Source of the DNA: Octopus sinensis
Lineage: Eukaryota
Reading direction: 5' to 3'
Assembly: GCF_006345805.1 (NCBI RefSeq)
Contig: NC_043011.1
Coordinates: 59,842,464 to 59,906,463, forward strand
Length of the DNA stretch: 64,000 nucleotides
Below the pieces are notes generated by a model. The model ran no database searches, was not told the DNA's origin, and saw nothing but the letters and a program-made list of their open reading frames with translations. The first letter of the stretch is position 1. Every line of letters starts with the position of its first letter. The translations under genes were made by a program, and so were the position numbers. Below are positions 1 through 64,000 of this stretch, in pieces.

Positions 1-1462
1 TCACGCTTGTGTGTGCAATTCATACTTTTCACAGTTGCGTTTGGAATTTATGCACTTCTTTCGTTTCGCTCTTCTGTCATGAAATACATGCACGCCATAC
101 GTTTCACGCTTGTGTATAAAATTCATGCACTTCAAACGTTTAATCCTTGTGTATGAAATTCATGCACATCACATGTTTTACTCTGGTGGATAAAATTCAA
201 TCCCTTCATAAGTTTCATGCTTGTGCATGAAATTCATGCACTTCACATGTTTTACTCTTGTGCATGAAATTCAATCCCTTCATAAGTTTCACGCTTGTGC
301 ATGAAATTCATGCAATTCATGTTTTACTCTTGTGCATGAAATTCAATCCCTTCATAAGTTTCACGCTTGTGCATGAAATTCATGCACTTCACATGTTTTA
401 CTCTTGTGCATGAAATTCAATCACTTCATAAGTTTCACGCTTGTGCATGAAATTCATGCACTTCACATGTTTTACTCTTGTGCATGAAATTCAATCCCTT
501 CATAAGTTTCACGCTTGTGCATGAAATTCATGCACTTCACATGTTTTACTCTTGTGCATGAAATTCAATCCCTTCATAAGTTTCACGCTTGTGCATGAAA
601 TTCATGCACTTCACATGTTTTACTCTTGTGCATGAAATTCAATCACTTCATAAGTTTCACGCTTGTGCATGAAATTCATGCACTTCACATGTTTTACTCT
701 TGTGCATGAAATTCAATCCCTTCATAAGTTTCACGCCTGTGAATGAAATTCATGCACATCAAATGTTTTACTCTTGTGCATGAAATTCATGCACTTCACA
801 TGTTTTACTCTTGTGCATGAAATCAATCCCTTCATAAGTTTCACGCTTGTGCATGAAATTCATGCACTTCACATGTTTTACTCTTGTGCATGAAATTCAA
901 TCACTTCATAAGTTTCACGCTTGTGCATGAAATTCATGCACTTCACATGTTTTACTCTTGTGCATGAAATTCAATCCCTTCATAAGTTTCACGCCTGTGA
1001 ATGAAATTCATGCACATCAAATGTTTTACTCTTGTGCATGAAATTCATGCACTTCACATGTTTTACTCTTGTGCATGAAATTCAATCCCTTCATAAGTTT
1101 CACGCCTGTGAATGAAATTCATGCACATCAAATGTTTTACTCTTGTGCATGAAATTCATGCACTTCACGTTTTACTCTTGTGCATGAAATTCAATCCCTT
1201 CATAAGTTTCACGCTTGTGCATGAAATTCATGCACTTCATACCTTAAAGGCTTGTGTACGAAAATCGTGCACTTCATGTGTTTCACTTTTTTGTATGAAA
1301 TTCAGTAACTTCATACGTTTGACACTTGTGGATGAAATTAATGCACTTCATACCTTAAAGGCTTGTGTACAAAAATCGTGCACTTCATGTGTTTCACTTT
1401 TTTGTATGAAATTCAGTAACTTCATACGTTTGACACTTGTGGATGAAATTAATGCACTTCAT
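1..1462. repeat. Tandem satellite, 37-bp monomer arranged as 74-bp A/B dimers and terminal 111-bp trimers
   Basis: Alternating CTTGTGCATGAAATTCATGCACTTCACATGTTTTACT and CTTGTGCATGAAATTCAATCCCTTCATAAGTTTCACG (37 bp each). ACCTTAAAGG recurs at 1241 and 1352 (111-bp period). Units are more diverged at both edges. Confidence 0.95.
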
Positions 1463-1699
1463 ATATAACAAATAAACATTACTACATATGTTGAGTAACT
1501 TTTCCTTTGCTTGTGCATATATTTACGTCTTTATTATTTTGTATTTAAATAAATATTCTGGGAAATCTTAAATTCTTGAATTTGAAATTCAGTCCCGTTG
1601 AAGAATGGAAAAAAATTAGGAATCAAATTGGAACAGATTGAAATCGTCGACAAATAAAGAAATAAACTTTCCTGCATGTTTATAAAGCAATAAAGAAAC

Positions 1700-1793
1700 A
1701 TGTACACACACACACACACCTATACACATATGCATAAATATATGGGGGTGGGACGAGCGTGTATGTGTGCATATATTCATATGTATGTGTATG

Positions 1794-1845
<52 letters not shown>

Positions 1846-1986
1846 TACATACATATATTCATATATATATATAGATATACATATATACATGTATATAAAT
1901 GTGCATATGCATATATATGTACAGATATATTTATTTGCATATGTATGCGCATATGAATATATATAGAGATACACACACACACACAT

Positions 1987-2042
<56 letters not shown>

Positions 2043-2100
2043 TGACACACATGCGTATCCGAGTATATATGCATATGCGTGTGTGTATGCTACTTACATA
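1700..2100. repeat. (TA)n/(CA)n microsatellite block; similar blocks at about 16380-16770, 17990-18185, 37450-37770, 39360-39700, 42090-42470, 44900-45125, 45800-45975, 47040-47415, 62447-62760
   Basis: Directly visible dinucleotide runs. Confidence 0.95.
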
Positions 2101-3399
2101 CATTACACCCATTTACAACAAAACTCCAATTAGCGCAGCTAAATTCGTTTCCTGTGAAAACGTCCGTTGAATATATTAATGCATAAGAAATGCCATAATT
2201 GCTTCAAGAACGTCCTAAATTCTTGGCTGAAGTTTTTTCTTTTGCGTATTTTATTTTATTTTTTCATCATATTTCAAAATAAAACTAAAAAAATTAACGA
2301 GGATTCAACTGATCGATCCGCTGAATTACCTGCCCCAGAATTAACATCTGAGTGACTGAGTATTCCACAGACATCTTCAGACGGAATTCGCATACAACAG
2401 TATGTTACAAGACTGCACGCTTATAATTAATGGCAGAATCCATTTGATGACTTTCCACACAGTTTCCGTTGAGCTAAGGAACTTCTGTTTGTTCTCTGAC
2501 TGAGATAGATATTATCTATTTAAAATAATAATTAAACTCATTATCGACGACTTAATTGGGTCGTGTTTTCTGTCTTTGATTCTATCTTTTCTTCATGCTT
2601 TGAAATAAATTTTCTCAAAAGCGAATTTAAAAGTACAATGACACAGAGATAAATAAAGATTTGGTTTCGCAGACCATAAGAACCACCTCGAGGTGAGAAT
2701 TGGGTTTCGTATTTGAGAGAGAAGTATTGTCGACAATTCCATCTGTGCCGAGATGCTGCCTCCGTGAATAATATATAACGAATTAGATTTACCTTCACCA
2801 ATGTTCTTAACACAAGAACTGACTGAATGTCTCTGCTAGAGCTCAAAGACTTCCGACCAAAGTTGCTGTCACTACGAGGTCGATAATAGAAACTTATTTC
2901 ATTTATATAAAGCAGTGAACTGTCACAACCTTTAGAGCACTGTCAAGTGGTATTTCTTCTGAAATCATTATGTTCTGAGTTCAAATTCTGCCGAGGTCGA
3001 CTTCGTCTTTCGTCCATTCCGGATTGATAAAATCTTGTACCAAGATTTGAAACCATTATTTTCATTTGTATTCTTGTTTTATCATGTCTCAGTCCCAGCA
3101 GCCTGTAATATTTATACATTGAGATCCATTTCCCACGTTTCAAACGTAAAAGGCAAAGTCCGCGTTGATGACAGCATGTTTATTCCCTTTGTATATACAC
3201 GGGTGTGCGTGTATTAATATCTCTTGGTGTTTTACTGAGAAATCATGAATTACAGGACTCAATACGTAAATGTAGTGTACTCATTAATATGTAGCAATAT
3301 CGTCTCTCAGTGCTATCTTCACTGTTTGAGAAATGTATTAAGAATAACCTCGGTCGAGATTACAAACATCTTTGGCTAGTTCAACATTGTTGTAAACGC

Positions 3400-3560
3400 T
3401 AATTCGATTGGTTGACACGTTGGTCTCTACTACGCTCGCACCGCTGGTTATAACTTGGCGCGATTTGCCTCCGTATTTTCGCGCCATAGTGCCAAGCAGC
3501 CAATCACAGCTTTCCATTTCTGAAGTTCACTGGGAGCCTGGTGAACCTTATAAATAAGGT
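3400..3560 (+). promoter_or_regulatory. Pol II core-promoter-like block: CCAAT boxes, inverted E2F-like sites, TATA box
   Basis: GATTGG 3406-3411, TTGGCGCG 3455-3462, TTTTCGCGCC 3476-3485, CCAAT 3500-3504, TATAAATA 3549-3556; locally CpG-rich in an AT-rich background. Confidence 0.55.
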
Positions 3561-3594
3561 TTCTCAGAAGAATATTCGTTTTAGGTTTCCAGTC

Positions 3595-5325
3595 TTTGAG
3601 TAAGTTATTTGGAGTTATTCTGGTGTGTTTGTTTTGAGTGAAGAGGTTGTGAGTTCGAGTTCGTTGGAGGACGTGGAATGTTTTTTTCTTGAAAATGCAA
3701 GAGCAGACTTGCGCGCGAGCGGCGGGCGGAGGCCTGGTTGCCGGTGAGCTGGAGATGGAGGAGGTGGTGGTCGAACGGAGGACTTTACAGAAGTGTTTCG
3801 ACGGTTTGAAGAGGGAGGGTGGCTGCGTGAGAGTCGCACCGTCCGAGGAGGAGGAAGGCAGTGCGGAGAGGCGTACTATAGCGTGCAGGACGTGGTGTGT
3901 GGAGTCGAGGAGGGTTGAAGTAGCGGAGATGAAAGAGGTGGAGGAATGTCTGAAGGAAGTTGAGGGTGAACCCACATTTTTCAAAGGAGGAGGGAGGTAT
4001 GCCGCGGTGGTGGTATGTTTTGAAACGGAGAGTGAGGCAGGGAGGAGCGCAGCAGGACTTTTGAGGTCGGATGGGTGGACTTTGCTACCAGGTTGCTGCG
4101 GAGGGAGGGCAGTGAGGGTGAGAATCAGTGGAGTCTCGCCCGAATTTGATATGGAAGGGTTGCTGGCAGCAGTGCTGTTTAGCTGCAAGGATGATGTGGA
4201 AGTACTGAAGGTGGAGAAGTCAGCAGAGGTGAAGTGGTGGGGATATACGGTGCAGGTTCTGGCACACATTACCGTGCGAGACCTGTACAACATCCCGGAG
4301 GAGCTGGTCTACCCTGACGAGACACGGCTCCGAGTTGTGGTAGAGGGAAGACCCCCAATCTGCTACAATTGTAAATCGAGGGGCCACATGAAAGATGTGT
4401 GCCCGCGGGAAAAAACAAAAGCACCAGAGGTTGTGATAGAGGAATGTAAAGACGCGTGTGTGGAGGAAGCGAAAGCGGAGGAAATACGAATGGAGGAGCA
4501 GTTAAATGAGGAAGAACGAGCGAGTGCAGAAGAGGAAAAAACAGAAGACAGGAAGAGATCAAGGGTGGAATCACCACCGAAAGATCAGAGAAGGAAAGGA
4601 ATCAAAAGCAAGATAGCAGAAGAGAGAGAAGAGAAAACATACAAAGAACAGGAAGTGGAGGAGAAGGCGAGAGAGCGGCCAAGGACAGAGTTTGAACAAG
4701 AATGGGAGACAAGAGTGAACGAGCAATTGGAATCGTGTAAATATGGAAGAAGGCCTACAGGGAAAAACTTGAAGGCAGTTGTGATGTATATCAAGAATAC
4801 AGAAGTGGAGAAGAGACTTGTAGGTAAGAAAGGGTTGGTCAGGGTGAAGGTGAACCCAAAACTGTATGGTGACGACGTGAAAGGCGTCATTATAGACAGA
4901 GAGACATATATAAAACTAAAAAAGATGTTTAATGCTATGCATATAACGCATTATGTGCGGTATGATAAATTGCCAGATGTTATAGACCAAACGGACCTAT
5001 TGGATTATATGACGGACGAGCGTCTAATGTAGAATTGTTAATTGTAAAATGGTATTGTGAACGGGAATGTATGTAATGTTAACATGTAAAATTGTAAAGT
5101 TATTGTGCTTTGAACTGAAATATATGTAACTGTAAAATTGTATTGGAATATATGAAATGTAAAATTGTATTTTAAACGGAACTGCGAGTTGGGGGTTCGT
5201 AAGCCGTTCCATCTCATTACATATAATTCATTTTTTACTTCATATTTTATTTTTACTTTATGTACCCCATGTCCCGTCTTGTAATGTCCCCCTCTTCGTG
5301 GCCCCTTGTGGGTAATAAAGAAATG
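3595..5325 (+). mobile_element. ORF1-only (gag-like) non-autonomous non-LTR retroelement, L1/Tx1-like, with 15-bp TSD
   Basis: Direct repeat TTTAGGTTTCCAGTC at 3580-3594 and 5326-5340; one long ORF; about 290-bp 3' UTR ending in AATAAAGAAAT; no RT or endonuclease between the repeats. Confidence 0.8.
3689..5032 (+). CDS. ORF1p/gag-like nucleic-acid-binding protein with CCHC zinc knuckle (first ATG at 3695)
   Basis: 447-aa uninterrupted ORF; RVVVEGRPPICYNCKSRGHMKDVCP is a CX2CX4HX4C knuckle, preceded by an RRM-like region (VRVRISGVSPE) and followed by an E/K/R-rich region, as in L1/Tx1 ORF1. Confidence 0.85.
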   Translation: MKMQEQTCARAAGGGLVAGELEMEEVVVERRTLQKCFDGLKREGGCVRVAPSEEEEGSAERRTIACRTWCVESRRVEVAEMKEVEECLKEVEGEPTFFKGGGRYAAVVVCFETESEAGRSAAGLLRSDGWTLLPGCCGGRAVRVRISGVSPEFDMEGLLAAVLFSCKDDVEVLKVEKSAEVKWWGYTVQVLAHITVRDLYNIPEELVYPDETRLRVVVEGRPPICYNCKSRGHMKDVCPREKTKAPEVVIEECKDACVEEAKAEEIRMEEQLNEEERASAEEEKTEDRKRSRVESPPKDQRRKGIKSKIAEEREEKTYKEQEVEEKARERPRTEFEQEWETRVNEQLESCKYGRRPTGKNLKAVVMYIKNTEVEKRLVGKKGLVRVKVNPKLYGDDVKGVIIDRETYIKLKKMFNAMHITHYVRYDKLPDVIDQTDLLDYMTDERLM

Positions 5326-5480
5326 TTTAGGTTTCCAGTCCTTCTTAGGGCGAACCTCTGACCACACAGCTCGTCTTAGGTTTTTAGTTCTTCTCAGAGC
5401 TAAACCTCTGACCACACAGAGCTCGTCTTAGGCTTTTAGTTCTTTTAAGAGCTAAGTCTCTGACCACACAGAATACTCGA
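5326..5480 (+). repeat. About 51-bp minisatellite, 3 degenerate units, split by the ORF1-only insertion
   Basis: TTAGG...CTCTGACCACACAG...CTCG repeated three times; a unit-end-like AGAATATTCGT lies just left of the upstream TSD. Confidence 0.8.
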
Positions 5481-6699
5481 CCAAGTTCCAGTTTCGAGGC
5501 AGGCGACCACCATTAATACAAGATGTTACAGATACCTCTCATACTGTTAATGTGAAATATCACCATGAAGAAAACGGTTACAAGATATCTATAACTAGAG
5601 AAAAATAACCAAGCAGAAAATAATGAAGAAGCAGCAAGAACCAATCGACAAACATCGAAGATTTAAATTGTACACGAGACAACTACAGATTCAACTATAG
5701 CGGTTAGGTGAAATTCTCGCCACGAAGAAAACGGCTACAGAAACATGTCTGGAAGTATATTCATATCAAGAGAAAGATAAACACAACGAGTGATTCAATT
5801 AATCTCAACTGCGACACGCAATATCTTGATATGGAAGTCTGACGCTGTACCTCTTGAAACGGTAAATCAATTATCTGTTCTTGGGTTCTAGTTTCTTCTA
5901 AGAACTACCTTAAGCCATCTGTTATTACCTGTTGCCAAGCCGATACCAACAACATTAACTGTGAATCAAATCCCATCGACAATTCACTGGTCAGTACCTT
6001 TTTACGCCTAACGAACACACAGACACAAAAACATGCGAACACTTACAAACTTCCAACATCAAACATGATTGTAAAATATGTAAAATAAATAATGTATATA
6101 TCTTAAAAAGAAATCTTGTTGTCATTCCAAACTTATGTGTATTGCCGCTGCATGTAAAATATAGTCAGTAAAATATATTAATAAGAATAGGATCACGTTA
6201 CTATTTTTATAAATATATTATAACTGAAAGGTTCGCATTTTTAGTACTCTCATACGTTTAGATGTTAGACATGATTACTAATGACTAAAAAATTTAAGAA
6301 CTTTTTATGAAGTAAAGAAAAAATAATAAAATTGAATTCTGTGCTGTGTTTTCCTTATAATTCCTTGATTTTCAAATTTATAATCACGCTTCATTTTATG
6401 TAATAGTTGCAACCGTTGGAAAGTCCACGTGTGTTTTACGAATTACTAAAAAAAAAGATATGCTTTATCTTTGTTTTCTGTTTTTAAAATTATCGTGCAA
6501 GTAATACGTGCAAAAACCTGATGTTTCAAGTTCACCATTTTCCATTTAACTTCTGGCTTTTGTAAAACCGCATACAAAGGGGATCATTCTAACAACAATT
6601 ACCATGAAATTGCGTTAAATATAAAAAAAAAACACTTCGAAATAAACCAGGTTTGTACTCACACAAAAGATACTTAGCTCCGTGAATACAAGGCCCAAG

Positions 6700-6910
6700 C
6701 AGTTCTGTTCTTTTATTCAAACCATTACTGCTTCTAAATAAAATTCAAGTTATTTGCTCAAGCAAATGTCACAGCACATATTTTTTCTTTATTAGAAGCT
6801 ACCTTCCCTGTATGGTTGTACCTTATTTATAATTGGCCAGGTAATTTTGAATTCAAGAGGACTCGTCCAATAAATTTCAACGAAGTCATAGCGCATTTTA
6901 AAAATCAGAA
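6700..6910 (+). mobile_element. Possible highly decayed hAT transposase C-terminal (dimerisation domain) remnant
   Basis: Translated pieces TITAS, SYLLKQMSQ and RPINFNEVIAHF loosely resemble hAT TVAS..YLRSTMSQ..IDFDDVIDEF. Confidence 0.25.
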
Positions 6911-7439
6911 CTGGCTAATGAATAGCGGCAAAATACAATTACAAAATGTAATTTTTGTAAAATGGGCTGTACTCAGTTTTGGGTGTCCTTCGATAATGTA
7001 TAATGTAGCTGTAATGCCGCTTCCTTGTGGTGTTGTTTCATTGTCAAATTAAAAGTGTAAGAAAAGCAAACTCTAACAATTTTATTGAACGAGTTTTAGA
7101 TGGAAAACAAAGCAGTAGAAATTGCGCATATCAATCATTTGGCCAGGAGATTGTCAATGAAAATACGATAATCAGTTGGTTATGTTTCTGCTTTAATATA
7201 TTTGTATTTTTATTTATCTTTTATCTTCCTTCAAGATCCAGATTTGTGCAGATGTCATACCACGAACCGGTTCTGCCGTCTCTATGTGTATATCTTTGTC
7301 ATACAAAAACTGTCAGATTTGAAGTTTTAACTGGTTTTAGCAAACAATAATTGTCTTTTGTTTAGTGGAATGCTCAAAGCTACCTTCGTGTTGCAGCAGG
7401 CTTCACTAATGCAGTCATGGTTACATGTAGAGCGTCGTC

Positions 7440-8070
7440 AATGTGTGTTATAAAGTAATAACTGCCAATTCGGATACTGCTTAATTTCATTTCGGGATTC
7501 CTTTGGACGTATTCGAAGTTTTTAGCAGGTCAAATCCTGTGATGGTCTATTAATAACCATTACCACAATGGTCGCATATACTGCTCTGCTGGTTATACAA
7601 CTTTGCTTTTGTTACGTCATTCCATCAGATAGACACTCCTTCAAGCTCCAAACAAATTTTGAAAGCGAGGTAGAGTTACTCCTTTTCCCCTCTATCCTTG
7701 AATATGAAATGCATCGAGCTTTGAATGTATATTTGGTAAGGCTGTCCCATCATCAGCTCCTTCTCGAAGCACCTATTTCTTGTGGTGAAGTGTAGGTTAC
7801 TTTAGAATGGGGCATACGTAAGTAACAAATGGGTAGAGCTTACAATAATTAAAACACCCTTTAAATATATGCATGCGATATACTTTTTCCATTCAAGGTT
7901 GGTACAGGTTTTTTTGTCTTTTTGAAAGCCAAAGTGAAGCGTGGGACAAAAATAATTGAGAGACACTGCTCTGGAGAATAGCTGTCGACATATTTGGTTG
8001 CAAAGTCATTGAGGGTAGTCATTGGTTCTAACTTTCTTAATGTACTTAAAAATTTCATCAGAGATACTTG
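7440..8070 (-). mobile_element. Penelope-like element relic, GIY-YIG endonuclease region
   Basis: Minus-strand translation across stops and frameshifts gives KFLSTL, VDSYS, PTLNGK, SLTKYTFKAR, NSTSLSKFVWSLKE, W..VTKAKLYNQQSSICDHC, colinear with the PLE pattern KFL..VSYS..CPLNGKC..GLT..FK.R..NST.LSKYIW.LK..W....A..Y....C.LC. Confidence 0.7.
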
Positions 8071-8825
8071 AGAAATGCAAACACAATGAGAAGCATCTAT
8101 TTATGTAACTGGAAAACATCGCCTTTACCGGACTAAACCCACACAAATATAGACATCTGTAACTGATGCATTTTAGACTCTATTTTTTAGTCTATTTCCT
8201 TTTCCACCTTTCATCTCATTGGTTTATTTTTTCTTCTAATACTCACCTTCTTCATTTTTCACTTTTATCATATACTTGCTTTATTTCTTCTCACATTTTT
8301 CTTGTTGATTACATTTTCTTTGAGTACCGACGCCTATTTCCAACATCACTCAAACCCACGTGGTCTTCTTCTCTCCCGACTCACACATATCAACCTCTCT
8401 GAATCCCGCTTTACGCAATTTCTTTCTCAGGCTTTCTCTTGACTAAATTTTTTCCGACACTAAAAAAATAAACAGACAGTTAAACTGGTTTACTTCTATA
8501 ACAGAAGACTTATCTACTTTGACGGAAGCGGAAGTTTGAAAGAAAAATATAAGCATTATTTCAATATTTGAAAAACAAATAGACATTAGGTAAGCATCCT
8601 TGGGTGGCCACCGCGGGTTTCGCTGCGTCTGTTTTATTTCCTCTCGTTATCAGGTGTTTTCTTCCTGGATGTACACATACTATCAAACAAGATCTGGACA
8701 AGGCACCTTAATTTCTAAACGTAGTGTAATAACATTCTCATCTTATAAATGCGTATCCTATAACCAGGAATCCGATATCTGATGTCCAGGGATGAAAACA
8801 ACTGGAAAACTCGTGAATACAAAAA

Positions 8826-9380
8826 AGGGTTGATGCAAAAATGATTACAGCTTTTGTAATTTGAAACTTTAATGCTTAATTTAAGATAAATTTTAATTAA
8901 ACTATATTAATACCGTTGTGAAGTGCAGGTTTCTTATTGTTGATTTATGCTGAAGATGTTGTTCCTCTCTTTATTCTTGTCAAATTAAAAATGGAACATA
9001 AGCTTATTCAAACAATTTTATCGCACGAGTTCCGAATAGAAAGTAAAACTGCAGAAAGTGCTCGTAATATCAACCAAGCACATGGCGGCGATCTGGCAGG
9101 ATCTGGCAGAAGCGTTAGCACGCCGGGCGAAATGCGTAGCCGTATTTCGTCTACCGCTACGTTCTGAGTTCAAATTCCGCCGAGGTCGACTTTGCCTTTC
9201 ATCCTTTCAGGGTCGATAAACTAAGTACCAGTTACGCACTGGGGTCGATATAATCGACGTGATCCGTTTGTCTGTTCTTGTTTGTCCTCTCTGTGTTTAG
9301 ACCCTTGTGGGTAGTAAAGAAATAGGTATTTCTAGAGTAGAAAAGAATATCAACCAAGCATTCAATTTGAAGATCAATGA
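8826..9380 (+). mobile_element. Mariner (Hsmar1-like) 5' end: TIR plus transposase N-terminus, interrupted by a SINE
   Basis: GGTTGATGCAAAAATGATTACAGCTTTTG resembles a mariner TIR; ATG at 8991 gives MEHKLIQTILSHEFRIESKTAESARNINQA, continuing with F after the insertion. Confidence 0.7.
9081..9345 (+). mobile_element. tRNA-derived SINE family B, young-looking copy with 15-bp TSD
   Basis: TSD AATATCAACCAAGCA at 9066-9080 and 9346-9360; B box GAGTTCAAATTCC; central CCTTTCATCCTTTCAGGGTCGATAAA..AGTACCAG (Deu/Nin-like domain, from recall); CpGs retained. Confidence 0.85.
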
Positions 9381-11065
9381 AATAATAATAATAATAAACG
9401 TGCAGTTCAAGTGAGTCCGCACGCACACACAAACACACACACACACACGAGGGGCTGGATTTGTTTTGGCTTTGAAGAATATAACATTTCAGGAGTTTTT
9501 TTTCCATATATTTTCAGTCGTTTGATAAAACTGAACCATGATGCACCCAAATGCATATCTGAAACAGCTGTAAGCCTATGTTAAATAAATAAATGTATAT
9601 AACCCATTACTTCTGTCTATTATGTGTGTGTGTGTACGTGCGTGCTTGCATGTGTATGCATGTATGTATATTGTATGTATATGTGCGTGTGTGTGCATGT
9701 ATGTGTATTGTGTGTAACAACAACTGAAGACAAAGTGCTTCCATTATACAAGTAATGTTCTTCATATCTACTCATCCGTGAAAACATGTCCAGCCAGGTA
9801 GAAATATTACCTTGCTTGGAAACAGGTAAAGGTCGGTGACAGGAAGAGCACCTGACCACAAAAAAATGCTGCGTCAATTAACTTCGTTTGAACTATGCAC
9901 GAAAACGTGAACAATAAAAAGATGACGATAATGACGACGGTGTTATTGATTATAATGATGATGATGACGCGCGCGCGTGTGTATGTGTTTGTGTGTGTGT
10001 TTGTGTGTGTCCTTTACTGGTGTATATTTATGAGAAAATAACCAATAAACTGGAGCATTCAAAGAAAAATACCTTTTGATTTTTATTCCAACTAAGCAAC
10101 ACAAACGTTCTATTATCACTTTCACCTTTAGATAAAACAGTAAAACCAGTGATTGGTTTGTTGTAGCTCGACAGCAAACCAATGGAAAGATGCCATTATT
10201 GTTCATAAATTCTAACTTTCAGAATTCCAGAATACGTAATTCAGTCAACCGTATTGGTTATGAACAAACTAATATATGTTCTTTTAACCAAAAAATCTTT
10301 TCACAGAGGAATAAATCAGTTTTCTGCAAGGAAGAAGTGGAATCTAACAGTCATTGATGCTACTTCCATCAGATTCTGCAGTTTTCTGTTTAATTTTAGC
10401 ATTTTTGTATCAAAGAGTCAAGTTAATGTCACCAAGCCCATTGTAGTAAAGGGGCAAGTAGCTAATTAATTAATAATAATTAGGCAGGGAGAACTGGAAA
10501 TAAAGCATTAGCTTAAAAACTAATATAAATCAAATTTGATTTGGGCAAGTATGGGAGACAACTCTGAATGTGTTTCAGTTTTATTAAACCTCTTTTGCTA
10601 AGCATAGTCTTTTCTCTGCCCCTGTCAGGTTAGTGGTCAGGGAATCACTGTTTCGATGTACAATAATGTTTACACGTAGTTGTTAAATTATCATAATGTC
10701 TCTACATGTGGGTGCTCTCTGTATGAAGAATAACAGTCAAGTAAGGGCCATTCTCCCTACATTTATGCAGATGGTCTCCTTGAATAATTTTTAAACAGTC
10801 TTTTTTTATAAATTGCAGTGAACTGCGTTTCTCTACCTTAATTGGAGATATTCATGGCTGTCGTTGTCATTTAGTTTCACTAACCAAAACACCACCACCA
10901 CCACCATCACCAATGCTGCTTCCACTTCTACTTCCACCACCACCACCATCATCAACATCGTTTTAGCATCCACTTTTTCATGTGTCCATGGGACGGATGG
11001 GTGCTTTTCCAGTCACCAACCCGCACCTATTTCTAAGCAAGGTAATATATTCCCATGGCAGGGAA

Positions 11066-11412
11066 AAGGGTAAAGACCCGCTTCAGTCATGAATGACCAT
11101 GGGATTGCACCTAGAAAGTTCCCCTTTGAGGTACAAGTCCGGGCCAGGTTGTTTTTATGGAAGATCAGCAGTCTCCCATGCAAACCAGTTTCCTTTTTCC
11201 ATGCCACTGACATTATCCAAGGGAAAAGCAAAGAGATCGATTACAGCTTGGCACCAGTGAGACATCGAAACTCATTTCTACAGATGAGTGAAATGGAGCA
11301 ATGTGAAAATAAAGTATCTTGCTCAAGAACACAACACACAGCCTGGTCTTGGAATTGAATTCACTACCTCATAATTGTTAGCATGATGCTCTAACCACTG
11401 AGCCATGTGCCT
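11066..11412 (-). mobile_element. tRNA-derived CORE-type SINE family D; related copies at about 21860-22240(-), 24590-24735(-), 27800-28088(-), 51800-52070(+), 61340-61498(-)
   Basis: Minus strand TGGCTCAGTGGTTAGAGC (A box), GAATTCAATTCC (B box), TTCTTGAGCAAGATACTT core motif. Confidence 0.7.
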
Positions 11413-11682
11413 TGGCCAACCCACCGCAAAATCACCTTTGAAACTGTAGAGATGGTCTTTGTCCCAGATCCCTTTGCTGGGCTCTGTCCCTTCTTCTGAT
11501 TTTTTTTTTGCTTCAGCTTATTAATGTCCAATGTGACCCCCAACAATGCTTCTCTTTCTTTGCTTGCTTACCCCCTCATCTTACAGCCTTCAATGACAAC
11601 CCCCTTTTTAAAACAAACAAATAATGCTGAAGTGTTTTAATGATTTTCAGGACTCATTAACAGAGTTCTTTTTAAATAACAG

Positions 11683-12120
11683 GAACGGGTGTGGCTGTGA
11701 GGTAAGAAGCTGGCTTTCTGACCACAAGGTTCTCGGTTCAATACCACTGCGTGGCAGTTTTATGCAAGTGTCTTCTACTATAGCTTCAGGCTGACCAAAG
11801 CTTTGCGAGTGGATTTGGCTGATGGAAACTAAAAGAAACCTTTTATATATATATGTGTGTGAGTTTGTTTGTGTGTGTTTGTTTGTTTGTGTGTGTGTAT
11901 GTGTGTTCGTGAGTGTGTTTGTGTGTAAGTGTGTGTGTTTATACCTCGTCACCACTTGACAACTGGTGTTGATTTGTCTTCATAACTAAGGGGTTCAGCA
12001 AAAGAGACCGACATAATAAGTACCAGGTTTAAAAACAGGGGGTTGATTCATTCAACTACATGTCTTCTAGGTGGTGCCCCAGCATGGCCACAGGCTAATG
12101 ACTGACACAAGTAAAAGATG
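11683..12120 (+). mobile_element. tRNA-derived SINE family A (CORE-like, internal microsatellite)
   Basis: GTGGCTGTGAGGTAAG head, GGTTCAATACC B box, CAAGTGTCTTCTAC core, tail CAGCATGGCCACAG..TGACTGACACAAGTAAAAGA. Confidence 0.85.
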
Positions 12121-13434
12121 AAAAAAAGAAAAAAGATAAAGTAAAAAAAACATTTAAAATTATGTTTGACCTCCCCCCCCCCCCACACACACATAATTTA
12201 GAAATTTCCCAAAATTAATGGATATGAATGGAAGGTTAAACAATTAATCCAAACTCAGATAAAAATCAAAGAATTAATTTTTCTAATTATCAGGAATATC
12301 TAATCAAAGAATCTGACACTGAAAGTCATAGCAAAAAATTTGCATCTCAAAGACTGTGTATTCATTGCATTTAATGGTCCGAAGAATATGATCATAAATA
12401 GCAATGGCTAAAATGGGGTTCCTCTGAAAGATCTCTAAAATGGTAAGAAACTCTCAAGAGAGTTGAACAGCAGAAGGACTTTGGAGAAGAAACCCCACTC
12501 ATGCAAGTGCTGGCCCAAACATTCGCAATAGAGTAGACTCCTCTAAATAAACCCAAGACAACAGAAAAGGGGTGTTAAACAGGGCCACGGATTATGCCTA
12601 CCTTCGAAGCAAACCATGACAGGAACCGAACTCAGAATGCAGGGCATCAGATAGACCTTGCCTGGTTTAATATCATCACCTGGTCTTTTGAAGCTTTTAA
12701 TAAAGTGCACCCATCCTGATGGGTTTCAAACCAGATTTTCAGTCTTCTGATAAACTCAGAGTCTTAGGATAAAATTACAGTTGACTTCAACAAGCCATCG
12801 GTCATGTCTTACTCTCTCTTTGTTTTATTGGTCTTGTAGTTTTGTTGTAACTCTTTAGCATGATTAATCTGAAACAAGGTGAATAAATAAATATTGCATT
12901 CGACGGATTAATCAGAATGTTAAAGGTTCAGATATCCTCATAATCTCTTCTGTGATTCTTCCATCTGATGTTGATATTTTGAATGAAACAATGCTCTCCT
13001 ACAGACCAATGTGGAAGGAATATTTTCTTTTGTAAAAGGACCACAATCGTTTACATGGTAATCAATGCTTTGATGTTGACCAAAGGATACCAAGAAAAAC
13101 TAAGAAAAATACGCAATTTCAATAATTTTTTCTCTTCTTTTCTTTCGAATGGAAATCACAATGGAGTTAACAAGACCCTTAACCTAATCAAAAGTTGAAA
13201 TATTTCCTGTTTTCTTGAAGTTGTTTTACAGCAGAAAGTATGAATGACTGGTTAATTATATCAGCTAAAGGTCACATAGTCGTATATCAATTGATATGTC
13301 AAAGATATTAGCGTTTGGTTTGACAAGAGACTAGTTTGTTTGAGGCAGTGTGATACGTAATTCGAATTGATTTATTTGTTGATGTGGGATGGTTACTCTA
13401 TCTAGCTGGGCTCACAGATTAGCTATTAATAATT

Positions 13435-13652
13435 ATTTCTACTTTAGGCACGAGGCCTTAATTTTTTTGGGGGGGAAGTAGACTAGTCGATTACATTGAC
13501 CCCAGTGTATAACTGGTACTTATTTCATTGACCCCAAAAGAATAAAAGGCAAAGTTGACCACGGTAGAATTTGAACTCAGAACGTAGCAGCAGATGAAAT
13601 GCTGCTAAGCATTTCACCTGACATGCTAATGATTCTGCCTGCTCACCACCTT
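13435..13652 (-). mobile_element. SINE family B copy
   Basis: Reverse-complement match to the 9081-9345 head and central domain (AAAGGCAAAGTTGACC..ATTTGAACTCAGAAC). Confidence 0.8.
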
Positions 13653-13834
13653 AGATTAACTAGTAATAGTAATCATGAATCCTAGATTTTAATAAAAGAC
13701 TAATTAATTAACTAAATAATTAACAAATAATCATTCATTTAATTATACATCAAAACATACATATATATGTATACATATGCATATGTGTGCATGCATATAT
13801 ACACACACATGCATATATACATATATACATACAT

Positions 13835-13990
13835 CTTTTATCTTTTAGACTGCGGTCGTGCTGGAGCAGCGCTTTGAAAGGTTTAGTTGAACGAATCAAC
13901 CCAAGTACATTTTTCTGAAGCTTCATACTTATTCTATTGTTCTCGTTTGCCAAACCACTAAGTCATTGATGCCGTAAACAAACCAACATG
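13835..13990 (-). mobile_element. SINE family A 3' part
   Basis: GACTGCGGTCGTGCTGGAGCA..TACTTATTCTATT..GCCAAACCACTAAG is the reverse complement of the family A tail. Confidence 0.7.
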
Positions 13991-14139
13991 TGTGTGTGTG
14001 TGTGTGTTTGTTTCTGTGTGTGTTTGTGTCTGCGTTTGTTCCCAATACTTTTTATATCGCCCTACCTCTCTTTTTTTTAGCTTTTTTCCTTAGTTACAAA
14101 TTTAATATTCTTTCCATTTGGCATCTGCTTCCAGAAACT

Positions 14140-14298
14140 CCATACATTTTGCCCGCTAATAATCTATCAAAGAGTGGTTTTATTTTCCTCACAAACTTCA
14201 GCTCTGCTGGTGACATACCCGCTGGTATATTTGAATTTGGTGTCACATGCTATACTCTTAAGAATTGCTGTAGAGCTATTTCATCCATGACTTCCTGA
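14140..14298 (-). mobile_element. Ty3/Gypsy integrase C-terminal fragment
   Basis: Minus translation EVMDEIALQQFLRV*HVTPNSNIPAGMSPAELKFVRKIKPLFDRLL fits the integrase motif FL..YR.TP....G.SPAEL.F.R.I. Confidence 0.7.
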
Positions 14299-14319
14299 TT
14301 TGACTTTCTTAACGCTGAG

Positions 14320-15100
14320 CCTATTGCTGAATGCTATGCTGGCATTTTTACTGCTGAAAATCCCAATGTACCTTCTTCCCCAACTCTGACATCATATTCC
14401 GTAACATCTGTGAAATTCACACCTGCAATGTTGTGACACCACATCAAGAATAAGCACAATTATGCCTCTCCTGGTCTTGATGGTGTTACTTATTTGCTTC
14501 TCAAACGTGGTGGGTTCTTCCTATTGCACCAGCTTTCTTCTTTTTTTCAATTCTGCCTTAACAACTCTGTCACTCCAGAGCAATGGAAAATTGCCAGTGT
14601 CGTTCCCCTGTTCGAAAGAGCTGATTGCACATCACCTGTCAACTACCGTCCAGTCAGCCTTACTAGCTGCATTGCCAAACTGATGGAGTCCTGTGTCAAA
14701 GATACACTCTGGAACTTTTGGAGCTCTCACAGCCTTATTCAACCCTCACAATTTGGTTTTATCCCTAACACTAGCTGCTGTAGACAACTCACCGAGTTTC
14801 TTGAGGACATCACCCGAGTTACTGATGGCAGCTCATGGGTGGATGCTGTCTACCTTGATTTTGCTAAAGCCTTCTACTCTGTGCCACACAAACAACTCAT
14901 GGTAAAACTCTCTGCAATGGGGGTGAAGGATGATCTCTATAAAATTCGATACGACAATGGTACATCCACACTTGGAATTTGCATCACCAGTCTGGAATCC
15001 CTATCTTGCTTAGCATATAAATCTCCCAGAAAATGTCCAGAAACGTACAACAAGACAAATACCCAACATCAGACATCTACCATACTCTGAATGTCTTTTT
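14320..15100 (+). mobile_element. CR1/L2-group LINE ORF2 (RT) fragment with large internal deletion
   Basis: SPGLDG..PEQWKIASVVPLF..NYRPVSLTS..QFGF..DAVYLDFAKAF.SVPH, then at about 14945 a jump to the post-RT motif TMVHPHLEFASPVWNPYL..ENVQKRTTR in another frame; YADD region absent. Confidence 0.88.
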
Positions 15101-15482
15101 CTACGTGACCAGTGCATAGGTAAGACATGTATTTTGTTTCATCTCCTGCCGAGCACTCACTTCAGACCCCCAGTTTACCTTTTCACTTTTCATACTTATC
15201 TTTCCTCCTATCTTTCTTCCCTTCCATCCTTCCGCTGAGCCTTCTCATTGTACCTTTGGAACATAAGCATCACTATTTTCTTCCTTTTTTTTTTTTTGTT
15301 AGTTTTCGTCATGTAGTGTCCCACATTTTGAAATACTTGCAATTTGTATTTTTACTGCTTCTGTTTGCTCTGCTTGATACATTTCCAAAATTAAACATTT
15401 ACAAATACTATACATTAATGCAAAAATTATTGTGTTTATTGACTATTTTCAAAATGATTACACCATCAATAGAAAGTTCAAA

Positions 15483-15924
15483 GCCAACTTGCTAAGGCAG
15501 TAATGAAAGGCTATCAAGACCAGTCAATCAGAAAAACTGATGAATGGGGTCTTGTTTCATTAGGACAATGCTTCAGCACACAAGTCCTTGGTTTCAATGG
15601 CTGCCATGCATGACTGGCTTTGAACTGGTTGATCACCCCTCCCTTATATTAGTGATTTGGTTCCTTCTGGTTATCATCTGTTTCCCAACTTGAAAAGACA
15701 CTTGGCTGGGCACCAGTATCACTGTGAGGATGATGTCTTATTTGCTGTTGATGACCATTTTGACCAACAGAATAGCTTCTTCACCAGTGCCATCCAAGCA
15801 CTGCAACTACTTATAGAAGTGTGTGGACAGTAAGAGAGGAACTACATTAAAAAATTAACTTCATTTGGTCCCATTCCACAAGAGTGTCTTGCTCAGCCTA
15901 CGAACATTTCAGCCGACCCTCATA
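15483..15924 (+). mobile_element. Mariner transposase 3' fragment with terminal repeat, decayed
   Basis: ANLLRQ..GVLFH*DNASAHKS..FELVDHP..DL.PS.YHLFPNLKRHLAG..KCVD; ends in TIR-like GAACATTTCAGCCGACCCTCATA. Confidence 0.85.
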
Positions 15925-16034
15925 ATAATAACAATTATTATTATACCTGCATTTGTTTTAATGCTAACGATCCACATTTTTCATAAAAAAATTTGGACCT
16001 GGGCCACTGCACACAGACACACACACACAGACAG

Positions 16035-16068
<34 letters not shown>

Positions 16069-18099
16069 ACACACACCTTAAAATACTACCATGTTGGTGT
16101 TAACTAAATTCCAAAGAAAGAACCTTAGTAAGTAAGTTATGAGGCAGTAACACTGATATCATAAAAAAGCAGCATCTCTTGTTTTCGTTTCCCCGCTTTT
16201 TTGCTAGTGTCTGGTCAACATTCTACATCAATTACATTCAAAGTTTCTACCTGGCTCCCTAAATGAATCAGCTTCTTTTTGTCTTTTCGAGATAATCAAC
16301 AATGTATTCAATATCATAGGATGTTCCACAAAAAATCAAACGTAATCAAAGATGACATCTTCTCCATTGATCTCTCTTACTTTATATATATATATATATA
16401 CACACATATATACATACACATATATACATACATACATACATATATGTATGTGTATATATATATATGCACACACACATATATACATATAAATATACATATA
16501 TATGTATATATGTATTTATATGTATGTATATAAATATATATATAAACATATATATGCATATACATATATATACACATACATATATATATATATATATGTA
16601 TATATATATGTATATATATATATATATATATAGATATGTATATATATACATTCATATATATACATATATATATGTATGTATAAATATGTATATATATATA
16701 CATATATATATATATATACAAATATATATACATACATATATATCTACAAGCACACACACATACACACAAATATATGGTTTCACTCAGCCCTTTGTTCAAC
16801 TCTTTTCTTCTTCTTTAAGTAAACACATATATTAAAAGTTACTTGTCAATAAATCAGAAACACACACACACACACACACTCAATATGCAAAGCAGGGCAG
16901 TTATTGAGCAATATATTATTGGCTTTGGCTGAGAATTGCTCACAATGTTACTATTAGTTTCATGCTAGCTATTTTACTTGGTAATATCAACCGTTCTTGA
17001 AATATGCTTTGTGGAAGTGTGTAACTCTTTTTATGCTGGGGGTATATGTAGAGCCTGGTTGGTTTTGTGTTGGTAAAAAGAATTGGAATGAAATACAGTG
17101 AGAAACAAGAGTTACTTCCGGTGGATTAATGTTAACTGTGGCTGAACTACGTCAGTGGTGTGTGTGTGTGTGTGTGTGTACATGTATGCTGTTCCCTTTT
17201 CCAAAAATAGGGACAGTCATATTGCCAAAACGAATTTCCACTCATGAGGGCAGCAGCTGAATATTTCAACATTTTGAATTCAGGAAAGAAACCAGAACAT
17301 GTGATTTCTTTTTGTTTTTTTTTTTTGATGTTTCTCTATTTTCATCAAGCGAAGCTGGCACTGCCCACTTCCTTCCTGATATGCTCTGGGATGTTCAAGC
17401 AATTTCCAGACAATATCTTACAGCATGGCTCCCTCTTTTAATCACCATATATAGCTAGTTAACATTGTATCATGCACCCTTTAACACAAAGTACCTTACA
17501 GTGTGGACTGGGGGCTTTTTCCATGCTGCTTGCACAAAGGTGGTGCTCCAGCATGGCCACAGTCAAATGACTGAAACAAGTAAAGGAGTAAAGGAGTAAA
17601 GGAGTATTGAGGTCACCATGCAATTCACAGGACTATGGTGATGGTGGTGTTGGGGGTAAATTTGCTTCTAAGAGACAAGAGTATTACCATGAGAGGGCAG
17701 GTTCCTGCAGAGGGATTTACAGGGTATTGATCAGCCCAGGGTTATAATAGATGACATCATCATCATCAACATCGTTGTTTTAATACTAACTTTCCCTTTA
17801 TATGTCCTGAAAATTCCGCACAGCCTTGGCTTTTTTGTCTCATTTTATTTAACACATACCTGCCCATACAAGACCCACATTAGACTCCTCACTCGTATCA
17901 CTATCAAACTGAGATCTTAACTACGGTCCTTCATAGCACTTACATAGCGTTACTTACCACCTTGGATCTTCTGGATACCAATACCTCTCATATATATATG
18001 AACACACACACACACACATATACATACACACATACATAGATACATACATACATTCATATATACATATATATATATAAATATATATATATATAATATATA

Positions 18100-18142
<43 letters not shown>

Positions 18143-18184
18143 ATATATATATAAATATATATATAATATATATATATATAAATA

Positions 18185-18590
18185 TCATCATCATCATCAT
18201 CATCGTTTAATGTCCATTCTCCATGCTAGCATGGGTTGGACAGTTCGGCCGGGTCTGGGGAGCCAGGAGGCTGCACCAGGCTCCAGTCTGATCTGGCAGT
18301 GTTTCTACAGCGGAATGCCCTTCCTAATGCCAACCCCTCCGTGAGTGTAGTTGGTGCTTTTTACGTGCCACCAGCACAGGTGCCAGGCGAGGCTGGCAAT
18401 GGCCACGAATGGATTGGTGCATTTTACATGTCACTGGCACAGGGATCACAACTACAGTTTCCATTGATTTTGATGTTGGTGTACTTGACTCAATGGATCT
18501 CCTCAAGCACAGGGTTGAAATGATGTTTCTTCACTTGCCACCTGCACAGGAGTCAGTCCAGCGGTCCTGGCAACTGCCGGTTGCCAGTCA
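18185..18590 (-). mobile_element. SINE-like family C with RTE-type 3' tail and (GAT)n end
   Basis: (CAT)n CGTTTAATGTCCATTCTCCATGCTAGCATGGGTTGG.. is the reverse complement of 21593-21792. Confidence 0.8.
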
Positions 18591-19628
18591 AATATATATA
18601 TATATATACACACACACATACACATGCATAATAGGCTTCTTTCATTTTCCATCTACAAAATCCACAAAGCTTTGGTTGTCCTGGGGTCAGACCAAAGACA
18701 CTTGCTCAATGTGCCATACAGTGCGATCAAACCTAAATCCACATGGTTGGGAAGTAGACATTTCAATCCGACAACTGTGTCTGATCCATGAACACTTACT
18801 AGAAATAGAAGCCAAACATCCCTCAACTGACACCTTACAGCCTTAAACAAGGAAGTATACATTGAATAATGTATTCTGGGGTGAATGGCATAATTGGAAT
18901 GACTTTGATTGCATGTCTGCCTTTGGGATCAGGACAGGCTGAAGAAGAAGAAGAAGAACAACAACAACGCATCTCCTTTACAAATTAAAATATTTAAAAT
19001 TGAAAAACCAATCAAGATTAATTACTTTAACAAATGGATAACTGATTGCTGCCTGAAGCTGTATGTTACAAATTGGGAAATATTGATGAGTTTATAATTA
19101 AAAATACATTTATAGAGGCAGAGGCTTTTGAAAATGTAAATGCGAAATAGTAATGTTAAAGACTTGGGAATTTCTCATACCTGACAAATGTTTTCCATTC
19201 CTTTCTGTCTTCTCTCATCCACAACATTTCAAAGCTCTTGAATGGTACATCCAGTCTCTTCTACCAATTGGTTGATGTCTTGCATTTACTTGTGTATAAG
19301 TTACATCACTAATTTAGCGTCAAATCTTCGTACAATTTTATTTTCCTTCATAGTTTTAGCTTTTCCCAATGTCTGTTGCACCTCAGTTTTATCAGTGAAA
19401 ATCAAGTCGAAACCAGTGTGATTTCTACATGCTGGTCCACAGCTTCCCCTGTTTACCTTGAGAAAATTACTACAGGATTTCTGCCATTAGCTCTGCTTTG
19501 TTATGCTAGCAGGGCCCAATAAATCTCAGCCTGTGTTTGAATATAGTCAAATGAAAATTTCGTTTTTGCATCTGGTTTGCAAGATTCTTTATGTGAATTC
19601 ATGTGTTGGAACAAATTTTGGTGGATCT

Positions 19629-19709
19629 AGGGAGAGTCATTAAGACAAAATAATTAACACACACACTTCATGTGTGTGTATTAATTATATTGGCTTAATG
19701 ACTCTCCCT
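19629..19709. repeat. Near-perfect hairpin, 38-bp arms, 5-nt loop
   Basis: AGGGAGAGTCATTAAGACAAAATAATTAACACACACAC-TTCAT-GTGTGTGTATTAATTATATTGGCTTAATGACTCTCCCT; 3 mismatches. Confidence 0.9.
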
Positions 19710-19952
19710 GGACACAACAGATGCAAATTAACAACCATAAAAAAGAGAGCTATTGGGCACTTAAGGAGCCTTTCCATGAAGGGTCAGGAAAAACCCCTTG
19801 TCCTGAGGTGCAATTTTCTTTGCATTCAAATATGAAACTGCCTACTAACAAGGTCTCTAATTAGCATATAATGAACAATTTAAGCATAAGGATCAAAACA
19901 GTAATTTAATGCAAATTACATGTCTATGAATTTGTTAAAATTACAGATTTGT

Positions 19953-20330
19953 CCATGGCTGTGTGGTAAGAGGTTTCTTTCCCAGCCACATGGTTCCAAG
20001 ATCAGTTCCATTGCGTGGCATCATGGGCAAGGGTCTTCGACTACAGCCTTAGGCTGACCAAAGCCTTGTGAGTGGATCTGGTACACAAAAACTGAAAGGA
20101 GCCCATTGTGTGTATATGTGTGTGTGTTTCTGTTTGTCCCTGACTGCCTCTTGACAACCAGTGTTGGTGTGTTTACATCCCTTTAACATAGCAATTTGGC
20201 AAAAGAGAGTGATAGAATACGTACCAGGCTTAAAAGAAAGAAGTCCTGGAGTCGATTCCTTCAACTAAAAATTCTTCAAGGTGGTGCCCCAGCATGGCCG
20301 TAGTCTAATGACTGAGAAAAGTAAAAGATA
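19953..20330 (+). mobile_element. SINE family A copy
   Basis: Same head, core and tail as 29148-29540. Confidence 0.85.
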
Positions 20331-20559
20331 CATAAACTCTATTCATTTTTCTGCACTTGCAATTCAACCCTGGAACAAAAACAAGCAAAAATCCTCAGCC
20401 CTTTGTGGAAGTAGCTCAACCAGCTGAAAAGGTGGTGATGATGATGAAGGTACAAAAGAGGAAAAAAAAAATAAAGGAGATGGAAGTGATGGCAATAGTA
20501 ACAAGACTTCTGGTGTTCATGATGTTTCTCTTGCTGTCTATATATATATATATATAAGT

Positions 20560-21205
20560 AGAATAGATGGTGCGAGGTCAGGAAAGTAAAGGGGTTGAGG
20601 AAGGATTTTAGAGCCACAGGAATGCGCTTTCATCTGGGCAACATGCACATTGTGAACTGGGGCATTGTTTTGGAGGAGGCAGACTCCTTTGGTCAGTGTG
20701 CCACACCTCTATGCTTTGATGGAATCCTGCAATTTCTGCAGCAGAGAAGCATAATATTCCCCCTTAGTTGTGGAGCACTTTGACAGAAAATCCATCATCA
20801 CTACATCACGCTAATCCCAAAAGACTGTGGGCATCACCTTACCTGGTAAGGGTTGGACATAAGCCTTCTTTGGAGGTGGTGAGTTATCATTTTCTCGTTA
20901 CTTCGAGTGGACCTTAGTGATGGACCCATGTTTCATCCTGTGTAATAAGTCTACTGAAAAAGTCCTCTTCATTTTCTTGGAACATTGCCAAAAGAGCCTG
21001 GAAGAATTGACTCGTTCTTGCTTCTGAAAAGGTGTGAGCATCCGGGGAAGCCATTGTGGAGAAAACTTTTGCATGTGTAAATGATGGCGAATGATTTTTT
21101 CCCCCAGACCCTCCACTTCTTGGTGCTGAATCGTTACGTGGCAATCCTCCAAAATGGTAGCTTCCACTTTATGGATGGTGTCGCCATCAATACAATCATA
21201 CAAAT
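20560..21205 (-). mobile_element. Mariner transposase pseudogene fragment
   Basis: Minus translation IIRHHLHMQK..WLPRMLT..QKQERV..FFSRLITQDETWVHH..GKVM.TVFWD..EYYASLLQKL..LLQNNAPVH..PLYFPDLAPS (WVPR, GDETW, HDNA, YSPDLAP motifs). Confidence 0.9.
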
Positions 21206-21592
21206 CTGTTAAAAGACAGGATGGTCACAGTTGGAATTCTTTTGATCTTATATCTGGTCACACAGAGCTAAACAACAACAACAACAAATAACTCATTTAT
21301 AAATCAAGAATTATTGTGAAGACAATGTGGAAACTGAAATCAATATTTTCAGAGAAGCCAAATTTTAATGAGACTGGACAGATCTATAAATAGAAGTAGA
21401 CAGTTCTCTCTATATAATCATCATCATCATCAATGTTGTCATTGTTTTCATGTCTGCTTTTCCATGCTTGCATGGGTCAGATGAGATCATGTTGGGAATA
21501 ATGTTTTCTAAGGCTAGGTGCCCTTCAAGATGCCAACACCCACTTGTTTCCAAGTGAGGTAAGGGTCTCCCAGACTAGCAAACAACAAACAT

Positions 21593-21792
21593 GGCACCTG
21601 TGCTGGTGGCGCGTAAAAAGCACCCACTACACTCATGGAGTGGTTGGCGTTAGGAAGGGCATCCAGCTGTAGAAACACTGCCAGATCAGACTGGAGCCTG
21701 GTGCAGCCTCCTGGCTTCTCAGACCCTGGTCAAACCGTCCAACCCATGCTAGCATGGAGAACGGACGTTAAACGATGATGATGATGATGATG
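21593..21792 (+). mobile_element. SINE-like family C (RTE tail); further copies at about 9715-9945(+), 10945-11065(-), 21418-21575(-), 22530-22745(+), 28791-29105(-), 34290-34520
   Basis: GGTTGGCGTTAGGAAGGGCATCCAGCTGTAGAAAC..CCAACCCATGCTAGCATGGAGAACGGACGTTAAAC(GAT)n. Confidence 0.85.
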
Positions 21793-22964
21793 AACTGGAA
21801 GCAAAAGACACAAGCTTTTTATTGACAAAGATCACACAACATGTCAAGACATTTCATGGAACCAGGACATACTTTGGGTGGTGGGCTGCAAGCAAATGAC
21901 ACGGTCAACAAAGCTAATTGTTTATGACCAGTGAGTGACCACACAGCAGGACAAGCAAACCCACCCACATTCTTCTTCTTTGGCTCTGTTCTAGGTCAAC
22001 ACTGATTGTTCCTGTTCAGTAATCATCCGTGGGAGGCCACAAAGCCTGATGTTGATCTGCAGCAGCAATGACATCTACTTACAGGTGAAGCAGGGTTTTC
22101 CACCACCCCCTGCTGGAGCCTCGTGGAGCTTTATGTGTTTTCACTCAATAAACACTCACAACGACCAGTCTGGGAATTGAAACCACGATCCTATGACCAC
22201 GAGTCTGCTGCCCTAACCACTGGGCCATTGTGTCTCCACCATTATTACTAATAAATGGTGTCAAAAGAACTCTGATAAATCAGCTGGCTAATAAACTACT
22301 CAAACAATTAGTGAAGCAATTAGTTAATTGGTTCATTAGTTAACTAGTTGAATAATAAGAACTGCTAGTTTTTTTTTTAATATTTTTTTTTGCAGGTGAT
22401 TTTTGGTTTTAGGTGCATATTACTGTGAGATTGAGATTGACACCAAAACATTGGCTTGAAATAATTGTAGTCATTAATTAAGAATCTCGTGAATTCTATT
22501 TTGACTTTCTCTCAAGGGAGGTATGTAGTTGTAAGTGTGCGTGCGTGAATGTTTCTGCTTTCTTGCCTTGACATCACATGACAGCTAGAAAAGAAAGCCT
22601 CCATCACACAAGAGGTGTTCCTTGTTTCCAGTCTTCCACAGGATCAGGTGAGGGTTCACGACAGGAAGGGCATCCGGCTGTAAAAGTCTGCCTCATTGAA
22701 TGCCATCTGATCCATGCAAACATGATAAAGTGGAAGTTAAGCTGATACGTGTGTGTGTGCCTCTTTCACCAAAGAATAGTGGTAAACACTGGCAAGACAG
22801 CAAATCAACCAATGTATTCAGAACAGTTACTCACACAACACTTTTTATCATCACGAATACAGCAAACCAGCAATTGGTTTGTTGAAAATATATAAACCTT
22901 TCGTGGTTGTTCATAAAATGATAAATAAAAACAGAAATTATGAAGTTTAGTTCGCAACTATCAT

Positions 22965-23345
22965 TTGGCTTCCCAACCACATGGTTCTGGGTTCAGTCCC
23001 ACTGCATGGCACATTAGGTGAGTGTCTTTTACTAAAGCCTCAGGTTGAGTAAAGTCTTGTGAATGGATTTAGTAGATGGAAACTGAAAGAAGCCTGTCAT
23101 GTATATATATATGTGTGTGTGTGTGTGTATTTTTGTGTCTGCGTTTGTCCCTTGCCACCACTTGACAACTGGTGTTGGTTTGTTTTCATCCATGTAACTT
23201 AGTGGTTTGGCAAAAGAGACCAAATGAATAAGTACCAGGCTTTAAAAATAAAAGCACTGCGGTCAATTTATTTGACTAAAATTCCTTCAAGGTCATGCTC
23301 CAGTATGACCGCAGTCTAATGACTGAAACATGTAAACGATAAAAG
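22965..23345 (+). mobile_element. SINE family A copy
   Basis: CCAACCACATGGTTCTGGGTTCAGTCCCACTG..GACTGAAACATGTAAA. Confidence 0.85.
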
Positions 23346-23654
23346 GCAATAAGATGGCATAGCATCTTAAGCAAGTTGGTTCTTCCACAGTCTTGGGTTG
23401 AACAATAGATTATGAGGGAATCTGGGAGGTGGAAACTGTATGGAAGCCCACTGTGTGTGTGCTTTCACCTCTCTCTCTATCTGACATCCGGCATTGGTTT
23501 ATTTATGTCCCAGTAATTCAATAGTTCAGCATGAAAAAGTGAGATACTAACTGATTAAGTACCAGTGTTTTTTTTAAATGCTGGGGCTGATTTGATTGAT
23601 TAAGCACTTTAAGGGGGTGCTACAGCTAGGCCAGAAGACTGTACTAGACTGGCT

Positions 23655-24286
23655 CTGATTTCAGAAGACGGAAAACAAAGTTGACCTTAGCTGGATTTGA
23701 ACTCACAATGCATACAGCTATGGCTAAATACTGATTTCAAATTTTAGCACAATGCCAGCAAGTTCAGGGCAGAGGGGGATAAGTCAATTGCATCAACCCC
23801 AGTACACAACTGGTACTTATTTTATCAAACCTGAAAGGTATGAAAGACAGCTATAACTAAATATTATTTTCTACTCTAGGCATAAGGCCTGACATTTTTG
23901 GGGAGGGAGCCAGTCGATTAGATTGATCCCAGTATGCAACTGGCATTTAATTTACCAACCCCAAAAGGATGAAAGGTAAAGTCGACCTTGGTGGAATTTG
24001 AACTCAAAACAAGCAAAGTACCTCTAAGCATTTCGCCTGGCATGCTAACGCATCTGCCAGCTTGCTGCATTTAAAATATTCTTTCCTACTTTAGGCACAA
24101 AGCCTGAAATTTTTTGGGAGCAGGCCAGTCAATTAGACCGACCCCAGTATGCAACTGGTACTTAATTTATTGATCCTAAAAGGATGAAAGGTAAAGACCG
24201 GTGAAATACTCAGAATGTAAAGACAGGTGAAATACCTCTAAGGATTTCACCCGGCATGCTAACGGTTCTGTCAGCTAGCCACCTTT
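23655..24286 (-). mobile_element. Tandem cluster of SINE family B copies
   Basis: Three to four successive ACTGGTACTTA..GGATGAAAGG..TTTGAACTC modules. Confidence 0.8.
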
Positions 24287-24547
24287 GCTATAAGTAAATA
24301 TTACAAGTCACTTTGTTCAATGCTTTAATGAAGCAGCCAACCCATTTCCATAGCAACATCGACAACAAATGCTTAGAAACCAATTGCAAGCAAGCATGAT
24401 CTGGTAGTGGCATGGGGCATAATTCGACAAAGGCTTTAAGTAGCAATGTAGTAGGGAGGAGATGTAGGTATCCCCTCAGCCCTTTCATATTTGACCTGGT
24501 AAAATACTGAAGGTGTGACAGCTAAAGAGAGATGGAGGGAGAGAAAA

Positions 24548-24589
<42 letters not shown>

Positions 24590-24830
24590 CTGCATCAGGA
24601 GTTGGCTGAGGAAACTGGAGCAACTCAAAATGCAAAATGATGATCCTTGCTCAGGGACACAATACATTGCTCAGTCCTCAAATTGAACCTTATGATCACG
24701 TGCTAAACATCCTTAACACTAGGCTTCTCACCTTCACATAAAGGCACAGCAACAACAACCACAACAACATCATTTACGTTATTTACATTATTTACATTTG
24801 ATGGATATTTGTCCTCATCTTGTTTGTTGT

Positions 24831-24877
24831 TAACAGAATGTTTCGGCTGATATACCCTCCAGCCTTCATCAGGTGTC
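24831..24877 (-). ncRNA. Minimal type I hammerhead ribozyme motif, mutated in stems III and I
   Basis: GACAC-CTGATGA-A-GGCTG-GAGGGTATAT-CAGCC-GAAA-CA-TT-CTGTT. Confidence 0.65.
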
Positions 24878-24920
24878 GTGGGGAAATTTCGAACCTGGGT
24901 TCTCATTTTGATGTTGTTGC

Positions 24921-24969
<49 letters not shown>

Positions 24970-24972
<3 letters not shown>

Positions 24973-25345
24973 TAGTTTTATTTTTATAGCGTGCTTTCAC
25001 TTCACTACCGAGCACAGCTCTGTGTGCCTTGGGTATGTGCTGTGATTTGTTGTGATGCTCTGATGGTTATTGTATGGAAAGTGTTCTGCGTAGGATGTGT
25101 GCAGTGCCTAGTAGTGCAATTTTCTGTATGTTATATGTGTTTGTAAGTCCTGGTGTTTTTGTTATGTATTTGTCTGAATATTTTTTTATCATGCCTAATG
25201 CACCTACTATGATAGGAATTGTTTCTGTTTTCAGATTCCACATTCTAGTTACCTCTATTTCCAGGTCTTTGTATTTTGAGAGTTTCTCCATTTCTTTTAG
25301 AGACACGTTGTCATCTGCCGGTATTGATACATCAATTAGAAAGCA
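24970..25345 (-). mobile_element. 5'-truncated R4/Dong-clade LINE: restriction-like endonuclease C-terminus plus 3' UTR, inserted in (TAA)n
   Basis: CFLIDVSIPADDNVSLKEMEKLSKYKDLEIEVTRMWNLKTETIPIIVGALG..QKIALLGTAHILRRTL, open to a stop at 25067; (TAA)n on both sides, the known Dong target. Confidence 0.85.
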
Positions 25346-25402
25346 TATTATTATTATTATTATTATCATTATTATTATTATTATATTATTATTATTATTA
25401 TC

Positions 25403-25433
<31 letters not shown>

Positions 25434-25528
25434 TCATTATTATTAATATTATTATTCAGGTCACTGCCTGGAATCAAACTCGGAATCTATGGGTTTGTAG
25501 CCCATGCTCTTAACCACTACGCCATATG

Positions 25529-25770
25529 TTACTAACCCAAGTTTCTGAGTTTGATTCCAGGCAGTGACCTGAATAATAATAATAGTAATAATAATGATAA
25601 TAATAATAATAACAGCAGCAACATCAAAAAATACCTTACAAATGAGAAATGAGGTTCGAACTTTCCCCAAGACACCTGATGAAGGCTGGAGGGTATATCA
25701 GCCGAAACGTTGTGTTAACAACAAACAAGATGAGGACAAATATCCGTCAAATGTAAATAATGTAAATAAT
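25529..25770 (+). mobile_element. tRNA-headed SINE-like element with hammerhead motif (copy 2, A box missing)
   Basis: GAGTTTGATTCCAGGCAGTGACCTG, (TAA)n, body, tail (TGTAAATAA)2; inverted relative to copy 1. Confidence 0.8.
25671..25716 (+). ncRNA. Minimal type I hammerhead ribozyme, intact core
   Basis: Stem I GACAC/GTGTT, CTGATGA 25676-25682, stem II GGCTG/CAGCC, GAAA 25704-25707, palindromic ACGT stem III, GUU cleavage triplet. Confidence 0.8.
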
Positions 25771-26279
25771 TCCTCATCTCTTAAATATAGAACTGTATTA
25801 GCCACAACAGCAACAATAATTAATGAATGCATGAATTAATTGTTAATTTGCTCAATGAAAACTGATATTAGGTGTTAGAAGCAATAATTTTAAACAGAAA
25901 ACAGCAACTGACCCACTGACAGGACTTGATTTATTGGGTTATTTTTCATGCCAAATATTGAATTAATATGGCTGTTGGTCGACAAATCATATAATATTTA
26001 TATATGTAGAATAAATTTATCCTGTGCACATTGACAAGACAATTATCATGTAGAGATAATGTAGCATACTTAGATGGGGGGGGGAGAGGAGGAGCAACTA
26101 ACAGGTATTCTCTAGTGTAATCAGTTATGTGGTCACCAGCAACCAAAAGAAAACTAGGTGGATCTGTCATCTATAAGTTTCTGTTTAAAATTAATGCTTG
26201 CAATATCTAATAATAATAATAATAATATAATAATAATAATATAATAATAATAATAATAATATCAATAATAATAATAATA

Positions 26280-26677
26280 TTCATTTGTATTATACGCACA
26301 AGGCCTGAAAGTTTTAGGGTGGGGGCCAGTTGATTAGACCGACCCCAGTACGCAACTGGTATTTAATTCTTCAACCCCAAAATATTGAAAGACAAAGTTG
26401 ACCTCGGCAGAATTTGAACTCAGAATGTTGTGGCAGATGAAATACCTATTTCTTCATTACCCACAAGGGGCTAAACACAGGGAACAAACACGGACAGACA
26501 AACGGATTAAGTTGATTACATCGACCCAAGTGCATAACTGGTACTTAATATATCGTCCCTGAAAGGATGAAAGGCAAAGTCGACCTCAGCAGAACTTGAA
26601 CTCAAAACGCAACAGCAGATGAAATACAGCTACGCATTTTGCCCGGTGTGCTAACGTTTCTGCCAGTTCACCACCTT
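26280..26677 (-). mobile_element. Dimeric SINE family B element; first monomer ends in the ORF1-element-type tail
   Basis: Two head/central modules joined at ATTTCTTCATTACCCACAAGGGG (26447-26470); ends in a (TTA)n tract. Confidence 0.8.
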
Positions 26678-26681
26678 AATG

Positions 26682-26713
<32 letters not shown>

Positions 26714-27169
26714 CCTTTAAGATAAAAGATGGGCTACAGCCAATATTCTGCCCAATACCACAGGTTTGCTTCACTGCAACTAGTTGAGTATGTCTCTTAA
26801 TGGCTGACGATATGTGCATTTCATGAACAGAAGTTGTGGGGAAGCATCATAGCCATGAGTTGAGAGGAATTCTTTGGGGTTTGTATAACAATTGGGGTGT
26901 TTCATTCATCATCCTTAAGCAAGCCTTATTCAGAGGCCTTTTGAGCGGGATGAGCGACTCAAACTGAAGAAAATTGTAACAGGGCCCTATCTGCAAGGTC
27001 ATGCACTGTTTATCATGGTATGAGATCACCATGTCACGCACATATGGTCGGGATGCATGTGCCTGGTGTACCGTTATCAGACGGGTAGTCATGATGGGTA
27101 TATTGGGCTTTGTATATTTTACCCGTGTCACTTTGATGGCATGCACTGCTCTCTCTCTCTCCCTCAATA

Positions 27170-27792
27170 ATCCTTTCTACTATAGGCACAAAGCCTGAAA
27201 TTGGTGAGGGGGTAGTTGATTACTTCAACCCTGGTACTCAACCGGTACTTATTTCATCGACCCAAAAAGATAAAAGGCAAAATCAACCATGGCAGGATTT
27301 GAATTCAAAACACAAAGATGGATGAAACATTGCTAAGCATTTGATGGCTTCAAATTTTGGCACAAGGCCAGTAATTTTGGAGGTGGGCTTTAAGTTGATA
27401 TCATTGCTCAGCAAGTACTTATTTATCAACCCCACTAAAAAAATGAAAGGCAAAGTCGAGATTTTGGAAGAATTTGAACTCAGAATGTTAAGACAGATGA
27501 AATGCTGATTAGCGTTTTGTCTGGCATACTAAAGATTTTGCCAAATTACCATTTTGATAACTATAATGGTTTCAAATTTTGGCACAAGGCCAGCAATTTC
27601 TTTTTGGTGTTGGGTGGAGGGGAAGTTGATTTCATTGACCCCCCAGTGCACAGCTGCTACTAAGTTTATTGACCCTGAAAGGATGAAATTCAAAATCAAC
27701 CTTGGTGGGATTTGAACTCAGAACGTAAAGACAGACAGAATGTGCTAAACAGTTTGCTTGACATGCTAATGGTTCTGCCAGCTCCCTGCCTT
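27170..27792 (-). mobile_element. Tandem cluster of three SINE family B copies
   Basis: Repeated GGCACAAGGCC..TACTTATTT..AAAGGCAAA..TTTGAACTCAG modules. Confidence 0.8.
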
Positions 27793-28089
27793 AATAATGA
27801 AGGGTTTTCCCCATTGAAGACAATGAATGGGAGTTCAGCTTTTACCGAATGACCTGCACAAATCATTTGTTTATAGGGATCGAATGCATGTGATGTACAA
27901 TCGACGTTACCTGAACAGGTGCACTGTGTACCACATGCCAGGTGTGAAAGTGAGTGATCATAGGGCAATGTGAGATGAAGTGCTTTGCCTAGAAATGCAA
28001 CACACCACACCGCCCAGTCGAGGAATTGAAACCACGATCTCACAATTGTGAGTGCAACACCTTAACCACTAGGCCATGCATCGTCACAC

Positions 28090-28288
28090 TCTTTTATTCT
28101 TGTTTGTTTCAGTCATTTGACTGTGGCCATGCTGGAGCACCACCTTTAGTCGAGCAAATCGAATCCAGGACTTATTCTTTGTAAGCCTAGTACTTATTCT
28201 ATCGGTCTCTTGCCAAACTGCTAAGTTACGTAAACGTAAACACACCAGCATTGGTTGTCAAGCAATAGTGGGGAGACAAACACAGACA

Positions 28289-28327
<39 letters not shown>

Positions 28328-28782
28328 TTTAGGGAATATTATTCCAAACTTACAGGGAAAAATTAAATTTAGAAATACTAAATCAAATTTCACAAAATAT
28401 AATATGTGGCACCTTGGTCAAGTGTCTTCTATTATAGCCTTGAGCCAACCAAATGAGAAAAAAACACCTTTTATCAATTCAACAATGAAAACATTAAATC
28501 ATACCATATAGAAAAAAATTACATCCTAAAGAAAAAATTAAATATAAGATAAAAACATATTCCAATGATTAAGTAATGAGCAAAAAACGTATATATATAT
28601 ATATATATTTATATATACAACAGGCTTCTTTCAATTTTCGTCTACCAATCCACTCACAAGGCTTTGGTTGGCTCAAGGCAATAATAGAAGACACTTGACC
28701 AAGGTGTCACACAGTGGGACTGAACCTGGAACCATGTGGTTGGTAAGGAAGCTACGTACCACACAGCCACTTCTGCGCCTAA
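28090..28782 (-). mobile_element. SINE family A copy split by AT-rich inserted sequence
   Basis: Tail at 28090-28290 and head at 28620-28782, both reverse complements of family A. Confidence 0.8.
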
Positions 28783-29147
28783 TAATAATAATCATCATCG
28801 TTTAACATCCGTTTTTCATGCTGGCATGGGTTGGACAGTTTGACTGGGAACTGGCAAGCCAGGAGGCTGAACCAGGCTCCAATCTGATCTGGTTGCCCTT
28901 CCTAACATCAACTACTCCGAGTGTGTAGTGAGTGCTTTTTATGTGCCACCAGCATTGGAGCCAGTCAGGCAGGTCTGGCATCGATCAGGTTCAAATAGTG
29001 CTCTTTACGTGGCCACTGGCAGAAGAGGCAGTCGGGGTGGGGGTGGGGGGCTGGCATGAACCACATAGTCGGGGTGCGGGAGAGGGGCTGGCCAGCATCG
29101 ACCACTTAATAACATTAATAATAAAATTCATTTAAAATAAATCAAAT

Positions 29148-29540
29148 AGGTGTAGGAGTGGCTGTGCGGTAAGTAGCTTGCTTACGAGCCACATGGTTCC
29201 GGGTTCGTCCCACTGCGTGGCACCTTGGGCAAGTGTCTTCTACTATAGCCTCAGGCCAACCAAAGCCTTGTGAGTGGATTTGGTAGACGGAAACTGAAAG
29301 AAGCCCTTCATATATATGTGAATGCGTGTGAGTGTGTCAGTGTTTACCTTGCCCCCCAACATTGTTTGACATGTGATGCTGGTTTGTTTACATCCCCATA
29401 ACTTAGCGGTTCAGCAAAAAGTGACCGATAGAATAAGTGCTAAGTTTACAAAGAATAAGTCCCGGGGGCGATTTGCTCGACTAAAAGGCGGTGCTCCAGC
29501 ATGGCCGCAGTCAAATGACTGAAACAAGTGAAAGTGAAAG
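29148..29540 (+). mobile_element. SINE family A, near full length
   Basis: GGAGTGGCTGTGCGGTAAG, GGTTCGTCCC, CACCTTGGGCAAGTGTCTT (CORE-like), tail GGTGCTCCAGCATGGCCGCAGTCAAATGACTGAAAC. Confidence 0.9.
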
Positions 29541-30256
29541 AAAAATAAACAACAACCAAAAACAAAAAAAAAACAAAAATGAAATACAAAAGAATTCTTG
29601 CAATTCTAGCTTGTTGTGTAAATTTATTGGGTGAAAATAATTACAACCATCAACGGTCAATACAAGTTATAAATATTCAAAGAAAAAAAAATAACAACAA
29701 CAACAAACCCACAAAGGCAGGTGTTTCTGGTGGAATGTTGTAACAGTAACTCTGACATGGTCAGTACAGTGCTGGTCAATGCTTTGTGTCTTTTTTTTTT
29801 TGAGTTTTCTTTTTTGCTTTTGTCATTTTTTTGCTTTGTTATTTTTCGAAGTTAATTTTTTTTGGTAATGTTTTTTACTTCTTTTTTTTTGTTTTTTTTT
29901 TTTAAATTTCACAGGAAGAATTTATTTACTCCAGTAGGACATGGACATAAATGTGCGCTAGCAGAAGGAAAGGAGGAGTGTTTCAGAGAAAGAGAGAGAG
30001 AGAGGAGAGCTGATTAAAAATCAGTGAAGGAGGGGAAAAAAAAGATGTCGAAGAAAGTTTTTCTGAAATATTCAAAACTAGAGCAACGCAAAATCAGAAT
30101 CATAAATCTAATTTGTTTTTCCTGTCCCTTGTCCTACTTTCTTAGCCAATTTAAGCCATATAAAAATCATCATGATGACACACACCTTTAAAAAAAATAA
30201 AAAGCCAGTGGATTCTTTCTATCCTTTGCATTCCAATAATAACAATAATAATAATA

Positions 30257-31290
30257 GTTTCAAATTTTGGCACAAGGCCAGCAATTTCGTGGGGGAGGGC
30301 AAGTCAATTATATCGATCCTAGTATTAAACTTGTACTTATATTATCAACCCCTGAAAGGACGAAAGGCAAAAATCGACCTCAGTGGAATTTGAACTCAGA
30401 ATGTAGAGACAGACAAAATGCCGCTAAGCATTTTTGCACAGCATGTTAACGATTCTGTCAACTTGCCACCTTAATAATAATAATGATAACAATGGTTTCA
30501 AATTTTGGCACAAGGCCAGCAGTTTCTAAGGAGGAGGCAATCCACTTGCTCCCTCCCCCGCATACTGACGGTTCTGCTAGCTCTTGCCATTTTTGGCAAA
30601 GTTGACCTCAGCGGAATTCAAACTCAGAACATTCAAGAGAAGTAGGCAAAACATTATTTCGGATTCTTTAACAATTCTGCCAGTTTACCGCCTTAATGAT
30701 CTCAAATTTTGGAACAAGGTTAGGAATTTTAGAGGGAGGGCTTTAGTCAATGTTATCAACCCCAGTATTTTACTGGTATTTTATCTTCTCAAGTCCATAA
30801 GGATGAAAGGCAAGTTGACCTTGTTGAGATTTCACCTCACATCATAAGATGGAACTTAATGCTTATATGGCATTTTATCCAATGATTGAATAATTCTCCC
30901 AATCTACTGCCCAATGGTAATAATAATAATAATAATAATAACCCTTTCTTCGATAGGCACAAGGTCCAAAATCCCGGGCAAGGGGCTTAGTCAGTTACAT
31001 CAACTCCAGTGCTCAACTGGTCCTTATTTTACCAACCCCTGAAGGGATGAAAGGCAAAGTCAACCTTGGTGGAATCTGAACTCAGAATGTAAAGACAGAC
31101 GAAACGCCACCAAACATTAAAGATTCTGCCAGCTTGCCTCTCTCTTGGTTTCAAATTTTGGCACAAGGCCAGCAAATTTAGGGGCGGGAGGGGGGTAAGT
31201 CGATTGCATTGACACCCCCCACCCGTGCTCAACTGGTACTTATTTTATCGACCCCCAAAAGGAAGAAAGTCAAAGTCGACCTTAGCAGAG
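30257..31290 (-). mobile_element. Tandem array of about 5 SINE family B copies separated by (TAA)n
   Basis: Repeated TTCAAATTTTGGCACAAGGCCAGC..GGATGAAAGGCAAAGTC..GAACTCAGAA modules. Confidence 0.8.
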
Positions 31291-31292
31291 TA

Positions 31293-31344
<52 letters not shown>

Positions 31345-31429
31345 TAGTGCATTATAGTGTCAGAATTCATTCAGCATATGTGAAGTGGTGGCACATTTCA
31401 CTACCTTAATATACAAAGAAGACCAATGC

Positions 31430-31489
<60 letters not shown>

Positions 31490-32356
31490 TATATATACAC
31501 ACATTCATATATATAAATGTATATGAATATATTATATACCAGTAACTATTCAGTTATGCCACATTGCTGATGGAAGAAACAAATAAAAACAAGAAGAGAT
31601 TATAGGAGTGTTAGTTAATTAGTTGTGATAGAAGCAGTGTGACAGAAGACAATTAAACAAAAGATAATAATAATCAGCATTGATTGGTACAAATAATTGG
31701 TTTTAGATTTGAAAGAAAGAAACAGATGCAAACTGGCATTCTTTTATTTATTGTAGATATAATTTTTGTGTGTGTGTGTGTATATTTTAAAATTTTTTCT
31801 ATTTTCACAAACATTTTTTTTTGGACATTATTATTTTATTTTTTTTTTTTTTGAGGTAACGAAAGGTTTCACAAAGTAAAATAAAATATTTGTAAGATCA
31901 AATTTGATTTTGTTTTATAGATACATTTTTTTTTTAATATGTAAAAATAAAGATACCAAAGAAAATTGTTAGGAAAAAAAATAAAAACCCAAACAGGAAA
32001 CTGTGTTAGTTTTTTTTTTTTGCTTTATTTAAAATTTTTTTTGCAAGATATGTAAGTTGGTGATTTAGAGACACAAATCATGAGCTTATCTACATCAATT
32101 GGTGAAGGCTTGGAGAAGAGGGAGAAGGGGAAGGGGGAAATCACAATATTTTGGTAAATCATTTACAAAGTTATAAAATACAGAGGCCCATATTATTTTG
32201 GGGAAAGGGGTTATAACTAAAAATCAAATTAAATCAAAGTGTATGTGTGTGAATGCACATTATATATATATATACATATATATATATATACCCACATGCA
32301 CCTCTGATAGTTGGATGGATTAGAACAGTAAAAAAAAATTTTCAGGGGAAATAAAA

Positions 32357-32392
<36 letters not shown>

Positions 32393-33068
32393 TATTACTC
32401 TCATTAATATTATTACTGTCATCATTATTATTAATATATATTTATTTCTTTTCAGCATATTGTTAGTTTTGGAAATAAGCTAAAGAAGTGTGAAGACATT
32501 GATTGTAGAACAAGTTCAGTTCGAAAGAACAAAAACCAAAAAAAAAAAAAAAAGAGAAGGGGAATCACTCATTCAAAATTGTCTTAAAATACTCCATTGA
32601 ACAAAGCAACTAGTCCATACTTTTGGTGAATATGACAACAACATGGGGGTAGGTTTGTTTCAAAAAATATTTTTGAATAGAAGATTCTTTTTATTCAGTG
32701 AGTATCACCGACACAATATTTATGTATTAAAATGGAGTAGTTTTTGGTGAAGCATTGTGTGATATTACGTTAAAGAGACTTGGATACGGCTGGAACAATG
32801 CAAGAAGATATAAAAGAAACTACAAAAAGCAAAAAAAAAAAAGAAAGTTGTAGTTTTACTGAAGGCAAAACTATAACTTAGATTTGTTTTCTTTTTTGCA
32901 GTTTATTATAAATATTTATATATATGTGTGTGCGTGTGTGTGTATACATGTATGTATATATATATATATATATGAAATTACATGATTGTACTGATTATTT
33001 TATACTACACACAATAATATTCAGAAAAACTTAGTATAAGAATTTATACATGAATACACACACACACA

Positions 33069-33103
<35 letters not shown>

Positions 33104-34822
33104 CAAAATTATACAGTGTGTATAATATGTGTATATATTTGTTATATGTGTGTGTAAGCAAGAGTACCAACATTACATGAGTAAAATGAATATGTATACA
33201 CTTCTATCTTTGTATGTTTTGAAAAACACACACACACACACATTTGTTTGCAACATGTATTGAAAACATGACACTGCTCAATTTAATTTTTCCTTAATCC
33301 TCTTTTTTCATAAATGTCCCCTGCATTTCATTTGGAACACTGTTCCTAAATCATGTTCATAAGTTCTTTTAACTTCTCTCAACTTCCCCTCATTTATTCA
33401 GACGCATTATTTCACCCCCCCCTCTTTTACCTTCCCAATCTCTCCTGCTAACAATGTTACCCTGTTGTCTTTCCATACTTGACCACGTTCAACATGTCTA
33501 GACTTTTCTTGAAAGGGGCTGGTACCTTACATATAGTATAAACCCCTTCATATTTCTTAAAGGCAAATGTGGTTTGTGTAGACTTGGATACTGGATTATC
33601 ATACAGGTTTTATATGTTGTTAGCTGTGTGTTTATTTAATTTCTATAAGTACTTGTGTTGTGATTAATTGTCTGTTTTTGTTGGGGAATTATTTATACTA
33701 TGAAAGTATTGTCCACGAATGTTTTCCTGTTATGTTTAGTTTTCTGCTGTGTAGAATAGTGTTGCAAATGCTTTTTGTGGTGAATGCATAGTGAGCGCCT
33801 ATGGGAGAGATAGAATTGTAATTGTATGGCCGATGTAGCCATAAGAGTGAAGAAGCTTAAAACTCACATAGTTACAACTAAATTGCTAAATCCCCACTTC
33901 AGTCATTTTTTACTAGTTCTTAGGTTTACATGTTTATGGTTTGTTGTTGATAAGGAGCTTTGTGTGAAATTAGTGTTGCTTTATACTTTGGCATGATACA
34001 TTTTATGTTGTTTTATGAAATTTTGATAATGTGTTCATCTCTTCCATTGTTAATATACATTGGTGCCATACAATACAAATCCCTTCCCCTTTCTCCTCTA
34101 TATTTCCCTTCCTTTATAACGTCCACTCTGTGATTCTCTTCATTTTCACTCTCCTACAACAATAAACCTGTTCTTCTCATCTCCTCTCGTCCAAAGTCAT
34201 CACTTTCTCTCATTCTCCTATTTCCATTTCAGTTGTGGCGAAAGTAATAAGACAACCTTACTAAAAAGCATTTAGTGTATTTCATACAAGTACTTGGCAT
34301 TCAGAAAGGCATCCAGCCATTGAAACCATGCCAAAACTGAGGTGCACTGGGGTATAACACAACTCACCAGTTAGTCAGATGATGCAAAATCAAAAAACAA
34401 TAACAGAAATGTAATGTTTGATGAATTTGTATCGTAGTATCCTCATCCTTTAATGTTTGCTTTCCATGGGTTGGACAGTTTGATCAGAGCTAGCAAGCTA
34501 GAGAGCTACAAGACGTTTAAGTCTATATTTCTGAAGCTTCATTTATTTGCTGTTAAAATATTTGTTACTAATTAGGGCTTTTTATTATTCTGTATTTTTC
34601 TTTTATCTATTGCTTTGATTGCGAAAGGGAATATAATTGCTTTGAAGTGTAAGGATTTTAATACTGACATTTTATATCAGAGAGAATATTCACCATCTTT
34701 GTGTAAAAGCATTATTTGTGTTTCTGCAGGTGTAATACTTCGTATCAACCTAGATGTTTATACTTAGAAATGAGATTACATTCGTATTTCTCTGTAATTT
34801 CAGTATGAGTTTGTTTTCTACA

Positions 34823-35431
34823 TCTTATAATTTCTAAATGTATTTTAGTGTGTCCCATTGCAACAAGCAACAAGCATCATCCACATAATTGGCAATGCTT
34901 GATGTTTGTATTTAAATACTACTTTGTTCCCTATGGGTCCAGATCAGTGGCTCTCTCAACTACAGTTTCCAGGGCCACATGTGACCATCAAGCATCCTTC
35001 TGCTGGATTCCCCCTTTAAATATAATAAATTTTCCTTTACTTGACTTGTATTTTACTTTTTGTGGTGTGGCCCCTTAAAGCCATCCAGATTTTGGATTTA
35101 TCCTTGTTATTAAAAAGGTCATCTTCTTATAATTTCTAAATGTATTTTACTGTGTCCCATTGCAACAAGCAACAAGCAACAAGCATCATCCACATAATTG
35201 GCAATGCTTGATGTTTGTATTTAAATACTGCTTTGTTCCCTATGGGTCCAGATCAGTGGCTCTCTCAACTACAGTTTCCAGGGCCACATGTGGCCATCAA
35301 GCATCCTTCTGCTGGCTTCCCCCTTTAAATATAATAAATTTTCTTTAACTTGACTTGTATTTTACTTTTTGTGGTGTGGCCCCTTAAAGCCATCCAGATT
35401 TTGGATTTATCCTTGTTGTTAAAAAGGTCAT
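34823..35431. repeat. Recent tandem duplication of about 300 bp
   Basis: 34823-35122 and 35125-35431 nearly identical; copy 2 has one extra GCAACAA. Confidence 0.95.
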
Positions 35432-37593
35432 GAGCCACTGGTCTAGACAGAATGAATGCTGCAAACGTGGTCCCCAAGAGACAACTTTAGGATAACGGTT
35501 TTCTCTTTTTGATTATGTAAATTGTATTTTGTGCTGTACATGTTTTTACACGTCAACAATAGTACAATATTTCATGTTGTGAAGATGAGGCCAACAATGT
35601 CTGGAAATGATGTTTTCTTAGGGACTTTATAGTTCCAAATGAGATGGAAGGGTCTTATATGAAAATATGAAGGAAAAAGATCAAAATAGGACATAATCAT
35701 GTTTTCCCTACACGTCTTACAGAAAAGAGGTTCTCCATATAAGTATATATGTGTGTGTATGTGTATACATATACATACAAATATATACACATATATAAAT
35801 ATATACACATACACAAACATATAACACACACACACACATACATATATATACACACATACATACACATTATTATAAAACTATGGATGTCTCAGCAGTCATT
35901 AAATGATTCCCTTTTTGTTTTATATATGAGATTTTGACTTTAAATAATTTTTAACCTACAATGAAGGAGTACAGGGTGTTTGTTATATTATCATTTTAAA
36001 TACATTTACCACTGACCATCACAGATGAACTGTTGTGAAAATTGATTACTTTCATAAGTAATCTATACATAGTGAAAATTTTCTCAAGTATTTTGATATT
36101 AAAAAAAAAAATATATATATATATAGTTCAGAATCTGAGTGATTATTATTATTATTATTGAGCCACGATGGAAGACCAAAAAAAAAAAAAAGGAAAAAAA
36201 TATACATTGAAGAAAACATGTATCCTGTGTTACACAGTGAATTAATGAATATCCAGTAATATTTAAAAAAAAAACAAAAACATTGCAACTCATTTGCTAA
36301 ATAGCAAGATCATCATCGTTAATATTTATAAAAGTTTTGTAACTGTTTGTTATAACGAGATACAAATGGTGCATGATTTCTTTTTTTTTTTCTTCTTTTT
36401 TTTTTCGTTCAATTTTAAATCCAGTGTAACATTCATGATTTTCAGCTAAGTTGCAGTTTGGAGAAAAATCATGTGTGGGGGCCAAATTTGATTTTCTTGA
36501 AGAGAAAAAAAAAAAGAAAAAAAAATATTGTGATGAATGAATTCAATTTCTGGTGAAATAGCTATTGTGATATGCAAACAAACATTTAAATTAGGGTGCT
36601 AGAAAATGTAAAAAAAAAATTCATTCGTTAACAACACAATGCATTCTCTTTGTGAAGCTGCTGTTTGGTGCAGAATAATGGCAAAAAAATATCCTTGGGC
36701 CCTTCTTTCAAGGTGAACATGGTAGCAAAGCATTTATAAATGTTGACCTATATAGGTCAATGCCAAACGTTTGTATTTCCTAAAGTAGAAAATTTTAAAA
36801 GAAATAAGGTTTTGGCAAACTAGAAGTATTGCCCCAAACTGTAAAACCAGATGGGTTGCGGAAATTGTCTTCAAGCTCTTTAAAGTTGGCTTTAATGCTT
36901 GCCCACATAAATTTTTCTGGATTGTGTCTTTAAGATAATCTATATGTGTAAAGTGTACATATAAAAGAATGAAGAGGAACCGAAATTGGAACCACTCAAG
37001 CAAATGAAAAAACATCTATGCAGTCATTCAAACTGCTAGAAATAGCAGCCAAATATCAACTCAAATCACATACCAGGTCATAAGAAACATATTATATAAT
37101 GTATTCCTGCAAATCCCTAAAAAGGGAATATGATCATGTCTAGAAAGCATTTGATCAAGGTGTTCTTCACCCAGTGTTCACATGGGACTAAACAACATGA
37201 AAATCTCATGAAGAATTTCCTGTAAATAACCAAAGCAATATTTCCTTCTCTCTAACAGATCCAGTATTGTAAAGAAGTAGATTGTGAGAAGACACAAATT
37301 GAAGAAATTCCAAGAATATTATTTCTGAAAAATAAATTCCTAAAATCAAAGTTTTATTTACAAAATTGTTTGGTTGCATTTCATAAATTTTATAATAAAA
37401 ATAAATTCTTCAGTAATTACATACCAACTTATTCACAGATTAAAATATATTTACACACATAGTACACACACACCACACACACATATATACACATACATTC
37501 ACACACATATGAATACACACAAGGTCATATATAATTATGTATATATGTGTATATATACATATAGATATCAATATACCAACACACGTAAGCATA

Positions 37594-37633
<40 letters not shown>

Positions 37634-37729
37634 CATACATAGGTATTTATATAATGTATATGTATAAATGCAAACACATGCACACACACATACACACAGA
37701 TATACCAGCATATATAAGCACAAATGCAC

Positions 37730-37770
<41 letters not shown>

Positions 37771-39483
37771 AAGAGATAGGTAAATTATATAAATGTATAC
37801 GTATAATTATATGCATGTGTTCATTATTTCTGTGGAAAAAATGTTGACAGTAACTTCAAAGTTTTGACTATGCAGCCTTCATAGGACAGTAGATTACTCT
37901 GGTCTTACCACAAGCTTTGTACATAATTTTTGGATTTCAGTCTGTGGGAAGAGCCATGTAGTTGCAAAGAATAGTGTAATAATGTATGCTCGTTGGATAT
38001 AAACAAACATTTTATAAATATCTCTTTATAGAATATCCATAACTATTTTTGCTTGCATGCCACAAAAACTCACAATTGCACCACAGTTACTTTACAGCAA
38101 CATTGCTCCTCTTATATGGTGAACCTCAAAAATTTTAAACCGAAACTGAAAAAGAAAAAAAAAGCCCAAAATAATTTACAGCCCAATGAAGGCTTCAAGG
38201 CAGAAACTTTAAGGTTCCTGTTAACCTTTTCCCAACAGAAACAAAATAAAATGTGTTACAGGGCTGAAAGCTTTGCAGAGATTATGCAGTTAATACTTGA
38301 CAATCGCCAACTATGTGCAAAATCAATACATGTTTTTTATATGTGTGTGTGCGTGTGTGTATATATATATACACACACATATATATATATATATATACAC
38401 ACACATAAATATATATATATATATACACATAAATATATATATATATATATATATATATGATATATATATAACCTTGTTTGTTTTATGCTTGTTTTTCCAT
38501 AGTTGTAAGGATTAGATGAATATGTGATTTAGGCATTGTTGTTGCAGCTGTATGCCCTTCCTATTGCTAATCCTTTACCTGTTTTTCAAGCGAGGGATCT
38601 CTTCTTCCATTCAGCTTCAAAGGCGCCATGCAAGATATAAACAAACAGACAGACATGCATGCATTCATGCCCACTCAAACACTTCACAAATGTATATATA
38701 TTCCATTATATCATATATTATGTTTTATATAATGTATTATATAAAATCATCTATAATATACCATATTATATAATATTATATACATGTAGGCATTAATTAG
38801 TCTTATTTCAGTTTCTCTTTACCGAATCCACTTATAACGCTTTGGTGAGACTAAATTAATAGCAGAAGCCCAAGGTTCTGCACAGTAGGACTTTGAAATC
38901 AGCATAACTGTCATTTCAAGCTTCGGTTATTATCATGTAAAGGTAGATACGATTGTTTGGCAAATTTTTAAATAAAAAAATATAAATTCTATACTTGAAT
39001 CCTGTACTGAGTACTATATTTGAAAGAAGTCTACTTTGATAGAACCAATTTCAATGGAGATAATATAGTACATACATGTGTGTGCATTTATCATACTATA
39101 TGGGCTAAAAACGCCTAATGTAGGAAAAGATTGAATCAACCTTATCCATGAGATGAAAAACTGAAACACCTGCCTACTGTGGATCAGCTCCTGTGGCTAA
39201 TTTTGCCCCTTTTTTTTCCTCTGTGTAAGGTGTTTGACTCCATATATAAACAGCTAATATCCATATTTACATTTTTCACCATCATAAAAACTTATTTTCA
39301 AAATTTCTGAATGCATCAAAATATGATTTCAAATAAAAATAGATAATGAACAGACATATGTGTACATACAAATATACACACTTATATATATATACATATA
39401 AGTGTGTATGTGTATATATATATGTATGTATGCAGATATATATATATATATAATCTATATACATATGTATGTATGTATGTATG

Positions 39484-39515
<32 letters not shown>

Positions 39516-39709
39516 CATATATACATGTGTATGTGTGTATATATATATATATACACATGTATATACATAGATATACATACATACACACACACATGTATGG
39601 ATATATATACATGTGTGTTTGTACATATACACAGTTTCATAACATACATATATACACCTACATGGAGATATAAACACACAAACACACACACAGACAAATA
39701 TGTAGACTG

Positions 39710-40655
39710 ATCTCTTTGAGAATTACTGGAAATGTTTCTAATGTGGAATTAAAACCTGGACTCAACAAGGTCTGCATATAAATCAAGCAACCCCAAAAGT
39801 TCTAACTTGCAGGAAAACGATTGATCTCTATTTCCAGCTGGAAAAGGATTGCACGGAGTCCAGAGACAAAAAAAAATGCATGTAAAAATGCCATATTGTG
39901 CAGTAGATGCACTCTCTCAGTTTCCAATTATCAGCCCAAGACAAGCAGTGAATCTTGTGAAGCAGACATCTAATAATAGAAGACAGAGCACCACCAAAAT
40001 TTAAGTCTTTTAAATGTTTGGAGGGGGTTTAAGAAGTATTTGATGCCTTGTTCTGCCAAGGTGAGTTAACAGAAGCTGAGGATTTTCAGAATATATAAGA
40101 GCCAATGTAAGCATGGCACAGATAAATTTGAGAGAGAGCTATTACCTTTGATGGCAACCAAATGATTATCTCTTAGAGGTAAGGGCAAATTGTATGATGA
40201 TTGTATATAAAATGTGATGTTGCATAGTTACGAAACATGAGCATTGAAAGTAGAAGGTGTATGAAGGCTGGAAAGAAGTGAGGCAAGCATGTTCTGGTAG
40301 ATGTGTAGTGCTGACGGACCTGAATGATGGCACACAAATGAGCTGAGAGAAGGAAAACAAAAAGAGGTATAAAAAGGAATCAGATGCAGTGTAGTGGAAA
40401 GGTCATTGAGCTTGTGTTGACATGTGACGTGTAAGGGGTTGCGGAAAGAAGTGGCAAGTGATTAAAGTGAAAGAAACCTGTGGAAGGGAAAGACCAAGGA
40501 AGGCATGGACTGAAGTGGTGAGATTCGATCTCAGGATGCTGGATCTCATGAAGGAGATGGCAAAGTACCACAAGAAGTGGTGAGATGCTGTGCTGGAGAA
40601 GACCTGTTCAACCCATGTAAACTTGGAAAAATGGATGCAAAATAATGATGATAAT
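39710..40655 (+). mobile_element. RTE-clade LINE 3' fragment, decayed
   Basis: RELLPLMATK*LSLRGKGKLYD..VMLHSYET*..RLER..CGRERPRKAWTEVVRFDL; tail CAACCCATGTAAACTTGGAAAAATGGATG..(GAT)n-like. Confidence 0.8.
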
Positions 40656-40890
40656 GCACACACATGCATACAAATAGACGCACATAAAAGCAAACCTAGA
40701 GATTTTGATATAAATATATACATGCACACACATGAAAGAGTGGACAAACGAAAGAAAGTCACACTCAAACACATTCGGTAGCAGTTACACATATTTTTTA
40801 ATAACTGTTTGACTCAGCTCCATATAAAAAGTTCATGGACATGTAATACACATCCATCTCATCAGATATCTATCTATCTACCTGTCTGTA

Positions 40891-40934
<44 letters not shown>

Positions 40935-41760
40935 AAGCATGCAGTGATCTTGTAATTGAGACACACTTGTTCTTTTCTATTTTTCTCTCTCCTCATCTAT
41001 CCTTTCCATATATGTCTATGTATGTAGGTAGATGGTTTTTGTTTATCTAATGGAACCAAAGCATAAAAATAGTCAATGAAAGTGTGAAGAGGGGTATAAA
41101 CTGGGAATAGGGATTTCATCTAGACCCCTAGTTTCAGTCAGCCAGACCTTTGGTCAATAGCAAATGCCACTGATCCGGACTTTTACTGCTTATACAATTT
41201 AACAGAAATTTCTTTAAAATCTGCTCATTTGTACAGTTGACTGAAAGGCTGGTTGAACAAAATGTAAACTCTTTACTACACACACACGTGTGTGTGTGTG
41301 TGTGTGTGTGCATATGTATATATATATGTGTGTGTATATATCTATCTATGTATACATATACACACACACATACACTATTAATGTTGAATGAATGAGAAAG
41401 GAGTGCTCAATACATGGTGTACAAGATAGAGTTCTTTTTACTAAAACTGAAGCTGAAAGCTTAATCTCACGACTCGTGTTTCACACCTGTCAGGTGAAAC
41501 TAACATGACACGATATCAGTGTGTTTATATATCTGTTAATGCTTGGGGGTGGTCTGCTACCTGAGGTATTTCATTGGTTGTGAGTTGTATCTATTGTGTG
41601 GTGTTATATTACATATCCTGGCCAATTCCTTAAGCACTTGATAATGATGTCATCACATCAAAGTGATGCCAGTGCATGATGCTTTTTGAAGTGAGGAGAG
41701 GCATTGCATACAACCAATCTCATTCTCTGAACACAGTGACAGCCAATGACAATCCATATC

Positions 41761-41796
<36 letters not shown>

Positions 41797-42171
41797 GTTA
41801 ACAAAAGTCAGGATGTGTGGCGTTCGATTATTCAATAAATGAAAAATGCATTGAATGCTTCAAAACGTACACATAGGACCATGATACTTCATCAGTTAAC
41901 TAATGAAGAATTATGGTCCTTCTGTGTCTGTCCTAACCATACGTTTTGTAGTATTTAATACATTTTTTTATTTATATATACATATGTATATAGGCTTGAA
42001 ACGTTAAAGACTTTTTCACTTCCCGAGCGTTATACTAATACATCTGTTTGTTGTCTACACCACCTGTCTTCATCTTTTGTTTTTTTTTCGTAATATATAT
42101 ATATATATATATATACATACATAAATATAATATATATATAAATACATAAATATATATAAATAAATACACAA

Positions 42172-42230
<59 letters not shown>

Positions 42231-42402
42231 TACATACAAATGCAGCCTATAACAGAAAAATATTCTCATCACACAAATCTACTATGGAAATTGAAGCATG
42301 CTTATGTATATACATATCTCTATATATGTGTGTGTGCATGTGCATGTACATATGTATATATGTGTGAGAGAGAGAGAGTGTGTGTGAGTGTGTGTATATA
42401 TA

Positions 42403-42433
<31 letters not shown>

Positions 42434-43455
42434 TCATACACACACAAGCATGTACATGGATGTGTGTACAAATGCGTAAGATATGAATGATGTATATGTT
42501 AAGTGAAATAAATAAATAAATGAATATGCAACATAGGAAATGAATTTTCTCTTTTAAAAAAATTTTCACTTTTATACTGAAAGTGAATTAGTCAGATTTT
42601 GGAGTTGGGGAAAGGACAACCTGTGTGAGTTTGTTGTTAAAAAAATGACTTAAAGAAATAGGAAATTCAGACCTGTTGTTAAGAAAAAAAACACCATTAT
42701 AATTAATTAATTAATTAATGAGACATGGTTCACAAGAATATAAGTGATTGATCAAGGAAGAAAAAGAAAAATTTACAAAATCTTTCATTTTTTACGTTTA
42801 GTTTAAAATATATCTTTTTTTCTTATTATTCTTTACACAATTCATTGATTAAATAAAAATAAAATAAAAAATGTTGAACGAAAGAATTTCTTTTATAAAA
42901 GGAAAATACAAAAAAAAAATGAGAAAATTTTCAAAAAAAAAAGGTTAACGTAGGTTTGCTTTTTTAAGGGATTGTTTTCTTCAGAGATTTTTTTTTTTTT
43001 GCTTTTCAAAATAAATTTCTTAAAATACTTTTTGTTGCAACATTTTGGCAGATACATGCATAATAATAATAATTTGAAATGCCTCCAAAACTGGCATCTC
43101 ATGTGTTAAAAGTTCAAAATCAAACACTCAGTATTTGTACCAATATTTTCAGTTTGTCAACTAACAGCGATGACTGGACACATACATAACATGCGGTGAA
43201 ACATTATGTGTAATATAATGTATCTGATATACATACATATATATATATGTGTGTATATATATATATATATCAAATGCAGTTTATGTTACATAAGAATATG
43301 GGCTATTAGCATATATATGTTATGCATGTAAATAATCTGTATGTATGTGTTATGTTATGCGTGTGTATGTGTGTGTGAGAGTATACATTTCCAAACAATA
43401 CTGCTGAAGTAGAAAAATAAGACAAAAAAACCCCAGAAAACCACATTATTTTTCT

Positions 43456-43640
43456 AACCCTTTAGCATTCAAACTGGCCATATCCAGCCCAGATTTTCTT
43501 CTCGCTTTATGTTTAAATTGGCCAGATCCAGCCTCTCACACCATTGAAATCTTAAAGCTACAAGATAATGCATGATTAATTCAAAGCATATGAATAAATA
43601 AGTATTATATCTGACAGTGTAATCTGAGTGCTTAAGGACA
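43456..43640. mobile_element. Short MITE-like element with CCCTTTAGCA ends; related copies at about 61675-61890 and 63888-64000 (cut by window end)
   Basis: Shared internal GGCCAGATCCAGCCTCTCACAC..AAGCTACAAG; ends AACCCTTTAGCA / TGCTAAAGGG. Confidence 0.65.
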
Positions 43641-44898
43641 CAATTAACTACATGAAGGGTAATTTGAAAACAAGAGGCATAGTGAGTTGAATCAACCCCC
43701 AACACATTACTGGTATTTTGTTTATTAAAACCAGTATTACAAAAGTGATCCTGCTGGGGCTTTGAAGCATCTGTGTATGTTTTAGAAACAGGCAGATGAA
43801 ACAGAATGTCAAAGGGTATTCATTGAAGGTCTAATAATTCTGCTACAGCAGCGCTTTCCAGACAGCCTCTATTTGCTCACTTGACCTGCCTTAAATAGCA
43901 GTAAATCTTCACAAATCACACACTAACATCTTAAAAAGAAAAAAAAAGTTGAATGAGAGGGGATAACGTAGTCATGGATATAGTAAATGAGAAGATGGTC
44001 ATGTTTGGAACACCTATGTTTCATAAGTCTGTCAATCAGTGTTGACAAGAGGTTTAATGCTAAATAAGAAAACCCAAAATTATGATAAAATTCTCAGAGG
44101 AATTGATGCATTTCCTGTTGATTTAATTAGGGCTATTCTGGTGGGGGTGGTGATGACAAAATGAAGTTCAGCATGCTTGTGCAGATCACAGGATGTGCAT
44201 AGTTCAATTCCAGCCAAAGAATTTAACACTTATAAAAAAAAAAAATTCTCAATTACAGAGTATTGCTTATGAAAGAATACCTATATATACATACATATAT
44301 ATGTATATAAATATACACACACACATGCCACATGCACACAAATGCATTTACATCATTGCAGGGCCATTTTAGCAATTTAACAAGACAAAACCTTGTTATT
44401 TCATTGTAGTAAGCAACTATGAAATTGTGGAACTTGGTTTGTCATACTTCTGTGCCGTTCAGTTGATGCTCTGGAATGGCATCAGTGATTGGGTCACATT
44501 AAAGATGAGATACGATTGACAATTCACAGAAGACAATGTTATTAAGAAAATAACTTTGTGAAATTAAGATCTTTTTTTTTTCTTCTCTACTTGGATGGCT
44601 AAAACGTCTTCTCCACAATATGAACTTGCTTCAGTGTGATCTCCCAACATAACATCCTCAAATCTCATCACTTGCTGCACACATATCACTCTATTCACAT
44701 ATACATGTATGCATAATATATATATATATATATATGTATATACATACACACACTCACACACACAATTGTCACTGAAGTGATTAAGGGTGCAAGTCAGCTC
44801 CAGCATTGCTAGAAATAAGAGTAAAAACAACACTTAGCCACTTTAGTGACGACTGTACTTGTGCTTTTGGTTTTAAATTGTGAATAGCCACTTTAATA

Positions 44899-44973
<75 letters not shown>

Positions 44974-45059
44974 TGCATCTACATACATATATATATGTAC
45001 GTAAATTCATAAAAATATATTTACATACACTCACACACTTATGCAAATTTAAACATAAT

Positions 45060-45109
<50 letters not shown>

Positions 45110-45298
45110 ATGTATACATATATATAAAATATTTATGCAATTTTAATTATAATTTTACCTAATCACATGCACACACACATACTTATGGCTGTATGTAAAT
45201 AATAGTTATATTTTCTTCATTGACCACTAGGGGTTCACAATAATAATGATAACAACAACAATAATAATAATAATGATAATAATAATAATAATAGTAAG

Positions 45299-45333
<35 letters not shown>

Positions 45334-45798
45334 TAATAATAATAATAGTAATGATATTCAGCTTATGAAAGCTAACAACATATACATATATGTATACACA
45401 TGCAAACTGTACAAAGCTCAGCTCTGCAGTTTGCCCTTTACATGGTTTCATTGTGAATGTAGTATAAATTAGGTGTAGGCTATTTTGTACCTCATATCTG
45501 CAACACCAATTGAGATAACATCGTCAAAGGTGATGGAATACCGGAAAAAATGTGCTAAGAGAAATGGAGATTAAGGAAGAACAAACGGTGGCAAAGAAGA
45601 AAAGAAAAAGGCACAGAGCTTAGGAAAGTTCTTTTAAATTAAGCAGTTATGAAGGTTACGTGAAGAAAGGCCATGAGTGCTTTCAATGTTTTGTTTGTTT
45701 GTTTGATTCCTCATTAGAATTTACATTGATCTTTTTCTTCACTTTGGTTTGGCTTTTGTTATTCTTTGAGAAATAAAGAAGCTAGTCTGAAGCTATCA

Positions 45799-45850
<52 letters not shown>

Positions 45851-46689
45851 TACATATATGTATATATATAATTACATATATGTGTGTATATATACATATA
45901 TATATATGAAATTACATATGTATATATGTGCACGTATATATGTATATATATATATATATACATGTATGTATATATTCTTTTACTTCAGTCATTTGACTGT
46001 GGCCATGCTGGAGCACTGCCTTATACATATATCATAGACAATTTCAAATTGGAAATATGTTGATTTTGTTTTTTGAAAATGTTTCAAAATGCTGTTTGTG
46101 TTTTCTATTTTCAATAATGTAACTTTTTTAAAGTTATACTCTTCAATATGATTAAGTCAAAATCATATAAGAAAATCTAATGACAAAAAGTAAGGCAACA
46201 AGAATTGTTCTAGAGTAGGGATGGTAGGAGGGAACAAGAGGGAACAAGGTTGCTTAACTAGCTTGATCACTAAATGTTAATTATATCAAAGGGAGTGTTT
46301 ATAATACAGACCAAAAAACAAGAAAAAGAAAAAATCAAAATTAAATCAATGAAAATCCTAAGTCAAAAGACATTTTCTCCCTACAAAATAAAAAAAAAAG
46401 AAACAAAAAAGGAATAGAATAAAATTAAAATTCCAAAAGCAAAAAGAATAAAAAATGAAAATGATAAAAAGAATAAAGCAAAATATAATTAGTCAAAATT
46501 AAATTACATAGTTGAAAATATCATTATAAATATAATTGGTAAAAAAACCCCAAACCAAACAAAAAACATGATAAAAGTGAATGAAGAATATTATATTAAA
46601 AAAATATCAGCAGATTTTTTTTCTTTTCAATGGCAAATTTATTTTCAAAACCAGTTTCATCGCAAAGAGTTAAGTCATTAATGGTTTAA

Positions 46690-46918
46690 CCCTTTTGGTA
46701 CCATATTTCTGTTGAGATGCTCTGTGTTTCTCTCAATTAATTTTAAATATAACAAAGAATTTAGAAGAAAAAAAAACAACTTAGTTATCATTAAGCTATT
46801 GTTAGGAACATAAATTGTGACTAAGTTTTGGTGGAAGATTTTAATTCAGAACTTTTGAAAACAAGACATTTGTACAACAGAGCCAGAAGCGGTTTCAGCC
46901 AGGTTGGTATCAAAAAGG
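46690..46918. mobile_element. piggyBac-like MITE with TTAA TSD
   Basis: TTAA-CCCTTTTGGTACCA ... TGGTATCAAAAAGG-TTAA. Confidence 0.75.
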
Positions 46919-47048
46919 TTAATGATGCTAAAAGGAAATACAAGATAGAGCTGTTTGATTGTGCAGCAATAGTTATTGCATATTATCACAGCAACTGAAC
47001 TGTCAGTATTAAGGACATGATAATATCTGAATGTGTAGTGTGTGTGTG

Positions 47049-47115
<67 letters not shown>

Positions 47116-47349
47116 ACATATTAACCATTTAATACTTAAGTTATTAATATGCAAAAGAAAAATAAATTGGTCTTATTTTATGGTTAGGACATAGGTCAGA
47201 TGTAGAAAAAAAATTAATATATATATATCAGAAAATGTCTGTACAAACAGATGTACAACTACTGTTGTGTTTAGAGCTCCAGGTAGATTTTTAAAATCCA
47301 GTCTGCTTTAAATAGTAATTATATATATATGTGTATATGTATATATATG

Positions 47350-47409
<60 letters not shown>

Positions 47410-48159
47410 TATATGAAATTAACTCTGTAATAACTGCCAGATGTTTTAATTGTTTACATGCAATAATGTTGTTCAAATGTAAAGAATCCTTAGAAGTTGG
47501 CCAAGTTTTCAATTTTGTCATTCTCTCTCTCTTTTTTTTTTAATAAGTACTGAAGATGCTACCACAGCTACTCATCTCAAGCAAGGATACTCATCCTCAT
47601 TTCCTTGTTGTGGATTCACTGACGGCTGAATAAACAAGCCTTGATACACAGGTCTTGCATAAGAGCGAACAGTTTAACAGTAGGTGTTAACAATAAGTGT
47701 TAGAAAGATAATAAGAGAGTATACTAAATTCTCCAAGTGGACAAGATTACTAAAGGAACCATAAGTAACGTAACCCTTTCCAGTAATAATGTTAAATACC
47801 TGTAAAGGATAGAACTACTAGAATTGGCAAGTTATGGTACTTCAATAAACTTGATACATCTTAGAAGAAAATAGCTTTAAACATCAAATGTCTCAACAAA
47901 AAGATTGGTATTATGAACTGCTTTCTACAGTTAAAGGTAGTGACATTTTGAATGGATATATCTGATTTCCACAACAGAAGAAGTTAAATACTAATTCTAT
48001 TAATGGAGTGAAACCTAAACACAGTACAAGTTCACTAAATATAAAGAACTTCAAAGTAACATAACAATGACATCATGGCATAGATGCAGCTTTTAAAAAG
48101 GATGCACTTACTGCTATATTGAATTTTTGTTTGTTATTGTTACTTTGCAATAATAATGT

Positions 48160-48817
48160 TGCCTAAATTTTCATAACGAGGAAATAATTTTGAGGGAACC
48201 TAAAGTGATGTGGTCTAGAAAATTAACCTCAGTATTTAACTGGTATTGATCTTATTAATCCCAGAAGGATGAAAGGCAGAATGAATCCTGACAGGATTTG
48301 AAAGCAGATTGTAAAGGTACATGAAGCATCTTGTCGATTCTTTTGTCAATTCAATTTCCATTACTATGCAATAACAAGGGCTTCAAATTTTGAGAACTGG
48401 GATTGATTACATCGATCCCAATATTAAAATTATACTCTATTTTATTTGCACTGAAATGATGAGAGACAAAGTTGGCAACTGCAGAATTTGAACCCAAGAC
48501 ATCAAAAAGCTGGAAGAAATGCTGCTCAGCATTTTGCCCAACTCACCAAGGATTCTGTCGGGTCACCACCTTAATAATAACAACAATTATAATCATAATA
48601 ACCCTTTCTACTATAGGCACAAGGCCTGAAATTTGGGGGAGGGGGACTAGTAAATTACATCGACCTCAGTACTCAACTGGTCCTTATTTTTACTGACCCC
48701 AAAAAGTTGGAAGGCAAAGTCGACCTCTGCGGGATTTGAACTCAGAACATAAACACAGATGAAATGCCACAAAGCATTTTGCCTGGCGTGCTACTGATTC
48801 AGCCAGTTCGACACCTT
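48160..48817 (-). mobile_element. Tandem cluster of three SINE family B copies of increasing decay
   Basis: Best copy 48600-48817; older copies at about 48160-48350 and 48375-48575. Confidence 0.75.
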
Positions 48818-48889
48818 AATGATAATAATATTGCAAAGTAAAAGTTTGTGTTGTACATTTAAATTGTAACTTTGATTTAACAAAATAAC

Positions 48890-49052
48890 AGGCGCAGGAG
48901 TGGCTGTGTGGAAAGTAGCTTGCTAACCAACCACATGGTTCCAGGTTCAGTCCCACTGCGTGGCATCTTGGGCAAGTGTCTTCTGCTATAGCTCCGGGCC
49001 GACCAATGCCTTGTGAGTGGATTTGGTAGACAGAAACTGAAAGAAGCCTGTC

Positions 49053-49086
<34 letters not shown>

Positions 49087-49300
49087 TTGTGTGTCTGTGT
49101 TTGTCCCCCTAGCATTGCTTGACAACCGATGCTGGTGTGTTTACGTCCCTGTCACTTAGCGGTTCGGCAAAAGAGACCGATAGAATAAGAACTGGGCTTA
49201 CAAAGAATAAGTCCCAGGGTCGATTTGCTCGACTAAAGGCGGTGCTCCAGCATGGCCGCAGTCAAATGACTGAAACAGGTAAAAGAAAAAGAGAAAAGAA
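48890..49300 (+). mobile_element. SINE family A, full length, low divergence
   Basis: GGCGCAGGAGTGGCTGTGTGG..GGTTCAGTCCC..CTTGGGCAAGTGTCTT..(TA)n..GACTGAAACAGGTAAAAGA. Confidence 0.9.
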
Positions 49301-49853
49301 AGAGTTAATGTAACAGTGCTTGTGTGTTTTAATGATTACAATGACTCTACGATGACGTAATTATCTTTGTGTCAAAATGTCGTCTCTGTTAAATTCATTC
49401 GCCAGATGAGATCAACTCAAAACTTATGTGACGTAAAAAAAAAAATTTGAAAATGTTTAAAATAATTATAAAACAGATACGAGAACTAATAGGAATATCT
49501 CTGTCAGAAATGACTTTTACTAAACTAAAAATGATTAAGGGTTGTTAAATTACAAGAGACGAAATCATATTTGCACTAATTTTTAGTCGCCTGAAAAGTT
49601 TTAGGAGCAGGTGTGACAAAACAGTTAATTGGAGGTAGAGTTATATGTAGATAGAAACGAACAAAATAGATTGATAGCTTGTATACAGAATTAACAGTTA
49701 CCATCACAAATTTCATGGAATATGGAGAAAAAGCAGAATTTATATTTGATGTATCTATATATGTATGAATGTACATATGTCTATATATATATATATATAC
49801 ATTTATATATATATATACACACACATACTTACACATATGTGAGTGTATGTATG

Positions 49854-49897
<44 letters not shown>

Positions 49898-49901
49898 ATA
49901 T

Positions 49902-50663
49902 GAAGGCATTTTAAATGTTAAATGGAGTTCTTTTATTCCAAACACAGATGTCCTTGCATCTGCAGGCATCACGTCAATTAAAGCTATGATTTTAAGGGAC
50001 CAAATGAGATAGTGTGGCCGTATTGTTTGAATGGTGAATGAACACATTCTGAAACAGCTGTTTTATGGTGAGCTTGCAGTGGGGAAACGCTATCAGCGTA
50101 AACCTAAAAAGAGGTTTAAGGACGGCATAAAGATTACTATGAAGTCACTTGGAATGGATCCAGAAGACATAGAAACCCTTGCTTCGGATTGAGTTGGATA
50201 GCGAACAAAAGTGTGGAGTGGAGTGAAAGTATTTGAAGAGGTCAGGATAATGCATGTAAGACTCAAAAGAGATCTAAGACCGAAAAGGTGAATGACAATG
50301 ACCTTTTTGTGTGCACAGTCTGTGACAGACCAGGCCTGTCTTTTACTGACCTCATTTCTCATTTCCATGCGAACGCATGGAAAACGAACCTCCACCAACT
50401 ATTCTGCCTGTATGTCTGTGCACATCTTTGAATGCAGTATGTGCCAGAAGGATTGCAAATCCAACAGAGGCCTCAAAAGACATTTTAAAATCCACAAAGA
50501 TCAGAACTTATCTGCACCATTTGGTGGTCCAATTCGGAGGTGCAATCTATGTGGGTGTCTTTTCAAAATATTGTCTGGTTTAAAAAGCCACATCAGATGC
50601 CATGATGGTTCTAAAGTGTAGGTACAGGAGGTGGTCAAACTCTGCATAAGGAGTAGACAACCA

Positions 50664-50666
<3 letters not shown>
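49902..50666 (+). mobile_element. 5'-truncated RTE (BovB-like) LINE 3' end with three C2H2 zinc fingers, inserted in (TA)n
   Basis: ILNVKWSSFIPNTDVL..LKQLFYGELAVGKR..KPKKRFKD; fingers FVCTVCDRP..ISH/MRTH (frameshift), FECSMCQKDCKSNRGLKRHFKIH, RCNLCGCLFKILSGLKSHIRCH; in-frame stops present. Confidence 0.88.
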
Positions 50667-50698
<32 letters not shown>

Positions 50699-50893
50699 AA
50701 AAGCAATAAAGATTCAAGTTAATTTAAATGAATTTACTTGAATATGGTACCTAACTTAGATGCACCAAAAAAAACTATACTGTTTTAACAATACAGTAAT
50801 GTGGGGTGATTATAAGCGAGAAAGAAGCAACAAGAATGGATGAAACGATTGTACTAAAAACCTATCCATTCTTGTTGCTTCTTTCTCGCTTAT

Positions 50894-50938
<45 letters not shown>

Positions 50939-51736
50939 TATATATATATAATATATATATATATAAAATGAAATTGTTCAAAATATCTATTTCAGTTCTC
51001 TCTCACTTTCTCTTCTACACACACACACACACACACACACACGTGACTGAAGCTTCTTGAATTGTAAGATATTTCACATTTCCAATTGAAGTAGGAAAGT
51101 AGTAGTAAATGACAATAAACAAAAATGCATCATAAGTTGCTTTGTGTTTCTGATTTAAGTAGGAAAGCAGTGTGACAAGAAGTAAATATATTTGCAAACA
51201 CATTAAACAAAAATAACACATCAAAATCCGAATAGCCAACAATATATCAAGATTTGATTGGTTTCAGAGAAAAAAAAACAGAAAACAAAACAGAAAAGCA
51301 CGTAAGAAAATGTATAATGCATCACCCATTCGTCTAGCCATTAGTCTTGCACAGAACACATGGTATTTTTCTCTGATCATGTGTAAAAACAAGTGATATT
51401 TTCATGCTTTCAGCATCATCTATATAAAGTGCATGGAGGTAAGTGTCTGGTGTCAGTAAAGATTTAAATCTTTATCAACAATAACCACTTCATTAAGTCA
51501 GTTGTTAAAGTGAAACTCAGAGTTGCTATTCAAGAAGCTTCAACTTCTAATATCGTTATACACTCTCTCCTTTGTGCATTCAATACTTTTCCTAGTATGT
51601 AAACACAAACACTTACTAATATACATACATATATACACTGCTGTCATTCACTTCCCTCTTGTCAACTTTACCCAGAAGGAACAAAGGTCTGAATGTTCGA
51701 TATTCCACACTCCACAGCACTCTTTCTATCACTTTC

Positions 51737-51805
<69 letters not shown>

Positions 51806-54800
51806 CCTAGTGGTATGGGTGTTGCATACACAATTGCAAGATTTTGGTTTCAATTCCCAGACCAAAGGTGCATTGTTTTCAAGAACAAAACACTTCTTTT
51901 CATATTGGTCCAGCTAACTCAACTGTAAATGGATTGCAACTCTGCAATGGATTGGTGTCTCGATCTGCTTTGACCAGAATGACTCTATCTAAAGGCTACA
52001 ACAATGCAACGAAGCACATTGTGAGCAGTGGTATATTAGCACAACTGATAATCTGGCCAATACAGTGGTAGCTTCATCTAATACCCTGTCCAACCCATGC
52101 TAGCATATCTTTATAGCCTGATGCCCATCCAAACACCAAACACTTTGCAGAGTGGACTGAGTATATTTTACGTCACACTAGCACCATATATTATTATTAT
52201 TATTATTATTATCATTATTATTATTATTATTCTATAGTTCTTTAGTTAATATTATTTATTCTATGTTTAATGATTTTATTTTTTCTTCTTTTTCCTACCA
52301 CATTGCCACTGTAGTAATTAAAGACAATCAGACAATTTGTGGATAATTATTTTTGTGTAAGATAAATAATCTTTCACCACCAAGAAAAAAATCTATTGAT
52401 ACATTTCAGTCTAAAAGATGCTAACACTTTCTTAAGGATTCAGTCAATTCTCCATTCTCCAACAGCGCAGATAATAACTAAAAGCTATTTATTAAAATAT
52501 AATCAATGAGCAGTAGACTAATTTGCATAATGGCACAAGGATGCCACCCAGACAATATTATTATTATGTTCCAATGTAACATATGTATTGAATAACTAAA
52601 AATATACACACCCATATCGAAACGCATTTGTTCTTGCTCTCAAATTGATTGCACAAGGACTTTATTGCCAACATTGCAGTGCCATGCAGATCAGTCATTT
52701 CCCAGGTACACACTTGTTTATATCTCAGTAAGTACCCTTCAGCCCCTATTGTCAACAGTTTTGGTGGGGGAACTGACAGAGTGAGAGAGTGGCCGAATCA
52801 AATAGCAAAGAAAGTTGGTGCCAGTTTGCTCTTTCTCCCAGGCTGCTGTCAAGAAAAGCTTGTCAATTTGTCATGGGCCTAATCATACACAGATATGTGG
52901 TTGAGGAATTGGAAAATAATGTTGAAAGTTAAGAGAATAGCAAACAACAGAAACTATAAAATCCTACCAGAGGTCAACTTCGCTTTATATTCTTTGAGAG
53001 AAATGAAGGGGGCATAGAAGGGGAGGGGTCATCAGAAGTTAATACAATACAGACTAGTGATTTTACTGTAGTCAGGTCAGTTTAAATTACTATGCCACAT
53101 CACAATGCAAAAAAGAAAGATAAAGAAGTGGTTGGTCTTGCGCTAAAATCAGAAATATTGATGTTAATATATGCGCAATAATACAGTTAATAAACTGCAG
53201 TTAAGCACAGCCAAAAACCATAATTGCTCATTCTTCTTTATTGTTTTGTTTGGATGGGTTTATGAATTCCTCACATTAGAAATAAGATATTCCGGCCAAC
53301 ACTAACCAAAAAGCAATCTGTAATAGAACAAGTTATTTTCAACCAAGATTAACATGATTTTTTTTGTTTTACTAAAGGTACAGATCAATGCGTATAGTAA
53401 GAGTTGAACTTAAAACCTTTTGGTCAATATTCCAGCATATTAAGTACTCAGCTATTAATTATACAACATAATTAAATAAGTAAATGTTGAAAATATATTA
53501 CACTCTTCATACAGAACCATTTTAAAGAGTTATTCTTATATCCGAAATATAAATTGCAAAATTACTAAAGAGAAAATATATTACCAAAACAAGGTTTTAT
53601 AATTTGGAGGAAAAAATATAATTTGAACACTTCTTTAGCTATTAAGCACTTGCTCACACACACACACATTTATATACAAAATCATCAAAATCTTAACTTT
53701 AAAATAAGATTTTATTGAAAAGAAGACTAAAATTTTCCTCAGGACTTATCAATACAAACAGTCAAATTCGCCCAACAGAAAATTTCTGAGCCTACATTTT
53801 CATCTAGGATTCCCAATTTTATTTAGAAATAAATTAGAATTCTTAGTTTAATATCTAAACACTACTATTTTTTTTTTCAACAAAACCCTCATATCATTTA
53901 TAGAAATCTCCAACCTGCTCCATTTATATCCCCATATTGCATTCATCAAACCACTTCTTATAATTCTATTATGTGATGCAAACGTTATCAGTCATCAAAG
54001 TTTGCAAGTTTCAAAGTGTAAAAGGTGCTTTATGTAAGCCATATCTAATAACCAAAAAGATTAAAAAAACAACAAAAAACCAGAAAAATCCAACATCCTG
54101 AAGATTAGCATCATTTTCTTTTCCCATTTCTTAATCAAACGCAGTTCGCTTTCTGCCAGCTAAATTCCTTAAAATCCTTTGATATAAAAGCCAAAATTTA
54201 TTATGTATATACTTATCAGATTCATCTCACATATATATATGTGTATATATGTGTGTGTGTGTGTATATACATATATACTTATACACACACACATATATAT
54301 ACAGCTAGATATATATATGTTTATCAAGGGGTTCATCTTGACTGAACTCCAAAACATCACTTATATACACCAATTCTTCTCCTCACACAAGAATTTCTCT
54401 AAAATATTGACCTTTCTTTCCAATATGATGGGGGCGGAGGAGGAATTCTTTCTCAACTATTTGCTCAGGTATGAATGTTAGAAATTCTTTTGTACTGGAA
54501 GACCAGGAAACTTAATAATAATAACTAATTTTATGACAACAGTTTTTAGTTAAATTAAAAAAAGCTAATTATGGAATTGCAATTTGGTTTGTATTATAGA
54601 AGTGCCATGTTGATGATTAGAAAGTGAGACTAACAATAATGGAACAATTATTAAGTTATTGGTTGTAGGTGTTGCTGTGTGGTTAAAGCAACTGCTTCAC
54701 AGCCACGATTCTGAGTTCAGTCCTGCTGCATGGTGCCTTGAGTAAAAATCTTTTACAACAGCCAGGACTGAAATTTTGTACATAGAAAATATGTGCAAGG

Positions 54801-55923
54801 AAATTGTCACATGTATGTGTTGCATGGCTGGGATGTTTCGATAAGATCCAGTGAGCAGGGGAGGAACTATGTCTTGCTCTGATGCTTGCTTTGGCATGAT
54901 TTCTACAGTTAGACACCCTTCCTAACATCAACCAGCTTACAGAGTAGACTAGGAGCATTTTTTTTGTTTTTGGCGACATCTTCACTGGTTGAGGTCACCA
55001 AGTAACTCACAAGATGAAGAAAAACAAAGCCCCCCCCCCACTCTGTTGAGTGTGGTTGCAGAACATGGGAGAAGTGACTTTATGCTAGGTTTTGAGAGGC
55101 TTACGTATGATACAGGGACAGGCACAGATATCTTTCTATAGAGGAGATACTTGGCCAACCCACATAATATAAGAATGAGAGTGAGTAACTAAGAAGTAGA
55201 AAAAGATATTGGTGTCTGTCTATCTGTGTCTGTACAAAAGAGGTGTATAATAGAGAAAGATGTACACATGAGAAAAACCAATAAACTGCCAATCAGAATA
55301 CATTGTGGTATTTGTTCTGCCCAAGTTACAGACACTCCCTTTTAACTATCACCATTGAAATGCAGGGAACCAGTTGGAAACCTGTAACTAAAGATGTTAC
55401 TTTTCAGGAAAATGCCTAACGAATCTATCAAAATAGAAGTTATCAGGTGAACATTATTATTGTACATCTCAAGCTAATGTGTTTCAACACTGAGCATAAT
55501 ATTCTTATGAGGATCAACTTACACATCTGCATAATTTGCACAATATTTGTTTTCTGTTAAGTCTTAGTCTCATGTATTTATTTTTAATAAGGATTAATTT
55601 TAATAATTCAAATTTGTTCCTTTTTTTTTTAAAGAAATATTCTTTACTTTTAAATCCTCCAAATCCTTCTATTCAACCAGGAATGTTTTCTTTTTCCATT
55701 TCAAAGAGTATAATTCTTCAGGATGCATATATATATATATATATATATGCACAATAGCAAACGTAGTTAAAACTTGGTATTAAAAAAATGTCAGAAATAA
55801 AAAAAAAAGTAACAACAAAAATAAAACACATAAATGAAATATTATTTACATATTTTTCTCACTATTTTTCACTAAGTTAACTAAATTCCTAGACACTTTA
55901 TAAATTATAAATATGATTTATAC

Positions 55924-55967
<44 letters not shown>

Positions 55968-58222
55968 TGCACATACACACGAAAGCCATTATAATTCAAA
56001 GAGTTTCATAAATGACAGAAAAATGGATATTATTTAAAAGATTTTGATCTTTCTTTATGTTTGCCTAGTGAAATAATAAAATATATTTACAATTTAAAAA
56101 AGGAAAACATTATTACGGCAAGCTTTTTGTATTTCAGTTGAAAAGAAAAAGAAAAAAAAACAAGCGAATGAAATATATCTCTATAGAATATTGTTACTTC
56201 CAAATACATTGAACTAACAGTATTTTTCTTTCCAAATTTACATGGATTAATGAGTGTTATTAAATGTTACTACATCGAAAATATAAAACACAAACAGAAA
56301 AGAACAACTGCAAACATGACAAAATATAACTAAACAAAATCTAAAGTTTAATAGCTAATATTGATATATATTGAATCATTATTACTAAATCAAATTTTCT
56401 TCTTCGAAACTACTATGACTACTACTACTACAACTACTGCTGCTGCTAAAAATATGACACTGGTGGAAAACAGGTTAGATTTCCAAAGAGATTTGGTTTA
56501 ATACTCCTTGCCAGTGAAATATCTATGTAAATTTGTGCGTACTGCGCGATACAATGTAATCCACAGAGTGGTTGCTATATCTACTAGTTAGAATGTGTAT
56601 TTATAAAAATATTTATAGAGGATTAAAAGGGTTGAAGTAAAGTATTACAAATCCAACAGCTGTTTCTGGGGGCTTGATGATTAAAAAAATTTTTAAATCT
56701 TTGAACTTCTTTCCTTTAGCACCTCAAATGTAAGATCTCTTTCCTGAAGATAGAGGCTTGTCTCATCCTATGATGGAATCAATGTACAAACATTATCTTG
56801 GACCGCCAAGCCTCTAGAAACAGCTGTCAGATTTGTAATCCATTTCTTCAACACTTTTAATCCTCTATATCATTTATTAAAATATTTATATATAAGTATG
56901 TATGCATGTATATATTATATATATTTGTATTATATACAACCATATGTACACCCCTCTGAATAAGTGGGGGATAAATTATGATTAGTTGTGATATTATGGA
57001 GAATACCTGTCTAAGTATACTAGTAAAATATATTGAATATGTACCATGAAGGATGCATTGAGATAAAAAAAAGACATGAGGAAAAATAACTTGAAAAAAA
57101 AAACACAAAAGAAAATGAAAATGAGAAAAAATTTGCTTTGAATCATAGAATTCTTATTTTAATCTCCCAACAAATATAATACAGGAATACGGAAATGTCT
57201 GCTGTAGTTTTATAAATTTCTAACATAGGGACAAGATATTAAATTTGAGGGAAGAGTAGAATCAGTTCAATTGATCCACCCCTGACCCACTCGGGTCTTG
57301 ACTGCTGCTTTAATTGACTGACCCCTGTGCCTAGTCTAGAAGGATGATAGGCCCTCAAAGTTGGATTTAAACTTTGAATATAAGGAAATGTAACTAAATA
57401 CGGCAAGGCATTTTATGTGGTACTTTACCAATTCTAATACAGAGACAGGGTACCACTCTGCTTTCCTTGAATATTAGAATTAATAGAGCATCAGACAAAA
57501 TATCTCCTAACGAGAGAGAGAGAGTTAGTGAAATTATACAGATAAATGGAAGTTATACCATTATATTGAAAAAGTGTTGCCTAGAGTTCAGACTGAAGAA
57601 AAACAGCAGAAAATTGTTTAACTGCTGCAAAATATTGGTTTGTATTGTGTAATGGAATAATTTATGTTTATTGTTGGAACTTAAGAAATAAATATAAAAT
57701 TTTCATTTAAAATCATGGAAACATAATCTAACAGAAAGTAAGCAAATGTTTTCCCTTTACTCAGTAGTTTTCAGATTTCCAAACGTTTACCCTTTTCTCA
57801 CAGAAGCAGGAGCCGTAGTGGTAAATTTCTGATGCCTGCTCAGAAGGTAAACAATATAAAAAAAATTGGTGGTATTTTTAATTGCTAAAAAATATTTACT
57901 TCTAAGTAGTAACATTCGATGTTATCTAAATTCTTTTTCGAATAATAATTCCATCCTGTTTCCACCCCATTCCCATCCTGACACTTTACAAAACTTCAGA
58001 ACAATCTGGATATCAACTTTTTGATATTTCTAAGACCAAATACAATATGCCAGGACATTCTTCCTCCTAGCACCATTCAAGTTGCTGAGTGACCCCTGGT
58101 GACTTCCTTCACAAACACTCATCACTCTGATCGGTTTAGGACAGTTCTCAGCAGATGCTATTTGCCTGTTTTGTGACTGTTGCCCTCATCCCAACTCTCC
58201 CTTCATTGCTCATGAAATCTTT

Positions 58223-58962
58223 TTGACAGTTAATATGTCCTAAGTATGTTAGCTTCCATGGCTGAGGAATTATGCATTGGTGAGCTAATAAGGCAGCCAC
58301 TATGCAGTCACACAATCTACAACAAAGCACACAGCCAAATATATCTCATATCTCACTGAACCATCAGTAAAAATAAAAAAAACAGAAAAGCAGGACACCT
58401 CAGGGAGTGCCATCAATACAACTTGAACTTGCTGACTTTGTGCCATCACTCGCAAGATCTTACAGAGGTTTATACTATTCAGAGTCACTTTGAAGATAAC
58501 TGAGTTCCTCACTAAACTCGTATGTTGCAGAATATACTCTGGTGACATTTCCACACTTTGGTCAGGTTGTTCATTGCAGAGATACCCTTAACCATATTTA
58601 GTCATGTAAACTTTATTTATAAAAGCACTCATCCTTTGCCTGTTTTTAAGGTGGCTGGTCCAACAAACCAGTCACCTTAGCTCTCATACACTTAAAAGTA
58701 GCCCACTGCCTATGCCAATATAGTTACTAAAACAAAAAAAAAGAAAGAAAGATTTACCGGGGGGGGGGGGCAAAAAATATAGAGTGGTTTTCCTTCAAAG
58801 ATGTGGGTACATAAGAATGAGAAGCCAACCTCCACCAAAAACAAACAAAACAGATGCTGCTGAATGCCACTGTGTGACTGCATAGTGGCCCCCGCCTTAG
58901 CTCACCAATGCATAATTCCTCAGCCATGGAAGCCAACATACTTAGGACATATTTGCTGCCAA
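58223..58962. repeat. Inverted repeat, about 90-bp arms (58223-58314 / 58871-58962), about 555-bp spacer
   Basis: AATATGTCCTAAGTATGTTAGCTTCCATGGCTGAGGAATTATGCATTGGTGAGCTAA..CCACTATGCAGTCACACA and its reverse complement. Confidence 0.9.
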
Positions 58963-60604
58963 CTGTTTGATGGTCTCAAGCAAGGCATCTTCGAACTATT
59001 CTGAGCAGGCATCAGTAGAAAAGATTTCCATAACCATCAAACTGAGACTATCATTATAGATGTAGATGTCCAACATAGAATACAAAGGTGACAACCGTAT
59101 ATTAAAAATGAGAGATAGGGTTTCATACTTAAACTAATTATACTTAGAAAAGAAGCTAAAACACTGAATGATGTTTACTTTTTGGTCAGAATAACACAGA
59201 AATATGTTAACACATGAAAACAGTTTATTGTTAACATATGTTTATTGTTAACACATGTAAACAATTTATTGTTGCTTCATGTTTTGAAAGATAATATTTT
59301 GCTATTCTTTTCTAATGGAATGAGCATCAAAATGATTTTATAGCATGTCAATGCTTCTGGAAATATCAACAGACCACTGAATCAGGTCAATTTTGCATCT
59401 ACAAACTAATATATAACTTCTACAACTATCGGCTGATAGTTTAGCTAGCCAATGAGCAAGCTTCTACGCAGTCTTTCAGATTGTTAGAAACAACTGCTAA
59501 ATATCTCTCAAATTGCACATGACTATCTATTATGAAAAAGGAGGATATACAGGATAATGAGGTCTATGATAGTCAGTGGTTGAAAAAATAAAGGTGGATG
59601 GTCGTGGTTAGGAATGCCTTTGATCATAGGTTTGCTCAATTAGAGCTCACCTGAGAGTTAGACAAACAACAGTAACAATAATTGTTACCTTTCATTTTCC
59701 AATAAATTGAAACATTGATCCATTGATCTTGGACTAATCTAATACATTCACTCACCCCCTTCCTCTCTTTCAATTATTTATTTCCTTTTTACATATAAAG
59801 AAAATAAATAATATTGTGTGCATATATATATTTACATACACACAAATTTATGAAAAAAAAAATGTAATTATTTCATTATATTATGTTATGAAGTAATAAA
59901 CAAAAATAACAGCAAACTACCAAAAATAAAATAAAATAAAAAAGCAGGGTATCAAGATATTAGCTAACGAGAAAAAATAATAAAAATATATATAACAAAA
60001 GCAGAAATCCAAATAAAAGGTTAAAAAAAATATTTTTATTTTTTACTAATGTTATGAAAAATCTAAGCAACATGTTAAATTTTTCTATTTTTTTAAAAAA
60101 TTATTTTGTAATTTCCTTCTTCCTCTGATTCTTCTTCTTCTTCTTCAGAAAGAAAGAAAAGAATCCAAAGAAAGTTGCTATATTCGTTAAATCACTCAAT
60201 CAACAAACGAAACACTTTGCCACATTAGAAGCAAGGCAAGTTCAGGAGAATAATAATTTACAAATCTGCTACATATTTAGCATACATAGATAATTAATTA
60301 ATCAATCAATCATCATTATCATCATCATCCTTCTCATCATTATCATCATCTCTCACACATATATACACACATGCACACACGCACGGAAACACACACACAC
60401 ACACACATACACACACACATAGTTTTAGTGTGTTGTGTTATTACGTGTGATTTATTTACTTAATAAAAGTTCACAACCTATAGATTTGATGAGCTCTTGA
60501 AAGTGTCGTTATACAAGCAGATATAATTAATACAACATATACAAATCATAATAATAATAATAATAATAAAAGGATAAAATGATAATAATAATATTTATAA
60601 TTAT

Positions 60605-60836
60605 GATTTCTAACATAGGCTCATGGCCTCACGTTTGGGAGGGAGAGGAGGGGTAGTAGAGTCAATAATATCATGTCCCAGGACTTGACAGGGACTTATC
60701 TGTCGAACCACTGAAGGATGAAAGGCAAAGCTGACCTTGGTGAGATTTGAAACCAGGAAGTAAAAAAAGGCATAACTAAATCAAGCATGGCACTCTATTT
60801 ACCATTCTACTGATTCTGATAATCCATTGTCTTCAA

Positions 60837-60873
<37 letters not shown>

Positions 60874-61090
60874 TATAAGAAGAATGGTAATTACTGATTT
60901 AGGCGAAAGGCCAACACTTTTGAAGGGAAGGAATTGGTCAGGGTCATCAAGCCTAGTACTTGACTGGTGCTTTATTTTACTGACCATAAAAGGGTGAAAG
61001 GCAAAGTTGACCTCAGCAGGATTTGAATTCAGTATGTTAAAAACAGGAATAAATACCACAAGGCATTTCTTCTGACAACCTAACCATTCT
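60605..61090 (-). mobile_element. Two decayed SINE family B copies with (TAA)n and (CTA)n tracts; another at about 57218-57440
   Basis: GGATGAAAGGCAAAGCTGACCTTGG and GGTGAAAGGCAAAGTTGACCTCAGCAGGATTTGAATTCAG. Confidence 0.7.
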
Positions 61091-61102
61091 ACTACTACTA
61101 CA

Positions 61103-61157
<55 letters not shown>

Positions 61158-62443
61158 TCATAAAATAAACTTAAAGCTGTCACTCACAAATGAGTACAAC
61201 TTGGTAGAATAAGCCACACTTTCACCAATTGTTTTAGAATGCTTATTTAGTTATGAACAGATATAAATATTCTCTTGATCCAATGAAACATTGGGGATAT
61301 GACAGCTGGAGAGAGAGAGAGCGAGAGAGAGAGAGAGAAAGAGCACCAGGCCTGTACTCACGACAGTTGAGTTGACTCGGCCAATGTGAAATGAAATGCT
61401 TTGTTCAAGGATACAATTCACTGCCCAGTCCAGGAACTGAACCCACAATCATATGATCACAAATTCAACTGTCTAACAACTGAGCTACATGTTTTCACAA
61501 CTACTTATATGGAAATAAAGCATAAAAACAGTTAATAATCATATTTACATAGGTGGCATTAAACCTGATATTTTAAGGATGGGGTCGGGTGATGGAATTG
61601 AGAGTTTGCACTAATTATAATTATTATTTACTCAAAGTCATTAGCAATATGCGTGAAGCGAAAGATGGCTTAGTCCTTAAGCATTTAAGCCAGCCACATC
61701 TGACCAAAATAATCTTTTATCTTCAAACTGTCCAGAGCTGGCCTCTCACACTTGCCTGACAATATTATTCTAAAAATAAGCAATCATGTCATTGAAGTCT
61801 CAAAGCTACAAGGTCATGTATGGTTAATTCATATCAATATGACTAAACAAATAGCACCTTTGACAAAGAAATCTGACTGCTAAAGGGCTTATATAATGAA
61901 ACCTCATTAAATATAATGGTGTCATGTTAAATAAAGGGTCAAGGCCCTGTCTAAATCCCTGTCATTACTTTTAAAACATGCACACAAGTTAAATTGTAAG
62001 GGTATAAATACAAAACAATATTGAAATGAAAATACATCAGTATGCAATTTTATAAAAATTTACAGCTTGTAAACCAAGCAAATACTCTGGGATTAGAGAC
62101 AGCACTATTTTACCTCTCTGAAGCGAAAATATAGAATAATTAAAACTTCAGTGTTAATTAATAATTGAGCATATAATTAAGGAACTGTATGAAATATTAA
62201 TAAGTTTTTATTTTAATTTCAATTGCTACAATTACAATCAAACTCAAAACTTAATTTAGAATATAAGTTAATTGTTGTACACAAAATTCTCGGTACACCA
62301 AGGAAGAATTATGAATGTTTTAATTAATTTTGAATACCAGATATTTATTACCTGTTTGGGCCAAAAAGTTATTCAGAATTTCTATTCTGATTGGTTACAA
62401 CTAAAAATTTACTTAGCTTTGTGTACTTAAAAATGGCTGTAAC

Positions 62444-62559
<116 letters not shown>

Positions 62560-62675
62560 CGACAGAGAAAAGGAGCGAAAGAGAGTCAAGAGGTGTGAGA
62601 TCCTGAGATGTTTAGTATAGAAAACACTTAGTAGTGCTCAAATAATTTGAACATACACATCAAAGTCTTATTGAC

Positions 62676-62762
<87 letters not shown>

Positions 62763-64000
62763 TATAAATATATGCATACATGCAATGTTCTGCACCTACA
62801 GACCTACCCAGAATCTAATGAAAATTAAAATGGAAACAGCTCCGTGCAATCAGCATTCCAGATACCTAAATAGCAGACAATATATGTTGCACAAAGGTAT
62901 AGCATTTGATTACTTTTTTTTTTAATTATAACTTATATATCTATAAATTTGATATCCATTTTATCGTATCTATGTCAGTCCCTGTGAATTAACTGCAAAA
63001 GGAAAGGTGACACTAATGAACAAAGAGAAAGCTAGCAAACTATTCAGATCACGAAAAATTATTATTTTCCTAATTTAGGAAATAAACAATAAGAATAAGA
63101 CGTTTGAATAGATATATAATTAGAAAGTTCTATGTAATTTTCTTTACTTATATAGAATAAAGATATGGGGAAATATTTCCAAAATGTAGGGGGAAAAAAA
63201 AAATCATTTTATTTTGTGCTTTGAAAATGTAATTATTTTTGTTCCAATTTTCTTTTTTAACTGCTTTTTTTTGTCTTGTGAATAATTTTGCTTTTAAAAA
63301 TGCCAACAAATTTTAGAGATAGCACAAGTCATGAAACCAAATATGATTAACCCAGTTCTTCAAATAATACGCAAAGAGATAAGGAATAAAAACAATATCA
63401 ACATGAAAACTGAAAATTCCTCAGAAATTGCTAATAAATCCAATTAAAGCATTTCTAGCTCCATTGCAGTTATGAATTTAATGCTATTCTGATTCCTTAG
63501 AAAAGGATGGTTTTTTTTATATTTTCATTTAAGAATCCACTTACAATCTGATTATATAAAACATTATTAAGCATTTAAAAGGTGGTATCTGAATTGCCAA
63601 CTTTGAAGAATGCTCTGAAGATAAAATATTTATGGGGATAATTTATTTCCAAAGATACCAATAAAAGAAGAATTATTCTTCCACAAAAAACTGTCACCTG
63701 TCATTAGTACCTGAAGCATACTCAATCCATATTACTGTTACATTTCAAAACAACTACATATTCACGTATTCTGTACCAACACAGGACAAATATGAGCAAA
63801 CAATGATGCCTCTAGGTTATCACTTATCCTATTAAAAAAAAAAATCAACCAAATCTTCTTGAAATTTAGTATTTATACTAAGTATTTATACCTTTAGTAT
63901 TTATACCAGCCATATCAGCTACAAATATTCTACATGTTTTATGTTCAAACTGACCAGATTGGACCTCTCACACCTACCCTACAATGTCATTCTAAAAATA

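Follow-up and report, generated by a model that had tools for sequence, protein, structure and literature searches.

The window analyzed here is a 64,000-nucleotide stretch of Octopus sinensis DNA (contig NC_043011.1, positions 59,842,464 to 59,906,463), and near its left end the exact 15-mer TTTAGGTTTCCAGTC occurs twice, at 3580–3594 and 5326–5340, with no third copy in the window. The two 15-mers enclose 1,731 bp (3595–5325) made up of a 100-nt leader, one long open reading frame (ATG at 3695, stop codon at 5030–5032), and a 293-nt 3′ UTR with an AATAAA at 5314. No ORF2 follows this ORF1, and no long inverted repeat was found within the element. The frame measures 445 aa from the ATG, 447 aa from a TTG at 3689, and 459 aa from stop to stop; it is the longest in the window, where the next ATG-started frame, of 281 aa, is its own antisense. 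A first-pass annotation made from the letters alone had described a 1.73-kb segment between identical 15-bp direct repeats, with a short leader, one long CCHC ORF, a 3′ UTR with AATAAA and no ORF2, and all of these parts are present. The element is hosted by a second repeat (3291–6211), which has sharp TG…TA ends and 4-bp target-site duplications (TSDs) differing by locus. The features are the following.

3287..3290, + strand: left 4-bp TSD (AATA) of the host LTR, with its right copy at 6212–6215; other copies of the LTR have their own 4-bp TSDs
3291..3594, + strand: 5′ part of the host solo LTR, starting TGTAG, with CCAAT at 3500–3504 and TATAAA at 3549–3554 (putative promoter); the sharp left end is common to 11 loci, and L033–L050 are empty copies
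3580..3594, + strand: upstream 15-bp TSD of the element (exact repeat, junctions), likely also the 5′ leader of its RNA
3595..5325, + strand: ORF1-only non-autonomous non-LTR retroelement, subfamily A (genome matches, copy comparison, junctions)
3695..5032, + strand: ORF1, 445 aa (ORF calls, Pfam, predicted fold of the sister copy L011)
3695..4194 (element 101–600), + strand: dense block of A>G changes, at 54 of 162 conserved A's (column comparison)
4445..4694 (element 851–1100), + strand: smaller cluster of A>G changes, at 8 of 100 conserved A's (column comparison)
5280..5325, + strand: 3′ tail, a 4-bp stem-loop then AATAAA (5314), common to the autonomous partner and to a very abundant short repeat
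5326..5340, + strand: downstream 15-bp TSD of the element (exact repeat)
5327..5472, + strand: about 2.9 tandem copies of the 52-bp unit of the host LTR, with more in other LTR copies (repeat scan, LTR copies)
5341..6211, + strand: 3′ part of the host solo LTR, ending TTTTTATA (LTR copy comparison)

Elsewhere in the window lie a 37-bp satellite of 38.5 copies (45–1464), a decayed RT fragment on the + strand (14437–15090, Pfam RVT_1, E 1e-13), a short frame on the − strand that follows an AAT microsatellite and resembles a retroelement C-terminus with no significant Pfam match (25067–25486), and a 309-bp tandem duplication (34823–35431).

A DNA search of the octopus genome with the element returned 436 candidates, 40 of which were scored and gave 90 matches; the counts of near-full-length units and of subfamily-A insertion sites cover these 40. 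Near-full-length units of 1,661–1,840 bp, without ORF2, make up 69 of the 90 matches, and 17 of these 69 keep an ORF of at least 430 aa. The family is multicopy with TSDs and includes 5′-truncated copies. Sorted by nearest reference, 48 units fall into subfamily A (unit L100m5422 was reassigned there after this sorting), 19 into B, and 2 into C, with references that are 81–88% identical to one another. The genome thus holds what the first-pass annotation had proposed to look for, many copies of the same length with locus-specific TSDs and no ORF2 in cis, and the window element is a member of a young, multicopy ORF1-only non-LTR family. A protein search with the C-terminal region of ORF1 extended the lineage (1,184 candidates, 150 scored matches down to about 45% identity). 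No endonuclease or RT lay directly 3′ of ORF1 in any of 20 fetched diverged relatives (ORF1 about 50–80% identical), and 18 of these 20 loci have a tail with AATAAA 170–550 nt past the stop codon. RT matches in four of the 20 loci were rejected as belonging to neighboring elements, being upstream, on the opposite strand, or past the tail. Among the 17 non-hypermutated copies with a long ORF, the dN/dS ratio ranged from 0.05 to 0.27 with a median of 0.15 (129 pairs with dS above 0.05); ORF1 is under purifying selection by this measure, one of the checks that the annotation had suggested. At one further locus (L069/L091, G000:C5 64.96 Mb), an ORF1-only unit is broken by an insertion of ~5.9 kb with Gypsy-like RT and RNase H frames.

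In the ORF1 protein, Pfam shows a CCHC knuckle (zf-CCHC, E = 0.002, just short of the curated cut-off) and no other domain. The fold was predicted by AlphaFold for the sister copy L011 from a 14-row alignment, giving two beta-alpha domains and the knuckle with a mean pLDDT of 61, about 75–90 over aa 21–220 and low over the C-terminal region (aa 330–445). The layout predicted from this fold is an RRM at ~aa 48–137, a second RRM-like domain at 138–220, and the CCHC knuckle at 222–237, followed by an acidic/basic low-confidence region and then a C-terminal region common to the ORF1-only lineage. The top Foldseek matches of the model are tandem-RRM proteins (E about 2e-5), and VIA-align against the La RRM gave moderate scores (Z 8.6, rmsd 3.0, 83 residues aligned). 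The protein is therefore predicted to be an RRM-type LINE ORF1p with two RRMs and a CCHC knuckle and not a gag, the label it had first received. Its N-terminal half is 29–32% identical to six autonomous-type ORF1s. A word-indexed homolog search with the window protein found none among 7,996 candidates at E ≤ 0.001; an exhaustive search with an unedited sister protein found 366 unnamed relatives, so the first result reflects a limit of sensitivity. Contigs across the ORF occur in four runs guessed to be RNA, which give no evidence of transcription.

Some copies of the host repeat are arranged as LTR, about 190 bp, LTR (L038, L046, and L050), with an internal part that begins TGGTGACCCC, a putative tRNA-Trp primer site. 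These copies, the sharp ends, and the locus-specific TSDs identify the repeat as the solo LTR of a small non-autonomous element. Its LTR–190 bp–LTR form, with a variable number of 52-bp units, is TRIM-like. The LTR is young, its top copies being 96–99% identical. A contig of run X7, present at single-copy depth, passes directly from 3285 to 6212, meaning that the whole LTR, with the element inside it, is absent there; empty-site alleles were among the checks that the annotation had suggested. Run X4 was rejected as an empty allele despite a contig that skips the element, because the short side of this contig measures 28 nt and the contig carries a variant also present in another LTR copy; this run has no cover over the edited block.

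Insertions of subfamily A occupy the same base of this LTR, about 30 nt past the TATA box, at 15 of 29 sites. They are always in the first 52-bp unit, though LTRs hold up to eight copies of the 14-mer, which suggests that the choice of site depends on upstream sequence. The remaining 14 sites have their own TSDs of about 12–20 bp, and at seven of them (two probably representing one duplicated insertion) a leader derived from the LTR stands between the TSD and the element. At locus L103, a 5′ extension resembles the target of locus L102; at some off-target copies (L054, L101, and L110) the leader is absent. The simplest reading of an LTR-derived leader at off-target sites is that transcripts would start in the flank and carry this tag to new sites, with the LTR as the putative promoter judging from its CCAAT and TATA motifs. 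The 15-mer is consequently a target duplication, as first annotated, but its target recurs within the LTR and part of it travels with some dispersed copies. That other copies might carry the 15-mer as part of the element had been named as an observation against the original reading, and the 5′ leader at half of the off-target sites is in part of this kind, without overturning it.

Head-to-tail arrays of two to six units with the local TSD between them occur at 13 of the 29 sites. Arrays L068, L097, and L099 mix clades and spacers, as sequential insertion predicts, and 5′-truncated array units abut the 3′ end of the previous unit directly; the near-identical units of L055 (99.8–100%) are explained by local duplication too. 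The upstream target copy at L002, L003, L024, L055, L067, L097, L100, and L103 often differs from the LTR by T>C, and these changes bring it nearer to a perfect complement of an LTR inverted repeat about 55 nt upstream (window 3529–3541).

A hammerhead in the subfamily-A target was considered and rejected by inspection. Rfam hits in window 1–12000 were mostly microsatellite-driven miRNA noise with no snRNA or rRNA target, and ARAGORN returned 0 tRNAs. The targets of subfamily B and of more diverged units (L065:4950–5040, L182, L183, L186, and L197) lie about 25–30 nt past a TATA-like run, with a hammerhead-like core shortly downstream of the insertion, in short repeats that are both tandem and inverted and presumably resemble Penelope-type pseudo-LTRs. 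One of six such loci gave an Rfam hammerhead match, which was below threshold (L197, 31.6 bits vs 52, E 4e-4).

The genome was searched for the element's tail joined to the LTR target, with the reversed pattern as a control. This junction gave 16 matches against 0 in the control, 13 being ORF1-only units and 3 being full-length LINEs (L087, L089, and L090). These 5.15-kb LINEs occupy the identical insertion base, in three LTRs other than that of the window element, and are 98.7–99.1% identical to one another; a fourth copy (L096) is located elsewhere, off that base. Their ORF2 matches Exo_endo_phos, RVT_1, and zf-RVT in Pfam, and its best PDB match is human L1 ORF2p (E 2e-61). None of the three copies in the assembly has an unbroken ORF2, that of L087 being split in the endonuclease region. 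The last ~46 nt of LINE and element are 89–91% identical and the N-terminal halves of their ORF1s 32% identical, with nothing else in common. The element therefore did not arise by a recent deletion within this LINE. The shared tail and insertion base make this LINE the likely helper of the element. The first-pass annotation had suggested looking for an autonomous L1/Tx1 sharing the 3′ UTR; one was found, even at the same insertion base, but it shares only those last ~46 nt. For a second LINE family, L093, the match to the tail is at least as good (95% over 41 nt).

Tx1 traits of the helper are its two ORFs, an APE endonuclease, RT, and C-terminal zinc motif, its relation to L1, and its target preference. 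The homolog search with its RT returned no named Tx1 reference, the nearest named match being an Argonauta hypothetical protein (60%), and we speak of a Tx1-type element on the basis of architecture and target preference. In the cluster L051, L052, L093, and L094 (G000:C9 70.96–71.08 Mb), several different full-length L1/Tx1-type LINEs lie head to tail, and ORF1-only copies are inserted in the 3′ tails of these LINEs.

Computed folds place a 4-bp hairpin ahead of AATAAA in the tail, and a hairpin of this kind, different in sequence, is retained in other subfamilies. Subfamily-B copies (L058–L063, L107, and L196) carry either of two unrelated 3′ tails, sometimes in one array, and both tail types fold into a 4-bp hairpin before AATAAA, which suggests tail swapping between helpers. 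Neither 30 of the 37 exact-pattern matches nor the ORF2 ends of all collected loci yielded a helper for the second tail type. Exact copies of a 22-mer from the window element's own tail number 20,750 in the genome, and some of them are spaced in tandem at 184–207 bp. Within the window, two SINE-like short repeats end in this tail, with near-matches of the 22-mer (9090–9330 on the + strand and 26445–26680 on the − strand).

Base changes were counted at 1,515 columns at which at least 90% of 45 unedited copies agree. At these columns, the window copy carries 65 A>G changes and 7 others, where the unedited copies carry 2 A>G changes at the median and 17 at most. Outside the dense block and the smaller cluster, none falls in element 601–850 and one in the A-rich 3′ UTR. 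Within the dense block, a 5′ G precedes 2 of the 54 changed A's vs 55 of the 108 unchanged ones (p = 2e-10). Of the 63 ORF changes made by A>G, 47 are non-synonymous, including changes at basic residues and at a near-invariant tyrosine around the first predicted RRM. A>G cannot turn a sense codon into a stop codon, which partly explains why the frame has stayed open. The ORF had been singled out as the only long intact one in the window: it is the longest and its frame is open, but with 47 non-synonymous A>G differences from its sister copies this hypermutated copy is a poor example of an intact element.

The same pattern was found in 6 of the 69 units, at five loci on five chromosomes and in differing blocks (40 scored of 436 candidates). 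Two adjacent L059 units have 92 of 93 A>G sites in common and were for this reason counted as one event. The count filter also let through a seventh unit, L063m5308, which has a mixed spectrum (36 A>G vs 38 G>A) and was set aside as diverged. The 5′ G is depleted in all six units (p from 3e-8 to 1e-16), and a 3′ G is significantly preferred in three of them (p = 0.59 for the window copy). The changes are strand-specific, with 0–2 T>C vs 65–73 A>G in the hypermutated copies. Sites overlap between copies more than expected (38 vs 26.7), and for 26 of the 65 window G's one or more "unedited" copies have the same base, indicating that hot spots or shared descent contribute. The closest relative of the window copy apart from A/G sites, L006 (8 differences), is edited as well, mainly further 3′, and 16 of its 19 edits in element 101–600 are common to the window copy; these could reflect either hot spots on RNA from a single master locus or a second transposition by a copy that was already edited in part.

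At the edited sites, the A state is common to subfamily B and partly to the autonomous ORF1s. The edited stretch is reproduced without a mismatch, and at roughly single-copy depth, by DNA contigs of run X1 (possibly the assembly's own sample) and of run X2 (from another study), except for one contig in X1 and X2 (3681–3789) with two differences from the window. The window G's are real DNA. The host LTR flanks and five copies of the helper family showed no A>G excess, and no source of double-stranded RNA for editing was found. In L068 (5270–5290), A>G changes also occur in the spacer and leader of a hyper-edited third unit, which suggests that these belonged to the edited RNA. Avoidance of a 5′ G is an ADAR signature (PMC2873906), and the 5′ neighbor weighs most in ADAR editing (PMC3113232). 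The A>G clusters would thus fit ADAR hyper-editing of RNA, likely fixed by reverse transcription. ADAR-type A>G hypermutation of retroviral DNA is a known parallel.

We consider it probable that the window element is a half-LINE copy at a preferred base of an LTR, likely copied in trans by the RT of a tail-sharing L1/Tx1-type LINE and likely edited by ADAR as RNA. The core of the first-pass annotation, a recently active, L1/Tx1-derived ORF1-only unit that would borrow its RT, has in this way held up on the copies with TSDs, the selection on ORF1, and the autonomous element with the same tail and target. One isolated deletion inside an ordinary LINE, or a host gene domesticated in the manner of L1TD1 and present once, could likewise offer a single long ORF under purifying selection with an N-terminal half homologous to an autonomous LINE ORF1. 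However, 69 near-full-length copies have their own TSDs, the radiation spans ORF1 identities from about 50% to 98% without an ORF2 in cis, identity between ORF1 and each autonomous counterpart compared is only about 30%, and the whole locus is absent in run X7; copy number and the empty site refute this explanation, to which we give almost no credence. By the same data, the element is neither a single-copy host gene nor one whose homologs all carry ORF2, the two outcomes named beforehand as fatal to the annotation (69 copies; ORF2 in 0 of 20 diverged loci).

The element could also be as described and owe its A>G excess to error-prone RT, GC-biased conversion, an old G-rich subfamily, or an assembly artifact, all of which we find improbable. 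The overlap of sites beyond chance, the 26 of 65 G's that recur in other copies, and the lack of a double-stranded partner RNA would be accommodated. Against this, there is no rise in T>C, a point against conversion; copies that belong to different clades have different changed blocks; the proportion of non-synonymous changes (47 of 63) is unlike the dN/dS of the lineage; the A state is common to subfamily B and partly to autonomous ORF1s; the G's are found in the DNA contigs of two studies; and avoidance of a 5′ G is a reported ADAR signature (PMC2873906). A further alternative concerns transcription, which might start from an internal promoter or, as in HeT-A, be driven from the 3′ end of the upstream unit, leaving the LTR as a landing pad only and unequal crossing-over as the main source of arrays. 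This is the rival we take most seriously, while still doubting it: 14 of the 29 sites lack the LTR, arrays included, some of them lack the leader, and the units in L055, and those in L056, are each other's nearest neighbors, but the leader at off-target sites derives from the LTR, the units of L068, L097, and L099 belong to different clades with different spacers, and 5′-truncated units join the previous 3′ end directly, as sequential insertion would give.

Under the half-LINE reading, the promoter of the host LTR would start transcription inside the duplicated target and yield an RNA with a target-derived leader, which ORF1p (predicted 2×RRM and CCHC) would coat in cis. The endonuclease-RT of the helper would then recognize the 3′ stem-loop and the AATAAAGAAA tail and carry out target-primed reverse transcription. 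Units would stack head to tail mostly by repeated insertion at the same site and sometimes by local duplication. Part of the RNA would form a double strand and be A-to-I edited ahead of reverse transcription. We also advance, tentatively and as a possibility only, a wider reading in which an old half-LINE radiation takes over the points where transcription of other mobile elements begins (in an LTR for subfamily A, in Penelope-like repeats with hammerheads for the remaining subfamilies), passes on its landing tag with the RNA, swaps 3′ tails between helpers, and has more than once fixed ADAR hyper-edited RNA in germline DNA (6 of 69 units), where an edited copy may have re-transposed. If true, RNA editing would be a heritable and cumulative mutagen of a living retrotransposon lineage.

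The family extends ORF1-only LINEs beyond mammals and fly telomeres. It offers a natural test of the need for ORF1p in cis, with a short repeat that has the same tail and no ORF1 (20,750 exact 22-mers) beside a 1.7-kb RNA that keeps a selected ORF1, and its matched helper, dependant, target, and empty site are material for studying Tx1-type site choice. If edited as proposed, the A>G copies would document that RNA was edited in cells of the germline or early embryo in a cephalopod-type genome, and would show a path from RNA editing to heritable mutation. Such copies would inflate estimates of transposable element age and could be mistaken for RNA editing sites in read mapping.

Our full-text literature search found no ORF1-only Tx1 family and no ADAR-edited LINE copies in cephalopod DNA; repeat databases were outside its scope, and the family may be catalogued there. 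Thirteen recently active L1-Tx1 families are reported from Octopus vulgaris, with no such element described in the accessible text (PMC13282606), and the term "Tx1" does not occur in the accessible part of PMC9115989. The A>G copies are like APOBEC "DNA-edited" retroelements in having clusters of one type of change fixed in integrated copies, with strand and neighbor bias (PMC4866542, PMC2873906), and unlike them in affecting a non-LTR element of an invertebrate, by A>G changes on its sense strand. The screen of PMC4866542 covered LTR elements and G>A changes, of which it reports none in 19 invertebrates, and ADAR is absent from its main text.

Like the crocodilian Tx1 LINEs, whose preferred targets lie in other transposons, LTR elements included (Tx1-8_Crp, Tx1-4_AMi), the octopus element prefers a site in another mobile element (PMC4494074). 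With Tx1/SINEU it has in common tail-sharing non-autonomous partners, tandem insertions around the TSD, and proposed transcription from the flank, but where SINEU has an snRNA head and no protein, the octopus element keeps a selected 445-aa ORF1 (PMC4494074). It resembles Drosophila HeT-A in being ORF1/gag-only, in using the RT of a partner, and in its head-to-tail arrays, and differs from the telomeric addition without TSD of that element by internal chromosomal insertions with TSDs and a predicted RRM-based protein (PMC5537684). The half-L1 HAL1 of mammals is a non-autonomous LINE derivative encoding ORF1p alone, and as in HAL1, ORF1p is the sole product here and the element moves as a unit (PMC5753468). 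Features of this functional class found in the octopus family are ORF1 alone, multiple copies with TSDs, and a selected ORF1 homologous to that of LINEs; mobilization in trans by an autonomous ORF2p would be likely from the shared tail and target. Unlike HAL1, it belongs to an invertebrate L1/Tx1-type clade with an RRM and CCHC ORF1 and prefers one site within another mobile element; it forms arrays, is young and polymorphic, has two alternative 3′ tails, and includes A>G hypermutated copies. Mammalian L1 ORF1p has a coiled coil-RRM-CTD architecture. The element works like HAL1 and is not a member of mammalian HAL1, given an ORF1 with two predicted RRMs and a CCHC knuckle. It is a real, young, site-preferring half-LINE with a likely helper, a HAL1-like variant in a Tx1-type clade.
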